A DNA stretch of 64,000 bases from Gaiellaceae bacterium (GCA_036258155.1 DATAEF010000007.1:16250-80249), one strand, 5' to 3'. Shown: positions 1 to 64,000, numbered from the stretch's first letter. Program-made: numbers and translations. Notes: generated by a model not told the origin, from the letters alone.

Positions 1-960
1 GTCGAAGGCTCCTGTTTCCGGATCCAGCACACCGAACGTCGTGAAGCCGTCGGAGTCGTATACGCACGCGATGCGCCCATCGGCGAGGAACGCGAACGAG
101 CACGCTCCGAACACCCAGCCCGGGTAGCCGAACTCCGCTTGCGCCGCGTAGAGCACAGAGCGCTCATCGCCACGGATCCGTTCGAGGTTCCACCAGCCGC
201 TGCGATCGCTTGCGAAGACGAGCTCGCCGGTCGGACTCCACTCAGGTTGCCAGATCGACTCTTCGCCGTCGGCGCCGGCAACATGCGTGACGTTCGTGAG
301 CTCTCCTCCGGTACCGAGATCCGCGACGAAGAGCTCACGGCCGTCCCAGGGCATCCACGGCAGGTTCCAGGCGAGGAAGCAGAGCCTCGAGCCGTCGGGC
401 GAGATCCGGAGATTGGAGTAGAAGTCACGGCCGCCTGCGATGACGCGCGGCTCGGACGAGCCGTCCGTCGGCACTGTTACGAGCTCGTTGAGGACGTCCC
501 TCACCCGGCCGCTCGTCGGATGCCGCTCGCGGACACCGATCCAGAGGCTGCCGTCCGGCGTAATTCGCCCGTCCGCGTACCGATGTCGCCTGTGGCCCAC
601 CTCGGGCGTGATCGCCGCCGGCGCCCGGCCGGGATCGACACGATAGAGCCGCTGGTCGTCGAGGTTGGAGACGTACGCGGTTCCATCGTGGATGCAGTAG
701 GCGCCTCCGCCGTACTCGTGGACGCTCGTCCGCACGTTGAAGCCCGCAGGCACGACGTCCGACCGCTCGCCGTCCCGCTCTGCCTTCACGAGTACGACCC
801 GGCCGTCCTCGTCGGGGCGTCGTTCGAGCCACCACACGGCTCCGCCTTCGAGCCAGGGCATCGTGAGGAGCGTGCCGGCCCGCGCGACCAGCTCCGCCGT
901 GATCGGGGACGCCCACGTTCCGTACGGGGCGACCGTTCGCTGTGTGACCTCGAGATCCAA
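1..960 (-). CDS. S9-family serine peptidase (acylaminoacyl-/dipeptidyl-peptidase-like), N-terminal beta-propeller region; the C-terminus lies beyond the left edge
   Basis: Hand translation of the minus strand (codon tops at multiples of 3) at the segments checked (781-960 and 1-120) shows no stop. It reads LDLEVTQRTVAPYGTWASPITAELVARAGTLLTMPWLEGGAVWWLERRPDEDGRVVLVKA ... GWVFGACSFAFLADGRIACVYDSDGFTTFGVLDPETGAFD. It is absent from the ORF track because no stop lies in the window. The start (TTG 960) is uncertain. Confidence 0.6.
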   Translation of the reverse strand, partial: MDLEVTQRTVAPYGTWASPITAELVARAGTLLTMPWLEGGAVWWLERRPDEDGRVVLVKAERDGERSDVVPAGFNVRTSVHEYGGGAYCIHDGTAYVSNLDDQRLYRVDPGRAPAAITPEVGHRRHRYADGRITPDGSLWIGVRERHPTSGRVRDVLNELVTVPTDGSSEPRVIAGGRDFYSNLRISPDGSRLCFLAWNLPWMPWDGRELFVADLGTGGELTNVTHVAGADGEESIWQPEWSPTGELVFASDRSGWWNLERIRGDERSVLYAAQAEFGYPGWVFGACSFAFLADGRIACVYDSDGFTTFGVLDPETGAFD

Positions 961-982
961 CGGCGGGCTATCGTACTCCGCC

Positions 983-1546
983 GTGCGGCCGACCCGTGAC
1001 CAGGCCTGGGAAACGCTCAACCGGTACACGAAGAGCGAATCGCTCCTCAGGCACGCGCTCGCCGTCGAGGCGTCGGTCGGCTTCTACGCAAGGCTCTACG
1101 GCGAGGACGAGGAGCTCTGGCGCTCGGTGGCCCTCCTTCACGACTTCGACTACGAGATCCACCCCACGCTCGACAAGCATCCGCAGGACGGCGCGCCGAT
1201 CCTCCGTGAGGAGGGCTATCCGGAGGAGCTCGTCGAGGCCGTCCTCTCGCACGCCGAGCATCTCGCGATGCCTCGCGACACCGCCTTGAAGCGGACGCTG
1301 TTCGCGTGCGACGAACTGTCGGGGTTCGTGCACGCGTGCGGGCTCGTTCGGCCGACCGGGATCGACGGTCTCGAGCCGAAGTCGGTGCGCAAGAAGCTCA
1401 AGCAGCCGTCGTTCGCCGCGGGCGTGCATCGAGACGAGGTCTACGCGGGCGCCGAGCTCCTCGGACTGGAACTCGACGAGCACATCTCGAACGTCATCGC
1501 GGCGATGCAGCCGATCGCGAGCGAGCTGGGTCTCAGGACGGCCTAG
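983..1546 (+). CDS. HD-domain (HDIG-type) metal-dependent phosphohydrolase
   Basis: This is the C-terminal 187 aa of track ORF 737..1546: TKSESLLRHALAVEASVGFYARLYGEDEELWRSVALLHDFDYE (HD motif). The upstream part of the ORF is Ser/Arg-rich and antisense to the peptidase gene, so the in-frame GTG at 983 was chosen as start. Confidence 0.7.
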   Translation: MRPTRDQAWETLNRYTKSESLLRHALAVEASVGFYARLYGEDEELWRSVALLHDFDYEIHPTLDKHPQDGAPILREEGYPEELVEAVLSHAEHLAMPRDTALKRTLFACDELSGFVHACGLVRPTGIDGLEPKSVRKKLKQPSFAAGVHRDEVYAGAELLGLELDEHISNVIAAMQPIASELGLRTA

Positions 1547-2035
1547 ATGCGAGCGCTTCCCCTTTTGGCCCTCGCCCTGTTCTCGGCTCTCGCGGCCGCT
1601 GGTTGTGGCGAAGACTCGGCGACGGTCGTGGACGGCAGACATTTCGGTTACCTGCGGTCTGTCGACGCCTCGGTGAAACCGGCGACGATTCAGGTCGACC
1701 TGGCCGAGTTCCTGAGCGGTGAAGCGGCCAATGCAGCTGCCGTCGAGGACGGCGCGATCGCGGAGGGCGAGAGCGTCGAGAACGACTACTACATCCGCAA
1801 CCCGGCGGAGGACGTCCTCACCCTCGATGCCGCAGAAGGAGTTCGCGTCACGCATGTCCAGTGTCCCACGAGCTGTTCCGAAGGAATTCCGGGGCAATTC
1901 GACGCGTTCGCTGCGTCGTTCGACGACACGGGCGAGAGAACGCTTGAGGACGAGTATCGCGGGTCGCAATCCCAATACTGGATCACCGTGCGTGACGGCG
2001 AAGTCGTCGCGATCGACGAGCTGTACCTGCCGTAG
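1547..2035 (+). CDS. putative lipoprotein, function unknown
   Basis: MRALPLLALALFSALAAAGC gives a signal peptide with a lipobox-like LAAAGC. The ATG directly follows the HD gene stop. Confidence 0.6.
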   Translation: MRALPLLALALFSALAAAGCGEDSATVVDGRHFGYLRSVDASVKPATIQVDLAEFLSGEAANAAAVEDGAIAEGESVENDYYIRNPAEDVLTLDAAEGVRVTHVQCPTSCSEGIPGQFDAFAASFDDTGERTLEDEYRGSQSQYWITVRDGEVVAIDELYLP

Positions 2036-2053
2036 CTCTTGGGGCGGACGACG

Positions 2054-3115
2054 TCAGAGAGCCGCCACGAGCCGCTCGATGTCATCGTCGTCGGTCCACC
2101 ATCCCACGGAAGCGCGCACGAGGCCGCGTCCCGGGAGGTCGCGCACGATGACGTCCGCCTCGACAATGCGTGAGACGACCGCCGCGGACGCCTCCACCGG
2201 CACGCGCCAGGAGACGAGAGTTGCTCGCTCCTCCGGCACGACGACGTCCACTCCTGCTTCGGCGAGCGCACCACGGCAGCGCTCGGCCATCTCGAGCGCC
2301 CGCTCGAACCGCCAGTCGGGTAGAGCAGCGAGCGCTGCCCGAAACCCGGCCGCAAGCGCATTTGGCGTGACGTTCGGGTCGAAGCGCCGCGCGCCCGCGC
2401 GAGGCTCGAAGCGCCCATCGGGCGCGTAGCTCTCCTGCGATAGATAGCTCGGCCGCGCAACGCGGAGTGTGTCAGGGTCCGAGACCACCAGTGCCCCCGT
2501 CCCTTCGGGCCCACAGAGCCACTTCTGGCCGGAGATCGTGTAGTAGTCGAGTCCATCGAGATCGACCGGGATGCTGCCGACCGACTGCGCGCCGTCGACG
2601 AGGATCGGAAGTCCAGACTCGGCCCTAAGTTCCTGCACTGGAAGCACCTGGCCGGTCGTCCACAGGACGTGCGAGAGCGCCAGCAGGCGCGTCCTCGGGG
2701 TGACCGCTTCGAGGATTCGCCCGGGCTCGGGCGGCACGACGACGACCCGCGCGTTCACAGCATGGAGCGGTCCGAGGAGACCGAAGTGCTCGTCCGTCGT
2801 CGTCACGACCTCGTCGTCCGGTCCAAGGCCGAGTCCCGCGAGCACGATGTTGCAGCCGTCGGTCGTCGACGCCGTCAGCGAGACGGTCTCGACGTCGACT
2901 CCGACGAGAGCCGCGACGTCGGCGCGAAGCTCCTCTCGTAGCGCCAGGAGGCGCTCGAATTGGACGGCACTCCCCCGCCCGTGACGAAGCCCGAGCTCCT
3001 CGGATTCACGCATCGCCTCGATCGTGCTCCGGCGCAGAGGCCCGACGCTTCCGGCCTGCAGGTATGCGAACTGCTCGAGCACCGGAAACTGGGCGCGCGC
3101 CTCCTCGTAGGTCAT
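2054..3115 (-). CDS. class V aminotransferase-fold PLP enzyme (cysteine desulfurase/NifS-like family)
   Basis: MTYEEARAQFPVLEQFAYLQAGSVGPL ... YYTISGQKWLCGPEGTGALVV (PLP-lysine region typical of class V enzymes). The start was moved to the internal ATG (MTYEE) of track ORF 2054..3157. Confidence 0.75.
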   Translation of the reverse strand: MTYEEARAQFPVLEQFAYLQAGSVGPLRRSTIEAMRESEELGLRHGRGSAVQFERLLALREELRADVAALVGVDVETVSLTASTTDGCNIVLAGLGLGPDDEVVTTTDEHFGLLGPLHAVNARVVVVPPEPGRILEAVTPRTRLLALSHVLWTTGQVLPVQELRAESGLPILVDGAQSVGSIPVDLDGLDYYTISGQKWLCGPEGTGALVVSDPDTLRVARPSYLSQESYAPDGRFEPRAGARRFDPNVTPNALAAGFRAALAALPDWRFERALEMAERCRGALAEAGVDVVVPEERATLVSWRVPVEASAAVVSRIVEADVIVRDLPGRGLVRASVGWWTDDDDIERLVAAL

Positions 3116-3155
3116 CGGCCGATTGTGACGACAGCCGGATCTAAGGTTCGGCCGC

Positions 3156-4208
3156 ATGCGCGTCGTCCTCGCCGATCCGCCGGCCTACACGCCGCCGTAC
3201 GACCGGTCACTCGCGGCGGCACTCGTCCGCGCCGGGGTCGAGGTCGAGCTCGTCACATCACGGTTCCGGTTCGGCTCGGTGGTGGCGCCGGAGGGCTACG
3301 CGGCGCGTGAATGGTTCTACCCTCTTTCGTCACGAATGGGATCCTCTCGCGCGCGACTCGTGGTGAAGGCGATCGAGCATCCGTTCGGAATGGCTCGGCT
3401 CGCGACGTCGAAGCCGGACCTCATGCACCTTCAATGGCTCGGCGCCGCGGAGGCCGACCGCTGGCTCTTCCGGCCGCGCTGTCCTGCGGTCTTCACTGCG
3501 CACGACATCATTCCGCGCCGAACGGCGTCGAAGACACGTCTCTGGCGAGCGCTCTTCGATCGGTTCGATCGCGTTGTCGCGCACTCCGAGCGCGGCCGCG
3601 ACCAGCTCGCGACTTTCGGCGTCCCGGAAGATCGACTTCGCGTGATTCCGCACCCGGTCTTTCGCTCGGAGATCGACCGTCGCGACGACGGGCACACGGC
3701 TCTCTGCCTCGGGCTCATTCGACCCTACAAGGGGACCGAGGACGCCGTCGAGGCCGTTCTTCGCGTCGACGGTGCGCGTCTGCTCGTCGTCGGTGACCCG
3801 CGCGTGCCACTCGAGGGTCTGCAGCGGACGGCGGGGCCTCGCGCAGAATGGCGCCTCGGTTACCTCCCCGACACGGAGCTGCGGCGCGCGCTGTCCGAGG
3901 CGACGATCGCGTTGTTTCCGTATCGAGCCGAGATCGACGTGTCGGGAGCGCTGCTGCAGGTGCTCGGAGCGGGAGTGCCCGCGATCGTCTACGACGTCGG
4001 AGGGCTCGGCGAGGTCGTGGGGCGCTTCGGGGCCGGCGCCGTCGTGCCCGCCGGAGATGTCGAGGCGATGGCGCGTGCGCTGGATCGACTCGTCGCGCGC
4101 CCGGAGGCCTTGGCCACCGCTCGGCGTGGCGCGGAGAGGGCCCGAGACGAGCTCACGTGGGACGCATCTGCTGCCGCGCACCTCGAGCTGTATCGCGAGC
4201 TCGTCTGA
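3156..4208 (+). CDS. glycosyltransferase, GT4/GT-B fold
   Basis: 350-aa ORF. The C-terminal region LVVGDPRVP...ATIALFPYRAEIDVSGALLQVLGAGVPAIVYDVGGLGEVV resembles the retaining GT-B nucleotide-sugar binding domain. Confidence 0.7.
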   Translation: MRVVLADPPAYTPPYDRSLAAALVRAGVEVELVTSRFRFGSVVAPEGYAAREWFYPLSSRMGSSRARLVVKAIEHPFGMARLATSKPDLMHLQWLGAAEADRWLFRPRCPAVFTAHDIIPRRTASKTRLWRALFDRFDRVVAHSERGRDQLATFGVPEDRLRVIPHPVFRSEIDRRDDGHTALCLGLIRPYKGTEDAVEAVLRVDGARLLVVGDPRVPLEGLQRTAGPRAEWRLGYLPDTELRRALSEATIALFPYRAEIDVSGALLQVLGAGVPAIVYDVGGLGEVVGRFGAGAVVPAGDVEAMARALDRLVARPEALATARRGAERARDELTWDASAAAHLELYRELV

Positions 4209-4522
4209 TGTTCCGACGCGGTCGGTTCCACGATCTCGTGGAGCGGCAGCTCGACCTCTTCGAAGCCGACGAGGCGCCCTTGCTCGAGGAGGCGCGCGAG
4301 GCCGACGCCGCGTGGACGGGCGCGGGCGCGGACGAGAGCGAGGAGCTCTACGGCGACTACCAGCTGGTCGTCGATGCCATCGGCGAGCAGCTCTACGACC
4401 TCCGCGAGGCGTTCGCGTCCTCGCTCGACGAACCGACGGCCGAGGACTACCGTGCGGCCTTCAACCGTGCCGCGACGAAGCGCCTCCGCCGGTTCGCGGC
4501 ATTGCTCGACGAGGAGACGTAA
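4208..4522 (+). CDS. small acidic hypothetical protein
   Basis: MFRRGRFHDLVERQLDLFEADEAPLLEEAREADAAW... (104 aa). ATGA overlap with the GT gene stop and TAATG overlap with the GH15 start suggest translational coupling. No family recognised. Confidence 0.5.
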   Translation: MFRRGRFHDLVERQLDLFEADEAPLLEEAREADAAWTGAGADESEELYGDYQLVVDAIGEQLYDLREAFASSLDEPTAEDYRAAFNRAATKRLRRFAALLDEET

Positions 4523-6303
4523 TGGCGCTCATCGAGGACTACGGCCTGATCGGCGACCTCCAGACGGCTGCGCTAGTGAGCCGGCACGGCTCCATCGACT
4601 GGCTCTGTGTCCCACGCTTCGACTCCGGCGCGATCTTCGCGGCGCTGCTCGGCGAAGCGGAGAACGGACACTGGACGATCCAACCGCAGGGCGAGTTCCG
4701 CTCGCCGGGACGGTGCTACCGCGAAAACACGCTCGTGCTCGAGACTGAGCTCGAGACGTCGTCCGGCGCCGTTCGACTCATCGACTTCATGCCGCTTCGT
4801 GAGACGGCCCCGGCTGTCGTGCGGATCGTCGAAGGCATTCGGGGCAACATCGACATGCGTATGGAGCTCGCTCTTCGGTTCGACTACGGGTCCCTGGTCC
4901 CCTGGGTGAAGAACCTCGAGGGAACGCTCGTCGGCATGGCCGGCCCCGACGGCGTAGCGCTCCGCACTCCGGTCGAGCTCGAGGGTCGCGATCTCCGGAC
5001 GTTCGCCGAGTTCACCGTCGAGAAGGGCGATCGCGTTCCCTTCGTGCTCACATGGTTCCCTTCGAACGAGCCCGTGCCGGAACCCGTCGAGGCCGAAACG
5101 GCACTCGGCGACGCCGAGTCCTATTGGGAGGAGTGGGCGCAGACCTGCGCGATGCAAGGAAGGTTTCGTAACGACGTCGTCCGCTCGCTGCTCACGTTGA
5201 AGGCCCTCACGTTCGCGCCGACGGGAGGCATCGTGGCCGCACCGACGACTTCGCTTCCCGAGGCCCTCGGTGGGGTCCGGAACTGGGACTATCGCTACTG
5301 CTGGCTCCGGGACGCCACGTTGACCTTGCTCGCACTCATCCGGGCCGGCTACGTCGACGAGGCTCGGGCGTGGCGCGATTGGCTTCTCCGGGCGATTGCC
5401 GGCTCGCCGGAGGCGGTCCAGATCATGTACGGCGTCGCCGGCGAAAGGCGTCTGGTCGAGATCGAGCTTCCGTGGCTTGCAGGGTACGAGGGCTCACAGC
5501 CTGTCCGCATCGGGAACGGAGCTTCCGACCAGCGGCAACTCGATGTCTACGGCGAGGTCGCGGACGCCCTGTACCAGGCGCGCAAGCAGGGTCTCGAGGG
5601 TTCCGACGACGCGTGGTCGCTCCTCCGAAAGCTGCTCGAGTGGCTGGAGTCGGGCTGGCGTGAGCCCGACCAGGGGATCTGGGAGGTGCGGGGCCCGCGT
5701 CGCCACTTCACGCACTCGAAGGTGATGGCGTGGGTCGCCTTCGATCGAGGGGTGAAGCTCATGGAGCGGTTCGGGCGCACGGGCCCGCTGGACAAGTGGA
5801 AGTCGATCCGGAAGACGATCCGCGAGGAGGTGCTCCGAGAGGGCTACAACGCCGAGCGGGGCAGCTTCGTCCAGTACTACGGCGCGGACCGGCTCGACGC
5901 CAGCCTGTTGCTCATCCCGCTCATCGGCTTTCTCCCTGCAGGCGACCCGCGTGTCGTGGGCACAGTGCGGGCAATTCAAGGCGAGCTCATGCGCGACGGC
6001 TTCGTCGAGCGCTATCGCGCGGACATCGAGAACGTCAGCGTGGACGGGCTGCCCCCGGGCGAAGGCGTCTTCCTGCCCTGCTCGTTCTGGCTCGTCGCGG
6101 TTCTCGCGCAGCAGGGGCGTCGCGACGAGGCGGTCGCGCTATTCGAGCGGCTGCTGGCGCTTCGGAACGACCTGGGCTTGATCTCCGAGGAGTACGACCC
6201 CGAGGGCGGGAGGCTCGTCGGCAACTTCCCGCAGGCCTTCACGCACCTTGCGCTCGTCGAGACGGCGTTCACGCTCTCCAGAAAGTCCACGCTGGATCGC
6301 TAG
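4522..6303 (+). CDS. glycoside hydrolase family 15 (glucoamylase/trehalase-like)
   Basis: MALIEDYGLIGDLQTAALVSRHGSIDWLCVPRFDSGAIFAALLG ... APTTSLPEALGGVRNWDYRYCWLRDAT ... EEYDPEGGRLVGNFPQAFTHLALV are characteristic GH15 motifs. The Arg-rich 5' extension of track ORF 3772..6303 was discarded. Confidence 0.85.
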   Translation: MALIEDYGLIGDLQTAALVSRHGSIDWLCVPRFDSGAIFAALLGEAENGHWTIQPQGEFRSPGRCYRENTLVLETELETSSGAVRLIDFMPLRETAPAVVRIVEGIRGNIDMRMELALRFDYGSLVPWVKNLEGTLVGMAGPDGVALRTPVELEGRDLRTFAEFTVEKGDRVPFVLTWFPSNEPVPEPVEAETALGDAESYWEEWAQTCAMQGRFRNDVVRSLLTLKALTFAPTGGIVAAPTTSLPEALGGVRNWDYRYCWLRDATLTLLALIRAGYVDEARAWRDWLLRAIAGSPEAVQIMYGVAGERRLVEIELPWLAGYEGSQPVRIGNGASDQRQLDVYGEVADALYQARKQGLEGSDDAWSLLRKLLEWLESGWREPDQGIWEVRGPRRHFTHSKVMAWVAFDRGVKLMERFGRTGPLDKWKSIRKTIREEVLREGYNAERGSFVQYYGADRLDASLLLIPLIGFLPAGDPRVVGTVRAIQGELMRDGFVERYRADIENVSVDGLPPGEGVFLPCSFWLVAVLAQQGRRDEAVALFERLLALRNDLGLISEEYDPEGGRLVGNFPQAFTHLALVETAFTLSRKSTLDR

Positions 6304-7622
6304 GAAACGACGGCGAAGAGACGCCACTCGCCCGGGACACCCTTGAGCGCTGCGGTCCCGCGATCGTCGAACTCGAGGCCGGAGCCGGCGACGAGATCTC
6401 TGACCGTGCCCGAGACGAGGACCTCGCCGGCGTTTGCCCGACTTGCGACCCTTGCTCCTATGCTGACCGCGATCCCGGCCACTTTGCCATCGGCGAGCTC
6501 GACCTCCCCGGTGTGAAGCCCCGCACGGACGTCGAGGCTCAGCGGGCGAGCGGCCTCGATGATGGCGCGTGCACAGCGAATCGCCCGGGCTGGGCCGTTG
6601 AAAGTCGCGAAGAAGCCGTCACCCGCCGTGTCCACCTCCTGACCGTCGAAGCGGGCAAGCTCGCGGCGAGCGGCTGCATGATGCTGCTCGAGCAGCTCGC
6701 TCCAGCGCCGGTCACCGACCTCAGCCGCACGGCTTGTCGAGCCGACGAGGTCGGTGAAGAGCACAGTCGTGAGAAAGCGGACCTGCGTCGTGGCCTCGCG
6801 ACGGCCCGTGAGAAACTCGCGAATCTCGGCGACCGCTGCGTCAGGGTCGAACCAGGGGACGTGCTCGCTGCCAGGGAGCTCGACGTACTGTGCTCCCGGG
6901 ATCGTCCGCGCTAGGAAACGTGCGTGCTCGACGTGGCAGACCCGATCCTCGGCCGTGTGGATGATCAGCGTCGGAACGTTGATTGCAGGTGCGACGTCAC
7001 GCACGTCGATGCCGAAGGCCATGCGCATGAACGCCGCTGCCGAGCCGGGCGTTGCGGAGTTGATCTCCACGCGACTGAACCACTCGCGTGCCCACTCCTG
7101 ACCCATGAGGCTGGGAGCGACCGCGTAGATGTACGTACCGCTGCCCCAGTTCTCGGTCACCGAGGACATCGATGCCTCGAAACCCTCCCTCGTGTCCTCG
7201 CCCCACGGCCACTCGTCGTCCACCAACTCTCGAACCTCTGCCCCTTGAAGGATCAGCGCGACGGTCCTATTGGGATGCGCGGCCGCGAACAGCATCGAGA
7301 GAGGGCCGCCCTCGGACTCTCCCATAAGGGCGGCACGCTCGCTCCCGACAGCGTCCATGACGGCGCGGACGTCGTCCATCCGCTCTTCGAGCGGGACAGC
7401 GCCCGGCACACGATCCGACATACCCATGCCGCGCTTGTCGAACAGGATGAGGCGAGTGAACTCTCCGAGCCGCTCGCAGTATCTGCGGAAGGCTGGGAGA
7501 TCCCAGTACACGTCGAGGTGGGTGACCCATCCCTGCACATAGACGAGATCGATTGCACCTTCGCCCACCACGCGATAGGCGATGTCGGCGTCGCGGCTAC
7601 GCGCAAAGCGCACTTCTGTCAC
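6300..7622 (-). CDS. alpha/beta-hydrolase domain fused to a class III adenylate/guanylate cyclase domain (LipJ-like architecture)
   Basis: N-terminal part: LILFDKRGMGMSDR...LMGESEGGP (hydrolase nucleophile elbow). C-terminal part: VLFTDLVGSTSRAAEVGDRRW...DTAGDGFFATFNGP...VRAGLHTGEVE (cyclase catalytic domain). The start was set to GTG 7622 to avoid overlap with dnaE2. Confidence 0.8.
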   Translation of the reverse strand: MTEVRFARSRDADIAYRVVGEGAIDLVYVQGWVTHLDVYWDLPAFRRYCERLGEFTRLILFDKRGMGMSDRVPGAVPLEERMDDVRAVMDAVGSERAALMGESEGGPLSMLFAAAHPNRTVALILQGAEVRELVDDEWPWGEDTREGFEASMSSVTENWGSGTYIYAVAPSLMGQEWAREWFSRVEINSATPGSAAAFMRMAFGIDVRDVAPAINVPTLIIHTAEDRVCHVEHARFLARTIPGAQYVELPGSEHVPWFDPDAAVAEIREFLTGRREATTQVRFLTTVLFTDLVGSTSRAAEVGDRRWSELLEQHHAAARRELARFDGQEVDTAGDGFFATFNGPARAIRCARAIIEAARPLSLDVRAGLHTGEVELADGKVAGIAVSIGARVASRANAGEVLVSGTVRDLVAGSGLEFDDRGTAALKGVPGEWRLFAVVS

Positions 7623-7653
7623 GGGACAAGGTTCGCCATGACCCGGGATATCG

Positions 7654-10600
7654 TCAACTACGACGGCCGAAGGAGTGGGGTCGCGGGAGCGACTCCCACA
7701 CGGTTTCGTTGTCAGCAACCTGGCGCGCGAGCGGGCCGAGCGACTCGAGCTCGGAGACGAGGACGTTGCGGTTCTCCCCGACCCGCTCGTAGCGCCCGCG
7801 CGCGAGGACGAGCGGCTCGGCTCGCACCGTCGCGCGATGCCGTTCGTAAACGTGCGGCTGCACGATCAGGTTCACCTGGCCGTGCTCGTCCTCGAGGAGC
7901 ATGAAGACGATCCCGTTCGCGGTCGACGGTCGCTGACGCGCGACCGTCATCCCCGCGACAGCCACGTGCCGACCGTGCCGCTGCTCGTGGAGTTCCGCGC
8001 TCGAGAGCGTCTTCGGGGGTAAGTGCGGGCGGAGGAGCGCAAGCGGGTGCGTCCCGACCGACATTCCCGTGTGCTTGTAGTCCGCCAGCATGCGCTCCCA
8101 GCGCGTCAGGTCGCGGAGCGAGGGTGTCTCGGCTGTCGGCTCGAGGGAGAGCGGGAGCTGCTTCGCTTCGCCTCCCGTCCCAGGCACCGACTGCTCCCGA
8201 AAGACGAGTCCGAGCTCCCAGAGGAGCTCTCGCCGCGGGAGGTTGAGGCCGTCACAGGCACCGCCTTTGACGAGCGCCTCGAGCTCGTCGCGAGACAACG
8301 GCGCCCGGCGGGCAAGGTCGGCTATGCCTCGGAACGACCCATGTGCCTTGCGCTCGGCAACGAGCGCCTCCGCCTCGTTCTCTCCCACCGAGGAGATGTA
8401 CGAGATGCCGATACGGACGCCGCTGTCCTCGATCACGCACCTGGCGGCACTCAGGTTGACGTCGGCAGGGCGCACGTCCACCCCATGCCGCTGCGCATCG
8501 CGAACGAGCGTCGCGGGCGGGTAGAAGCCCATCGGCTGCGCGTTCAGGAGCGCACAGAGGAACTCCGCCGGGTGGTAGTGCCTCAGCCACTGCGACTGGT
8601 AGGCGAGCAAACCGAACGCCGCGGCATGGGCTTTGGGAAAGCCGAAGCCGGAGAACCCGACGAGCTTGTCGAAGACCATGTCCGCCGTCTCCATGTCGAC
8701 TCCCTTCTCCCCCGCACCAACGACGAAGCGCCCGCGATACGCCTCGAGCGCGTCGTGACTTCGCTTGCGGCTCATCGCCCTCCGCAGCCCCTCCGCCTCC
8801 CCCACTGTGAATCCGGCGAGTGCGATCGCGACTTCCAGCACCTGGTCCTGGAAGACGACGACACCGAACGTCGAGCGCAGCGGTTCGCGCAGGAGCTCGT
8901 GGTCGACGGGCCAGACGTAGGACGGGTCCTCGCGCAGTCGCTGCCGCGCGTCGATGTACGGATGCACCGCCTTTCCCTGGATCGGTCCCGGCCGGACGAG
9001 CGCGACCTGCACCGTGAGGTCGTCGAGGTTCTCCGGCTTCGTCCGCAGGAGGCTCTGCATCTGCGCGCGGCTCTCGATCTGGAACGCGCCGACCGTGTCC
9101 GCCCGCTGGATCTCGTCGAAGACCGCGGCGTCGTCGAAAGGGATGCGCGACAGGTCGATCACCTCGTCGTGCGTCCGTGCGATCTGCTCGACGCAGTCCT
9201 CGACCGCGGAGAGCATTCCGAGGCCGAGCAGGTCGATCTTGAGGAACCCCGCATCGGCGCAGGAGTCCTTGTCCCACTGGCAGAGCTGGCGACCCGCCAT
9301 CGCCGCAGGCTGCACCGGTACGAGCTCGATGAGCGGCCGGGTGGAGACGATCATCCCGCCCGGGTGCTGCGAGACGTGGCGCGGCAGGCCCGCGATCTCT
9401 CCCGCGAGCCAGGCGAACGCGCGCCAGCGCCGCGACTCGAGCTTCCGCCCGCCGTCGGGAAGCCGCGCGACCTCCTCTCCCACCCGCCGTGCGTCCCAGC
9501 CGTCGGAAAGCCGAGCGAGCCGCTCGAGCTCGGCGAACGGGAGCCCGAGCGCCTTGCCGACGTCGCGGATCGCGCCGCGCGAACGGTAGGTCGCGAAACT
9601 CGCGACGAGCGCCGCATGCTCACGCCCGTAGCGCTCGGTGACCGCGACGATGAGCTTCTCCCGAATGTCGCGCGGGAAGTCGAGGTCGATGTCGGGTACG
9701 GAAGCGAGCTCGCGGTTGAGGAAGCGCCCGAGCGAGAGCTCGTTCGAGACCGGGTCGACGTGCGAGAGGCCGGTGAGGTAACAGACGATCGAGCCGACAG
9801 AGCTCCCCCGTCCGCGCCCAGGCGGGAGGAAGCTCCTCGGGGAATCGAGACCGCGCACCTCACGCGCCGCCTCGCGGGCGAGCTCGAGCACCTCGTGATG
9901 GAGGAGGAAGAATCCGGCGAGCCCGAGCTCGTCGATCAGCCGCAGCTCGTCCTCCAGGCGTGCGCGCGCCTTCCTTCTCAACAGTCTGTCGCAAGCCGGG
10001 TAGCGCTCGTCGATTGCGCGCCGGCAGATCGTCGCGAGCTGGCGGATCGCCGGCTCCTCGCCGTCGGAGAAGTCGGGGTAGTGGTAGCCGAGCTCCTCCG
10101 TCAGGTCGAACTCGAGCCGCTCGGCGAGGATCGCGCTTCGTTCCGCGGCGGCTCGGTCGAAGGAGAAGCGCTCGAGCGTCTCCGCGGGCGAGCGCAAGTA
10201 GCTCTCCCGGTTCCCGCGCCGCTCGGGCTCACAGCCCTCGAGTGACGTCCGGCAGCGAATCGCGACGAGGACGTCCTGCAGCAGCGTACGCCGCGGGTGG
10301 TGGGAATGGACGTCGCCGGTCGCGACCGTATCGACCCCGAGGTGCTCGGCGAGGTCGCGCAGGAGGGCTAGCCGCCGCGCGTCTCCCCGCTCGAAAGGCC
10401 GTTGCAGCTCGACGAGGAAGCGCTCGCGGCCGAACACCGCCGCAAGAACTGCAGCGGCATTCGGGTCCACGACCCCCAGTCCACGACGCGCGCAGCCGGA
10501 GAGGCAGACGAGGCCTTCGCTCAGCTCGCTCACGAGCTCGAGCGACACTGAAGGAGGGAGCGGCTCCCGGTCCTCCCGTCCTGCCCGGCGCGTTCCCGCA

Positions 10601-10956
10601 TGGGCGGCGGTGAGCAGGCGGCAGAGGTTCGCGTACCCGCGCCTCGACTCGACGAGCAGTGTCACATGAGCACCGCCTGTTCCCGCTCCACTGCCGGCAA
10701 AGCCGGCACCTCCGCTAGTGGGCGGCTCCGTCGAGCCTACGCCGCTGAGCGTCATCTCGGCGCCGGTGATCGGCCGCACGCCGAGCCCCTTCGCCGCATG
10801 CGCGAACTCGAGGGAGCCGTAGATGCCGTCGTGGTCGGTGAGTGCGAGCGCCCCGTACCCGAGCTCGGCCGCGCGGGCGGCGAGCTCCTCAGGCTGCGAC
10901 GCTCCGTCGAGAAACGAATAGGCCGAGTGACAGTGCAGCTCCACGTACCCGACCAT
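7654..10956 (-). CDS. dnaE2: error-prone DNA polymerase III alpha-type subunit DnaE2 (ImuC)
   Basis: 1100 aa. PHP domain MVGYVELHCHSAYSFLDGASQPEELAARAAELGYGALALTDHDGIYG. The Pol III alpha core runs throughout and there is no tau/beta C-terminal extension. imuB lies nearby. Confidence 0.9.
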   Translation of the reverse strand: MVGYVELHCHSAYSFLDGASQPEELAARAAELGYGALALTDHDGIYGSLEFAHAAKGLGVRPITGAEMTLSGVGSTEPPTSGGAGFAGSGAGTGGAHVTLLVESRRGYANLCRLLTAAHAGTRRAGREDREPLPPSVSLELVSELSEGLVCLSGCARRGLGVVDPNAAAVLAAVFGRERFLVELQRPFERGDARRLALLRDLAEHLGVDTVATGDVHSHHPRRTLLQDVLVAIRCRTSLEGCEPERRGNRESYLRSPAETLERFSFDRAAAERSAILAERLEFDLTEELGYHYPDFSDGEEPAIRQLATICRRAIDERYPACDRLLRRKARARLEDELRLIDELGLAGFFLLHHEVLELAREAAREVRGLDSPRSFLPPGRGRGSSVGSIVCYLTGLSHVDPVSNELSLGRFLNRELASVPDIDLDFPRDIREKLIVAVTERYGREHAALVASFATYRSRGAIRDVGKALGLPFAELERLARLSDGWDARRVGEEVARLPDGGRKLESRRWRAFAWLAGEIAGLPRHVSQHPGGMIVSTRPLIELVPVQPAAMAGRQLCQWDKDSCADAGFLKIDLLGLGMLSAVEDCVEQIARTHDEVIDLSRIPFDDAAVFDEIQRADTVGAFQIESRAQMQSLLRTKPENLDDLTVQVALVRPGPIQGKAVHPYIDARQRLREDPSYVWPVDHELLREPLRSTFGVVVFQDQVLEVAIALAGFTVGEAEGLRRAMSRKRSHDALEAYRGRFVVGAGEKGVDMETADMVFDKLVGFSGFGFPKAHAAAFGLLAYQSQWLRHYHPAEFLCALLNAQPMGFYPPATLVRDAQRHGVDVRPADVNLSAARCVIEDSGVRIGISYISSVGENEAEALVAERKAHGSFRGIADLARRAPLSRDELEALVKGGACDGLNLPRRELLWELGLVFREQSVPGTGGEAKQLPLSLEPTAETPSLRDLTRWERMLADYKHTGMSVGTHPLALLRPHLPPKTLSSAELHEQRHGRHVAVAGMTVARQRPSTANGIVFMLLEDEHGQVNLIVQPHVYERHRATVRAEPLVLARGRYERVGENRNVLVSELESLGPLARQVADNETVWESLPRPHSFGRRS
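10674..10745 (-). repeat. 72-nt palindromic repeat, copy A, translated in frame inside dnaE2
   Basis: The reverse complement is 65/72 identical to 11446..11517 by hand alignment. It encodes SGVGSTEPPTSGGAGFAGSGAGTG between ITGAEMTL and AHVTLLVESRRGY. Confidence 0.75.
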
Positions 10957-10970
10957 TAGGCTGAGACTCC

Positions 10971-11921
10971 TTGGAGCAGGTGCTTCCCGCGATCCGCGAG
11001 GGCGAGCGCATCGCCGGCGACGGCGAGCTCGGTGTCACGCTTCTCGCCGACCTCGACGAGATCGGGATCGTGGACGTTCGGGCGAAGCCGAGCGACTCGA
11101 CCCCGCCTCTTCACTTCCACGAGCGCCACGCGGAGTGCTTCCTCGTCCTCGACGGTGAGATCAGGCTCCGACTCGAGGACCGCGAGCTCCAGGCCGGGCC
11201 GGAGACATGGGTCCTCGTGCCGCCGGGAGTCCTCCACACGTTCGGCGTCTCCGGGGACTCCATCGCTCACTTCCTGAACATCCACGTGCCGAGCTGCGGC
11301 TTCGGCGACTTCGTCCGTGGGCTCCACGCCGCCGAGAGCGAGGAGGAGCTGCGCGCCGTCCGAGCCGCCTTCGACCAGCAACCCGCCCCGGAGTACGCAT
11401 CGGCCGATCCCGGGCTCGTCATCCACCGCCGTGCGGGAGGATCTGGCGACGTAGGCTCGACGGAGCCGCCCAAGAGCGCAGGTGCCGGCTTTGCCGGCGC
11501 CGGAGCGGGAACAGGCGAGACGATCACGGCCCGGCCCGAACGTCGAGCGACCATACTCGTGGACGCCGACGAGCTCGTGGTGAGTGAGTTCTCCTACGGG
11601 CCCGGCGAGCGAGGGGCGAAGCTGCACGTCCATCGCCACCATGCCGACGGGTTCCTCGTCGTCGAGGGCGAGTTCACGTTTGCCTCTCGTGACGGATCGG
11701 TCGCCGGGCCGGGGGGAACACTCCTTCTCTTTCCCCCCGGCGTCGTCCACGGCTTCGACAACGACAGCTCCGCGAATGCGCGCTGCTTCAACCTCCACAT
11801 GCCGTCGAGCGGATTCGCCGACTACCTGCGCGGGCGCAATCCGGAGTTCGACCAGCACGACCCTCCGGCCGACGGCGGCGCCGACCCGGCGTCCGCGGTC
11901 GCCGTGCGTCTCCCCGAGTAG
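10971..11921 (+). CDS. bicupin protein (two cupin barrels), function unknown
   Basis: Two cupin cores: PPLHFHERHAECFLVLDGEIRLRL...LVPPGVLHTF and KLHVHRHHADGFLVVEGEFTF...LFPPGVVHGF. Each is followed by FLNIHVPSCGFGDF / FNLHMPSSGFADY. The TTG start is uncertain. Confidence 0.7.
   Translation: MEQVLPAIREGERIAGDGELGVTLLADLDEIGIVDVRAKPSDSTPPLHFHERHAECFLVLDGEIRLRLEDRELQAGPETWVLVPPGVLHTFGVSGDSIAHFLNIHVPSCGFGDFVRGLHAAESEEELRAVRAAFDQQPAPEYASADPGLVIHRRAGGSGDVGSTEPPKSAGAGFAGAGAGTGETITARPERRATILVDADELVVSEFSYGPGERGAKLHVHRHHADGFLVVEGEFTFASRDGSVAGPGGTLLLFPPGVVHGFDNDSSANARCFNLHMPSSGFADYLRGRNPEFDQHDPPADGGADPASAVAVRLPE
11446..11517 (+). repeat. 72-nt palindromic repeat, copy B, translated in frame in the inter-cupin linker
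   Basis: GCGACGTAGGCTCGACGGAGCCGCCCAAGAGCGCAGGTGCCGGCTTTGCCGGCGCCGGAGCGGGAACAGGCG encodes GDVGSTEPPKSAGAGFAGAGAGTG. It contains the hairpin GGTGCCGGC-TTT-GCCGGC. Confidence 0.75.
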
Positions 11922-11930
11922 GGTGACGAC

Positions 11931-12224
11931 ATGACCTGGGAGGAGCTCGTCGCAGATGTGACCGCACGGCATCCGCTCAAGGAGTCGAAGATGTTCGGGA
12001 TGCCATGCCTGAAGCGAGAGAACGGCAAGGTCGTCGCCGGTCACTGGAAGGATGGCGGTCTCACGGTCAAGCTCACGGACGAGGCGGCCCGCGAGCAGGC
12101 GCTCACGCTCCCCGGCGTCGAACTCTTCGATCCCGGCATGGGCCGCGTCATGCGCGAGTGGGTGCTCGTGCCCGCTTCGCAGTCCGGCGAGTGGAAGCGG
12201 CTCGTCGAGCTGGCAATCGCCTAG
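11931..12224 (+). CDS. TfoX/Sxy N-terminal-domain family protein
   Basis: KESKMFGMPCLKRENGKVVAGHWKDGGLTVKLTDEAAREQALTLPGVELFDPGMGRVMREWVLVP resembles the TfoX_N pattern (MFG..., K-V/L-K, P-F...m..w..vp) as I recall it. Confidence 0.55.
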   Translation: MTWEELVADVTARHPLKESKMFGMPCLKRENGKVVAGHWKDGGLTVKLTDEAAREQALTLPGVELFDPGMGRVMREWVLVPASQSGEWKRLVELAIA

Positions 12225-12391
12225 GCGTTCTGGGTGAACCAGCAACTCTGCTCGCGATCTCGGTAGACGCAGACGTTCCGTCCGCTCTCGAGCACGACCT
12301 CGAAATAGCGCCGATCGACCGGATCCTCCGTCCACCAGCGATCGACGACACGCCACTCCTCGCGCACGAGTGTCACCTGCTCGCGGTTCAC
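12221..12391 (-). CDS. small Trp-rich protein immediately downstream of imuB, function unknown
   Basis: From GTG 12391: MNREQVTLVREEWRVVDRWWTEDPVDRRYFEVVLESGRNVCVYRDREQSCWFTQNA. The composition is protein-like, unlike the Arg/Gly-rich upstream part of track ORF 12221..12760. The start is uncertain. Confidence 0.45.
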   Translation of the reverse strand: MNREQVTLVREEWRVVDRWWTEDPVDRRYFEVVLESGRNVCVYRDREQSCWFTQNA

Positions 12392-12444
12392 GAATCGTGG
12401 CGTCTCGCCCGGCCCGGTCTCGACGAGCGCCGCCCGCGGCGCGT

Positions 12445-13638
12445 TCAGTCGTCCCGCGGAACGACGAGCGCTCGCGCTTCCGGAACCCGCGACCACGGCG
12501 CCACCTCCACCACAGCGCACACCGAACCTGTCCCCGTGCTGGCTCGCACCTGCCGCAGGCCCTCCCGCAGGCGTCCGACCGCCTCCTCCCCGGCCGGCTC
12601 CACGAGCGTGAGCTGCTGCCCCATGTGCTCCGCGAGCTCGACGGTCTCGAGGCGAAGCTCGAGGATCGGAGCAGGGAGCTCCGAGAGCTTGGGCCCGAGC
12701 GCCGCACGCAGGCGCCCCAGCTCCGCCGTCGCGTCGCGAAGGGTGATCGCCCGCCGCCACGACCCACCGTCGACGAGCCGGGCGGCCAGCGCGAGTTTTC
12801 GAAACGGCCGCCCGGCCCGTTCTGGGCGCGCGAGCAGGCGCTCGAGGAGGGAGCCGAGCGCCCGTCGCAGCGTGAGCTCGTTCGCGACGGCTTCCGGAAA
12901 GACGAGTGCCTCGACGAGCTCCGCTGCGGGCCTACGGCCGCGCACTCTTGCTCGCCGGCCTCCGTGCGCGAGCCGCCACGCATTTCTCCCCTCCACTCCG
13001 AGTCTTTCCGCGACCGCTCCTCCGGGGAGCTGTGCGAGCTCGCCGAGCCTGCGCAGGCCGAGCCCTTCTAGCTCCGCGTAGCGGTCGGAGGTCATGGGAA
13101 GCAGTGAGAGCGGCAGCGGCTCGAGGAACGCCTGCTCGTCCTGCGCCGCCACGATCAGGATCTGACCGGCACGCGCGACGCTCGCTGCCGCGAGAGCCGT
13201 GAAGCGACGTCCGGCGGCGCCGATGCGCGAGTCCCAGGTGGAGCCGACCGCGGCGAGCGCGCGCTCGAGCGCAGGCTGCACCCCCCCGTACAGTCGCTCC
13301 ACCCCCCGCGTCTCGAAGACGACAGCGCCCTGATCGGACGGATCGACCGCGAAGCCCGCGTCCTCGAGTCGCAGGAGCACCCCCTCCCACTCCCTCTCGA
13401 CGGCCGCCGGATCGCGGTCGACGAGAACGAGAGACGGGCACGTCGCGAGCGCCTCCCCCAGCCGCATCCCCGGTTTCACGCCGGCCGCCTCCGCAGCGCC
13501 GGTCACCGGGCCGAGGAGCGGCTCCTCCCCCGCCTCCGGTGCGAGCGCCGCGGGAACGAGTGCGAGCCGCGGAAGCGCGCGCAGTGCCACTCTCAGCTCG
13601 AACCCGGGAATGAGGAGGTATGCGATCACGGGGAACAC
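12445..13638 (-). CDS. imuB: Y-family-polymerase-like mutasome subunit ImuB
   Basis: MFPVIAYLLIPGFELRVALRALP...AVVFETRGVERLYGG. It looks like a Y-family fold, but the position of the catalytic D-M-D motif reads IPGFEL, as expected for non-catalytic ImuB. LexA boxes lie at its 5' end and dnaE2 is nearby. Confidence 0.8.
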   Translation of the reverse strand: MFPVIAYLLIPGFELRVALRALPRLALVPAALAPEAGEEPLLGPVTGAAEAAGVKPGMRLGEALATCPSLVLVDRDPAAVEREWEGVLLRLEDAGFAVDPSDQGAVVFETRGVERLYGGVQPALERALAAVGSTWDSRIGAAGRRFTALAAASVARAGQILIVAAQDEQAFLEPLPLSLLPMTSDRYAELEGLGLRRLGELAQLPGGAVAERLGVEGRNAWRLAHGGRRARVRGRRPAAELVEALVFPEAVANELTLRRALGSLLERLLARPERAGRPFRKLALAARLVDGGSWRRAITLRDATAELGRLRAALGPKLSELPAPILELRLETVELAEHMGQQLTLVEPAGEEAVGRLREGLRQVRASTGTGSVCAVVEVAPWSRVPEARALVVPRDD

Positions 13639-13661
13639 ATGTTCTATACGAACACATGTTC
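13633..13661. promoter_or_regulatory. two tandem LexA (SOS) boxes, GAACACATGTTC x2
   Basis: GAACACATGTTC occurs at 13633-13644 and 13650-13661. Both are perfect matches to the GAAC-N4-GTTC consensus of Gram-positive/actinobacterial LexA. The first overlaps the imuB GTG start. Confidence 0.75.
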
Positions 13662-13670
13662 TCCTGTCAA
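13643..13670 (-). promoter_or_regulatory. putative sigma-A-type promoter of imuB (TTGACA-16 nt-TATAGA)
   Basis: The minus strand reads TTGACAGGAGAACATGTGTTCGTATAGAACATGTG. The -35 is a perfect TTGACA and the -10-like hexamer is TATAGA. The GTG start lies about 5 nt downstream. Confidence 0.5.
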
Positions 13671-13690
13671 GCGAAGCCGTGTACCTCGGA

Positions 13691-14050
13691 CTAAACGCGC
13701 TGCAGGTGCGTGTCCCTGAAAGCGGTCGGGTACTTGAGCCCGTAGCCGAGCAGGCGGTCCAGGCCGATATGCGCGACCCAGATCAGGGCGATCTGCGTCG
13801 CGAGGCTCGATTCGCCGAGGATGCCTGCGACACCGAGGGCGATCGGCAGCGTGTACGTGTGCACGACGTCGTACGTGAGCGCGCCTATACGCGGACCACC
13901 GAGGTAGCCCATCATCGAGAGGTCGGGCGCGAGGAACAGGACGAGGAGGAGAAGCCAGCCGTAGCTCGCGTCGAAGTAGAGGACGATGGCGCCGGTCAGC
14001 ACCGCGAGTCCCTCCAGGTGCAGCAGCCGTCGAGGCAGGTGCTCCAGCAT
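13691..14050 (-). CDS. DUF4260-like small integral membrane protein
   Basis: 119 aa: LLHLEGLAVLTGAIVLYFDASYGWLLLLVLFLAPDLSMMGYLGGPRIGALTYDVVHTYTLP. Several TM segments. The family was recalled from memory. Confidence 0.55.
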   Translation of the reverse strand: MLEHLPRRLLHLEGLAVLTGAIVLYFDASYGWLLLLVLFLAPDLSMMGYLGGPRIGALTYDVVHTYTLPIALGVAGILGESSLATQIALIWVAHIGLDRLLGYGLKYPTAFRDTHLQRV

Positions 14051-14802
14051 CAGGTCGCTCCTCTCTTCTCAGCGCGGAAACACTGAGTGGCATAGGCGAG
14101 GCGGACGCCGCCTCGCCCGGCCGTCTCGTCGTAGAGCGCCCCGACCGCATCCAGGACCGGCTCGCGATCAGCGGGCGGAAGCTTCGCGCAGTAGCTCCGC
14201 GAGAGGACGAGGTCGAGAAGCCCGTCCCGATCCAGCACCTGCTCGAATGCGAACTCCGAGACCTCGACCGGGCCGAACAGCCCATTCGACTCGAGTACGG
14301 GGAAGACGTCGGTCTCCTGGACCGTCTCGTTCCCGATGATCGCGGAGAGGCGCGCCATCCACGGGTCGCGGTCGTCACGAGAGTTCCAAACGAGCGCAAG
14401 CCGTCCGCCGCCTGTCCGAAGAACCCGCGCTATCTCTGGAAGCGCAACGGCGTGGTCGAACCAGTGGAAGGCCTGTCCGCAGGTGACGACGTCCGCCGAC
14501 GCGTCCGACAGCGGAATCGACTCGGCGCTCCCTGCGAGTGCCCTCACACCGGGAAGAGCGGCCTCGAGCTCGGCCCGCATCTCGGCGAGCGGCTCGACTG
14601 CGGTCACGCGGTGCCCGATGGCGACGAGCCCCCGTGTCAGCTTTCCGGTGCCTGCGCCGAGGTCGACGACATCGCACGGCGGGTCACCGGCAAGCCAGCG
14701 AACGGCCTCCTCCGGGTACCCGGGGCGTCCGCGCTCGTACGCGTCCGCGACCTTCGCGAACGAGGACGGCGGACCACGTCGCTCGTCCCGATGCACGACC
14801 AT
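14050..14802 (-). CDS. class I SAM-dependent methyltransferase
   Basis: From the internal ATG: MVVHRDERRGPPSSFAKVADAYERGRPGYPEEAV...DVVDLGAGTGKLT (motif I)...VTCGQAFHWFD...GGRLALVWN. Confidence 0.8.
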   Translation of the reverse strand: MVVHRDERRGPPSSFAKVADAYERGRPGYPEEAVRWLAGDPPCDVVDLGAGTGKLTRGLVAIGHRVTAVEPLAEMRAELEAALPGVRALAGSAESIPLSDASADVVTCGQAFHWFDHAVALPEIARVLRTGGGRLALVWNSRDDRDPWMARLSAIIGNETVQETDVFPVLESNGLFGPVEVSEFAFEQVLDRDGLLDLVLSRSYCAKLPPADREPVLDAVGALYDETAGRGGVRLAYATQCFRAEKRGAT

Positions 14803-14827
14803 CGGGCCACAGCCTACGCTCGGCTCC

Positions 14828-16108
14828 TCACCGAGAGTCGTCCTCCGCCGATGTCGGCAGCTCCCTGAGCCGCGGCACCGGAGAGGGGAGCAGCCAGAGG
14901 AATCCGAGCAGCGCACCGGTCACCCCGATCCAGAGCGCAGGCCGAAGGCCGATGGCGCTCCCGAGCAGGCCGCCCACGAGCGAACCAAAAACACGAACCC
15001 CGTAGTTGACGAACGTGTACGAACCGGAGACGCGGGAGCGGAGGCGATGTGGGATCACGGCGGCGAAGATCGAGCCCGCGCTGATGTCGAGCAGCATCAC
15101 ACCGAGCCCCGATCCGAACTCGGCGAGGAACAGGCACGCCAGCACCACCGCGTCCGATCCGGCCGCCAGCGGGACGAGCAGGAGCGGCGCGGTGAAGAGC
15201 ACACACCCGACGATGAGCGTCGGCCCGACGCCGATCCTGCGGGTCACCCGACCCGTGACCGCTGCACCGACGAGCGCTCCGACGGCGGCCGCACCCAGCA
15301 CCAGGCCGAGCGTCGCGGGCGAGACGTCGAGGGCCCGGGTCGCGTACAGGATGAACAGCGCGAAGAAGACGAAGTTGAAGAAGTTGATCGTCGCCGTGGC
15401 GAGGAGCGTCGCGCGCACGATGGGAGAGCGCGCCACCCACCGTAAGCCCACCAGTACGCCGCCTTGTTCGGGATCCGGCGGCGGCTCTTCCGGGTGAATC
15501 CGCGCGAGCAGCGCACCCGACCCCAGGAAGGAGAACGCGTCGAGGAGCAAGGCACCCGGGGCCGAGAATGCTTGAACGAGCAGGCCCGACACCGACGGCC
15601 CGGCAACCAACGAGAACGCGCGGCTTCCGTTGAGCAGGGAGTTGGCCTCGACGTACCGCTCGCGTGGGACGATGGCGACGAAGAGCGACGAGTCCGCTAC
15701 GCCGAACAGCACGGTGAGCACACCGGCCGCAAATGCGACGCCGTACAGCTGGCCGAGCGTGAGCACATCGAGCGCGTAAGCGGCGGGCACGGTGCAGAGC
15801 AGCGCTGCCCGCCCCACGTCTGTCGCGATCATCGTCTGCCGTCGCCGACCTCGACGGTCGACCCATGCACCCGCATGGAGCGCGAAGAGGAGATTCGGCG
15901 CAAGCTCCAATGCGGTGAGGTACCCCATCTGGGCGGCGTCGGCGTCGAGCACCAGCACCGCGACCAGCGGGAGCGCGAGGAGCGAGACCTGGTCGCCGAA
16001 GAGCGAGATCGTATGGGCACCCCAGTAGCTGCGGAAGACACCGCTCTCGCGCAGCAGTCGCGGGACCGCCCGGTGCGGCCGCGACCGGCCGGCCCGCACG
16101 ACCGTCAC
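14828..16108 (-). CDS. MFS transporter
   Basis: 426 aa, about 12 hydrophobic segments. FRSYWGAHTISLFGDQVSLLALPLVAV...AGAWVDRRGRRR is typical of MFS loop 2-3. There is a 4-nt overlap with the upstream regulator gene. Confidence 0.85.
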   Translation of the reverse strand: MTVVRAGRSRPHRAVPRLLRESGVFRSYWGAHTISLFGDQVSLLALPLVAVLVLDADAAQMGYLTALELAPNLLFALHAGAWVDRRGRRRQTMIATDVGRAALLCTVPAAYALDVLTLGQLYGVAFAAGVLTVLFGVADSSLFVAIVPRERYVEANSLLNGSRAFSLVAGPSVSGLLVQAFSAPGALLLDAFSFLGSGALLARIHPEEPPPDPEQGGVLVGLRWVARSPIVRATLLATATINFFNFVFFALFILYATRALDVSPATLGLVLGAAAVGALVGAAVTGRVTRRIGVGPTLIVGCVLFTAPLLLVPLAAGSDAVVLACLFLAEFGSGLGVMLLDISAGSIFAAVIPHRLRSRVSGSYTFVNYGVRVFGSLVGGLLGSAIGLRPALWIGVTGALLGFLWLLPSPVPRLRELPTSAEDDSR

Positions 16109-16671
16109 GGCTCTTCGTCCGGGAACGCGATCTGGAGTAGGGCGACGGCACGTGCCCCCGGGGGTCGAAGCCCCGGCCGAGCGGTTCGCTCGAGGTACTG
16201 CTCTGCCAACTCGGTGAGCGCGTCCCGAAGCTGGGCGAGCTCGTCAGCGGTGAGGTAGAGCAGGCTGTCGCCGTATGCGGCCGCCTCCTGCCACTCGAGA
16301 CTCTCGGTCGCTCGTCGTGCGAACCAGCGCTGGAGACGCTCGACGTAGCGTTCGAGAACGAATCGCTCGAGCAGGCGTGATGCATCGGCCAGCTCCGGCG
16401 TGGTCGACACGTTCGGCCATGCCGTGTACAGGGAGGTTGCGCGCCACGGGCGCTCGCGGCCACGTCCGCCACCTGCCTCCTCTACGAGCCCGAAGCGAGC
16501 GAGCTGGCGCAGGTGATACGAGGCGCTCCCCGAGCTTTCGCCGATCCTGCGGCCTGCTTCGGAGGCGCTCAGCGGTCCGTCGCGACGCAACAGGCCGAGG
16601 AGCCGAATCCGCACGGGGTGAGCGAGCGCACGCAGGGCGCCGGGATCCGTGAGCTCCGTCGCTCTCTTCAT
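16105..16671 (-). CDS. ArsR-family winged-helix transcriptional regulator
   Basis: From the internal ATG: MKRATELTDPGALRALAHPVRIRLLGLLRRDGPLSASEAGRRIGESSGSASYHLRQLARFGLVEE. Confidence 0.75.
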   Translation of the reverse strand: MKRATELTDPGALRALAHPVRIRLLGLLRRDGPLSASEAGRRIGESSGSASYHLRQLARFGLVEEAGGGRGRERPWRATSLYTAWPNVSTTPELADASRLLERFVLERYVERLQRWFARRATESLEWQEAAAYGDSLLYLTADELAQLRDALTELAEQYLERTARPGLRPPGARAVALLQIAFPDEEP

Positions 16672-16679
16672 GAAAAGAG

Positions 16680-16693
16680 ATCTTTGCAAAGAT
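16680..16693. promoter_or_regulatory. perfect 14-bp palindrome ATCTTTGCAAAGAT, candidate operator
   Basis: It lies 9 nt upstream of the ArsR-family start codon, in the 95-bp divergent region shared with the AraC-family gene. A partial extra half-site, TTCTTTGCA, follows. Confidence 0.5.
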
Positions 16694-16766
16694 TTCTTTG
16701 CACTGCTGGCCAACCGCTCGCGCAGCTGCCTGCCGACTATTTCCGGGGGACGTAGTCCTAGTGGAC

Positions 16767-17594
16767 ATGGCGGGTTTCGCGACGGTGACGGAAGAGGACG
16801 GAGTCGCTCTGACATCGGCGGACGTGAACGGTCTCACGGTCAGCGAGCTGCGGTTCCCGCCCGACTACGTGCAGGCCGCTTTCGAGCCCGAGCTGCCCTA
16901 CCTCGCGCTCGTCCTGGACGGGTCGCTCGAGAAGTCGTTCCGGACTCGGACGATCGAGCTCAGCCGGGCGTCTGGGCTGACGATGCCCGCAGGCGCCACG
17001 CACAGTGCCCGCTTCGGCGCGAAAGGAGCCCGGATCGTGGTCGTCAAGCCTCGAGACGCGTCGCACCCCACCGCTGACAGTCTCGACCGGCTCGTCGATC
17101 TGCGAGGGCCCGGGTTCAGTTGGCTCGCCTGGCGGCTCGCCGGAGAGCTTCGCGCCACCGACGCCGCTGCGCCTCTCGCGGCAGAAGGCTTTGCGCTCGA
17201 GCTCGTCGCCGGGACCTGCCGCGAAGTCGCGGCCGAGGCGCACGTCGGCCGCTCTCCGGCATGGCTCCGCTCGGCCGAAGAGCTGCTGCGCGTGCGCATC
17301 GCCGATTGCATCGGATTGAGCGAGCTTGCCGACGCTGTCGGTGTGCATCCCATGCATCTGGCCCGCACCTTTCGCGCTCGCCATGGCATCTCGGTCGGGG
17401 AGTACGGGCGACGTCTCCGAGTCGCCTGGGCGGCGTCCGAGATTGCGCGTCGCGATACGCCTCTCGCCTTGATCGCGGCGCAGGCCGGCTTCGCTGATCA
17501 GAGCCATTTCACACGCGTCTTCAAGCACCACGTCGGCACGACGCCCGCCAGGTACCGAGAGGAAACGGCTCGGATCGCGCAACGAGACGCCTGA
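16767..17594 (+). CDS. AraC-family transcriptional regulator
   Basis: C-terminal double HTH: LSELADAVGVHPMHLARTFRARHGISVGEYGRRLRVAWAASEIARRDTPLALIAAQAGFADQSHFTRVFKHHVGTTPARY. Confidence 0.8.
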   Translation: MAGFATVTEEDGVALTSADVNGLTVSELRFPPDYVQAAFEPELPYLALVLDGSLEKSFRTRTIELSRASGLTMPAGATHSARFGAKGARIVVVKPRDASHPTADSLDRLVDLRGPGFSWLAWRLAGELRATDAAAPLAAEGFALELVAGTCREVAAEAHVGRSPAWLRSAEELLRVRIADCIGLSELADAVGVHPMHLARTFRARHGISVGEYGRRLRVAWAASEIARRDTPLALIAAQAGFADQSHFTRVFKHHVGTTPARYREETARIAQRDA

Positions 17595-17738
17595 ACTGAA
17601 CCCTGCGACGAGCGAGACTCTCGGACGTTCCAAGACGTGCGGCGCACGTTCAAGACGGTGCACCGGCGGGCGGTCACTCTGGGAAGCGCGAGTAGGCGAA
17701 GTCGCCTCTTCGCGCATTCCATCGGGAGGAGGACATTC

Positions 17739-18263
17739 ATGCACGTGCGCACCGTTTGTGTGCTCGCCACGATCGTCGGGGTGCTCGCAATCCCGGTCGC
17801 CGCCGCGAATGGATCCGGCGCCGCCGTGCTGTCCGCGAACGGAAGCGCCCACTGGACGATCCCGCTGCCCAATCCGTTCGACGTGGTCGTCTGGAATCGC
17901 ACGCTCTCGTTCAACGCGCGCAAGTACGCGGACGGGAGCGTCACGGGTCGCTTCGAGTACCACCAGGTCGTCGAGGGCGAGGCGTTCGTCTTCAACGTCG
18001 ACGTCACGTGCTTCAACGTCTACGACGGAAACCGCGCCAAGATCGGTGGCGTCATCGAAGTCAGTAATGATCCGACGTTGCCCACCGGCGTGTTCGCGTG
18101 GTTCCAGGTCTTCGACAACGGCGAGGGACGGGGAGCGCCGCCCGATCGGTCGAGCCTCATCGGATTCGGAGACGAGGCCGCCAACGATGCGTTCTGCTCG
18201 AGCCCCAACCTGCCTCGCTTCGGGCCCTGGGACGTCCAAGGAAACGTGCAAGTGGACACGTAG
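17739..18263 (+). CDS. secreted hypothetical protein
   Basis: The ATG is preceded by GGAGGAGG. MHVRTVCVLATIVGVLAIPVAAANG is a signal peptide. No family recognised. Confidence 0.6.
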   Translation: MHVRTVCVLATIVGVLAIPVAAANGSGAAVLSANGSAHWTIPLPNPFDVVVWNRTLSFNARKYADGSVTGRFEYHQVVEGEAFVFNVDVTCFNVYDGNRAKIGGVIEVSNDPTLPTGVFAWFQVFDNGEGRGAPPDRSSLIGFGDEAANDAFCSSPNLPRFGPWDVQGNVQVDT

Positions 18264-18328
18264 CCGGTCGGTCGGGCGCACGCGCGAGCTCGGGCGCGTT
18301 CCGCTAGCGCCGTCGGCTCGAGGTAAGA

Positions 18329-18359
18329 GAGAGCGGCGCCGCCGCGTGGCGCCGCTCTC
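18329..18359. terminator. bidirectional terminator-like hairpin between convergent genes
   Basis: GAGAGCGGCGCC-GCCGCGT-GGCGCCGCTCTC: a perfect 12-bp GC-rich stem with a 7-nt loop, between the stops at 18263 (+) and 18369 (-). Confidence 0.6.
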
Positions 18360-18368
18360 GATCCTCCT

Positions 18369-18869
18369 CTACTTGATGTCGCCCCGGATCTCGCCGCCGG
18401 GGATGGCGACGGTGTGCACGTTCACGTACGCGCCGTCGTTGTTCATCTTCTCGATCACGTCGTCGAGATTGGCCACGCCGCCCGGGCAGGCCGCCGAGTC
18501 GGGCCTCGGGATCACGTTCGCGTTCGTGATCGTGCCCTCGCTGAGCACGCCGTTCGGCGAGACGGTAGGCCCGAACCCGTACAGGAAGACCACGACCGGC
18601 CCGTTGACGCCGGGTGTGCCACAGTGGATGTGCGACTGGGTGACGTCGGCAATGTTCGAGGCGATCAGCTTGAAGTCGAGTGACGTGCCGTTTTCCGACA
18701 TATGGAAGATCGCCTGCGCTTGCCCCTGGCTGGCGGTGGCGGGTACCTCCGTGTCACCCTGGGAGTGTGTGCTCCAGTTCCGGTTGACCCCGCCGATCGC
18801 GAGCCCGACCGCGACCAGGCCGACCAGGCCGACCAGAAACATTGCTGCAAGCCCCGTTCCTCGTTTCAT
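18369..18869 (-). CDS. CHRD-domain protein with N-terminal membrane anchor/signal
   Basis: QSHIHCGTPGVNGPVVVFLYG ... AYVNVHTVAIPGGEIRGDIK. The CHRD hallmarks are H-I-H..G..G.NGPVV and HT...P.GEIRG. Confidence 0.7.
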   Translation of the reverse strand: MKRGTGLAAMFLVGLVGLVAVGLAIGGVNRNWSTHSQGDTEVPATASQGQAQAIFHMSENGTSLDFKLIASNIADVTQSHIHCGTPGVNGPVVVFLYGFGPTVSPNGVLSEGTITNANVIPRPDSAACPGGVANLDDVIEKMNNDGAYVNVHTVAIPGGEIRGDIK

Positions 18870-18985
18870 GCGTTCCTCGCTTTCTCCCCGTCGAATGAGT
18901 ACGCATTACCGCTGCTTGCGCTTACGGCCCCGTCCGCGGATCGGTTTGCAACGGCGAAGCTTTCGCGCGCCGCTCACGGACCAAC

Positions 18986-19301
18986 GGCCACCTGACCTAC
19001 GCCTCGCAGACAAAGGGCGGAACGCCTATCTGAGCGCAATCGACCTCGGCACGAAGAAGACGCTCTGGCGCAGTCCGGCTCTCGTCGCGAACGCCCGCAC
19101 GTTCGTCGTCACCGGAGACCACATCGTGGCCGGCTACGGCTTCACGGCGGAGCCGGACTCGTGTACCTGCTCGATCGCCGCAGCGGAAAGGTGCTCCACC
19201 GGCTCCCGGTGCCGAGCGCGCCGGAGCTGATCAAGCTGCGCGACGGCCGGCTGCACGTGCGGACATACGACCGCCAGGTCGTCGCGCGGATCGTGCGCTA
19301 G
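18986..19301 (+). pseudogene. decayed 3' remnant of a beta-propeller (PQQ/BamB-like repeat) gene with at least two frameshifts
   Basis: Three consecutive frames read GHLTYASQTKGG / NAYLSAIDLGTKKTLWRSPALVANARTFVVTGDHIVAGYGFTAEPD / VYLLDRRSGKVLHRLPVPSAPELIKLRDGRLHVRTYDRQVVARIVR*. Frame changes occur near 19018-19023 and 19156-19161. No intact N-terminus or start is present. Confidence 0.45.
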
Positions 19302-19996
19302 AGCGCGATCTCGGCAGCCCCCTCCCGCATCCCGACCAGGCGGGGGACGACGTCGAGGACGCTCTCGCGGGCGCAGAACGTGATGTCGGGCTCGAGCTCC
19401 GGCGCGTTCTCGAGGAGGTTCCGTCCGCTCTTCGAGGCCCGCAGGGCCTCCTCCGCTCCGCCCCAGGTCGTCACGAACCGTGCGGCCGTCTCGGCGGCGT
19501 CGGTCCGATCACACCCGAGGAGCTCGACGATCCGCCCGGCGACGTAGGCGTCGTCGAGGGCGAGCGTTCCCTGGACACCCGCGCACACGACGAGCGCGTC
19601 TTGACCGGCAGCACGGGCGGCGCCGACGACCGCAGACAGGTTCAGAAGCGACGCGACGAGTACACGCTCGCATCGCTCGGCGGCCGCTACCACCGCGCGC
19701 GTCCCGTTCGTCGTCGAGAGCACGAGCGTCGTACCTGCCGGCTCGAGGTACTCCTGAGGCGAGTTGCCGAGGTCGAACCCCGGAATGCGAACCGCCTTGC
19801 GCTCACCCCCGAGAACGCCCTCGCCGAGCATGTCGCGTAGGGCGCGCGCTTCGTCGACCTCGGCCGCGCAGAACACGCGCGAGTAGCCCGAGGCGAGCGC
19901 CTGACAGATGGTGGACGTCGCCCGGATGACGTCGATGACGATTCCGGTCGGGGCCGCTCCCGCCCCGTCCGGTGTGAACACGACGTCCACGCGCAC
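19298..19996 (-). CDS. comB: 2-phosphosulfolactate phosphatase family protein (ComB-like)
   Basis: MRVDVVFTP...IVIDVIRATSTICQALASG...GGERKAVRIPGFDLGNSPQEY...LVLSTTNGTRA. This is the ComB family signature as I recall it. Confidence 0.7.
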   Translation of the reverse strand: MRVDVVFTPDGAGAAPTGIVIDVIRATSTICQALASGYSRVFCAAEVDEARALRDMLGEGVLGGERKAVRIPGFDLGNSPQEYLEPAGTTLVLSTTNGTRAVVAAAERCERVLVASLLNLSAVVGAARAAGQDALVVCAGVQGTLALDDAYVAGRIVELLGCDRTDAAETAARFVTTWGGAEEALRASKSGRNLLENAPELEPDITFCARESVLDVVPRLVGMREGAAEIAL

Positions 19997-20014
19997 GCGG
20001 GTACGCTAGCCGCG

Positions 20015-20869
20015 GTGGACGAGGCCCTCCGCTGTTACCGGCACCCCGAGCGGGAGACGTACGTCTCGTGCTCCGAGTGCGGGCGCGGCATCTGTCCGGA
20101 CTGCATGACGTTCGGCCCGGTCGGGATCCGCTGCCCCGACCACGCGAGTACGGGCGGCAAGACCTCGTCTCCGAGGCGCGCCGCTCGCCGGTCGAGCGTC
20201 TCGTTCACGCGCTCCGGGCCGATCGTCACGTTCACGCTGATCGGAATCAATGTCGGCCTGTACCTGCTCGAGCTCCTCACGGGCGGCCAACTCAACGGAA
20301 CGGGAAGCTGGATCTACGAGAAGGGCGTCCTGGTCTCGACCGCGGTCGACTCGTCCGGTCAAGTGGTCGGTGTCACCGAAGGGGAGTGGTGGCGCCTCTT
20401 GACGGCCGCGTTCCTCCACTACGGGATCCTCCACCTCGGGCTGAACATGCTCGTGCTCTGGATCATCGGGCCGCCGCTCGAGGAGTACTTCGGCCACGGC
20501 CGCTACGCGCTCGTGTACCTCGTCTCCGGGCTCGCAGGCTCGGCGGGAGCGCTGATCTGGTCTCCGAGCGCGCTGACGGTCGGCGCGTCGGGAGCGATCT
20601 GGGGGATCATGGGCGCCGCACTCGTGCTCGAAGGGCGCCGTATCTACGTCTTCGGCGGCCAGGCGATGGGCCTGGTCGTCTTCAATCTCCTCATCACGTT
20701 CCTCATCCCCGGGATCTCGATCGGTGGTCACATCGGCGGCCTCGTCGGTGGGGGATTGTGCGCGCTCGCGTTCTCGAGCCTGCGGAGGACACCGGCGCTG
20801 GCGACGCTCTCCGTCGCCGCGGTGGGAGTCGCCAGCGTCGCGCTGGCCGTCTCACAGGTGCAGATCTAG
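20015..20869 (+). CDS. rhomboid-family intramembrane serine protease with N-terminal zinc-ribbon
   Basis: CYRHPERETYVSCSECGRGICPDC (Cys cluster), WRLLTAAFLHYGILHLGLNM, the catalytic GASGAIWG, and HIGGLVGG. Confidence 0.85.
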   Translation: MDEALRCYRHPERETYVSCSECGRGICPDCMTFGPVGIRCPDHASTGGKTSSPRRAARRSSVSFTRSGPIVTFTLIGINVGLYLLELLTGGQLNGTGSWIYEKGVLVSTAVDSSGQVVGVTEGEWWRLLTAAFLHYGILHLGLNMLVLWIIGPPLEEYFGHGRYALVYLVSGLAGSAGALIWSPSALTVGASGAIWGIMGAALVLEGRRIYVFGGQAMGLVVFNLLITFLIPGISIGGHIGGLVGGGLCALAFSSLRRTPALATLSVAAVGVASVALAVSQVQI

Positions 20870-20909
20870 CGACGCCGGCTCGGGGTCAGATCGGTGGGTC
20901 TGACTCCGG

Positions 20910-23504
20910 TCAGCCGCCGATCGCGACTGCGATCACGCCCTCCTCGGCGAGCGCCGCCTGAGCCGCGGCGAGCCGCGCGAGCGGGACGCGGTACGGCGAG
21001 CAGGAGACGTAGTCGATTCCGAGACCGTGACAGAAGGCGACCGAGCTAGGCTCGCCGCCGTGCTCGCCGCAGATTCCGAGCTTGAGGTCGGGCTTCGCGC
21101 CCCTCCCCCGCTCGACCGCGATCCGCATGAGCTCTCCGACGCCGTCCACGTCGAGCACCTCGAACGGGTTGTGCTCGAGGATGCCGTGCTGGAGGTAGTA
21201 GGCGAGGAACTTCCCCTCGGCGTCGTCACGTGAGAACCCCAGCGTGGTCTGGGTGAGGTCGTTCGTGCCGAAGGAGAAGAAGTCCGCCTCGGCCGCGATC
21301 TCGTCCGCGCGAAGCGCCGCGCGCGGGAGCTCGATCATCGTTCCGCAGAGATACGCCACCCCCGGCTCCTCTGCGGCTACGCGCTCCGTCAGCTCGCGCA
21401 GCCGCGAGAGCTCCTCCCGGAAGCCCACCAGCGGATGCATGATCTCGACGAGCGGCGCCTCGCCCGTGCGCTCGTAAACCGCCCGCGCGGCCCGCACGAT
21501 CGCGCGCACTTGCATCTCGTAGATCTCCGGGAACTGGAGCCCGAGGCGGCAGCCGCGCGTCCCGAGCATCGGATTCGACTCGTGCAGTTGGCGGATCCGC
21601 TCGCGCATCGCGTCCGACGTCGCCTCCTCGAGCGGGGGCAGGAACTCGTGCAACGGCGGATCGAGCAGCCGGATCGTGACCGGGAGCCCGGCCATCGCCT
21701 CGAAGATCCCCTCGAAGTCCGCCTGCTGCACCGGCAGCAGGCGTCCGAGTGCGCCGCGCCGCTCCTGGTCGTCGCCCGCGAGGATCATCTCCCGCACGAT
21801 CGGGAGGCGGTCATCCGCCATGAACATGTGCTCGGTCCGGCAGAGCCCGATGCCCTCGGCTCCGAACTCCCGAGCCTTCGTGGCATCCTCGGGGGTGTCC
21901 GCATTGGCTCGGACGCGCAGTCGCCGGAGGTCGTCGGCCCAGCCGAGGATCGTGCCGAAGTTCTCGTCGATCGCAGGCGGAACGAGCGGGACGGCGCCGA
22001 TGATGACGCTCCCGGAGCCGCCGTCGATCGTGATGACGTCGCCCGCCCGAAGCTCGTGCTCGCCGATCGTCACGACACCCGTCGGGTAGTCGATCGACAG
22101 CCCTTCGCAGCCGGCGACGCACGGCTTGCCCATCCCGCGAGCGACGACGGCCGCATGCGACGTCATCCCGCCGTGCGCCGTCAGCACTCCCCGGGCCTGG
22201 ATGAGGCCGTGGATGTCGTCGGGCGTCGTCTCCCAGCGAACGAGCACGACGTCGTCACCGGCCTTCCCACGCTCCTCGGCGGTGTCCGCGTCGAGGACGA
22301 TCGCGCCGGACGCGGCCCCCGGCGACGCATTGAGGCCGCGCGCGGCGACCTCGAACGTCGCCTTGGGGTCGATCATCGGGTGCAAAAGCTGGTCGAGCTG
22401 GTCGGGATCGATGCGCGCGACAGCCTCCTCGCGGGAGATGAGCCCTTCGTCAACCATCTCCGTCGCCGTGCGAAGCGCAGCGGCCGCCGTTCGCTTGCCG
22501 GTACGGGTCTGGAGGAGATAGAGCTTGCCCTCCTCGACCGTGAACTCGATGTCCTGCATGTCGCGGTAGTGCGCCTCGAGCCGGTCGAGCGTCTCGACCA
22601 GCTGCTCGAACGCCTCGGGCATCGTTTCGCGCATCTGGTCGATGGGCTCCGGCGTACGGATTCCGGCGACGACGTCCTCTCCCTGGGCGTTCAGGAGGAA
22701 CTCGCCGTAGAGCCGTTTCTCGCCGGTCGAGGGGTTGCGTGTGAAGCAGACGCCGGTCCCGGAGCTCTCGCCACGGTTCCCGAAGACCATCTGCACGACG
22801 TTCACCGCCGTACCGATGTCGTCCGAGATGCCGTACGTGCGGCGGTAGACCTGGGCCCTCGGCGCGTTCCAGGAGTCGAACACCGCCCGATACGCCCGTC
22901 GCAGCTGCTCGCGCGCGTCCTGCGGAAAGCGCCCGCCCGTCCCCTCCTCGTAGATCGCGTTGAACGTGTCGACGAGCGCGCCGAGATCCTCCGCAGTCAG
23001 ATCGACGTCCTGCGCGACCCCCCGTGCGGCCTTGAGATCCGCGAGCGCCTGCTCGAAACGGTGCCCGTCGATCCCGTCCACGACCTCGCCGTACATCTGG
23101 ATCAGGCGGCGGTAGGAGTCGAGAGCGAAGCGCTCGTTCGCGGTCGTGGCACCCAGCTGGGCCGTGGCCACGTCGTTCAGGCCGAGGTTCAGGATCGTGT
23201 CCATCATCCCGGGCATCGAGATCGCCGCGCCCGAGCGAACCGAGACGAGCAGCGGCTCCGACTCGTCGCCAAAACGCTTGCCCGTCCGCTCTTCGAGGGC
23301 GGCGATGTGGCTCGAGACCTCGTCGTCGAGCCCGTCCGGCACCTGCCCGCCCGCGGCCATGTACGCACGGCACGCATCCGTCGTGATCGTGAATCCGGCG
23401 GGGACCGGCACCCCGAGCTGCGTCATCTCGGCGAGTCCGACTCCCTTTCCGCCGAGGAGCTCGCGACCGCCCGGGTCCTCGTCGAAGTCGAAGACATAGC
23501 GCAT
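20910..23504 (-). CDS. ppdK: pyruvate, phosphate dikinase
   Basis: From the internal ATG: MRYVFDFDEDPGGRELLGGKGVGLAEMTQLGVPVPAGFTITTDAC... Phospho-histidine motif GGMTSHAAVVARGMGKPCV. PEP-utiliser TIM barrel at the C-terminus. The upstream 98 codons of the track ORF were discarded. Confidence 0.92.
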   Translation of the reverse strand: MRYVFDFDEDPGGRELLGGKGVGLAEMTQLGVPVPAGFTITTDACRAYMAAGGQVPDGLDDEVSSHIAALEERTGKRFGDESEPLLVSVRSGAAISMPGMMDTILNLGLNDVATAQLGATTANERFALDSYRRLIQMYGEVVDGIDGHRFEQALADLKAARGVAQDVDLTAEDLGALVDTFNAIYEEGTGGRFPQDAREQLRRAYRAVFDSWNAPRAQVYRRTYGISDDIGTAVNVVQMVFGNRGESSGTGVCFTRNPSTGEKRLYGEFLLNAQGEDVVAGIRTPEPIDQMRETMPEAFEQLVETLDRLEAHYRDMQDIEFTVEEGKLYLLQTRTGKRTAAAALRTATEMVDEGLISREEAVARIDPDQLDQLLHPMIDPKATFEVAARGLNASPGAASGAIVLDADTAEERGKAGDDVVLVRWETTPDDIHGLIQARGVLTAHGGMTSHAAVVARGMGKPCVAGCEGLSIDYPTGVVTIGEHELRAGDVITIDGGSGSVIIGAVPLVPPAIDENFGTILGWADDLRRLRVRANADTPEDATKAREFGAEGIGLCRTEHMFMADDRLPIVREMILAGDDQERRGALGRLLPVQQADFEGIFEAMAGLPVTIRLLDPPLHEFLPPLEEATSDAMRERIRQLHESNPMLGTRGCRLGLQFPEIYEMQVRAIVRAARAVYERTGEAPLVEIMHPLVGFREELSRLRELTERVAAEEPGVAYLCGTMIELPRAALRADEIAAEADFFSFGTNDLTQTTLGFSRDDAEGKFLAYYLQHGILEHNPFEVLDVDGVGELMRIAVERGRGAKPDLKLGICGEHGGEPSSVAFCHGLGIDYVSCSPYRVPLARLAAAQAALAEEGVIAVAIGG

Positions 23505-23867
23505 TTGCGGGAGGAATCTACCGGTACCGCTCAGAGAGTGGAAACCCGCATGGCTGTGTGCTTGCCGAGGTCGTCTACGCTGCGGAATCGCGCACTGGTG
23601 TGCCACCGGTGTGACACGAGATGGTCGGACCCGCCGCCGGCCCCTGGAGCATCGACGCATCCGCACGGGCGGACGAGCTCTATCGAACAAGTCCGTTTGA
23701 GCCATCCTACGGCCGAGTTCGAGGCGCGTAATCGTGGCGACGGGGCCGGGTCCATCTGGTGAGAGCCGCGAGGCGTTCAGGCAGCCACCCGGCCTCACGC
23801 TTGCAGCACTTCGCGCAGGTCGCTGCAGATCTAGCGACTCGCGACCGTCATGAGTGACGCGACGATC

Positions 23868-24233
23868 TCACGGCTTCGGTTGTCCCCGCTTCCACTCGTA
23901 CATGCGCGCAGACTCGACGTATGGAAGACGTTTCTCGTGGTCTCCCTCCTCATCGCGCCACGCGAGTTTGCACGTGATCGGTTGGGAGAACTTTCCGGTC
24001 ACGACGACCTCTAGTTGCATTGCTTCACGTGGTCCGATCCCCGTTTCGTCACCGCCACCGACCGTGGACACAACCTCCCCGTCGTTCGTGGTCAACCACC
24101 ACCGAATGCGAGTAGCAGCACCGTCCCCGTGGTTCGCGATCTCGGCACGACAGACATACGTCCCGTCGCGTCCCTTCGTTGCAGGCCGAAAGATGAGCGC
24201 GAGATCCGCAGGGTGCGTGTCCACCTGGTTCAT
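23868..24233 (-). CDS. hypothetical protein (121 aa), no family recognised
   Basis: MNQVDTHPADLALIFRPATKGRDGTYVCRAEIANHGDGAATRIRWWLTTNDGEVV... The composition is balanced and protein-like, unlike neighbouring spurious ORFs. No signal peptide. Confidence 0.5.
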   Translation of the reverse strand: MNQVDTHPADLALIFRPATKGRDGTYVCRAEIANHGDGAATRIRWWLTTNDGEVVSTVGGGDETGIGPREAMQLEVVVTGKFSQPITCKLAWRDEEGDHEKRLPYVESARMYEWKRGQPKP

Positions 24234-24616
24234 CGCGTCGGATCCTATGACGCTCGACTCGCGTCCTTCCGTAGCAGCGCAGCGCCGGGATCGGTTCCGG
24301 GTGAAGCGCTACGACCTCCGACTCGACCGACAATCGGGACACCGCGCGCACGGGCGCTGTTGTGTCCGTCCGCGGATCGTCGCATCGGCATCCCGCGTTC
24401 GTTCTCGACTTCGTCGGTCGCGAGGATCAACTCCGCGATCGACGACGGAAAGGATCGTCATGGCGCTTGCGGGTTCCCGGAAGTCGTCGTCTCTGCTCAG
24501 ATCCCGGATCGAGATCGAGCGCCGACCCCGCCTGCGCCGCGGCTCTATCTTGCAGCGGGATCCTCGTCGGCATATGCTCGGCTTCAGCGCGGCTCCACAG
24601 AGAGAGGGGATCTCAC

Positions 24617-26074
24617 ATGACCGCTGTTGACCGGCGTACGTTCCTCCGTCGCTCAGCCTTTGCAGCTGCCGCCTTCGGCACCGTCATCGCAGATCCGCTG
24701 CGGTTGGTGGCGAGTGCTTCGGGGGCGAACGCCAACCCTCTAGGCCCCGTGCCCGACCTGCGCGACGGAGTAGTCAGGCTCTGGCTTCCTCGCGGCTTCC
24801 AGTACCGCTCCTTTCACGACACGGAGTCGCCGGTCTTCATCGACGACGGCGCGACGCCACTGCCGGGACGCCACGACGGAATGGCCGCCTTCCCGGCTCC
24901 AGATGGGAACGTCTGGCTGGTCAGAAACCACGAGATCAACGGTCCGGTACCTGCAATCGGCGTCGGCACGCCGTACGACTCGATGACTGGAGGGATTACG
25001 AGCACAGTGCTGGTGACGCCGTTCGGCGAGGTGCTGGACGCCTTCACGAGCCTCAACGGCACGCAAATGAACTGCGCCGGGGCCAGGACGCCGTGGGGCA
25101 CCTGGATCGCGTGCGAGGAGACGGTCAACGGACCCGACGTCGGTCCCGACTTCACGGGCGTCTCGAACGTTCCGCTCAAACAGAGGCACGGCTTCATCTT
25201 CGAGGTACCGGCGGGCGGGCAGTCGAACCGGCAGCCGATCACGAGTGCGGGCCGGTTCGCCCACGAGGCGGGTGCCTGGAACCCGAAGGAAAAGGCGCTG
25301 TACCTGACCGAGGACAACTTCGGCTTCCCCTCGGGGCTCTACCGCTACTTCCCGCCCACCGACCCGATGGTGACCGGCAGCCTCGGCAACGGCGGACTGC
25401 TCCAGATGCTTCGGGTCGTGGACCAGACGAATGCCCACCTGGAGGCCCAGCAGGCAAACGGCGCAACCTACGACGTCGACTGGGTCGACATCGACGACCC
25501 GAGCCCGTCGTTCCCCTACACGCCGGGCCAGACAGCTCCGACCACCAACGATCAGGCGCTCAACTACGTCGGCAACCAGGGCCGGGCGCAGGGAGCGGCG
25601 TACTTCTCGCGTCTCGAGGGCGCGACTTTCTCCAAGAAGCGGATCTACTTCGACGCGACCCAGGGGGGCGGACCACCGGAACCCGGCGCATCGGACACGG
25701 TCAACGGCTACGGAAACGGCAGTGGCCAGATCTGGGCCTACGACCCCGCGGAGCAGACGCTGACGTGCGTCTTTCAGTCGCCGGGCGCAAGCGTCCTCGA
25801 GCTCCCCGACAACATCACGCACAGCGGCCGTGGCACCATCATCGTCTGCGAGGACGGTCCCGCCGACAACTACGTGCGCGGGCTGACGACTGGCGGTGCG
25901 TTGTTCAACATCGCCCTCAATCGGCTCGTCAGCTCCACTGGCGCTCCGCGGTTCGGCGACGAGTTTGCCGGCGCGACGTTCAGTCCAGACGGGGAGACGC
26001 TTTTCGTGAACATCCAGGCTAGTAGGGGGATCAGCTTCGCCATCTGGGGACCCTGGGGCCGGATCGGCGTGTAG
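24617..26074 (+). CDS. Tat-secreted DUF839/PhoX-like beta-propeller protein (putative phosphatase)
   Basis: GAGAGGGGA lies upstream of the ATG. MTAVDRRTFLRRSAFAAAAFG has the twin-arginine motif. GRHDGMAAFP...LVRNHE...NCAGARTPWGTWIACEE...GRFAHEA...YLTEDN is typical of PhoX/DUF839 as I recall it. Confidence 0.7.
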   Translation: MTAVDRRTFLRRSAFAAAAFGTVIADPLRLVASASGANANPLGPVPDLRDGVVRLWLPRGFQYRSFHDTESPVFIDDGATPLPGRHDGMAAFPAPDGNVWLVRNHEINGPVPAIGVGTPYDSMTGGITSTVLVTPFGEVLDAFTSLNGTQMNCAGARTPWGTWIACEETVNGPDVGPDFTGVSNVPLKQRHGFIFEVPAGGQSNRQPITSAGRFAHEAGAWNPKEKALYLTEDNFGFPSGLYRYFPPTDPMVTGSLGNGGLLQMLRVVDQTNAHLEAQQANGATYDVDWVDIDDPSPSFPYTPGQTAPTTNDQALNYVGNQGRAQGAAYFSRLEGATFSKKRIYFDATQGGGPPEPGASDTVNGYGNGSGQIWAYDPAEQTLTCVFQSPGASVLELPDNITHSGRGTIIVCEDGPADNYVRGLTTGGALFNIALNRLVSSTGAPRFGDEFAGATFSPDGETLFVNIQASRGISFAIWGPWGRIGV

Positions 26075-26147
26075 TTCGCATCAGTGACGACTGGAGGATC
26101 AGTCCTCCGGCTACGACGATTCCGTCGACGATCCGAGCCTCGGAGAA

Positions 26148-27701
26148 GTGGGAGCTCGGCTCCCTAACGTTTGTAAGACATCGAGGCGGGCGATCGGGAG
26201 TGCGCGTAGCCTTCGAACGGTCGTGCCGAGGGGATGGGTCGTCGTCTCACTTGCCACCACGAGTGTGGCCCTCTCCGCCTGCGCGCTCCTCCCCGGGTCG
26301 ATGGTGGCCGCGAGCTCCAAGACCATCACGGTGCGCGTCGACGCCCGCGACTTCGCCTTCACCCTCTCACGGAGGTCGGTGCCCGCAGGCTCGACGGTTC
26401 GATTCGCCGTCCTGAACCGCGGGAGCACGAACCACGACTTCGTCGTCAGGGGGCGCCGGACGCGAATCCTGCGGCCCGCCGAGCGCCAGACGATCACGGT
26501 CTCGTTTCCGCGCAAGGGATCGTTCCGCTTTCTGTGCTCCGTTCCGGGGCATGCGCGGCTGGGGATGAAGGGGACATTCGGCATTGCCACGCGCGCCGCG
26601 CCGCCGGCGCCGTCTCCGCCGCCCGTGGACACGTCCAAGGTCGCGATGCTCTCCCGTATTGGCGCGTTCGAGAGACCGATGCTCGTGACCGCGCCGCCTG
26701 ACGATACGCGCGTGTTCGTCGTCGAGCAGACGGGCGCCGTGCGGATCGTTCGTGACAACGCGATCTTGCCCAGGCCGTTCCTCGACCTACGGAACCAGGT
26801 GAAGCTCTCGAGCGAGCCGGGCTTGCTGTCGATCGCCTTCGCGCCGGACTACGCGACGAGCGGGCGCGTCTACGCCTTCTACAACTCGACGGCTGGGAAC
26901 GGCGACATCAGGATCAGCGAGTTCCGGCGGCACCCGACCGACTCCGATCTCGTCGATCCGTACAGCGAGCGGATCCTCCTGACGATCACGAAGCCGTGGG
27001 AGAACCACAACGGCGGCATGCTCCAGTTCGGCCCCGACGGGTTCCTCTACGCATCGGTCGGCGACGGCGACAGCGGCGTCCTCAACCCGCCGGGGTTCTT
27101 CGCGCAGAGGCGCGACGACCTCCTGGGGAACATCCTGCGGATCGATCCGAGCTTCGGCGATCCGTACGCGGTGCCGGCCGACAACCCGTTCGTCGGCCTC
27201 GATGGAGTCCGGCCCGAGATCTGGGCGTATGGACTTCGCAATCCGTGGCGGTTCTGGATCGACGGTGTGACAGGCTCGATGTTCGTGGCCGACACGGGGA
27301 ACGCGCGCCGCGAGGAGATCGACTTCACGCCACGCGGTGAGTCCGGCGTCAACTTCGGCTGGCCCTGCTTCGAGGGCTCGCTGCAATTCGATTCCTCGGC
27401 GACGTGCGAGCGCGCCGTGCCGCCTCTGCTCGACTATCCGCGGGCCGACGACGCGTGCGCCGTGATCGGAGGCGTCGTCGCCCGCGACCCACGGCTGCCG
27501 GTGCTCGAAGGGCGATACCTCTACGGCGACTTCTGCTCCGGGAACATCACGGCCCTCACAGTCGAGCGCGGACGGGTCACGGCCTCGGACGGGCTCGGGC
27601 TCGTCGTCCCGGAGCTGACGAGTTTCGGCGTCGACGGCGCTCGGCACGTGTACGTCATGTCGCTCCGAGGTGACGTCTACCGGCTGGACCCGCGAAGCTG
27701 A
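26148..27701 (+). CDS. fusion protein: N-terminal cupredoxin (type-1 copper) domain plus PQQ-dependent glucose/sorbosone dehydrogenase-like beta-propeller; probable lipoprotein
   Basis: Cupredoxin ligand pattern: NHDFVV ... FLCSVPGHARLGM (H, C-x4-H-x4-M). Propeller: EPGLLSIAFAPDYATSGRVYAFY...HNGGMLQFGPDGFLYASVGDGD...YGLRNPWRF. VVVSLATTSVALSAC is lipobox-like. The true start may be GTG 26223. Confidence 0.75.
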   Translation: MGARLPNVCKTSRRAIGSARSLRTVVPRGWVVVSLATTSVALSACALLPGSMVAASSKTITVRVDARDFAFTLSRRSVPAGSTVRFAVLNRGSTNHDFVVRGRRTRILRPAERQTITVSFPRKGSFRFLCSVPGHARLGMKGTFGIATRAAPPAPSPPPVDTSKVAMLSRIGAFERPMLVTAPPDDTRVFVVEQTGAVRIVRDNAILPRPFLDLRNQVKLSSEPGLLSIAFAPDYATSGRVYAFYNSTAGNGDIRISEFRRHPTDSDLVDPYSERILLTITKPWENHNGGMLQFGPDGFLYASVGDGDSGVLNPPGFFAQRRDDLLGNILRIDPSFGDPYAVPADNPFVGLDGVRPEIWAYGLRNPWRFWIDGVTGSMFVADTGNARREEIDFTPRGESGVNFGWPCFEGSLQFDSSATCERAVPPLLDYPRADDACAVIGGVVARDPRLPVLEGRYLYGDFCSGNITALTVERGRVTASDGLGLVVPELTSFGVDGARHVYVMSLRGDVYRLDPRS

Positions 27702-27956
27702 TCAGCGGGTCGCCCGCGAGCGAAGCTCGGCGGCCCAGGCGGCGGCGCGGAGCCCGAGCCAGATCGGCGTCAGGACGACGTAGAAGAGAATATCGGAGAC
27801 GAGCAGAAGGAACCACCAGAACACGAAATGGCGCAGCGGCACCCATCCCTTCTCGCGAAGGTCGCCGCGACCTCCCGGCGGTGGGCGAAAACGCCGGCGG
27901 AGGGGCGGCTCTCCGGGTGAACCGTAGGGGTTCGGCGGACGCTCGCCCTCGCTCAC
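27702..27956 (-). CDS. small membrane protein (84 aa)
   Basis: GTGA overlap with the upstream kinase gene. MSEGERPPNPYGSPGEPP...REKGWVPLRHFVFWWFLLLVSDILFYVVLTPIWLGLRAAAW (two TM segments). Confidence 0.5.
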   Translation of the reverse strand: MSEGERPPNPYGSPGEPPLRRRFRPPPGGRGDLREKGWVPLRHFVFWWFLLLVSDILFYVVLTPIWLGLRAAAWAAELRSRATR

Positions 27957-28789
27957 GACTTCGCGGCCCTCTTGCGTCGCTCGACGAGGCGGATGATCCG
28001 CATCGAGGTCTCCTCGACGGAGAGCTCGGACACGTCGATGACGGGGCACCGGAGCCGGCGATGGATCGCAGCCGCATCGTCGAGCTCGGCGTAGATCGCC
28101 TCGAGCTCGGCGTAGCGCTTGCGCGGAGCACCCATGCTCTTCACGCGGGCACTGCGAATGTCTCCGAGCCGCTCGGCGTCGATCGTCAGGCCGACGATCT
28201 TGGCGGGATCGATCTCGAAGAGCTCCTCCGGTGGCTCGATCCCACGGACGACGGGCACGTTGGCCGCCTTGTGGCCGAGGTAGCCGAGATAGATGGACAG
28301 CGGCGTCTTCGAGGTCCGGGACACGCCGACGAGCACGATGTCCGCTTCGTCCAGCCCGCGGCCGACACCGTCGTCGTACTTGACCGCGAACTCGATCGCC
28401 TCGATCCGCTTGAAGTACGTCGCGTCGAGCGGCGCGCGCGCGCCGGGCTTCATCTTCGCGGCGACGCCCGCGACGCGTGAGATCGAGTCGATCGGGTGCC
28501 CGAGCACGTCGCAGTAATGGACGCGGGCGCGCCGGCAGAGCTGCCGCATCGCATCGCGGAGCCCTGCCTCGACGAGCGTGTAGACCATCACGGCCGGGCG
28601 GCCGCGGGCCCGCTGGACCGCGAGGTGGAGATCCTCGACGTTCTCGACACGCGGGTGGCGGATCTCTTCGAACGGCTGATCGGGGAACTGCGCCTCGAGC
28701 GCGAGCACCAGGCGCTGCGCGGTCTCGCCGGTCGAGTCCGACACGATGTGGAGCTCGACCGGCTCGCGGGTCGGGTCGCTGTCGCTCAC
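27953..28789 (-). CDS. pyruvate phosphate dikinase / PEP synthase regulatory protein (bifunctional kinase-pyrophosphorylase, DUF299 family)
   Basis: VELHIVSDSTGETAQRLV...IVLVGVSRTSKTPLSIYLGYLGHKAANVPVV. This is the characteristic P-loop region of the PSRP/PDRP family. Confidence 0.85.
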   Translation of the reverse strand: MSDSDPTREPVELHIVSDSTGETAQRLVLALEAQFPDQPFEEIRHPRVENVEDLHLAVQRARGRPAVMVYTLVEAGLRDAMRQLCRRARVHYCDVLGHPIDSISRVAGVAAKMKPGARAPLDATYFKRIEAIEFAVKYDDGVGRGLDEADIVLVGVSRTSKTPLSIYLGYLGHKAANVPVVRGIEPPEELFEIDPAKIVGLTIDAERLGDIRSARVKSMGAPRKRYAELEAIYAELDDAAAIHRRLRCPVIDVSELSVEETSMRIIRLVERRKRAAKS

Positions 28790-28835
28790 GGCGGGAGGCT
28801 AGCGGCGGGTTGGGTGTGGAGTAACGTCTCGACCC

Positions 28836-30203
28836 ATGCCCGACGTGGTCACGATGGACAAGATCGTCTCGCTCGCGCGCCGCCGCGGGTTCGTCTTCCC
28901 GTCGTCGGAGATCTACGGCGGCCTAGGCTCCGCGTACGACTACGGGCACTACGGCGTGCTGCTGAAGGAGAACGTCAAAGCGCGCTGGCTCGAGGCGATG
29001 GTGCGCGAGCGTGACGACATCGTCGCACTCGACTCCTCGATCATCCTCCACCCCGCGGTCTGGGAGGCCTCCGGGCACGTTTCCGGGTTCGCCGACCCGC
29101 TCGTCGACTGCCGAACGTGCAAGCTCCGCTTCAGGGCGGACCACCTGAACGACCCGGAGCACGAGGAGGTGCGCTGCGGGCGCAAGCCGAGCAAACGGCC
29201 GGGTGAGTTCGAGGAGTGCGACCTCACCGAGCCTCGCCAGTTCAACCTCATGTTCTCCACGCGGATCGGTGCGGTCGAGGGGTCCGGCCTCGACGCGTAC
29301 CTTCGCCCAGAGACCGCGCAGGGCATCTTCGTCAACTTCAAGAACGTCGCGCAGATCGCACGCCGCAAGCCGCCGTTCGGCATCGCGCAGGTCGGGAAGG
29401 CGTTCCGCAACGAGATCACGCCTGGAAACTTCATCTTCCGCACGCTCGAGTTCGAGCAGATGGAGATGGAGTACTTCGTCCCGCCCGGCGACGCGCAAGA
29501 GTGGTTTCGCTACTGGGTGAACGAGCGAGTGTCGTGGCACCTCCGCTACGGGATCCGTGAGAGCCACCTCCGCGTTCGCCCGCACGATGCCGAGGAGCTC
29601 TCGCACTACTCGTCCGCCACCTCGGACATCGAGTACCTCTTTCCCATCGGCTGGTCGGAGCTCGAGGGCATCGCGCACCGCGGCGACTTCGATCTCACCG
29701 CGCACACCGAGGCGTCTGGGACGAAGCTCGAGTGGACGGACGGCGAGGAGCGCTACACGCCCCACGTCGTCGAGCCGGCGCTCGGCGTCAACCGCTCGAT
29801 GCTCGCGTTCATGCTCGATGCATACGACGAGGAGGTCGTCGCCGAGCGCGAGCGCACGGTGCTGCGACTGCATCCTGCGCTGGCGCCGGTCAAGGTGGCC
29901 GTTCTGCCCCTCATCCCACGAAGCGAGGACATCTCGTCGAAGGCGCGTGGGCTCTACGAGGAGCTGCGGCGGGCCGTCGTCACTGAGTACGACGACTCGG
30001 GGCAGATCGGGCGGCGCTACCGGCGGCAGGACGAGATCGGGACCCCGTACGCGCTCACGATCGACGAACAGACGCTCGAGGACGATACCGTCACGATCCG
30101 CGACCGCGACTCGCTCGCGCAGGTGCGGATCGCGATCGCGGGGGCGCGCTCCTTCGTGCTCGACAAGCTCGCGGAAGACTGGAAGACGCCGAAGGCGGAC
30201 TAG
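28836..30203 (+). CDS. glyQS: glycine--tRNA ligase (homodimeric class II type)
   Basis: MDKIVSLARRRGFVFPSSEIYGGLGSAYDYGHYGVLLKENVKARW...YLRPETAQGIFVNF...GKAFRNEITPGNFIFRTLEFEQMEMEYF. Confidence 0.92.
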   Translation: MPDVVTMDKIVSLARRRGFVFPSSEIYGGLGSAYDYGHYGVLLKENVKARWLEAMVRERDDIVALDSSIILHPAVWEASGHVSGFADPLVDCRTCKLRFRADHLNDPEHEEVRCGRKPSKRPGEFEECDLTEPRQFNLMFSTRIGAVEGSGLDAYLRPETAQGIFVNFKNVAQIARRKPPFGIAQVGKAFRNEITPGNFIFRTLEFEQMEMEYFVPPGDAQEWFRYWVNERVSWHLRYGIRESHLRVRPHDAEELSHYSSATSDIEYLFPIGWSELEGIAHRGDFDLTAHTEASGTKLEWTDGEERYTPHVVEPALGVNRSMLAFMLDAYDEEVVAERERTVLRLHPALAPVKVAVLPLIPRSEDISSKARGLYEELRRAVVTEYDDSGQIGRRYRRQDEIGTPYALTIDEQTLEDDTVTIRDRDSLAQVRIAIAGARSFVLDKLAEDWKTPKAD

Positions 30204-30308
30204 CCGTGGCGGCGCGCGTGTCGTGACGGAACGAGGCGCCTAGTGGTCTCTCCGGGAAGTCCGGTGCCCATTCGCCGGCGAGAACCGAGCAAGCCTAGGA
30301 CGCAGGGA

Positions 30309-30334
30309 GGCCGCATACCTAAAGGTATGTGGCC
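30309..30334. terminator. terminator-like hairpin between convergent glyQS and GNAT genes
   Basis: GGCCGCATACC-TAAA-GGTATGTGGCC: an 11-bp stem with one G-U pair. There is no clear U-tract. Confidence 0.4.
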
Positions 30335-30403
30335 GACCGAGGACGACGGCATCCGAAGCGTTCGCAGCCGCGCGAAGGAGTGGCGTGCTTCCCGGAGCGA
30401 CCA

Positions 30404-30827
30404 CTAGCCCGGCCGGCTCCAGCGCTCGAGCGCTCTCGGCCCCGGCTCGGCGAAGCCGAACCTGCGATAGAGGTCGTGCGCGTCCTCGGTGTGCAGGAAC
30501 CACTTCGTGTGCGCCACCGGCCCCTCGTCGACGGAAGCGGACCAGCTCGACTCCGAGGCCCCGTCCGCGGTGCTCCTCGAGCACGTAGACGTCGGCGAGG
30601 TACGACTGCGCGTGGCCGTCGGACAGCGTTCGCGTGAAGCCGACCTGCTCGCCCGCGTGGTAGAGACCGACGACGCGAGCGGCACCGTCGATGAGCTCGT
30701 CCTGAACCTCGCGCGCACGCCTCTTTGCCCAGTACGACTCCTCGCTCAGGTACCGATGGACGGCGTCGCGGTCGATGCGCCCCGGGTCGTCGTCGAGCTC
30801 GTACCCGCCGCCGAGGTCGCGCCTCAC
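30404..30827 (-). pseudogene. GNAT-family N-acetyltransferase interrupted by a 1-nt frameshift (or sequencing error)
   Basis: Frame A, from GTG 30827 (GTGA overlap with the recO stop): MRRDLGGGYELDDDPGRIDRDAVHRYLSEESYWAKRR...YLADVYVLEEHRGRGLGVELVR. The GNAT C-terminus continues in the +1 frame: SVDEGPVAHTKWFLHTEDAHDLYRRFGFAEPGPRALER*. The switch is near 30536-30560. Confidence 0.6.
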
Positions 30828-31567
30828 GCGGTCAAGGTGCGCAGGCGAAAGCCGCCGTGAAACTCGTACGACGCGACGACGACTGCGAGCGCGTCCCGCG
30901 GCGCACGCTCCCCGAGCCCGAGGTCGCGGGCGTCCGCGAGGGGGCTCCACAGGAGCGCATGGATGCCGCGGAAGCCGTCCGCCGACAACCCCACCGTCTC
31001 GGTCGGGGCACACGCCGAGCACACGGCGCCTCCCGCCCGCGGGAGATAGCCCACAAGCTCGTCCGTCGCGCCGCACTCCACGCAGCTCTCGAGGTGGGGC
31101 ACGTATCCCGAGAGCCAGAGCAGCTTGAGCTGGAACGCAAGCGCAAGCGGGTCGAGCGCAGCACGTCCGTCGAGCCCGGGCGGGATGTCGTCCGCAGCCG
31201 AGAGGAAGCGCGTCAGCGCTTCGAAGGCGCGTTCGTTCCGCTCCTCCTCGACGAACAGGCGCAGCATCGCCTCGGCGCCGACGAGCCCGACCGCGAGGCG
31301 GTACGAGTCCTCGCGCGTCGGCCGGTGCGCGTCGACGAGCGAGGCACCAGTGACCGTATGCAGCTCGCCCGAGCCCTGGTGGAGCAGGAGCTCCGCATGC
31401 GAGAAAGGCTCGAGGCGCGCGCCGAAGCGCGACTTCGTCTTCCGCACCCCCTTCGCGACCGCGCCCACGCGTCCGCGGTCTGCCGTGTACAGGTGGAGGA
31501 CCCGGTCGGCCTCCGCGAACCGGAACGACCGAAGCACGACCGCCTCCGTCTTGTACGTCCGCCCCAC
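30824..31567 (-). CDS. recO: DNA repair protein RecO
   Basis: From GTG 31567: MGRTYKTEAVVLRSFRFAEADRVLHLYTADRGRVGAVAKGVRKTKSRFGARLEPFSH...CVECG (zinc motif). Confidence 0.85.
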   Translation of the reverse strand: MGRTYKTEAVVLRSFRFAEADRVLHLYTADRGRVGAVAKGVRKTKSRFGARLEPFSHAELLLHQGSGELHTVTGASLVDAHRPTREDSYRLAVGLVGAEAMLRLFVEEERNERAFEALTRFLSAADDIPPGLDGRAALDPLALAFQLKLLWLSGYVPHLESCVECGATDELVGYLPRAGGAVCSACAPTETVGLSADGFRGIHALLWSPLADARDLGLGERAPRDALAVVVASYEFHGGFRLRTLTA

Positions 31568-31599
31568 CCGACCAAGTCTAGGTCGGGCGGAGGCGACCA

Positions 31600-31803
31600 C
31601 TACCCTCCCTCGCCCTCCTCGAATGCGCGCTCGCGATCCTCTGCGTCGCAATCCGGGCAGACGAGAAGCCCTTCGCCGATCTCGCCCTCGAGCGCGACCT
31701 CGCCGTGCCGCCAAGCAGCGAGCTCCTCGCGATCGTTCGGCGCATCGCGCCCACATTGCGAGCACACGAGCTCGGTCGCCAGCACACTCGTAGCGTACGC
31801 CAC
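31600..31803 (-). CDS. small acidic zinc-ribbon protein
   Basis: ...ELVCSQCGRDAPNDREELAAWRHGEVALEGEIGEGLLVCPDCDAEDRERAFEEGEGG (CxxC...CxxC). The start is uncertain (GTG 31803 or 31785). Confidence 0.5.
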   Translation of the reverse strand: MAYATSVLATELVCSQCGRDAPNDREELAAWRHGEVALEGEIGEGLLVCPDCDAEDRERAFEEGEGG

Positions 31804-31808
31804 GAGCG

Positions 31809-32615
31809 CTACGGCTGGCAACGAGGACAAAACCAGGTTCCCCGGCCGCCGACGCGCGCCTTCACAATGGGCGTGCGGCAGCGCGAGCACGGCTGCCCGT
31901 CGCGGCCGTAGACGCGAAACTCGTCCTGCATCGAGCCCGCGGCGCCGTCCGGTGTCGCGTAGTCGCGGAGCGTCGAGCCCTGACGCGCGATGCCCGCTCG
32001 TAAAGCAGAGCGGATCGCACGGTGCACACGGCCGACCTCGTCTGGTGTGAGCGCGTTCGCCGGCCGTAGCGGGCTCACGCGCGCGCGCCAGAGAGCCTCG
32101 TCGGCGTAGATGTTCCCGAGACCCGCGACGACGCGCTGGTCGAGGAGAACCGCCTTGAGCAGCGCGCGTCGCCGGGCGAGCTGCGCGTCGAGCCACGTGG
32201 AGGTGAAGCGCGACCCGAGCGGCTCCGGGCCGTTCTTCTCCGCCAGGTACGGGTCGAGGTCTCCGTCCTCGAGCACGAGCCAGGTCCCAAGCCGACGCAC
32301 GTCTCGGTACACGAGCCGTGAGCCGTCGTCGAGCTCGAGCACCGCTCGCTCGTGGCTCGTCGGCGCGAACCCGAAGCCTCCGGTCATTCGCAAGTGGACG
32401 ACGAGCGCAAGCCCGCTCTCGAGCCGCAGCAGGAGGTACTTTCCCCGCCGCTCGACGGCGATGACGAGGTCTCCCTCGAGCTCTTCCGTGACCTCGAACA
32501 GGTCGTAGGGCCGCGTCAGCCGCGGATCGAGGATCTCGACCCGTGCGAGCGTCCGCCCTTCGAGTCGCGGCGCGAGCTGCGCGCGGATCGTCTCGACCTC
32601 GGGCAGCTCGGGCAA
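31809..32615 (-). CDS. mutM: formamidopyrimidine-DNA glycosylase
   Basis: MPELPEVETIRAQLAPRLEG... C-terminal zinc finger CSRCRTPIVKARVGGRGTWFCPRCQ. Confidence 0.9.
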   Translation of the reverse strand: MPELPEVETIRAQLAPRLEGRTLARVEILDPRLTRPYDLFEVTEELEGDLVIAVERRGKYLLLRLESGLALVVHLRMTGGFGFAPTSHERAVLELDDGSRLVYRDVRRLGTWLVLEDGDLDPYLAEKNGPEPLGSRFTSTWLDAQLARRRALLKAVLLDQRVVAGLGNIYADEALWRARVSPLRPANALTPDEVGRVHRAIRSALRAGIARQGSTLRDYATPDGAAGSMQDEFRVYGRDGQPCSRCRTPIVKARVGGRGTWFCPRCQP

Positions 32616-32621
32616 GACGCG

Positions 32622-33923
32622 CTACGCGACGATGTCGAGGAGGATGCCGTGCACGGGCGGCGATTCGTCGCCGATCGTGTACGCAGAGAGCACGGCCTCG
32701 ACCGCGCGAGCGGCGGATTCGTCGTCGCGGGCGTGGACGTCCGCCAGTACCTGGCCGGCCGCGATCGTCTGGCCGCGCTTTGCACTGCAGACGACGCCGA
32801 CCGCGTGGTCGATCTCGTCGTCCTTCGTCCTGCGGCCCCCTCCGAGCTCGAGGCTCGCCACTCCGATCTCGAGCGCAGCAAGGCGAGTCACGATGCCGTC
32901 GCGTGGTGCGAGCACCTCGCGGATGACAGGCGCACGAGGAAGCGCGTCGAGCTCGGGATCGCCGCCCTGGGCCCGTATCCAGCGCTCGTACATCTCGCGT
33001 GCGGAGCCGTCCGTCGTCGCCTGCTCGGCACGCTGTCGGGCATCGTCCAGGCCGACGCCGAGGTCCGAGAGCACGAGGAGGCGCGCGCACGCGTCGAGGA
33101 CGAGATCGCTCAGGTCCGGTGGGCCCTCGGCGCTGATCGTCTCGACCGCCTCGCGCACCTCGAGCGCGTTGCCGACGGCGTGACCGAGCGGCTGGTCCAT
33201 GTCGGTGAGTAGACACACGACCTCCCGACCAGCCCGCCGGCCGAGGTCGACCATCTGCTCGGCGAGGATGCGTGCGTCGTCGAGCGTCTTCATGAACGCC
33301 CCGTCGCCGACCTTCACGTCCAGCACGATCGCGTCCGCTCCGGCGGCGAGCTTCTTGGACATGATCGAGGACGCGATGAGCGGGACGATGTCGACGGTCG
33401 CGGTCACGTCCCGGAGCGCGTAGAGCTTCTTGTCCGCGGGGACGAGGTCACCGGTCTGCCCGATGATCGCGAGCCCGACGTCACGAACCTGCGCGACGAA
33501 CTCGTCGATCGTCAGCTCGGCGCGATAGCCGGGGATCGACTCGAGCTTGTCGAGCGTGCCCCCGGTGTGCCCGAGCCCGCGCCCTGACATCTTCCCGAAG
33601 GGAACGCCGCAAGCGGCGACGATGGGGCCGACCGCGAGCGACGTCTTGTCCCCCACGCCGCCCGTCGAGTGCTTGTCGACGACGCGTCGTCCGAGGGCTG
33701 CGCCGAGATCGAGCGTCTCGCCCGAGCTGATCATCGCGTCCGTCAGCGCGTGCGTCTCCCGCCCCGAGAGCCCCTTGAAGTACACGGCCATGCACCAGGC
33801 AGCCATCTGGTAGTCGGGCACGTCTCCACGCGTGTAGCCGAGGACGAGCTCGGAGATCTCGCCGTCCGACAGCTCCTCGCCGTTCCGCTTTCGCTCGATC
33901 AGCTCGGCTACACGGATGGCCAC
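32622..33923 (-). CDS. deoA: thymidine / pyrimidine-nucleoside phosphorylase
   Basis: ELIERKRNGEELSDGEISELVLGYTRGDVPDYQMAAWCMAVYFKGLS...DKHSTGGVGDKTSL...SGRGLGHTGGTLDKLESIPG. Confidence 0.9.
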   Translation of the reverse strand: MAIRVAELIERKRNGEELSDGEISELVLGYTRGDVPDYQMAAWCMAVYFKGLSGRETHALTDAMISSGETLDLGAALGRRVVDKHSTGGVGDKTSLAVGPIVAACGVPFGKMSGRGLGHTGGTLDKLESIPGYRAELTIDEFVAQVRDVGLAIIGQTGDLVPADKKLYALRDVTATVDIVPLIASSIMSKKLAAGADAIVLDVKVGDGAFMKTLDDARILAEQMVDLGRRAGREVVCLLTDMDQPLGHAVGNALEVREAVETISAEGPPDLSDLVLDACARLLVLSDLGVGLDDARQRAEQATTDGSAREMYERWIRAQGGDPELDALPRAPVIREVLAPRDGIVTRLAALEIGVASLELGGGRRTKDDEIDHAVGVVCSAKRGQTIAAGQVLADVHARDDESAARAVEAVLSAYTIGDESPPVHGILLDIVA

Positions 33924-33962
33924 GCGACGATCATGCCGAATGTCGGCGTGAGGCAGGCCGGA

Positions 33963-34793
33963 TCAGGCGTCGCGCCGACCGATCAGCCAAAGGGCCATCA
34001 GCAGGGCCGCCGCACCGTAGGCGATGACAACGGCGAGCCCTCCGACGAGCCCGATCGGGATGTTGTCCGGGCGCTCGACTGTTTGCTGGACCGCGAGGCC
34101 CGCACCCATCAACGAGAACTTCTCGAGCGGCTCGGCGAGGTTCTCGGGCAGGAAGCCGATCGCGATCACCGGGGCGAGCACGGTAGCGAGGACGACGGTG
34201 ATCGCTCCCGCGGTGTGTCGTGCGATCGCTCCCACGCCCAGGGAGAAGAACGCAAGGCTGCCGAGGTAGACTGCGCTTCCGACCACCGCCCGGAACGCCT
34301 CGCCGTCGGCGAGCGTCACTTCCGGATAGCCGCCCTCGTAGTTGAAGCCGTTGCCGCGCAGGAGCCATTGCCCGACGAGGAAGCAGGCCACGCTGGTCGC
34401 GAGCCCGACGGCGAGGACGACGCCGACGACGACCGCGGCCTTGGCAGCGAGCACGGTGCGACGGCGTGGGTTCGCAGCGAACGTCGTCCGGATCATCCGC
34501 GTGCTGTACTCCGACGTGATCGCGAGCACCGCGAGCACGGCAGCTGCGATCTGCCCGAACCAGACACCGGCGAGGCTGTCCAGCACGATGTCGTTGTCGC
34601 CGCCGTGGCCCGGACTACCACCCTGGGTGTCCGACCCCCCGGTCAAGACGGCAGTGAAGAGAATCGACACGCCGGCCAGGAGGAGCAGCGACCAGTACGT
34701 GCTGCGCACCGTGCGGAGCTTCACCCACTCCGCGCGCAGCGCCTGAAGCGTGCCGGCACGCGCCCTGCCGTAGGCGAGCGCAGCCGTGGTCAC
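33963..34793 (-). CDS. ABC-2 type transporter permease
   Basis: From GTG 34793 (GTGA overlap with the ATPase stop): MTTAALAYGRARAGTLQALRAEWVKLRTVRSTYWSLLLLAGV..., six hydrophobic segments. Confidence 0.75.
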   Translation of the reverse strand: MTTAALAYGRARAGTLQALRAEWVKLRTVRSTYWSLLLLAGVSILFTAVLTGGSDTQGGSPGHGGDNDIVLDSLAGVWFGQIAAAVLAVLAITSEYSTRMIRTTFAANPRRRTVLAAKAAVVVGVVLAVGLATSVACFLVGQWLLRGNGFNYEGGYPEVTLADGEAFRAVVGSAVYLGSLAFFSLGVGAIARHTAGAITVVLATVLAPVIAIGFLPENLAEPLEKFSLMGAGLAVQQTVERPDNIPIGLVGGLAVVIAYGAAALLMALWLIGRRDA

Positions 34794-35731
34794 GCCCCCG
34801 GCTCCTGCGGAACCTCGGCGACGTACTCGACGGCGTCCCGTGTCAGATCGATGAACGCGTCCTCGAGGGAAGCTCGCTCGCGGTAAAGCTCGTGCAGCTG
34901 CAGTCCGCGTTCTGCGACGAGGGCTGCGACGCGCTCGGAGTCGAGACCGCTGACGACGAGCGTGTCGGAGCCGGTCGACGTCACCGTTCCCCCCGCACCC
35001 GCGAGGACGGTCATGACCTCCGTCACCTGGGGCGTCCGCACGTGGACGCGCCCGTCGGACCGGGACGACAGCAGCTCGCTCACCGTCGCCTGCGTGATCA
35101 GACGCCCGCGGCCGATGACGACGAGCTCGTCCGCGATGCCCTCGAGCTCGCTCATGAGGTGGCTCGAGACGAGTACGGCGCGCCCCTCTGCGGCGAGTGA
35201 CCGCAGGAGGGCTCGGATCCAGCGGATCCCTTCGGGATCGAGGCCGTTGATCGGCTCGTCGAACAAGAGGACCGGAGGGTCGCCGAGCATCGCTGCCGCG
35301 ATTCCGAGCCGTTGGGCCATCCCCAACGAAAAGCCACCCGCGCGCCTGCGGCCGGCCTCTCCGAGGCCGACAAGCTCGAGCACCTCGCCGACCCGACGCG
35401 CCGGCAGGCGATTGCTCCTCGCGAGCCACAGAAGATGGCTGCGGGCTCGCCGGCCCGGATGTGTCGCTCCGGCATCGAGCAGCGCCCCCACCTCGCAGAG
35501 GGGCGCGCCCAGATCGCCGTACCGCCTCCCGCGCACCAGGACCTCGCCTGCATCGGGCGCATCGAGGCCGAGAACCAGGCGCATCGTCGTGGACTTCCCG
35601 GCCCCGTTCGGCCCCACGAAGCCCGTGACCCGTCCCGCCTCGACCCGGAACGAGAGGTCGTCGACCGCGACGGTGCGCCCGTATCTCTTGGTCAGACCCC
35701 GAACCTCGATGGCCGTGCTCATCGCGAACAC
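34790..35731 (-). CDS. ABC transporter ATP-binding protein
   Basis: Walker A GPNGAGKST, signature FSLGMAQRLGIA, Walker B VLLFDEP. Confidence 0.85.
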   Translation of the reverse strand: MFAMSTAIEVRGLTKRYGRTVAVDDLSFRVEAGRVTGFVGPNGAGKSTTMRLVLGLDAPDAGEVLVRGRRYGDLGAPLCEVGALLDAGATHPGRRARSHLLWLARSNRLPARRVGEVLELVGLGEAGRRRAGGFSLGMAQRLGIAAAMLGDPPVLLFDEPINGLDPEGIRWIRALLRSLAAEGRAVLVSSHLMSELEGIADELVVIGRGRLITQATVSELLSSRSDGRVHVRTPQVTEVMTVLAGAGGTVTSTGSDTLVVSGLDSERVAALVAERGLQLHELYRERASLEDAFIDLTRDAVEYVAEVPQEPGA

Positions 35732-35888
35732 GGTACGAGTGCTCGCCTGCGTTGTCGTCGCGCTCCGGAGCCGTCTTTCGCACCCTCCGGCATGGTGACG
35801 ACCGACACCGCCGTCACCCGCGCGGGGGACGAATCAACTCGTCGCTGCGGCCGACGCGGATTAGCCATACGGCGGCGACAATGGCGTC

Positions 35889-37070
35889 ATGAGCACGACC
35901 TCACGTGACCCGATCGACGACCTGGCCGGCCTCGTCACGAGGACGGCCAAGGACGCGCGGCGCGTCCTGGCAGGGCCAGATGGGCCCCTGGCGTTCGCGC
36001 TCGTGCTCGCGTTCGTGGCGATGGTCGAGGTCACGATCTACGCAGACCAGATCGAGACGGCGATGATCGCGAACCTCGTTGCGACGCTCCCGCTGGCGCT
36101 CGCCCGCAGGCACGTCGCTCTGGCGACGGGAGCAGTCGTGTTCGGAGTGGTCCTCGCGCTCGGAGACGGAAGCACGTTGACGATCGCCGCGCTCACGAGC
36201 CTCGTCGTTGCCCTCTACCTGTTCGCGCTGACCTACGGCCGGCGCTGGTCGGTCCTACCGGCGCTTCCGTTCCTCGCGAACGCCATCGACCCGTTCTCGG
36301 GCGCGGACGCCGGCTTCCCCGGCGTGCTGCTCCTGGTGGTGGTCGTCGCGGCGACAGCGCTCGGCGACTCGCGCCGCCAGCGCGGCGAGGCACTCGCCGA
36401 GCGCGACGAGACGCGGCAGGCGATAGTCGACACATTGCAGGACCAGGCCGCGATGGGCGAGCGGGCACGCATCGCCCGAGACCTGCACGACGTCGTCGCT
36501 CACCACGTCTCGGCGATCGCCGTGCAGGCCGAGAGCGCCCGCCTGACGATCGAGGGCCTGCCGGACGAGGGCCGCGCGCACTTCGAGGCGATCGGACAGA
36601 CAGCGCGCGACGCGCTGACGGAGATGCGCAGGCTGCTCGGCGTCCTCCGCGAGGATGCGAAGGCGGAGGCGGCGCGCGACCCGCAGCCGAGCCTCGCGCG
36701 TCTGAACGAGCTCGTGGAGACGGCCCGCGCCGCCGGGACGCCCGTGACACTCACGCTCCAGGGCACCGTGGCGACGCTGCCTCCCGGCGTCGACCTCTGC
36801 GCGTATCGCATCCTCCAGGAGGCCCTCACGAACGTGCGCCGTCATGCGCCCGGTGCTGCTGTCGAGGTCCAGCTCGAGTACGCCCCCGATTCGGTACGCC
36901 TTCGCGTTCGCGATCACGAGCCTGGCGCGAACTCACCGGATCTGGACGGGCACGGCCTCCTGGGAATGCGCGAGCGCGCAATCATGGTCGGTGGCACGTT
37001 GAGCGCCGGCCCGGCGGACGGTGGAGGATTCGCCGTCGAGGCCGAGCTTCCGGTCAAGGGAGCTGCATGA
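35889..37070 (+). CDS. sensor histidine kinase (HisKA_3 / NarX-DesK type)
   Basis: N-terminal TM segments. H-box ERARIARDLHDVVAHHVSAIAVQAE. C-terminal HATPase LQEALTNVRRHA...GHGLLGMRERA. Confidence 0.85.
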   Translation: MSTTSRDPIDDLAGLVTRTAKDARRVLAGPDGPLAFALVLAFVAMVEVTIYADQIETAMIANLVATLPLALARRHVALATGAVVFGVVLALGDGSTLTIAALTSLVVALYLFALTYGRRWSVLPALPFLANAIDPFSGADAGFPGVLLLVVVVAATALGDSRRQRGEALAERDETRQAIVDTLQDQAAMGERARIARDLHDVVAHHVSAIAVQAESARLTIEGLPDEGRAHFEAIGQTARDALTEMRRLLGVLREDAKAEAARDPQPSLARLNELVETARAAGTPVTLTLQGTVATLPPGVDLCAYRILQEALTNVRRHAPGAAVEVQLEYAPDSVRLRVRDHEPGANSPDLDGHGLLGMRERAIMVGGTLSAGPADGGGFAVEAELPVKGAA

Positions 37071-37744
37071 CGATTCGGGTCGTCGTCGTGGACGACCAGG
37101 AGATCGTCCGCGCCGGGTTCGCGGCACTCCTCGGCACGCAGGCGGACTTTCGCGTCGTGGGCACTGCGGCCGAAGGCGCAGAGGCCGTCGAGCTCTGTCG
37201 GACGGAGCGTCCACATGTCGTCCTGATGGACGTGCGCATGCCGGTCATGGACGGGATCGAGGCGACCCGCCAGGTGACTTCCAATGGGAAGCGGGCGCCA
37301 CGCGTGATCATGCTCACGACGTTCGACCTCGACGAGTACGTCTACGACGCGCTCGGCGCGGGGGCGAGCGGGTTCCTCCTCAAGGACGTGACCGCCGAGG
37401 CGCTCTTCGAGGCCGTGCGGGTCGTGGCGGCCGGCCAGGCGCTCCTCGCGCCAGCCGTGACGCGCCGCCTCGTGAGCGAGTTCGCGCGGCTACGGCCGAC
37501 CCTGCCCACCCGGCCGGACGCCCTGTCCGAGCTCACGCCTCGCGAAACCGAAGTCCTGCGCCTCGTCGCCGAGGGCCTGTCGAACGGCGAGATCGCCGAA
37601 CGGCTCGTGGTGAGCGACGAGACGGTCAAAACGCATGTAAGCCGCGTCCTGGCGAAGCTCGCCGTACGCGACCGCACGCAGGCGGTCGTCGTCGCGTACG
37701 AGTCCGGCCTCGTCACGCCGCGCACCCGAGACGACGCGCAGTAG
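37067..37744 (+). CDS. LuxR/NarL-family response regulator
   Basis: MTIRVVVVDDQEIVRAG...VVLMDVRMPVMDG. HTH: LTPRETEVLRLVAEGLSNGEIAERLVVSDETVKTHV. There is a 4-nt overlap with the kinase gene. Confidence 0.9.
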   Translation: MTIRVVVVDDQEIVRAGFAALLGTQADFRVVGTAAEGAEAVELCRTERPHVVLMDVRMPVMDGIEATRQVTSNGKRAPRVIMLTTFDLDEYVYDALGAGASGFLLKDVTAEALFEAVRVVAAGQALLAPAVTRRLVSEFARLRPTLPTRPDALSELTPRETEVLRLVAEGLSNGEIAERLVVSDETVKTHVSRVLAKLAVRDRTQAVVVAYESGLVTPRTRDDAQ

Positions 37745-37758
37745 CGCGCGCAACCCTC

Positions 37759-38925
37759 TCAGAGCTCGATCGGGCGGCCCGGTAGGCGCTTCCCCGGCGA
37801 CTTGCCGCCGAGCCATGCGTTCACCGTCGCGCCGACGTCGGCGAACTCGCCCTCCTCGTGAATCCGCCCTGCGGCGTTTCGCCCCGCGGCGTAGGCAAGC
37901 AGCAGGGCGTACTCGCGCGAGTGATCCGTCGACGGCGTGGTCGGGTCGCAGCCGTGATCCGACGTCAGGATCAGGAGATCGCCGGGATACAGCGCCTCGA
38001 GGATATCGGGGAGGCGCCGGTCGAAGTCCTGCAAGCAGCGATGGAAGTTCTCGGGGTCGTTTCGGTGTCCCCAGAGCATGTCCGTCTCCACGAGGTTCAC
38101 GAAGACGAGCCCCCCGTCGATCGCCTCGAGAAGCTCGATCGTGCGGTTGATCCCATCCACGTTCGACTTCGTCGGGAACGACTCGTCGATGTCGAGCCCG
38201 GCGAAGATGTCCGAGATCTTGCCCACGCCGTAGACGGTGTTCCCGGCCTCCCGAACGATCGAGAGGTAGTTCGGACGGGCGGGCTCGAGCGAGAAGTCGT
38301 GACGATTCGGCGTGCGCTCGTAGTTGCCGGGCTCGCCCACGAACGGGCGAGCGATCACCCGCCCAACGGCGTGGCGGCCGGTGAGGATCTCCCGCGCGAC
38401 GCGACAGCCGTCGAAGAGCTCCTCGAGCGGGATCGTGCCCTCGTGCGCTGCGATCTGGAAGACGGAGTCGGCCGAGGTGTAGACGATCCACTTGCCGGTC
38501 TTCTGGTGCTCCTCGCCGAGCTCCTGGATGATCTCCGTGCCCGAAGCGGGCTTGTTGCCGAGCACGCCCCGCCCGGTCTGATTCATGAACGGATCGATCA
38601 CGTCGTCCGGGAAGCCGTGCGGGTAGGTCGGGAAGGCGGTCGGCGTGACGATGCCCATGTGCTCCCAGTGGCCCGTCGTCGTGTCCTTGCCCTTCGAGCG
38701 CTCGAGCAGGCGGCCGGCGACGGCCGGAGCGCCGGGCTGCGGAGGGCAGCCCTCGAGCGGGATGATGTTGCCGAGGCCGAGTGCCTCGAGATTGGGCAGG
38801 TCGAGGCCACCGACGGCCTGCGCGACGTTGCCCAGCGTGTTGGAGCCTTCGTCACCGTATTCACCTGCGTCCGGCAGCTCTCCGGCGCCGACGGCGTCGA
38901 GGACGATCACGCATGCGCGCGGCAC
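37759..38925 (-). CDS. deoB: phosphopentomutase
   Basis: MPRACVIVLDAVGAGELPDAGEYGDEGSNTLGNVAQAVGGLDLPNLEALGLGNI...GKDTTTGHWE...LILTSDHGCDPT. Confidence 0.9.
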   Translation of the reverse strand: MPRACVIVLDAVGAGELPDAGEYGDEGSNTLGNVAQAVGGLDLPNLEALGLGNIIPLEGCPPQPGAPAVAGRLLERSKGKDTTTGHWEHMGIVTPTAFPTYPHGFPDDVIDPFMNQTGRGVLGNKPASGTEIIQELGEEHQKTGKWIVYTSADSVFQIAAHEGTIPLEELFDGCRVAREILTGRHAVGRVIARPFVGEPGNYERTPNRHDFSLEPARPNYLSIVREAGNTVYGVGKISDIFAGLDIDESFPTKSNVDGINRTIELLEAIDGGLVFVNLVETDMLWGHRNDPENFHRCLQDFDRRLPDILEALYPGDLLILTSDHGCDPTTPSTDHSREYALLLAYAAGRNAAGRIHEEGEFADVGATVNAWLGGKSPGKRLPGRPIEL

Positions 38926-38989
38926 TACTGGGCCGCCATCTGCGCGTGCGTGCGTCCTCGGTCAGGCACGTCGCTATTCTACGGCGGCT

Positions 38990-39199
38990 TTGAACGACGC
39001 CCTCGGCATCCTCCTGCTCACCGTCTACATCGTCGGGATCCTTGCTATCTCGGCTTTTGTGACCTTCGCGGTCGTCAGGATCTTCCCCACCGAGCGGAAT
39101 CCGAAGAAGCCGGACAAGCCGGAGCCGCCTGCGTCGGGGAACGGTGGCGAGGGCGCCGCCGGGCGCCTGTTCCGCAGGGCGAAGCGCGGACTGGCCTAG
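38990..39199 (+). CDS. small membrane protein (69 aa), hypothetical
   Basis: TTG start: MNDALGILLLTVYIVGILAISAFVTFAVVRIFPTERNPKKPDKPEPP... One TM segment with a basic tail. Only the last part of track ORF 38645..39199 looks coding. Confidence 0.4.
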   Translation: MNDALGILLLTVYIVGILAISAFVTFAVVRIFPTERNPKKPDKPEPPASGNGGEGAAGRLFRRAKRGLA

Positions 39200-39249
39200 T
39201 AGTAGCCGGCGCTACGGCGCCCGCTTCGCCGCCAATGCGACGGTAGCGG

Positions 39250-40374
39250 CTACGCGACGCCGGCTGCGAGCGCGTCGTCCAGTGGCGTGTACTCCATCCC
39301 ATGCGCCTCCGCGACGGCTTCGTACGTGAGCTTTCCGCCGATCGTGTTCACGCCGCGGGCGAGCTCAGGATTGGCCGTGATCGCCCCGATCGGGCCCAGC
39401 TCGGCCAACTGCTCCACATAGGCCAGGGTGACGTTCGTCAGCGCGCGGGTCGACGTGATCGGCACGGCGCCGGGCATATTTGCGACGCAGTAGTGGATCA
39501 CGCCTTCCACCGTGTAGACGGGGTCGTCGTGCGTCGTTGGCTTCGACGTCTCGGCGCATCCTCCCTGGTCGATCGCAACGTCGACGAACACCGAGCTCTC
39601 CTTCATCGTGCGAAGGAGATCCAGCGTGATCAGCTTGGGAGCGAGCGCACCCGGAATGAGCACAGCGCCGATCGTGAGGTCGGCATCCCTGATCGACTCC
39701 TCGAGCTGGAGACTCGAGGACATGAGGAGCTGGACGCGCCCGCTCAGGATCTGCTCGAGCAAGCGCATGCGCTCGATCGAGCGCTCGAGAATCGTGACCT
39801 GCGCGCCCATCCCGAGCGCGATCACGGCCGCGTTGTAGCCGACCATGCCCCCGCCGATGACGAGCACCCGACCCGGTGCGACACCTGCGACGCCTCCCAG
39901 GAGGATCCCGCGGCCGCCCTTCGGCTTCTCGAGGTGATCCGCGCCCGCCTGCGGCGCGAGTCGCCCCGCGATCTCGCTCATCGGCGCCAGCAACGGCAGG
40001 GCGCCGCGGTCGGTCTCCACGGTCTCGTATGCGATCGCGGTGATGCCCGAGTCGAGGAGCGCGCACGTCAGCGGCTCGTCGGCGGCGATGTGCAGGTACG
40101 TGAAGAGCGTCAGACCCTCGCGAAGTCGCGCGTACTCCTCGGCGATCGGCTCCTTGACCTTGAGCAGGAGATCCGCGCTCCCCCACACGTCGTCGACCCC
40201 TGCGATCGTCGCCCCCGCACGTTCGTAGGCCTCGTCCGAGAAGGCGCTCCCCACCCCCGCGCCCGCCTCGATGACGACCTCGTGGCCACCCTGCACGAGC
40301 TCGCGCGCGCCGGCAGGCGTCAGCGCGACCCGGTACTCCTGCGACTTGATCTCCTTGGCGACTCCGATCCGCAT
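39250..40374 (-). CDS. ald: alanine dehydrogenase
   Basis: MRIGVAKEIKSQEYRVALTPAGARELVQGGHEVVIEAGAG...VLVIGGGMVGYNAA (NAD fold)...VDVAIDQGGC. Confidence 0.92.
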   Translation of the reverse strand: MRIGVAKEIKSQEYRVALTPAGARELVQGGHEVVIEAGAGVGSAFSDEAYERAGATIAGVDDVWGSADLLLKVKEPIAEEYARLREGLTLFTYLHIAADEPLTCALLDSGITAIAYETVETDRGALPLLAPMSEIAGRLAPQAGADHLEKPKGGRGILLGGVAGVAPGRVLVIGGGMVGYNAAVIALGMGAQVTILERSIERMRLLEQILSGRVQLLMSSSLQLEESIRDADLTIGAVLIPGALAPKLITLDLLRTMKESSVFVDVAIDQGGCAETSKPTTHDDPVYTVEGVIHYCVANMPGAVPITSTRALTNVTLAYVEQLAELGPIGAITANPELARGVNTIGGKLTYEAVAEAHGMEYTPLDDALAAGVA

Positions 40375-40440
40375 TGGGGCCGCAATCTAGCGGGTTTCCA
40401 GGGGTGTTATGAATTCCACCTATCCCGAAAAGGAGGAGCC

Positions 40441-40734
40441 GTGTACACGTCAGGCGTGTGGATCGTGAAGAAAGGCCGGGAGGACGATTTCGCCCGCCGC
40501 TGGCAGGAGAGCTCCGACAGCGTGTCCCTGGATTTTCCCGATGTGACGTTCCGGTTGATGCGCGACCGGGAGAACCCGCAGCGGTTCGTGAGCCTCGGGG
40601 ACGGCTGGCGAAATGTCGAACAGGTCGAGGCGGCCCGCAGCTCGCCCGCCTTTCAGGACGCGATGACGTCGATCTGGCGGCTGCTCGAGTCGGGCGAGAT
40701 CTCGACGCTCGACCTCGTGGCGGAGATCAGCTGA
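40441..40734 (+). CDS. ABM (antibiotic-biosynthesis-monooxygenase-like) ferredoxin-fold protein
   Basis: AAGGAGGAG lies upstream of GTG 40441. VYTSGVWIVKKGREDDFARRWQES...ENPQRFVSLGDGWRNVEQVEAARSSPAFQDAM. Confidence 0.55.
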   Translation: MYTSGVWIVKKGREDDFARRWQESSDSVSLDFPDVTFRLMRDRENPQRFVSLGDGWRNVEQVEAARSSPAFQDAMTSIWRLLESGEISTLDLVAEIS

Positions 40735-40735
40735 C

Positions 40736-41158
40736 GTGGAGCAGCGCCTGAGCGTCGTCACACTCGGCGTCGGCGACCTCGGCAGGTCGAGAGCGTTCTA
40801 CGAATCGCTCGGTTGGACGACCGGCGCTTCGCCGGGCGACGATGTCGTCTTCTTCCAGGCGGGTGGGCTGGTGCTCGCGCTCTGGAGTCGCGACCGCCTC
40901 GCCGAGGACAGCGCAGTGGACGACAGCGAGGGCTGGGGCGGCGTGACGCTCGCGCACAACGTTCGCTCGCCGGCGGAGGTCGACACCGTGCTCGAGGACG
41001 CGGCCGCCGCGGGAGCGACGATCGGCCGCCCAGGCGCGGCGACGTTTTGGGGTGGGTACTCGGGCGTCTTCATCGACCCGGACGGGCATCCGTGGGAGGT
41101 CGCGCACAATCCTCACTGGACGCTCACCGACGACGGCTCGGTCGTCCTTTCGCCCTGA
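40736..41158 (+). CDS. VOC-family (glyoxalase/bleomycin-resistance fold) protein
   Basis: MEQRLSVVTLGVGDLGRSRAFYESLGW...GYSGVFIDPDGHPWEVAHNP. Confidence 0.8.
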   Translation: MEQRLSVVTLGVGDLGRSRAFYESLGWTTGASPGDDVVFFQAGGLVLALWSRDRLAEDSAVDDSEGWGGVTLAHNVRSPAEVDTVLEDAAAAGATIGRPGAATFWGGYSGVFIDPDGHPWEVAHNPHWTLTDDGSVVLSP

Positions 41159-41228
41159 CCCTGCGTCCTCGTTGGCGCACTGGTCGAAAACGGATCCCGC
41201 GCGATCTCGTTGGTGCCTTCGCTAGCCG

Positions 41229-42383
41229 CTACGCATTGCGGGCGACGTCGACGAGTGCGAGCGTGACCTCGACCATGGACTCGAGATCGGCGACGGCGAT
41301 GTGTTCGTCGGGCGTATGGATCTCCGTCATCCCGTTCGCGAGATTGACGCAGTCGAGCCCCCGCGCGTTGAAGACGTTCGCGTCAGCTCCTCCTCCGCTG
41401 AGCGCGTAGGACGGCTCGAAGCCGGCACGCTCGAGCGCGGTCGCGGCCAGCCGCACCGCCGCGTCGCTCTCGCGGAAGCGGTAACCGGGGAAGCTCGGGC
41501 GCACTTCGCTCTCCACCTCGCACTCGGCAAGGCTCGCGGCGAACGCGGCCGACTCGAGCATCTCGCGCACGAGCTCGATTGCTTTTCGCTCGTCGTGGGA
41601 TCGCACCTCTGCCGTGAACGAGCACCACTCGGGGACGACGTTCCGCGCCGTCCCACCGGTGATGTCGCCGACGTTCGCGCTCGTCTCGTCGTCCACGCGA
41701 CCGAGGCGGAAGTCGGCGATCGCCCGCGAGGCGGCCGCGATCGCCGAGCGGCCATCCTCGGGATTCATCCCGGCGTGCGCCGCTCGACCGTGGAAGCGGA
41801 AGTCGAGCAACCGCCCATGCGGCGAGCCGAGCACGATCTCGCCGATCGGAGCGCCCTGGTCGTAGACGAAGCCCGTCCTCGCCACGAGGCGCGTGTGATC
41901 GAACGCGCCGGCCCCGCGCAGCGAGACCTCCTCCTGCGGCGTGAATACGAGCTCGATCCCGGCATGCGGCCGGCCGTCGCGGAGAAGCCGTCGGGTCGCC
42001 TCGAGCATGACGACGACCGCAGCCTTGTTGTCCGAGCCGAGGATCGTTGCCGCCGCGTTGCGGACGACGCCGTCCTCGACGACCGGCTCGATCGCCGCCT
42101 CGGGCGGGACGGTGTCCGTGTGCGCACAGAGGAAGATCGGCGTCCCGCCTGCGCCGTTCGTCGCGGGCACGCGGCAGAGGATGTTTCCGGTATCGCCGTC
42201 GAGCACCGCCGCTGCGTCGTCCTCGTCCCACTCGAGCCCGAGACCGGTGAGGTAACCACCGATCCGGTCCGCGACCGTCCGCTCCTTCCCCGACGGGCTC
42301 GGCATCGCGCACAGCTCGAGGAAGAGATCGAGGAGCGGCGAGCTCAGCTGCGGCTGGACGGCGTCCACGTCGCCAAGGTACAA
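41229..42383 (-). CDS. M20-family metallopeptidase (tripeptidase/PepT-like)
   Basis: LFLELCAMPSPSGKERTVADRIGGYL...IFLCAHTDTVP...GSDNKAAV...PQEEVSLRGAG...HAGMNPEDGRSA. Confidence 0.8.
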   Translation of the reverse strand: MYLGDVDAVQPQLSSPLLDLFLELCAMPSPSGKERTVADRIGGYLTGLGLEWDEDDAAAVLDGDTGNILCRVPATNGAGGTPIFLCAHTDTVPPEAAIEPVVEDGVVRNAAATILGSDNKAAVVVMLEATRRLLRDGRPHAGIELVFTPQEEVSLRGAGAFDHTRLVARTGFVYDQGAPIGEIVLGSPHGRLLDFRFHGRAAHAGMNPEDGRSAIAAASRAIADFRLGRVDDETSANVGDITGGTARNVVPEWCSFTAEVRSHDERKAIELVREMLESAAFAASLAECEVESEVRPSFPGYRFRESDAAVRLAATALERAGFEPSYALSGGGADANVFNARGLDCVNLANGMTEIHTPDEHIAVADLESMVEVTLALVDVARNA

Positions 42384-42440
42384 GGTGTCACCGCTCCGGG
42401 GAGCCGACGCACACGAGCATCGTGGCCGCGTGACAAGTTG

Positions 42441-43970
42441 TCACTTCGCGTTCGCAAGCTCCACGACGACACCTTCCGCCGGGTCGAGCCGGATGCGCCC
42501 GTCGACGATCTCGCCCTCCCGTCCCCTCCGCGTTCCGAGCGCGACGACGCCATCGACGCCGTCGATCACGACCTGCTGTCGGCCGAGGTTCACGGCGACG
42601 ATCGTCCGCTCACCCCGGCGCCAGGCCCACGCGCCGTTCGGAGCGGGCAACTCGTCGTACGCCCCGACCCGTAGGTCTGCGATTCTCTTGCGGAGCGCGA
42701 TCAGATCGCGCGTGAAGTGGAGAGTCGAGGAGGGGTCCGCGCGTTGATCGGCGACGTTGCGAGCCGTGTCCTCGAGGGGTAACCAGGGATCCTTCCAGCC
42801 TCCGTCGCGAGTCCACGGCATCGGCGTGCGGCAGGGGTCGCGCGAAGGCTCGGCGACGTCTCGAACGCGCTCCGGCGGGACCCACCCGTCGGTGAGCGCG
42901 AGCTCGTCGCCGTAGTAGAGGAACGGTGTCCCGCGCAGTGTTACGAGCATGAGCAAGGCGCAACGCGCCAGCGCCTCGTCTCCTCCGCACCAGCGGGTAG
43001 CGAGACGACCCGCATCGTGGTTCGAGCCGGTCCAGCAGGGCCAGGCCGTGACCGGAAGCGCCGCTTCGGCCCCGGCGACGATCGTTCGCATCTGCGCCGC
43101 CTCGAGATCCGCGTGGACGAGCCGAAAGTTGAACGCAAGGTCCAGCTCGTCGCGTCCGGAGCCGTAGAACGCCGCCCAGGCCGCCAGATCCAGCACGTAC
43201 GTCTCACCCACGAGGAGACGCGGCGGCGCGTACGAGTCCGCGATGCGTCGCCATTCACGGTAGACGTCGTGTGTCTCGGGGCGGTTCATCGAGTAGACGT
43301 GCTCGCCGGGGACAGGCTCGTCGCGCAGGTCGCGGTCCTTCACCAGGCCGTGCGCGACATCGATTCGGAAGCCGGCGATGCCGCGGTCGAACCAGAATCG
43401 CAGGATGCGCTCGAACTCCGATCGCACCTCCGGGTTCCACCAGTCGAGGTCGGGCTGCTCGGATGCGAAGTTGTGGAGGTAGTATCGGCCTCGTTCTTCG
43501 TCAAACGTCCATGCCGAGCCTCCGCCGAAGAGCGCTTGCCAGTTGTTCGGTACGTCGTCTGCCCACACGTAGTAATCCGGCCGCTCGTGAAACCAGGCGT
43601 GCCGGTCGGACGTGTGATTGGGGACGAGATCGAGCAGCACGCGGATCCCGCGCCGCCCCGCCTCGGCGACGAGCACATCGACGTCCTCAAGTGTGCCCAG
43701 GTCGGGATGGACACCGGTGTAGTCCGCCACGTCGTACCCCCAGTCGACGTTCGGGGACGGATGTATCGGGTTGAGCCAGATCGCGTCGACGCCGAGCCAG
43801 TCGAGGTACTCGAGGTTGTCCGCGATCCCCCGGAGATCGCCGATGCCGTCGCCGTTCGAGTCGGCGAACGAGCGCGGGTAGATCTGGTAGAGGACGCCTC
43901 CGCGCCACCACGAGTCCCGCGAAGACGTTGCACTTTCCCGATCCGGACGTGTAAGCATTAGAGGCTGCAT
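42441..43970 (-). CDS. GH13 alpha-glucosidase (oligo-1,6-glucosidase / trehalose-6-phosphate hydrolase-like)
   Basis: [49 protein letters not shown]...[17 protein letters not shown]...[10 protein letters not shown]. The long N-terminal extension of track ORF 42441..45302 was discarded (it is antisense to the ATPase gene). Confidence 0.85.
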
Positions 43971-44000
43971 TCTCCCGCGAGACGACGGAGGGAGCGACCG

Positions 44001-45187
<1,187 letters not shown>

Positions 45188-45191
<4 letters not shown>

Positions 45192-46105
45192 CCCTTGACG
45201 GCGCCGGCCGTCAGCCCCGCAAGTATCCGGCGCTGCAACACCAGCGTGAGCACGACGAGCGGCACGGTGACGATCACGGTGGCTGCCATGATCTGTCCCC
45301 ACGGCTTGTCGAAGGCGCTCCCCGTCTCGCCGGTGAAGGTCGTTATTGCCACGGGCACGGTGTACTTGTCGGGCGTCTGCGTGAACGAGAGCGCGAACAG
45401 GAACTCGTTCCAGGCGGCGATGAAGGCGAGGAGCCCTGCGGTGACGAGCCCCGGGGCGACGAGCGGCAGCATCACTCGGTAGAAGGTCTGCAGGGGCGAG
45501 GCGCCGTCGACGTACGCGGCCTCCTCGAGATCCTTGGGCAGCGCCTGCATGAAGCTCGTCAGAATCCAGACCGTGAGCGGGAGCACGAGGACCATGTAGC
45601 TGAGGATGAGCGCCCGGAGGCTGTCGTAGAGCTCGAACCGGTTGATCATCGTGTAGAGCGCGCCGAGGATCGCGATCTGCGGGAAGATCGTCATCGACAG
45701 CATCAGGTAAAGCGTTGCCGACCGCCCGCGGAAGCGGAAGCGGCCGATCGCGTAGCCGGCCAGCGAGCCCACGGCCACGGCGATGAGCGTCACTGCGCCC
45801 GCCACGATCGTCGAGTTCAGGAGTGCGCGCTGGAAGTTGCCGCTCTCGAAGACGGACCGGAAGTTGTCGAGCGTGGCGTTTTGCGGGACGTACTGGACCG
45901 GAGTCCGGAACAGCTCCCCCTCCGGCGTGAATGCGGAGCGGACCGCCCAGTAGAACGGGAACACGGCGTAGACGAAAATCACCGCGATCAGGATGTAGAA
46001 CGGGATGCGCCGCAGCGCGAACCGCCGGCGCGGCCTGTAGGCGACGCGCTCGCGCCGGCGCGCGGCCGCCTCGGTCCGGGTGGTGCGCTCGGCGACGACG
46101 CTCAC
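45188..46105 (-). CDS. carbohydrate ABC transporter permease (MalG-like)
   Basis: From GTG 46105 (GTGA overlap). EAA loop region: [27 protein letters not shown]. Confidence 0.85.
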
Positions 46106-47040
46106 TGCTGCTGCACCCGCATGAACGTCGTGTAGATGACGACGAAGAGGGCGATGATGAAGAAGATTCCGACGCTGATGGCGGCGCCGTAGCCGACGTC
46201 GCCGGCCGAGACGATCGTGTTCTGCGCGTAGATCGCCATCGTCTGCGTGTCCAGGCGCGAGCCGAAGAACACGTAGAAGACGTCGAACACGCGCAGCGCG
46301 TCGAGCGTGCGGAAGATCACGGTGACGAGGATCGCGGGCATGAGCAGCGGGAGCGTGATCCGCCAGTACTGGCGCCACTTGCTGACGCCGTCGACGTCGG
46401 CGGCTTCGTACAACTCGTGCGGGATGACCTGCAGCCCCGCGAGCAGCAGCAGCGCCACGAACGGCGTCGTCTTCCAGATGTCGACGGCGGAGACCGCCCA
46501 CAGCGCCGTACTGCCCTGCGAGATCCACGCGACTGGGTGGTCGACGATGTGCAACCGCACGAGCGCGTCGTTGATGACGCCGAACACGTCGTCGTACATC
46601 CACTTCCACATCTGGGCAGCGACGACCGTAGGGATCGCCCAGGGAATCAGCATCATCGCGCGCATTACGCCCCGGCCCCGGAAGCCCGAATTCACGGCGA
46701 GCGCGATGATCATCCCCAGTACGAGCTCGATCGAGACGGTGACGACCGTGAACTTCACGGTGACCCAGATGGCATCGCGGAAGACGGTGTCGTGGATCAG
46801 GTCGCGGTAGTTCTCGAGGCCCACGAACTCCGTGGGCTCGAGCCCGCCGAGGAACTGGCGGTTCGTGAAGCTGTCGTAGACCGTCTGGCCGAGCGGATAC
46901 AGGGCGACGAAGGCGACGAGCGCCAGAGCCGGCATGAGCATGAGCCAGGCGAGCCGTGTCTGCCGGCGCTGTAGCCTCGTCGAGCGCCGCCGGCGTGGCG
47001 GAGGGCGGCGCGGGCTGGTCGCATCGAGCGTGGTCATCAC
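46102..47040 (-). CDS. carbohydrate ABC transporter permease (MalF-like)
   Basis: LYEAADVDGVSKWRQYWRITLPLLMPA (EAA motif), six TM segments. Confidence 0.85.
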   Translation of the reverse strand: MMTTLDATSPRRPPPRRRRSTRLQRRQTRLAWLMLMPALALVAFVALYPLGQTVYDSFTNRQFLGGLEPTEFVGLENYRDLIHDTVFRDAIWVTVKFTVVTVSIELVLGMIIALAVNSGFRGRGVMRAMMLIPWAIPTVVAAQMWKWMYDDVFGVINDALVRLHIVDHPVAWISQGSTALWAVSAVDIWKTTPFVALLLLAGLQVIPHELYEAADVDGVSKWRQYWRITLPLLMPAILVTVIFRTLDALRVFDVFYVFFGSRLDTQTMAIYAQNTIVSAGDVGYGAAISVGIFFIIALFVVIYTTFMRVQQQ

Positions 47041-47084
47041 GGGGAAGCGATGGGGGGCTCTCGGCCCCCCATCGCTTGACGGTC

Positions 47085-48425
47085 CTACTTCAGCAGGCGG
47101 TTCAGCTGCTGCTCGATTCGCGGCAGGACGTCGTTCGCGTCCTGGCCGTTCAGGATCTGGTTGATGCCCTGATAGATGATCTGCGAGCCCTGCGCGTACT
47201 TGGCGCCGAGCACCGTTGACGGCCGCGCGACGCGCGCAACGTTCGCGATCTCGGGCTTGAGGTACGGATTGACCTTCCGCACAGCCGGGTCAGCGGCAAC
47301 GGCAGGGATGGTCGGCACGTTGGCGTTGAAGATCGCGCTGAACTTCTGCGCCGCGGCGCCCGTGATGTAGCGGACGAGCTCGATCGCGGCCCCCTGGTTC
47401 TTCGAGAACCTGGACACCCCGAGCTGCCAGCCGCCGACCGTCGCGACGGACGGGTTCCTGCCCGTGTGCGGCAGAACGGTGACGTTGAATTTGCCCTTGA
47501 TCGGTCCCGACTGGCTCTTCGAGTACGCATACGGCCAGTTGCGCATGAACGCGGCATTGCCGGCGCCGAACGCCTGGTCGGCCTCGCCCTCCTGGTACGT
47601 CGTCACGCCGCGCGGGGTGAGCTCGCCCACCCAGCTCCGCTGCAGGTTGAGGGCCGCAGCGGCCTTCGCGTTGTTGATCGTGACCTTGCCTCCGTCGATG
47701 AAGCGACCTCCCCCACTCGAGGCGATCCACTCGAGGGCGTCGCACGTGAGCCCTTCGTAGGCGTTCCCCTGGTAGACGAACCCGTAGAAGTTCGCGTTGG
47801 ACTGCTGCTCGCCGTCCTGGATCTTCTTAGCCATCGCGCCGAGCTGCGCCCACGTCTTCGGCGGCCCGCTGTACCCGTACTTCTTCAGCAGGTCGGTCCG
47901 GTAGTACAGGATCCCGAAGTCCCCGAACCACGGCATCGCGACCAGCTTGCCAGCGAAGGTGTCGTTCCTGATGATTCCCGGCGAGTGCTGCTTGGCCTCT
48001 TTCGCCAGCGCCCGCTTCAGGTCGATGAGGTACGGAGCGAACGCCCCCGGCCACAAGATGTCGAGCATGACGACGTCGAAGGCCGACGACTTGGCCGAGA
48101 ACGTCCGGGCCAGCTGCTGGTACGACGCATCCGATGCGACCGGATGCGGCACGAGCTTCACCTTGATGCCCGTGTCCTTGGAAAATTGCGCAACGAGCTT
48201 CACGTCGCGCGTGTGACTCGTACCGACGGGGCCGTCACCGAGGAACGTGATCGACGATCCCCCGTACTTTGCCTTGATGGCGGCCGCATTCGCGACCTTC
48301 GGCGGCTTGACGGCTTGCGTCGTGCCGGCGCTTCCTGCCGCGGCGATGGTGAGCGCGGCTACCAGGGCCAACGCCGCCATCAGCCCTGTGATGACAAGGA
48401 CTCTTCGATTCTTCACTGCTCCCAC
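47085..48425 (-). CDS. ABC transporter extracellular sugar-binding protein
   Basis: N-terminal signal/anchor VLVITGLMAALALVAALTIAAAGSAG. It is of family-1 solute-binding size and is the first gene of the permease operon. Confidence 0.85.
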   Translation of the reverse strand: MGAVKNRRVLVITGLMAALALVAALTIAAAGSAGTTQAVKPPKVANAAAIKAKYGGSSITFLGDGPVGTSHTRDVKLVAQFSKDTGIKVKLVPHPVASDASYQQLARTFSAKSSAFDVVMLDILWPGAFAPYLIDLKRALAKEAKQHSPGIIRNDTFAGKLVAMPWFGDFGILYYRTDLLKKYGYSGPPKTWAQLGAMAKKIQDGEQQSNANFYGFVYQGNAYEGLTCDALEWIASSGGGRFIDGGKVTINNAKAAAALNLQRSWVGELTPRGVTTYQEGEADQAFGAGNAAFMRNWPYAYSKSQSGPIKGKFNVTVLPHTGRNPSVATVGGWQLGVSRFSKNQGAAIELVRYITGAAAQKFSAIFNANVPTIPAVAADPAVRKVNPYLKPEIANVARVARPSTVLGAKYAQGSQIIYQGINQILNGQDANDVLPRIEQQLNRLLK

Positions 48426-48577
48426 GTCCTTTCTCCCGAGTCGACGGCTATGCGTGCTTCGTCTTCAGGGAAGGATGTACCCGCCTGTCGATCGCACGGA
48501 ACCCATGCGCGATCGCCGAGCGACGACGGTTTCCCATCCATACTGCAGCTGGAACGTAGAACCAGGCCGGGCCGGTG

Positions 48578-49333
48578 TCAAGCAGCGGCCGACTGGAGAA
48601 GCCTCTCCACTCGCCCCAGCAGGGCTTCGACGCGATCCCGGTCGAGGCGGCCGTCGCCATGCCGCGCCGCGAGTGCTTCGGACACGAGCTCCTGATCGTC
48701 GAGGCTCGACCGAGCCCACGCGCCGGCCGCGGGCTTCGAAGACCAGGCACCCTCGGCCGCAAAGCGCCACGGGCGGCAAGCATTGAGAACGGCGTCATCG
48801 TCCCGCGCAACGCCCTCTTCGGCATGCCAGCGCACCGACTCGGACAGGGCGCGGAGCAGCACCGCTCGCGGGAGCGGCGCGAAGAGCTCGCGGGCTGAGG
48901 GCCCGAACAGCGCGTGACCGCGCTCGCGCAGGATCGCCCGGTCGATCACGTACCAGTACCGGGCGACGCTGCCCGGGTCAGTTGCCAACCGAAACGGCAT
49001 CTCCGGGCCGGTGTTCAGGTCCAGCTCGAAGCCCGCCCCTTCCACCGGCTCGCGCACACTCGACTCGGGGTAGAGAACGAACTCGAGCCGGCGCGCAGGG
49101 CATGGCAGGGACTCGTGACGGAGCGCGTCTCCGATCTCGGTCTTCAGATCGGGGGCGAGAGACGCACGGCATACAGCCGCGATGTCGAGATCGCTCCGGC
49201 CCGGGAAGTAGTCGCCGAGGGCGAACGAGCCGCCCACATAGACGCCGGCGAGCTCGGAGCCGAGGAGCGCTCGCAGGCGAGAAGCAAGCTCGCGATGGTA
49301 GGTGGCGGCTGCCCTGACCTCGGGCGATGGCAC
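48578..49333 (-). CDS. nucleotidyltransferase-domain protein (AadA/ANT-like with C-terminal helical domain)
   Basis: GVYVGGSFALGDYFPGRSDLDIAAV (GS...D.D NTase motif). The start was set to GTG 49333 to avoid the pyrG overlap. No substrate is implied. Confidence 0.55.
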   Translation of the reverse strand: MPSPEVRAAATYHRELASRLRALLGSELAGVYVGGSFALGDYFPGRSDLDIAAVCRASLAPDLKTEIGDALRHESLPCPARRLEFVLYPESSVREPVEGAGFELDLNTGPEMPFRLATDPGSVARYWYVIDRAILRERGHALFGPSARELFAPLPRAVLLRALSESVRWHAEEGVARDDDAVLNACRPWRFAAEGAWSSKPAAGAWARSSLDDQELVSEALAARHGDGRLDRDRVEALLGRVERLLQSAAA

Positions 49334-49347
49334 GGACTCACGGGAGC

Positions 49348-51030
<1,683 letters not shown>

Positions 51031-52662
51031 CTATCCCTCGCTCAAGGACGCGATGAACTCCGCGCCGCCGGCCATCCGCTCGAGCTCCTCGCGGCGGACG
51101 AGATCGTCGAGCTCCTCGATCCGCGTGTGCGTCGGGTCGCCCGGCACCTTCTCCACTCGAAAGTGGCGATCGGCCACGCTCGCAATCTGGGGGAGGTGCG
51201 TGATCGTCAACACCTGCGCCCGCTCGGCGAGCCGCTGGAGCGTCGAGGCAACCGCGTGCGCGGTGACGCCGCCGATCCCGGCGTCGATTTCGTCGAAGAC
51301 GAGCGTCTCGCCGCCGGCGACGGCGGCCAGGGCGAGCGCGATGCGCGAGAGCTCTCCACCGGACGCAGTCTCGGCGACGGGCGCGAACGGCAGCCCCGGG
51401 TTCGGCCGGACGAGAAAGACGACCTCGTCGGCCCCCGTCGCGCCGAGGTCCCGCTCGCGGAGCTCGGCGACGAACTTGCCCTCCCCCATGCCCAGCCCCT
51501 GGAGCTCGTCGGCGACGGCTTCGGCAAACGAACGGGCCTGTGAGCGGCGGACGGCGCGGAGCTCCTCGGCGAGGGCGCCGACCCGAGCCTCGGCCGCGGT
51601 GACGGCTTTGGCGGCCGCCTCGACCGGGTCGTGGCCCGCGGCGGTGTCCTCGAGTTCGGCGCGCGCCGCCTCCGCCCGCTCGAGCAGTGCCTCGTACGAC
51701 GAGGCGCCGAATCGACGCTCGAGATCGGCGATGCGCTCGAGGGTCGACTCGACCTCCTCGACGCGCGCGGGATCCGTCTCGAGCGACGCGAGAAACGCGT
51801 GCAGGTCGCTCCCGACCTCGCGCAGCCTGACGGCGACGTCTCGAAGCTCGTCGGCGGCCGCGGCGAGCTCGGGTGCGATCCGCTCGAGAGGCGCGAGCGC
51901 ACGCTCCGCCCGCGCCGCGAGCGAGGTCGCTCCTTCACCCTCGTCGGGTGCGATCGCGTTCGCCGCCTCCGCCGCTGCCTCCGCGAGCTGGGTGACGTGG
52001 CGAAGACGCTCCCGCTGGGTGCGCAGGCTCTCCTTGTCGTCTGCTCCGAGGCCCTCGGTTCCCTCGACGAGCGCTTCGAGCTCCGCGAGCCGCGCAGCCG
52101 TGGCACCGGCATCCCTCGTCAACTCGTGGTGGCGCCTGCGAGCAGCACCGAGATCGCGCCACGCCGTCGCCGCCTCGCGCCTTCGCTCGAGCTGGTCGTC
52201 TCCGCAGAACGCGTCGAGCACGTCGAGCTGGAAAGCCGGGCGCGCGAGCCGCCGCTGCTCGAACTGGCCGGACATCGCGATCAGGTGATCGGCCGCGGTG
52301 GCGACGTCCTCGCGCGCGACCGCACGGCCCCACGCATAGGCGCGAGTCCGCCCGTCGGCGAATACCCGGCGCGCGACCACGAGACCTGACTCGCCTTCGG
52401 GGCGCATCTCGGCGAGCGAGGCCAGCGCGTCGTCGTCGAAGAACCCGTCCGGCACGTCAAGCTCGGCTTCGACGTACGCCTCGGCCCCATCCACTCCCAC
52501 GGAGGAAACATCCGCCTTCGTGCCGAGGAGCAACCCGATGGCCTGTGCGAAGATCGTCTTCCCCGCCCCCGTCTCTCCCGTCACCGCGTTCAGGCCCCGA
52601 TCGAACGAGAGCTCCGCCTCGCGGATGAGGACGAGATTCTCGATCCGGAGCCTACGAAGCAA
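51031..52662 (-). CDS. recN: DNA repair protein RecN
   Basis: From TTG 52662: MLRRLRIENLVLIREAELSFDRGLNAVTGETGAGKT (Walker A). Long coiled coil. C-terminal ELSRIALALA...LVFDEIDAGIGG. Confidence 0.9.
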   Translation of the reverse strand: MLRRLRIENLVLIREAELSFDRGLNAVTGETGAGKTIFAQAIGLLLGTKADVSSVGVDGAEAYVEAELDVPDGFFDDDALASLAEMRPEGESGLVVARRVFADGRTRAYAWGRAVAREDVATAADHLIAMSGQFEQRRLARPAFQLDVLDAFCGDDQLERRREAATAWRDLGAARRRHHELTRDAGATAARLAELEALVEGTEGLGADDKESLRTQRERLRHVTQLAEAAAEAANAIAPDEGEGATSLAARAERALAPLERIAPELAAAADELRDVAVRLREVGSDLHAFLASLETDPARVEEVESTLERIADLERRFGASSYEALLERAEAARAELEDTAAGHDPVEAAAKAVTAAEARVGALAEELRAVRRSQARSFAEAVADELQGLGMGEGKFVAELRERDLGATGADEVVFLVRPNPGLPFAPVAETASGGELSRIALALAAVAGGETLVFDEIDAGIGGVTAHAVASTLQRLAERAQVLTITHLPQIASVADRHFRVEKVPGDPTHTRIEELDDLVRREELERMAGGAEFIASLSEG

Positions 52663-52685
52663 AGCGCCGACACCGGATAGGGGCA

Positions 52686-52716
52686 AGGAAAAGCCCCGCA
52701 AGAGGGCGCTTTTCCT
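52686..52716. terminator. strong hairpin just upstream of recN, at the left end of the nadK-recN insert
   Basis: AGGAAAAGC-CCCGCAAGAGGGC-GCTTTTCCT: a 9-bp outer stem plus an inner CCC/GGG pairing. A U-run lies within the 3' arm on either strand. Confidence 0.4.
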
Positions 52717-52742
52717 GGGACTTGTATTCGTTCATCGAGGGC

Positions 52743-52762
52743 GCAGTCAGGATTTAGTCAGG
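52743..52762 (+). repeat. left copy of an imperfect direct repeat bounding the nadK-recN insert
   Basis: GCAGTCAGGATTTAGTCAGG compared with GCAGTCGGG-TTTAGTCAGG at 54090-54108 (one mismatch, one gap). Confidence 0.45.
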
Positions 52763-52969
52763 AATCACCTACTAGGCGGACTCGATCTCAACATGGCTCA
52801 TCGACTCGCGTGGCGGCTCGCCGCCGTGGGCGACCATCGGTTGCTGTCCGAGTGTAGTGATGGAAGCGGCGCAACCGTGCGGACTCCTTGCCTTCGTGGC
52901 CTCGGTGTGAGACGCTCCGCTCCGCTGCGCTGAAATCGAACAGTTCGCAGACGCCTTCTCCCGCTACCT

Positions 52970-53040
52970 AAGCGTTAGGAGCGTTAGGAGCGAGTCTAGG
53001 AGCCATGCGGCACCTAACGCCCCTAACGCTCCTAACGCTT
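52970..53040. repeat. inverted arrays of a 9-bp unit (3 x AGCGTTAGG / 3 x CCTAACGC[C/T])
   Basis: AAGCGTTAGGAGCGTTAGG (52970-52988) is the perfect reverse complement of CCTAACGCTCCTAACGCTT (53022-53040). A third, degenerate unit lies on each inner side. Confidence 0.65.
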
Positions 53041-53179
53041 CAACCGGCGAGAACGACGTTCCGGTGATCGGTGACGAGGGCTTCGCGCAGCGCCTCCTCG
53101 ACGCTCTTCAGAACGGGCTGATGACGAAGCGCGAGGCCCAACAGGCACTCGCCGCTCACGAGTTCGTGAGGGCACGGCG

Positions 53180-53425
53180 ATGAGCGCGAATGGGCGCCCT
53201 CACCTCTCCGCCCGCGAGCTCGTGGTCGTTCTCGGTGCGCAGGCCCTCGTTGATGCCGGCGTGGCGTCCTGGGAATCGCCGTGGCGCCCGCGCAACCCTC
53301 GAGTCTTCGCGCTCTGTGCTCACGACCGGACGACGTTCTGGCGCAACAGCGGCGGTCGGCCGATTTGTGGAATCTGCCATCCGCCTGTCGGCTGTAACGT
53401 AACGGCGGAGGACGGCGCGTCGTGA
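53180..53425 (+). CDS. small Cys-containing hypothetical protein (81 aa)
   Basis: MSANGRPHLSARELVVVLGAQALVDAG...CAHDRTTFWRNSGGRPICGICHPP. The ATG overlaps the TGA of a possible 39-aa upstream ORF (53064-53183). Its own stop overlaps the next GTG (GTGA). Confidence 0.45.
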   Translation: MSANGRPHLSARELVVVLGAQALVDAGVASWESPWRPRNPRVFALCAHDRTTFWRNSGGRPICGICHPPVGCNVTAEDGAS

Positions 53426-53703
53426 GCGACCTCCGCGACCTCTTCGCCCCTGAGTTGGTCGAGGCTTTGGAGGACTTCGTGGACGAGCGCATCGCGGCAG
53501 CCCTCGGGGAACGCGAGAACGGCTCCGAGCCCTCCTGGTTGTCGATCGAGGAAGCCGCCGAGTATCTCCGCGTCAGCCCGAGCACGATCGCGCGAATGCT
53601 GAAGCAGGGCCGGGTTCGCTCATCGTATGTCGGGAGGCGTAGGCTCGTGCGCCGCTCCGACCTGGATCAGCAGGTAGTTGAGCGCTTGCCCAGGCGCGGA
53701 TGA
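53422..53703 (+). CDS. excisionase-type (HTH_17/MerR-like) helix-turn-helix DNA-binding protein
   Basis: WLSIEEAAEYLRVSPSTIARMLKQGRVRSSYVGRRRLVRRSDLD. This is the classic excisionase-family HTH pattern. Confidence 0.7.
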   Translation: MSDLRDLFAPELVEALEDFVDERIAAALGERENGSEPSWLSIEEAAEYLRVSPSTIARMLKQGRVRSSYVGRRRLVRRSDLDQQVVERLPRRG

Positions 53704-53743
53704 GAGCGCAACATGCTGGGTGAATCGATCGGAGGTGATGTGA

Positions 53744-54052
53744 GTGATCGTCTCGCTCGTTCGCTTTAAGTCGAGGCTCTCCGACGACGCCGTACAGGCA
53801 ATGTTCGAGGAACGGGCCGACAGCTACCGCAACGTGCCGGGCCTCGTGGAGAAGATCTATCTGCGCTTCCATGAGAGCGGGGAGTTTGGTGCGGTCTACG
53901 TCTGGGACTCGGAGAAGGCGCTGATGGACTTTCGGGAAACCGAGCTCGCCCGGACGATCCCGGACGCCTACCAGGTCGAGGAGGCACCGCTCGTCGAGCT
54001 CGCGGACGTCTGCCTGGTGATCCAGCCGGAGCCAGCCCGCGTTTCAGCGTAG
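53744..54052 (+). CDS. YdhR/ABM-like dimeric alpha-beta-barrel protein
   Basis: GGAGGTGA lies upstream of GTG 53744. MIVSLVRFKSRLSDDAVQAMFEERADSYRNVPGLVEKIYLRFHESGEFGAVYVWDSEKALMDF. Confidence 0.55.
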   Translation: MIVSLVRFKSRLSDDAVQAMFEERADSYRNVPGLVEKIYLRFHESGEFGAVYVWDSEKALMDFRETELARTIPDAYQVEEAPLVELADVCLVIQPEPARVSA

Positions 54053-54089
54053 ACAGGTGGTCGCGTTCTAGCCCTTCTCGTCTGGCTGA

Positions 54090-54215
54090 GCAGTCGGGTT
54101 TAGTCAGGTCGTTAGTCAGGTCGCAGCGACTGTTGCTGACTGATGCTGACAGTCTGATTTCCGCCGCAGTTCGGAACCGTGCCGGTTTGACGGCTCCTGA
54201 CGGCTGCTGACGGCT
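54090..54215. repeat. dense phased short repeats built on a GTCAGG / CTGAC core
   Basis: Three repeat sets. TTAGTCAGGTCG is perfectly duplicated in tandem (54100-54111, 54112-54123). TGCTGAC occurs twice, 10 nt apart (54134-54140, 54144-54150). [T/C/G]nTGACGGCT occurs three times with a 10-nt period (54187-54215). Confidence 0.65.
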
Positions 54216-54227
54216 CGTGGATTCCGC

Positions 54228-55088
54228 CTACGAAGCAAAGCTCTGGCGGTAGCGCCGCACGAAGGTCGCCTCCGGAAGGGTCGCGAGGAGCGAGCGCTCG
54301 GGCCCGATGCGGATCACGGCCCGGTCCGACTTGCCGAGCGTGGCGACACGATGGCCGTCGACGAGGACTCCCGCTTCGACGTCGTGTGTCCGGTTCCACA
54401 CGATCACGTCGGCGCTCGGCGGGATCACGAACGGCCGCGCGTGCAGCGAGTGCGCTGCGACATACGTGAGGGCCATCGCCTCCAGCCCCCACATCAGCAC
54501 CGGGCCCCCGTTCGAGAGGTTGTACGCGGTCGAGCCGGAGGGCGTCGAGCAGATGATCCCGTCGCACGGCTGACGACCCAGCTCCTCCCCGCCGACCGCG
54601 AGCTCGAGCTCGACCATGCGTCCGAGCGAGCCGCTTGCGACAACGGCGTCGTTGACCGCACGGCCCGTCCCGCCCGGGTGCTCGACCTCGAGAGTCGGCA
54701 ACTCGACGACCTCGTACTCGCCGGCGAACACTCGGGCCAGCCCCGCCTCGAGGTCGCGCCGCCCCATCGAGCTCAGGAAACCGACGCGCCCGAAGTTCAC
54801 ACCGACGACGGGCACGCCCGTCCCCAGGAACCGAGTGAGCGCCCGCAACACCGTCCCGTCGCCTCCCAGCACGACCGCGATGTCGACCGCCGCGGGATCG
54901 GCCGCCGGCTCGAGGCCGTGCTTCTCCCCCTCGTCCGGTGGGAAGAGGAGGTCCACGCCGTGCTCGGCCGCGACCGCTTGTAGCCGGGCGAGGCCCGCGC
55001 CGATCTGACCCGGCTTGCCGTGCGTCACGACCGCGGCTCTCGTGACCGATCTAGCCAACGGCCTCGGCGATCCAGCGGTCGATGTCAT
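54228..55088 (-). CDS. nadK: NAD kinase
   Basis: DIAVVLGGDGTVLRAL (GGDGT motif)...NFGRVGFLS...DGIICSTPSGSTAYNLSNGGP. The start is uncertain (55088 or TTG 55058). Confidence 0.88.
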   Translation of the reverse strand: MTSTAGSPRPLARSVTRAAVVTHGKPGQIGAGLARLQAVAAEHGVDLLFPPDEGEKHGLEPAADPAAVDIAVVLGGDGTVLRALTRFLGTGVPVVGVNFGRVGFLSSMGRRDLEAGLARVFAGEYEVVELPTLEVEHPGGTGRAVNDAVVASGSLGRMVELELAVGGEELGRQPCDGIICSTPSGSTAYNLSNGGPVLMWGLEAMALTYVAAHSLHARPFVIPPSADVIVWNRTHDVEAGVLVDGHRVATLGKSDRAVIRIGPERSLLATLPEATFVRRYRQSFAS

Positions 55089-55812
55089 CGGTGTGCGAGT
55101 GGGCCGCGCGGTTGACCAGGTGGACGAAGAACTCCCGATTCCCCTTCGGGCCGGGCAGTCCGGAGTCTACGACTCCGACCGTGTCGCCACCCCATTCACG
55201 TGCGGCTTCGATGACGTTCTCGAGGACCTTTCGTTGCACGTCGGGGTCCCGCACCACGCCCTTGCCCACGTCGGCGCGTCCCGCCTCGAACTGCGGCTTG
55301 ACGAGCACGAGGGCCTCCCAACCCGGCGCGGCGAGCGCGAGCACGGGCGGGAGCGCCTTCGAGACGCTGATGAAGGAGACGTCGCAGACGACGAGCTCGG
55401 GTGCGAACGGGAGCTCCGTCAGCGAGCGAGCGTTCGTTCGCTCGAGAACGGTGACGCGGGGATCCGCGCGAACGCGCGGGTGGAGCTGGCCGTAGCCGAC
55501 GTCGATGGCCGCGACACGCTTCGCTCCGGCCTGCAACAGGCAGTCGGTGAAGCCGCCCGTCGAGGCCCCGACGTCAGCGCAGTCGCGACCTTCGACGGAA
55601 ACGTGCAGCGAATCGAGCGCGCGCTGAAGCTTCTCGCCGCCACGCGACACGAACCGCGGAGGACGCTCGACCCGGAGCTCGGTGCCCTCGTCGAGCTGCT
55701 CACCCGGCTTGTCGTGCCCCAGCACCAGGCCGGCGAGAACCAGCGCCTGGGCCTGCGCGCGCGACTCCGCCAGCCCGCGCTCGACGAGCAGAACGTCGAC
55801 ACGCTTCTTCAC
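55051..55812 (-). CDS. tlyA: TlyA-family rRNA 2'-O-methyltransferase (S4 plus FtsJ-like domains)
   Basis: From GTG 55812: MKKRVDVLLVERGLAESRAQAQALVLAGLV...FVSRGGEKL...CADVGASTGGFTDCLLQAGAKRVAAIDVGYGQL. Confidence 0.85.
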   Translation of the reverse strand: MKKRVDVLLVERGLAESRAQAQALVLAGLVLGHDKPGEQLDEGTELRVERPPRFVSRGGEKLQRALDSLHVSVEGRDCADVGASTGGFTDCLLQAGAKRVAAIDVGYGQLHPRVRADPRVTVLERTNARSLTELPFAPELVVCDVSFISVSKALPPVLALAAPGWEALVLVKPQFEAGRADVGKGVVRDPDVQRKVLENVIEAAREWGGDTVGVVDSGLPGPKGNREFFVHLVNRAAHSHTDDIDRWIAEAVG

Positions 55813-56077
55813 GCGCCCGAGGCTACTGGACGGATGGCGAAGCGAGCCGCCGGCGACACCGAGAACGCCGCGAGCACGGTGTCGATCATGGGGACACGGG
55901 CAACGGAGACGCCGATCGGCGGTTGAACGACGCGCCCAGCGGGTACGGGACATTCATCGTCGCTCAACCTTTCACCGTCCCTTCACCCGACTGGGGGTAA
56001 ATAGGCATGCGGAATCCGCCGACTCCATGTGGTGCCGAAAGGACGCAAGCCCTGGGGGCCGAACTGGAGGTGAAGAT

Positions 56078-56320
56078 ATGCCAAGTTGGCTTACGCTCAT
56101 GATCATCGTGCTCGTGGGGGTCGCGCTGTTTGCGGACCTCCGGCGCAACGACGCCGACGAGTTGGCCGACGTCGTCGGGCGCAAGGAACACCCCAGGATC
56201 ACGCCGGACCCGCTCGTCCGCCCGAACGTCCGCGACGTTCTCGAGAACGGTCATCGCGGGACGGTGCCTCGCCCGCTCTCCACGCGGAGGGCCGGACAGG
56301 ACGTCCGCAAACTCCGCTGA
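56078..56320 (+). CDS. small membrane protein (80 aa), hypothetical
   Basis: GGAGGTGAAGAT lies upstream of the ATG. MPSWLTLMIIVLVGVALFADLRRNDADE... Confidence 0.45.
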   Translation: MPSWLTLMIIVLVGVALFADLRRNDADELADVVGRKEHPRITPDPLVRPNVRDVLENGHRGTVPRPLSTRRAGQDVRKLR

Positions 56321-56382
56321 GAACCTCTTCACGATGATCGCCCGACACGGTCGCTCACCGTGAAAGGGGTTCTAGGGCGCCT

Positions 56383-56892
56383 CTACGTCGGAGCGACACG
56401 GCGGGCACCGATCAGGCGTCCGCCGTAGCCCGGCTCACCGAGTCGGACGACTTCGACGTTCCGACCCGTCTGTGGCGCGTGCACCATCCGGCCCCGTCCG
56501 AGATAGAGGCCCACGTGTCCGAGGCCCTCGAAGAAGAGAACGTCGCCCGGCTCCATACGAGAGGTCGGCACGCGCCGGCCTTCGTCGTACAACGCGTAGG
56601 AGCTGTGCGGAAGGTCGATCCCGACGCGACCGTACGCCCAGCGGACGAGCCCCGAGCAGTCGAATCCGCTCGCCGGAGACTCGCCGCCCCAGCGGTACGG
56701 CACACCGACCACCTTGAGCGCGACCTGAACGGCGCGCTCACCCTTCGTCGGAGCTTCCTCCTCGAGCACGGAATGCGCGTCGCGTGGGTCCCACCCCTCG
56801 TCGCCGAGGGCAGCAGCAGGGACGACCGCACAGGTGACGACACCCGCAAGGGCGAACGTGAACAGGCGGCTGCGGAGGCGGGTCGTCGACAT
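56383..56892 (-). CDS. NlpC/P60-family peptidoglycan endopeptidase
   Basis: Signal peptide MSTTRLRSRLFTFALAGVVTCAVVPAAALG. Catalytic region: VGVPYRWGGESPASGFDCSGLVRWAY...GDVLFFEGLGHVGLYLGRGRMVHAP. Confidence 0.85.
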   Translation of the reverse strand: MSTTRLRSRLFTFALAGVVTCAVVPAAALGDEGWDPRDAHSVLEEEAPTKGERAVQVALKVVGVPYRWGGESPASGFDCSGLVRWAYGRVGIDLPHSSYALYDEGRRVPTSRMEPGDVLFFEGLGHVGLYLGRGRMVHAPQTGRNVEVVRLGEPGYGGRLIGARRVAPT

Positions 56893-57167
56893 GGAAAGAG
56901 AACGACGGTTCGCATTCGCACGCGAAGAAGGCACGCGACACGAACCTGGTCTGTTCGAGAAGGTCAGATCGTAGTCGGAGAGGCAGCCGCGTCAACCCCC
57001 CTAGTGCTCCTCACGCAACGAGCAGCCATGTCGCGAGGGGGCGCTGGGCGCCACGATGCTGCGTCCTCGGTCGCGCCCACCCTTGTTTCGGTATGGGCGC
57101 TCCCTGCGTCCTTGCCTCCCGGCGCCCATCATCCGCCTCGCGACGGGCGATCATTCCGTTGGATGCT

Positions 57168-57938
57168 CTATGCGGTTCGCGAAGCGACGGCGTCGACGAG
57201 TCCGCGGAGCACGCCCGTATCTCCGCGAACGGCGTCGAGGTGCTCGCGGGCTCGGTCGGCAGCGCTGTCCGCCAGCTGACTCACCGCGTCGGGCGGGAGG
57301 CGCGAGGCGACTCCGTCCCCGTCCAGGATGTCGTCCACGACCTGGAACAGAAGCCCGACATCCGCACCGAAAGCACGCCACGGGCCCTGACCCTCGTCCG
57401 CAACGCCCGCCACCCTGAGCCCGAGGCCGACCGAGGCGGCAAACAGTCGACCCGTCTTCAGGCGGTGGAGCTCCGCGAGATCGCCGTCGTCGCCCGTGAT
57501 GTCGAGGTACTGGCCGCCAAGCATGCCGAGCGTGGCGTCGACGAGCTCTCGTGCGACTCCCGGGTCATCGTAGGTGAGAGCGAGCCGGACTGCCTCTGCG
57601 AGCATCGCGTCACCGGCGAGCAGCGCGACTCCCTCGCCGAAGGCAACGTGCGCGCTCGGACGGCCACGCCGCTCCGAGTCGTCGTCCATCGCCGGAAGGT
57701 CGTCGTGAACGAGTGAGAACGTGTGCACGAGCTCGAGCGCAGCAGCGGCGGGAAGCGCCTGCTCGACGACTCCCCCCGTGGCCTGCGTCACCGCGAGACA
57801 GAGCACGGGCCGAATCCGCTTTCCCCCCGGCTCGAGCGAGTAGCGCAACGCCTCCTCGAGCCGCCCGAGCGACGACGAGAGCGGAAGCGCGCCTACGTAC
57901 GCCTCGAAGTCGGCGCGGAGCTCCTCAGCCGTCCGCAT
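57168..57938 (-). CDS. polyprenyl (farnesyl/geranylgeranyl) diphosphate synthase
   Basis: GGKRIRPVL...LVHTFSLVHDDLPAMDDDSERRGRPS (first DDxxD region)...GLLFQVVDDILD (second DDxxD). The start is at the internal ATG 57938. Confidence 0.85.
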   Translation of the reverse strand: MRTAEELRADFEAYVGALPLSSSLGRLEEALRYSLEPGGKRIRPVLCLAVTQATGGVVEQALPAAAALELVHTFSLVHDDLPAMDDDSERRGRPSAHVAFGEGVALLAGDAMLAEAVRLALTYDDPGVARELVDATLGMLGGQYLDITGDDGDLAELHRLKTGRLFAASVGLGLRVAGVADEGQGPWRAFGADVGLLFQVVDDILDGDGVASRLPPDAVSQLADSAADRAREHLDAVRGDTGVLRGLVDAVASRTA

Positions 57939-58131
57939 CGGCGATCGCCCGTGCGCGGGTGAGCTCGGCCTCGATCTGCCGGGCGAGCTCGGCCAGCTCA
58001 GTGATGACCTCGACCGCTTCGCTCCCGTCGACGTCGTCCGCGTCGGCAAGTCGCTCGAGCTCCTCGCGGCGCTCGTTGAGGCGGCCGAGCAGCTCCTCGG
58101 CGCGAGCGAGCGCTTCATCGACGCCTGTCAC
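57925..58131 (-). CDS. small acidic coiled-coil protein in the xseB position; identity uncertain
   Basis: MTGVDEALARAEELLGRLNERREELERLADADDVDGSEAVEVITELAELARQIEAELTRARAIADADG. Its size and its position (between nusB and the polyprenyl synthase gene) match xseB of Firmicutes. The usual LE.G.L.LEE motif is not evident. Confidence 0.4.
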   Translation of the reverse strand: MTGVDEALARAEELLGRLNERREELERLADADDVDGSEAVEVITELAELARQIEAELTRARAIADADG

Positions 58132-58517
58132 GCGGCGTCCACCTCACCTGCGATTCGTCCGAGGATGCCGTTCACCAGACGTGCCGCATCTTCCGATGCA
58201 TAGCGCTTCGCCAGCACGACAGCCTCGTTGATCGCCACCTCGCGGGGCACCGTTCCCTGTTCGAGCTCGTAGACACCGATCCGCAGGATATTGCGCTCGA
58301 GCGTACCCAGCCGATCGGCCGGCCAGTCCGGAGACGATTCGGTCACGCGCCGGTCGAGCTCTGGCGCTCGGCCGGCGACCGTCGACGCGAGGTCGCGGGC
58401 GAACTCGTCCGGCTCGCCCTCGAAGAGTGAGGCGAGCTCCTGACCGGTGAGATCCCATTGGTACAGGAGAAAGAGCGCCTGCCGGCGGCCGGCCTTTCGG
58501 CCTATCGGAGCACTCAC
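58128..58517 (-). CDS. nusB: transcription antitermination factor NusB
   Basis: GRRQALFLLYQWDLTG...DRLGTLERNILRIGVYEL...VPREVAINEAVVLAKRYASEDAARLVNGILGRI. Confidence 0.88.
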   Translation of the reverse strand: MSAPIGRKAGRRQALFLLYQWDLTGQELASLFEGEPDEFARDLASTVAGRAPELDRRVTESSPDWPADRLGTLERNILRIGVYELEQGTVPREVAINEAVVLAKRYASEDAARLVNGILGRIAGEVDAA

Positions 58518-59872
58518 GAGGGCGAGAGCGAGGGCACGCGCCCCTCGAGCTCGGACAGAGTCGACGTCGAGTACTCGCCGCTTTCGAACTCGCGCGAGCG
58601 GAGGACGTCGAGCGCGACCTCGCGTGTCGTGGGGATGCCCTCGATCTCGAGCTCCTCGAGCGCACGAACGGATCGCGCCACCGCAGCCGGACGCGACTCG
58701 TCCCAGACGATCACCTTCGCGATCATCGAGTCGTAGAACGGCGGGATCTCGCTTCCGTCCGAGACCGCCGTGTCCACTCGAACGCCTGCGCCGAGCGGTG
58801 GCACGAACCTCCGCACGATCCCGGGCGCCGGGAGGAAGCCCCGAGCCGGATCCTCGGCGTTGATCCGAATCTCGATGGCGTGGCCGCGGCGAGGGGCTCG
58901 TCCCGTGAGCTCGAGCCGCTCGCCGGCAGCGATCCGTACCTGCTCGCGCACGATGTCGATCCCCGTGACGAGCTCCGATACCGGGTGCTCGACCTGGAGG
59001 CGGCAGTTCACCTCGATGAAGTAGAAGCTGCCATCCGACCCGACGAGGAACTCGAAGGTCCCGGCGTTGCGGTACCCGATTTCACGACAGGCGTGCTCGA
59101 CCGCTTCCTCCATCTCGGCCCGCGTCTCGTCGTCGATCCCCGGCGACGGCGACTCCTCGACGAGCTTCTGATGCCTGCGTTGGATCGAGCACTCGCGCTC
59201 CCCGAGAGTCAGGACCCGGCCCTCTCCGTCGCACAGGACCTGGATCTCGACGTGCCTGGCAGGCGACACGAGCTTCTCCACGTACAGGGCGCCGTTTCCA
59301 AAGGAGGCGTCCGCCTCGGCGCTCGCGGCGCCGAACGCGTCCGGGAGCTCGTCCTCGGAGGTGACCAGCCGCATTCCCGTGCCGCCTCCCCCAGCCGCAG
59401 CCTTGAGCAGCACGGGGAAGCCAGCCTCGATCGCCGCGCGGCGGAGGTCGCTCAGACCCGCGGTACCGTCGGAGCCGGGCACGAGCGGGACCCCGGCTCC
59501 GCGCAGTGCCTCCTTCGCTCGCACCTTGTCCCCCATCTGCTCGACGACGTCCGGGGTGGGGCCGATGAAGACGAGGTCCGAGCCCTCGCATGCCCGGACG
59601 AACGCGGCATTCTCGGCCAGGAAGCCGTAGCCTGGGTGCACCGCCTCGCAGCCCGTGGTCTCGGCTGCCGCCACGACGTTCGAGATCACGAGGTAGCTGT
59701 CGGTGGCGGGTGGAGGGCCGATGCAGACGGCCTGGTCTGCAAGCCGCACGTGGAGGGCATCACGATCGGCGGTCGAGTAGACGGCGACCGCCTCCGCTCC
59801 CAGCTCGTGGAGCGCGCGGATCACCCGCACGGCGATCTCGCCCCGGTTCGCGACGAGGACGCGCGAGAACAT
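58514..59872 (-). CDS. accC: biotin carboxylase subunit (acetyl-CoA / pyruvate carboxylase type)
   Basis: MFSRVLVANRGEIAVRVIRALHELG...HPGYGFLAENAAF...VLLKAAAGGGGTGMR...EVNCRLQVEHPVSE. Confidence 0.9.
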   Translation of the reverse strand: MFSRVLVANRGEIAVRVIRALHELGAEAVAVYSTADRDALHVRLADQAVCIGPPPATDSYLVISNVVAAAETTGCEAVHPGYGFLAENAAFVRACEGSDLVFIGPTPDVVEQMGDKVRAKEALRGAGVPLVPGSDGTAGLSDLRRAAIEAGFPVLLKAAAGGGGTGMRLVTSEDELPDAFGAASAEADASFGNGALYVEKLVSPARHVEIQVLCDGEGRVLTLGERECSIQRRHQKLVEESPSPGIDDETRAEMEEAVEHACREIGYRNAGTFEFLVGSDGSFYFIEVNCRLQVEHPVSELVTGIDIVREQVRIAAGERLELTGRAPRRGHAIEIRINAEDPARGFLPAPGIVRRFVPPLGAGVRVDTAVSDGSEIPPFYDSMIAKVIVWDESRPAAVARSVRALEELEIEGIPTTREVALDVLRSREFESGEYSTSTLSELEGRVPSLSPS

Positions 59873-59883
59873 GTGCGCCGCCC

Positions 59884-61689
59884 CTAGACCGCCGGGGGCA
59901 CGAGGATCGGTTCGATCTCGAAGAGAAGCTGACCGAACTCGACCGGCTCCGCGTTCTCGACGTGAATCGACCGTACCGTGCCGGCGGCTTCGGCCTTCAG
60001 CTCGTTGAAGAGCTTCATCGCCTCGAGGATGCAGAGTGTCTGGCCCGGAAGAACGATGTCCCCGATGTCCACGAACACCGGCGCGCCCGGATTCGGTGCG
60101 CGGAAGAAGACCCCCACCATCGGCGACTCGACACGGACGACGCCGTCCGCCGCTTCCGGCTCGACGCCCGCGACGACCACGTCTGCGTCACCCGGGGAGC
60201 CGGTGCCGACGGTGGCCGGCACGGGCTCGTCCGCACGACGGACGGAGACGCGCATGCCCTCGTCCTCGATCTCGATCTCACCGACGCCCGACTCCTGCAC
60301 GATCTTGACGAGCTCGCGAATCCGCTCGCCGCGCTCGGCGTCGGCGTCCTCCGCGACGAGCACGGTGTCCGGCGAGTGGCGCGCGCGGATCTTGTGGAGA
60401 AGCTGCTCGGCATCCGTGCCGAACATCGCGATGAGGACGAGCTCCTCTTCGCTCGCGGCAAGTCCCTCCGCCTGCTCGCGCACGTCCTCGGTCGTCACCG
60501 GGTCCTCGGCGGGTAGCGACCGTGGTGACAGAAGCTCGACCGCGCGCTCGACAGTCGGGTCGATCGGCTCCGGGGTCACGCCGTAGCCGCCCTGTACCAG
60601 CTCGCGAAACTCGTCGATGACGGTGCCGTAGCGCCTCGCGTCCAAAACGTGGAGCAAGGCCTGCGACGCGAGAATCTGTCCGATCGGCGCTGCGAGCGGA
60701 GGCCATCCCGCCTCGGCGCGCACCCGGCCGACTTCCTCGAGCACCTCGAGCAGGCGATCCGCGGCGGCATGCGCGCGCAGATGGAACTCGAGAGCCGCGA
60801 CGAGCCCGGCCGGCAGGTCGTACTCGGCGGCGCGGACGGCGATCCTGGGCGCCACCGGAGCGACCGGCTCGTCCCCGATGTGCTCGTCGATGACATCGGC
60901 GGCGTCCCAGAGCTTCGCTGCGTCGAGGCCGGTCGCATGACCGAGTCCGTCGAGCGACTCGGCGAGGGACTCGCCCGAGACTCGGTGGAGCGCCAGCGCG
61001 AGCGGATAGACAGCGGTCGCGACGAGGTCGGCCCCCGCCTCGACCGCGGCTATCGCCGACGCGAGACCGACCCCCGCCGAGCCCTGGACGTAGAAGCCGA
61101 CAGGAAGCTCGCTCGCCGCCTTGATGCGTCCGACCAGCTCCTGCGCCCTGTGCGGCACGAGCGCGCCTGTCGGATCGTTGACGATCACGCGGGTTGCGCC
61201 GAGCTCGGGCAGCTTGCGCGCCTGCTCGACGAGCGTGTCCGTCTCTCCCGTTCGGCCCGGGCTGTAGACGAGCCCCGCGTGGAATGCGCCGCCCGCATTC
61301 GTGATCGCGGCACCCGCCTCGCGGAGGTTCGAGACGTCGTTGAGCGGGTCGTGAAGCCGGAAGACCTCGATTCCGTTCTCGGCTGCGCACGAGACGAATC
61401 GTCCGACGATGTCGCCCGAAACGGGTCGCGAGCCGACGAGAAAGCGGCCGCGCAGGGCGATCCCCAGCGGTGTCGAGACGCGCGCCTTGATCGCGCGGAT
61501 GCGCTCCCACGGGCTCTCGACACGACGCCGGACGGCCGCGTCGAAGACGCCGCCGCCCGAGACCTCGAGGCATGCGAATCCAGCCTCGTCGAGGATCTCG
61601 GCCACACGCAGGACCTCTCCGGTCGGCAGCGCGCCGGCGAGCGGCTCCTGCGAGAGCAGGCGAATCGTCGTATCGACCAGCTTTGGCAC
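59884..61689 (-). CDS. fusion of a PycB/OadA-like carboxyltransferase (HMGL-type TIM barrel) domain, apparently lacking the metal ligands, with a C-terminal AccB-type biotin carboxyl carrier domain
   Basis: N-terminus: MPKLVDTTIRLLSQEPLAGALPTGEVLRVAEILDEAGFACLEVSGGGVFDAAVRRRVESPWERIRAIK...IEVFRLHDPLNDV...VIVNDPTGAL...VGFYVQGSAGVGLA. C-terminus: VESPMVGVFFRAPNPGAPVFVDIGDIVLPGQTLCILEAMKLFNELKAEAAGTV (biotinyl-Lys motif). Confidence 0.8.
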   Translation of the reverse strand: MPKLVDTTIRLLSQEPLAGALPTGEVLRVAEILDEAGFACLEVSGGGVFDAAVRRRVESPWERIRAIKARVSTPLGIALRGRFLVGSRPVSGDIVGRFVSCAAENGIEVFRLHDPLNDVSNLREAGAAITNAGGAFHAGLVYSPGRTGETDTLVEQARKLPELGATRVIVNDPTGALVPHRAQELVGRIKAASELPVGFYVQGSAGVGLASAIAAVEAGADLVATAVYPLALALHRVSGESLAESLDGLGHATGLDAAKLWDAADVIDEHIGDEPVAPVAPRIAVRAAEYDLPAGLVAALEFHLRAHAAADRLLEVLEEVGRVRAEAGWPPLAAPIGQILASQALLHVLDARRYGTVIDEFRELVQGGYGVTPEPIDPTVERAVELLSPRSLPAEDPVTTEDVREQAEGLAASEEELVLIAMFGTDAEQLLHKIRARHSPDTVLVAEDADAERGERIRELVKIVQESGVGEIEIEDEGMRVSVRRADEPVPATVGTGSPGDADVVVAGVEPEAADGVVRVESPMVGVFFRAPNPGAPVFVDIGDIVLPGQTLCILEAMKLFNELKAEAAGTVRSIHVENAEPVEFGQLLFEIEPILVPPAV

Positions 61690-61706
61690 GCGTGGACCTT
61701 AGCGGG

Positions 61707-62294
61707 CTAGCGAAGCGGAACGACCTGCTCCACAGCCCAAGGCCGTAAGAGCGTCGTCCGGGCGGCCGGGAAGCGCACGCGCTTCACCTCGCGCACGATC
61801 TGCTCGCCCATCTGCGAATCCCTGAGTGGAAGAAGCGCCTTACGCAACTCGTCCGGCCCAGGGTGCCCGCGAACGATCGCAACAGTCATGTGGGGGAGGA
61901 AGGCAGGGATATCGCACGGCGTCCCTGCCACAAGTCGACGGATCGGGCCGGCGACCTCGACAACCACCGCAGTGTGGAAGCAGTTGGCCCGCACGTAGGC
62001 GACCGAGAACGCGTCAACCTCGGGCCATCGTTCCCATGCGGGGCCGATCGGGTCGGTGGTGCCGATCCAGACGTGAAGAAAGTGATCTGGTACTGGCACG
62101 AGCCAACCCAGATGCGAGATGGCACTCTGCATCTCTGCGGCGGCACACTTGACCGGGGTCGACGGCTCGATCACCCAGCCCTCGAGCACTGCCTTTTCGT
62201 CCTCGTCGAACTGCTCGAAGAAGTCCTCGAGTGGATCGACACGACCGAGAAAGTGGTTCCAAGCCTGGTCGAAGCTCGTGAAGAGCTCGCCCAC
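61707..62294 (-). CDS. hypothetical protein (195 aa); weak 2H-phosphoesterase-like motif
   Basis: MGELFTSFDQAWNHFLGRVDPLEDFFEQFDEDE...FLHVWIG...PHMTVAIVRG. There is one clear H-x-T-x motif and one degenerate one. The assignment is tentative. Confidence 0.5.
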   Translation of the reverse strand: MGELFTSFDQAWNHFLGRVDPLEDFFEQFDEDEKAVLEGWVIEPSTPVKCAAAEMQSAISHLGWLVPVPDHFLHVWIGTTDPIGPAWERWPEVDAFSVAYVRANCFHTAVVVEVAGPIRRLVAGTPCDIPAFLPHMTVAIVRGHPGPDELRKALLPLRDSQMGEQIVREVKRVRFPAARTTLLRPWAVEQVVPLR

Positions 62295-62299
62295 TTGTG

Positions 62300-62875
62300 T
62301 CAGGCGCGGGAGATGTAGCGGCCCTCGCGGGGATCGACCTTGATCCGCTCGCCGCGGTCGACGAAGAGCGGAACCTGCACGACCGCCCCAGTCTCGAGGG
62401 TCGCGGGCTTCGTCACGTTCGTGACCGTGTCACCTCGCACCGCAGGCTCCGTCTCCGTTACGGCAAGCTCGACCGACGCCGGCAACTGGAGCCCCGCGGG
62501 CTTGCCGTCGACCGCAAGCATCTGCACCGAGCTCGAGGGCGCGAGGTATGCGAGCTCGCCGGCGACGTCCGCGTGCGGAAGACCGAACTGCTCGAAGCTC
62601 GTCTCGTCCATGAAGTGCGCCTCGGAGCCGTCGTCGTAGAGGAACTGGACGCTCTTCACCTCGGTGTGGACGCGCGCGAACTTCTCGCCAGCACGGAATG
62701 TGCGGTCCACGACCGCGCCCGACTCGAGCGCCTTCAGCTTCGTCCGCACGAACGCGCCGCCCTTCCCCGGCTTCACGTGCTGGAACTCGACGATGCGCCA
62801 TACCGAGCCGTCGAGCTCGATGTGCATCCCGTTTCGGAACTGGTTCGTGGAGACGGTCTCGGCCATGACCGCGGG
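62300..62875 (-). CDS. efp: elongation factor P
   Basis: MAETVSTNQFRNGMHIELDGSVWRIVEFQHVKPGKGGAFVRTKLKALESGAVVDRTFRAGEKF... Confidence 0.92.
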   Translation of the reverse strand, partial: PAVMAETVSTNQFRNGMHIELDGSVWRIVEFQHVKPGKGGAFVRTKLKALESGAVVDRTFRAGEKFARVHTEVKSVQFLYDDGSEAHFMDETSFEQFGLPHADVAGELAYLAPSSSVQMLAVDGKPAGLQLPASVELAVTETEPAVRGDTVTNVTKPATLETGAVVQVPLFVDRGERIKVDPREGRYISRA

Positions 62876-62892
62876 CATTGTAGGGCCCGCCC

Positions 62893-63912
62893 TCAGTCGA
62901 CCGTCAGGAGCTCCTTCGTGAACTCGGTGAGCCGCTCGCACCCCTGCGCGGTCACGAGCACGAGATCCTCGATCCGAACGCCCGCGTCCCCCGGAAGGTA
63001 GATCCCGGGCTCGACCGAGACGACGTTCCCCGGCTCCAGTACGTCGGTCGACTCCGGGCGGAGAACAGGCCCCTCGTGGATCTGGAGACCGACGCCGTGC
63101 CCGAGTCCGTGGCCATAGGCCCAACCGAGCTCGGCAGCCTCGATCGCGACTCTCGACGCGGCATCGGCGTCGCTGCCACTGACTCGTGGGCCGACCGCGG
63201 CGAGACCGGCGAGCTGCGCCTCGAGACACAGCGCATAAAGCCCCGCGAGCCGCTCGGCCACGTCGCCCACGGCGAACGTGCGCGTGCAGTCGGAGCAGTA
63301 ACCGTCGACGACGCAGCCCGCATCGACGGTCACCAGCACTCCCCTTTCGATCTGGTCGTCACCGGGCACCGCGTGCGGCGACGAGCCCGTCGCGCCCGCG
63401 GCGACCACGGTCGGGAACGAGAGGCCCTCGGCTCCCGCCTCTCGGAAGCTCCGCTCGACCCACCACGCGAGGTCGCGCTCGCTCCGGCCGCTGAAGCGCT
63501 CCTGTGCGAGCGCCGCGAAGATCTCGTCGGAGAGCGCGCCCGCCCGGCGCATCGATGCGATCTCCTCCACGTCCTTCACCGCCCGGAGGGACTCGACGAG
63601 GCCGGACGACGGCACGGCGTCCACACCCGCATCGACGAGCGCTCGGTAGCCGGCATGCGGCAGGTGCGCTTCCTCGAAGGAGATGCGGCGGGAACTCAGG
63701 AGCTCGCCGATCGCCGGGAGGAGATTCCGAGCCGTCTCGACGAACCCGACGCCTTCGATCTCGCGCGCCCGAGACGAGTAGCGAAAGTCCGTGAAGAGCG
63801 TCGCACTCCCGTCCGGCTCGACGAGCACCGCTGCGTTCGAGCTCTGGAGCCCCGTCAGGTAACGGACGTTCGCCTGCCCGCCGAGGACGTACGGCGGACC
63901 CGCGACGAGCAA
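62893..63912 (-). CDS. Xaa-Pro aminopeptidase (M24B family); the N-terminus may extend further toward or beyond the right edge
   Basis: [14 protein letters not shown]...[17 protein letters not shown]...[22 protein letters not shown]. The frame stays open upstream of TTG 63912 to the window end (…[20 protein letters not shown]). Confidence 0.85.
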
Positions 63913-64000
63913 CGGCTCGCTCAGGCGAGACGCCAGGCACTGGATCCGGCTCAGCCGCGTCCTTTCGCGAGGAACTCGAGCGCTTCGCGATAGCCGTCCG

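Follow-up and report, generated by a model that had tools for sequence, protein, structure and literature searches.

MIRUs are repeats of 40–100 bp present in tens of copies per genome (Supply et al. 1997; PMC12548453, PMC3184786). These accounts place them between the co-directional genes of operons, in the orientation of the genes, with a small ORF that overlaps the stop and start codons of its neighbors by 4 nt, an arrangement read as translational coupling. They occur singly or in tandem, in copy numbers that vary among strains, at sites that may be filled or empty, and they contain G+C-rich internal inverted repeats (PMC12548453, PMC3184786). RPEs are palindromic elements of about 100–150 bp in Alphaproteobacteria (Ogata et al. 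2000; PMC10969869). REPs lie outside genes and are not translated, and within BIMEs their orientation often alternates (PMC2817692); RU-1/ERIC and related enterobacterial sequences (PMC2759123) and MITEs are 100–170 bp long, with terminal inverted repeats and target-site duplications. Here we report an apparently undescribed family of repeats of about 70 bases in soil Actinomycetota (Gaiellales), as seen from two copies located in neighboring genes.

Two copies of a repeat in dnaE2 and a bicupin gene

The window, a stretch of 64 kb of Gaiellaceae DNA, contains the same 72-nt sequence at positions 10674–10745 on the minus strand and 11446–11517 on the plus strand. Direct comparison bears out the observation of the earlier note that the copies are identical at 65 of 72 positions and have unrelated flanks, with the identity stopping at both edges, and a repeat search returns them as inverted arms of 72 nt that are 90% complementary and separated by 700 nt; no third copy was found in the 64-kb window with blastn-short. 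Both copies begin at codon position 2 of their host ORFs and hence share one element frame, as had also been claimed. The encoded peptides are SGVGSTEPPTSGGAGFAGSGAGTG for the dnaE2 copy and GDVGSTEPPKSAGAGFAGAGAGTG for the bicupin copy, and the seven nucleotide differences are confined to four codons, every one of them altering the amino acid. The same arrangement is present in L001 and L002, two independent JGI metagenome assemblies, which excludes an assembly artifact.

The first host is dnaE2 (7654–10956, minus strand), which encodes a 1100-aa error-prone DNA polymerase (NCBIfam 'error-prone DNA polymerase', 961 bits; Pfam PHP at residues 6–186). The second is a divergent gene for a 316-aa bicupin with two Cupin_2 domains (10971–11921, plus strand), the two start codons being 14 nt apart. 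An ImuB-like Y-family polymerase gene with IMS and IMS_C matches (12445–13638, minus strand), which is of interest for context only, defines an imuB-cupin-dnaE2 cassette. The dnaE2 insertion site is a loop of variable length in orthologue alignments and in solved Pol III alpha structures, and in the bicupin ORF the insert falls between the two Cupin_2 stretches, so that the hosts and positions originally proposed, a variable loop of the PHP domain and the linker of a bicupin, hold on both counts.

Comparison with empty alleles revises the size of the insertion, which had been taken as 72 nt. The in-frame unit in dnaE2 (10674–10746, minus strand) has 73 nt where the empty allele of L127 has 7 nt (GACGGCG), and encodes SGVGSTEPPTSGGAGFAGSGAGTG in the PHP-domain loop; the in-frame unit in the bicupin gene (11445–11517, plus strand) likewise has 73 nt where the empty alleles of L126 and L127 have 7 nt (GAGGGCG), and contributes GDVGSTEPPKSAGAGFAGAGAGT to the linker that separates the two cupin domains. 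Each filled site is thus a net gain of 66 nt. GGCG is present on either side of each window copy, and such repeats overlap the unit's own ends, so that they may be either a target duplication or unit sequence.

A dispersed repeat family in Gaiellales

That further copies would be found beyond the window, as the earlier note had supposed, is supported. A pattern scan of genome contigs returned family matches at no fewer than 120 loci, nearly all of them in MAGs of Gaiellaceae, Gaiellales or Thermoleophilia, and nhmmer identified 165 units in 136 arrays within about 1 Mb of sequence. The density is roughly 8 arrays per Mb, as estimated from 7 extra arrays in 0.88 Mb flanking the units. Units are 66–74 nt long and are organized in arrays of 1–4 units with a period of mostly 68–69 nt (range 68–72 nt). 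The whole 68–72-nt period repeats and there is no variable spacer, which rules out a CRISPR array. No copies were found in viral contigs or PLSDB plasmids. Searches of Rfam in both gathering and E-value modes gave no family and chance miRNA matches only, and the literature searched contains no mention of the repeat family, in keeping with the view that such an element had not been described in high-GC Actinomycetota.

Conserved stems and an invariant loop

Folded as DNA, the two 72-mers give z-scores of +0.3 to −1.4 relative to shuffles and fold no better than shuffled sequence, and the unit is not notably palindromic, contrary to its initial description. An alignment of 127 units does reveal two conserved stems. 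Stem 1 is 5 bp long and is paired in 92% of cases, with four of its pairs represented by 3–6 pair types each, counts that include inherited subfamily differences, so that independent compensatory events are far fewer than the cell counts. Its covariation score was matched by none of 500 shuffles, controls slid along the alignment are 16–52% paired, and RNAalifold recovers the stem unaided. Stem 2 is 97% paired over the 127 units with many G·U wobbles, one pair being UG in 67 units and CG in 47.

The loop of stem 1 is an invariant 14-nt sequence, GTAGGCTCGACGGA, within which the invariant GTAGG lies; since the search pattern fixed a 15-nt core and part of stem 2, invariance among the scan matches is partly a matter of construction. 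Two partial controls bear on this: of 14 units that miss the pattern, 10 depart from the core at one position at most, and among 57 orthologue inserts whose detection did not depend on the pattern, 47 have VGSTE unaltered. The palindrome that follows GTAGG (columns 15–19 and 24–28) shows no compensatory change, and one of its positions is unpaired in 44 of the 127 units. The hairpin GGCTC-GACG-GAGCC that had been put forward does not covary; it is the outer stem GCGGC...GCCGC that covaries instead. Across the same 127 aligned units there is no complementarity between the unit ends, GCGGCGTAGG... and ...GGAGCGGGNATGA, and the hairpins are internal; terminal inverted repeats of the kind found in MITEs are absent.

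Both stem-loops can be placed on each window copy. Stem-loop 1 of the bicupin copy (11446–11469, plus strand) has the 5′ arm GCGAC (11446–11450) with a single A·C mismatch, the loop at 11451–11464, and the 3′ arm GCCGC (11465–11469); stem-loop 2 (11481–11501, plus strand) reads GGTGCCGGC – TTT – GCCGGCGCC and forms a 9-bp G+C-rich stem. In the dnaE2 copy, stem-loop 1 (10722–10745, minus strand) is GCGGC / GTAGGCTCGACGGA / GCCGC, and stem-loop 2 (10690–10710, minus strand) is GGTGCCGGC – TTT – GCCGGCAGT, in which a private AGT change weakens the outer two pairs.

Most units lie at stop/start junctions

The usual location of the repeats is at stop/start overlaps of co-directional genes, where they are present singly or in tandem. 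A canonical unit has the same orientation as the two genes and starts at the upstream stop codon, which is overlapped by an ATG or GTG (NTGA); there follow the 5-bp covarying stem with its loop, an AGGAG-like spacer, the 9-bp G+C-rich hairpin, and a GGAGCGGG tail that closes with a second NTGA, the start codon for the next unit or for the downstream gene. By a GC3-phase test, 105 of 128 arrays (82%) are co-oriented with both flanking genes and 4 are antisense to both. Among 103 co-oriented arrays, there are 47 in which the upstream stop coincides with unit position −1 or 0 and 88 in which it is TGA, and complete chains of NTGA, an ORF of 23–25 codons and NTGA are present in at least 47; L017 is a chain of four ORFs of 23 codons each. 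Tandem arrays of whole units are located exactly between genes. Fusions are N-terminal in 24 arrays and C-terminal in about 12, and intragenic copies are a minority (about 7 of 128 arrays).

Filled and empty states are also seen at these ordinary junctions. The unit in L107 adds 68 nt relative to the empty CGGTCATGACG of L069 and has CGGACATGAGCC on both sides, repeats that again overlap the unit's own ends; in L003 the GTGA start of purE is followed, in frame, by an additional 66 nt at a position that is empty in L030. We note that gene callers routinely take the unit for part of a gene, as a spurious extension at its N- or C-terminal end, or for a "hypothetical protein" of 20–80 aa.

By analogy with MIRUs, the mini-ORF of 23–25 codons in each unit would be translated through termination-reinitiation, and insertion would then hardly disturb expression of the operon. 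The arrangement of the reading frames suggests that both the mini-ORFs and the intragenic peptides are translated.

A variant tolerated within genes

One subfamily, with the stem GCGGC/GCCGC, adds a net 66 nt and is open in the frame SGVGSTEPPKSGGAGFAGAGAG, so that it can survive within coding sequence as a flexible Gly/Ala-rich insert. Its in-frame hosts include dnaE2 (at two sites, the second of which can hold 3 tandem units), the bicupin gene, a Peptidase_S9 gene with two tandem units, and genes for GNAT-like, YbaK-like, VanZ-like and PAS-sensor proteins. PaaC carries a unit in antisense, and the orthologous PaaC site is empty. These unrelated hosts, together with the empty alleles and the dispersed loci, support the proposal that this is a small mobile or recombining repeat accommodated in frame, where by mobile we refer solely to presence/absence polymorphism and dispersal, from which movement may be supposed. 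Family copies are over-represented in the imuB-cupin-dnaE2 cassette, with at least four distinct sites and 5 of 120 among the loci listed. The second dnaE2 site is real in P0253. P0004/L129, a 589-nt contig with about 1x coverage in which an unrelated gene end is joined to mid-dnaE2 via a unit, is probably a chimera, and there are signs that units give rise to chimeric joins where assembly coverage is low (L129, possibly P0305).

Gain and loss at orthologous sites

The two window sites differ in occupancy even among close relatives. In L126, at about 98% identity with the window, the dnaE2 copy is retained and the bicupin site is empty, and in L127, at 95–97% identity, both sites are empty; that near-identical strains are without one or both copies indicates that both insertions are recent and unstable. 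Alignment of orthologues for the 24-aa segment, a check suggested in the earlier note, shows most of them to be empty at the site. Of the best 120 DnaE2 homologues, about 25 carry the module at the same site and about 90 are empty; of the best 120 bicupin homologues, 37 carry it and about 75 are empty. Both lists were ranked against module-containing queries, which inflates the filled fraction. At the same site these homologues have 0, 1 or 2 units, with boundaries that shift by 1–2 codons, and orthologous sites overall have 0, 1, 2 or 3. Parsimony gives 24–25 state changes, near the random expectation, on neighbor-joining gene trees built from partial metagenomic proteins. Presence and absence are thus patchy at both sites, the mark of recurrent gain and loss, and both are recurrent hot spots among orthologues. 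The sites are filled independently of one another, L094 being filled in dnaE2 and empty in the bicupin gene and L044 the opposite. At the orthologous dnaE2 site, positions outside the search pattern are 67–77% conserved compared with 65–86% for the flanking coding DNA, and being no better conserved than the flanks, they give no sign of local constraint on single intragenic copies.

Origin of the repeats

The explanation that we favor, and to which we assign a probability of about 85%, is that the two window sequences belong, as distinct members, to a dispersed family of 66–74-nt repeats specific to Gaiellales/Thermoleophilia (Actinomycetota), the ordinary form of which is a mini-ORF unit at gene junctions, with a variant that enters genes in frame, and with insertions that are unstable. 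Insertion targets would resemble the element's own ends, whether NTGA after an SD-like GGAG or the core GCTCGACGG; in the window the in-frame variant has landed in a DnaE2 loop of variable length in the PHP domain and in the linker joining the two domains of the bicupin. A more speculative extension, which we think unlikely, is that a dedicated trans-acting factor, as yet unseen, recognizes the invariant 14-nt loop on its freely covarying stem and directs both the insertion of units into specific sites and their exact removal, at NTGA junctions as well as at intragenic look-alikes, the matches in the cassette then reflecting a real link with error-prone replication. Were this so, the link might consist in template switching by the ImuB/DnaE2 machinery or in regulation of the cassette, and the repeats would be mobile elements of a new class, compatible with translation and equipped with a targeting system of their own.

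Other explanations differ in what they take the conserved structure to mean. The units could be functional cis-acting RNA modules – sites of mRNA stability or processing, or protein-binding hairpins that tune expression at junctions – that are selected site by site rather than being selfish, with the intragenic copies as by-products. Strong compensatory covariation of stem 1 around an invariant loop is what such a role would lead one to expect, as are the numerous G·U pairs of stem 2 (which are A·C mismatches on the opposite strand), the 82% of arrays co-oriented with transcription, and SD-like motifs at fixed distances from the terminal ATG. We nonetheless consider it unlikely, because presence and copy number (0–4) vary freely at orthologous sites, even among strains 95–98% identical, because intragenic copies at one site are conserved no better than their flanks, and because no Rfam family corresponds to them; moreover, the requirement for an open or coupled reading frame explains the co-orientation equally well, and selection on master copies during mobilization can yield covariation. 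Somewhat harder still to sustain is the idea of a REP-type sequence mobilized by a RAYT or IS200/IS605-like Y1 transposase acting on hairpins of single-stranded DNA. The core starts with GTAGG followed by a short palindrome, GCTC-GACG-GAGC, and published REPs start with GTAGG too (PMC2817692); the hairpins are strand-specific with G·T wobbles, and compensatory stem changes separate the subfamilies. Here, however, the covarying stem holds GTAG in its loop, the palindrome after GTAG is only 3–5 bp long and does not covary, the arrays are direct tandem ones rather than the alternating BIME-like clusters typical of REPs, and the units form part of apparently translated frames, with NTGA precisely at their ends.

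Two further readings concern the window copies themselves. A local event (gene conversion, template switching or inverted duplication) might have produced one copy from the other, or the two might bound, as inverted repeats, an invertible segment that takes in the divergent 5′ ends of dnaE2 and the bicupin gene. The copies do lie in inverted orientation at a distance of 700 nt, with both 5′ ends between them, the best match of the dnaE2 copy in the data set is the bicupin copy (0.903), and L126, with the dnaE2 copy only, is compatible with a newer bicupin copy. We regard either version as very unlikely, as the bicupin copy resembles copies from other genomes (0.917) and the subfamily consensus (0.94, compared with 0.90 for the dnaE2 copy) more than it does its neighbor (0.90), and the two sites are filled independently in many other genomes; inversion would also join unrelated protein halves, and the inverted arrangement is not seen in L001, L002, L126 or L127. 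As for a conserved peptide module of ancient origin, be it a linker or a low-complexity domain, that the two proteins share by descent or convergence and not by inserted DNA, the peptide VGSTEPP...GAGFAGAGAG does show good conservation in those orthologues that have it. The likeness is nevertheless at the nucleotide level, with no synonymous codon among those that differ, and the segment is precisely absent from most orthologues and from strains 95–98% identical to the window, while the same DNA is present between genes, in other reading frames and in antisense. The empty alleles and intergenic copies refute this reading, and we give it practically no credence.

If the repeats are the dispersed and unstable junction units that we favor, then a strategy of the MIRU type, in which an element is translated through at stop/start overlaps and so hidden from selection, is not confined to mycobacteria and arose or persisted in a deep, mostly uncultured lineage of soil Actinomycetota, and one subfamily of the repeats joins MIRU-like coupled mini-ORFs with RPE-like in-frame peptide insertion. 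Repeated insertion at identical protein loops offers a natural experiment on insertion tolerance and target choice. Since copy number and presence or absence vary among near-identical strains, the repeats may also be of use in typing Gaiellales strains from metagenomes, as MIRU-VNTRs are in tuberculosis.

Comparison with known repeat systems

The earlier note had likened the repeat to the Rickettsia palindromic elements, and the comparison stands as regards in-frame insertion in unrelated genes. As with RPEs (PMC10969869), a short repeat is found in frame in many unrelated genes and specifies a conserved peptide at permissive positions, with copies outside genes as well. The Gaiellales unit, however, is 66–74 nt long, is not palindromic overall, and is mostly located at stop/start junctions with a coupled mini-ORF as its predicted product, so that neither the palindromic character nor a main habitat inside genes carries over. 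With REPs (PMC2817692) it shares GTAGG followed by a short palindrome, G+C-rich hairpins, and subfamilies set apart by compensatory stem changes; it differs in its direct tandem units, in its location in what appear to be coupled or fused reading frames, and in the placement of GTAG within a covarying loop. RU-1/ERIC sequences and MITEs resemble it as small non-autonomous repeats that extend or interrupt ORFs in frame (PMC2759123), and differ in having the terminal inverted repeats that the Gaiellales unit lacks.

The likeness to MIRUs is the most extensive, and is one of described architecture. It includes the length of 66–74 nt, dispersal, location and orientation between co-directional genes, an NTGA-overlapping mini-ORF, variable tandem number, filled and empty sites, and G+C-rich internal inverted repeats. 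The host lineage is Gaiellales/Thermoleophilia and not Mycobacterium, and the repeats are therefore not MIRUs in the strict sense; the covarying stem with its invariant 14-nt loop, and a 66-nt in-frame subfamily present in sense and antisense, are features absent from the MIRU accounts in PMC12548453 and PMC3184786. Given that the usual habitat of the Gaiellales repeats is the stop/start overlap, where each would act as a translationally coupled mini-ORF, MIRUs are their closest known analogue, and the RPE-like behavior seen in dnaE2 and the bicupin gene is a side-line.

The repeat pair and its host genes

A repeat search of the window reveals two inverted arms of 72 nt, 90% complementary and 700 nt apart, at positions 10674–10745 (minus strand) and 11446–11517 (plus strand), with no third copy within the 64-kb window. 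As the earlier note had described, the copies are 65/72 identical in the same sense, the identity ends at both edges where unrelated flanks begin, and one element frame serves both. Each copy starts at codon position 2 of its host ORF. The encoded peptides are SGVGSTEPPTSGGAGFAGSGAGTG and GDVGSTEPPKSAGAGFAGAGAGTG, and the seven differences between the copies are confined to four codons, each altering the amino acid. The proposed hosts are borne out: for dnaE2 (7654–10956, minus strand) there are matches to the error-prone DNA polymerase model of NCBIfam and to the Pfam families PHP, DNA_pol3_alpha, finger and HHH_6, and the bicupin gene (10971–11921, plus strand) encodes two Cupin_2 domains with the insert between them. 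An opposite-strand ORF of 675 aa is without any family match and was rejected as spurious; an ImuB-like gene (12445–13638, minus strand) is assigned by family match.

Contigs L001 and L002, each from a further metagenome assembly, encode an identical DnaE2 and have the same repeat pair, which excludes an artifact of a single assembly. The similarity between the two window copies is 0.90 and that to the subfamily consensus is 0.90 and 0.94, the bicupin copy being nearer to copies of other genomes (0.917) than to the dnaE2 copy (0.90). Two parts of the original description need revision: the 72-mers fold no better than shuffles (z +0.3 to −1.4), so that the term palindromic is unjustified, and the true net gain versus empty alleles is 66 nt, not 72.

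The bicupin gene is oriented opposite to imuB and dnaE2 on either side, and its start codon is separated from the divergent dnaE2 start by 14–17 nt (window 10956–10971, and the related loci L126, L128, L016 and L094); any promoters must therefore lie within the neighboring coding sequences. The synteny of imuB, small ORFs, cupin and dnaE2 is kept across relatives.

A family of repeats confined to one lineage

A protein search with the two encoded peptides joined as the query returned short predicted proteins that have SGVGSTEPPKSGGAGFAGAGAG either in tandem or at the very end of the chain, N- or C-terminal, and the proteins bearing it are otherwise unrelated (PurE, an enoyl-CoA hydratase from a Gaiellaceae MAG, and a membrane protein). 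In the DNA of two of these, the unit lies exactly at a gene junction, and a GTG overlaps the upstream stop (GTGA) at the unit's first bases. Scanning one genome per GTDB species with the pattern GTAGGCTCGACGGAG-N12-18-GGNGCCGGC identified at least 120 loci, and among the matches listed nearly all carry the label Gaiellaceae, Gaiella, Gaiellales, Thermoleophilia or unclassified Actinomycetota. In about 1 Mb of fetched sequence, an nhmmer profile detected 165 units, which form 136 arrays (one or more units in tandem); array density is about 8 per Mb, excluding the array that triggered each retrieval. None were found in viral contigs and plasmids. The family is dispersed, polymorphic and confined to one lineage. 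One copy (L067:876–950) belongs to a MAG with the label Verrucomicrobiota; since all other matches are Actinomycetota, its contig is likely mis-binned.

Association with gene junctions

Arrays contain one (107), two (13), three (5) or four (2) units, with periods mostly of 68–69 nt. Tandem arrays such as those at L017 and L042 sit precisely between two genes; because the whole unit is repeated, they are not CRISPR arrays. The flanks were usable for 128 arrays: 105 of these run in the direction of both neighboring genes and only four are antisense to both. In 88/103 co-oriented arrays the upstream gene ends in TGA, and in 47 its stop is found at unit position −1 or 0. An ATG, GTG or TTG overlaps the upstream stop in at least 47 of the 103 and opens a 23–25-codon ORF through the unit; the TGA of this ORF in turn overlaps the start codon of the following unit or of the gene downstream, and in L017 four such ORFs, each of 23 codons, form a perfect chain. 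In-frame fusion of the unit joins it to the downstream ORF in 24/103 and to the upstream ORF in about 12/103. Judged from these reading frames, the copies almost always appear to preserve continuous translation, either through mini-ORFs coupled by overlapping start and stop codons (NTGA) or through an open frame.

By analogy with mycobacterial interspersed repetitive units (MIRUs; PMC12548453, PMC3184786), ribosomes would pass the units by termination and reinitiation, which would make insertion nearly neutral for operon expression, and the 66-nt subfamily would persist inside genes in permissive loops only.

Anatomy of the unit

A MAFFT alignment of 127 non-redundant units shows an invariant core, CGTAGGCTCGACGGAG, which, like half of stem 2, is fixed by the search pattern. 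Located 3′ of the core are an AGGAG-like spacer and then a 9-bp G+C-rich hairpin, and the tail GGAGCGGG is about 5 nt upstream of a terminal ATG. Stem 1, formed by 4–5 nt on each side of the core and outside the search pattern, covaries strongly, with one pair present as CG in 46 units, GC in 35 and AU in 22, and another as GC in 75, CG in 36 and AU in 6, although these counts are inflated by subfamily inheritance. It is 92% paired overall (slid controls, 16–52%), its score is reached by 0/500 shuffles, and RNAalifold recovered it independently. Stem 2 is 97% paired and has many G·U pairs, which are A·C mismatches on the opposite strand. The inner hairpin proposed in the earlier note shows no covariation among the aligned units.

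A covarying stem with an invariant loop would imply recognition by some factor. This could occur on single-stranded DNA during mobilization, as in a system of the REP/RAYT type (RAYT, REP-associated transposase), or on mRNA, with the unit acting as a functional RNA.

Filled and empty sites

Among the orthologous loci fetched, an empty junction is an ordinary 4-nt overlap (...CGGTCATGACG... in L069, ...GAAGTGACC... in L030). Locus L107 has one 68-nt unit directly after NTGA, with ...CGGACATGAGCC recreated on both sides, and in L003 the GTGA start of purE is followed by an in-frame stretch of 66 nt. Locus L126, about 98% identical to the window in DNA, has the dnaE2 copy and lacks the bicupin copy, and L127 (95–97% identical) is without either. 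Both window genes have 73 nt in place of 7 nt (GACGGCG in dnaE2, GAGGGCG in bicupin), so that each is longer by 22 codons. The bicupin target, GGAGGATCTGA|GGGCG, has a Shine-Dalgarno-like GGAG followed by an out-of-frame NTGA, mimicking a junction, and the dnaE2 target holds GCTCGACGG, 9 nt of the element core, with a GTGA 9 nt upstream. These few sites suggest that targets may be selected for their likeness to the ends or core of the element itself.

Between the dnaE2 and bicupin starts (window 10957–10970), L127 has an insertion of about 152 nt (L127:3003–3155) absent from the window. Its terminal inverted repeats (TCTCCGGGAAGT / ACTTCCCGGAG) and duplicated CACTAG/CTAG give it the look of a MITE, with no relation to the 72-nt repeats.

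Recurrent insertion within genes

In agreement with the earlier note, the DnaE2 site aligns to a variable-length PHP-domain loop in solved Pol III alpha structures. About 90 of the 120 closest N-terminal homologues have a short loop (TL-DG-GAHVTLL) and about 25 have the module at the same place, among them a protein with two units in tandem and several with decayed versions; boundaries vary by 1–2 codons between lineages. In bicupin, 37/120 homologues have the module in the linker and about 75 are empty; some have two units, the second sometimes in another frame (HRRRLDGAG...). When presence and absence were mapped on NJ trees from which the insert columns had been left out, bicupin required 25 changes (shuffled mean 31.6) and DnaE2 required 24 (shuffled mean 22.8), and several independent filled/empty pairs are only 2–6% different outside the insert. 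Given these many changes and close pairs, both sites are hot spots where the module has been gained and/or lost repeatedly, and neither reflects a single old insertion. For individual intragenic copies, constraint is no greater than in the flanking sequence.

A second hot spot of DnaE2 follows the site filled in the window by about 30 aa (GTRRPGRE | units | REPLPPSV; proteins P0253 and P0004, L129:144–377), and P0253, a DnaE2 fragment, has three tandem units there with site 1 empty. On long contigs, the calls for many DnaE2 homologues are PHP-only fragments of about 250–460 aa (e.g. P0013, 321 aa on a 344-kb contig, and P0031, 304 aa on a 269-kb contig), which suggests either that the genes are truly split or that the long-read MAGs have frameshifts or broken gene calls. 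Units also join unlike sequences: P0305 fuses the C-terminal part of DnaE2 to an M20-like peptidase, and L129 joins a membrane-protein end to mid-dnaE2, either as repeat-induced assembly chimeras or as real rearrangements.

Other hosts agree with the proposal of an in-frame repeat resembling Rickettsia palindromic elements (RPEs). A Peptidase_S9 protein (L012) has two tandem units, and a PaaC-like protein (L118) has an antisense in-frame copy at a site that is empty in the orthologous L123. When 1.84 billion representative proteins were searched exhaustively with a profile, 109 carriers were found, most of them short or with the module terminal, with internal copies in GNAT-, YbaK- and VanZ-like proteins; a PAS sensor has three tandem modules close to its C-terminus.

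Five of the at least 120 scan loci are in the imuB–cupin–dnaE2 cassette (L016, L044, L094, L104 and L119; window 7000–14500), at dnaE2 site 1, in the linker of bicupin and at the 3′ end of a 97-aa ORF near window 12220. Five loci in a cassette of about 6 kb looks far above chance expectation for a genome of about 3 Mb. At L044:2320–2647 the first cupin domain of bicupin (about 470 nt, window 10971–11440) is missing, and a unit lies at the deletion junction, immediately after an ATG. An extra monocupin gene, absent from the window, follows the 97-aa ORF (window ~12220) in L094 (7290–7730) and L016 (7637 onward); its junction has a unit in L016 and only a short remnant-like AGCGGAAGTAG...GCGGCTGAGTG in L094.

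Relationship to known repeats

These sequences are a Gaiellales family of translation-compatible interspersed repeats uniting MIRU-like and RPE-like behavior, for which we found no description. The earlier note pointed to no described element of this kind in high-GC Actinomycetota-like genomes, and in agreement Rfam has no matching family and the literature searched does not mention the motif, the encoded peptide or a repetitive element in Gaiella. With REP sequences the family has only a GTAGG motif in common. It shares the in-frame habit of the RPEs but not their size or palindromy. Its architecture has the defining MIRU-type features of unit size and dispersal, placement between co-directional genes, overlapping mini-ORFs and variable tandem copy number, in a different host lineage.
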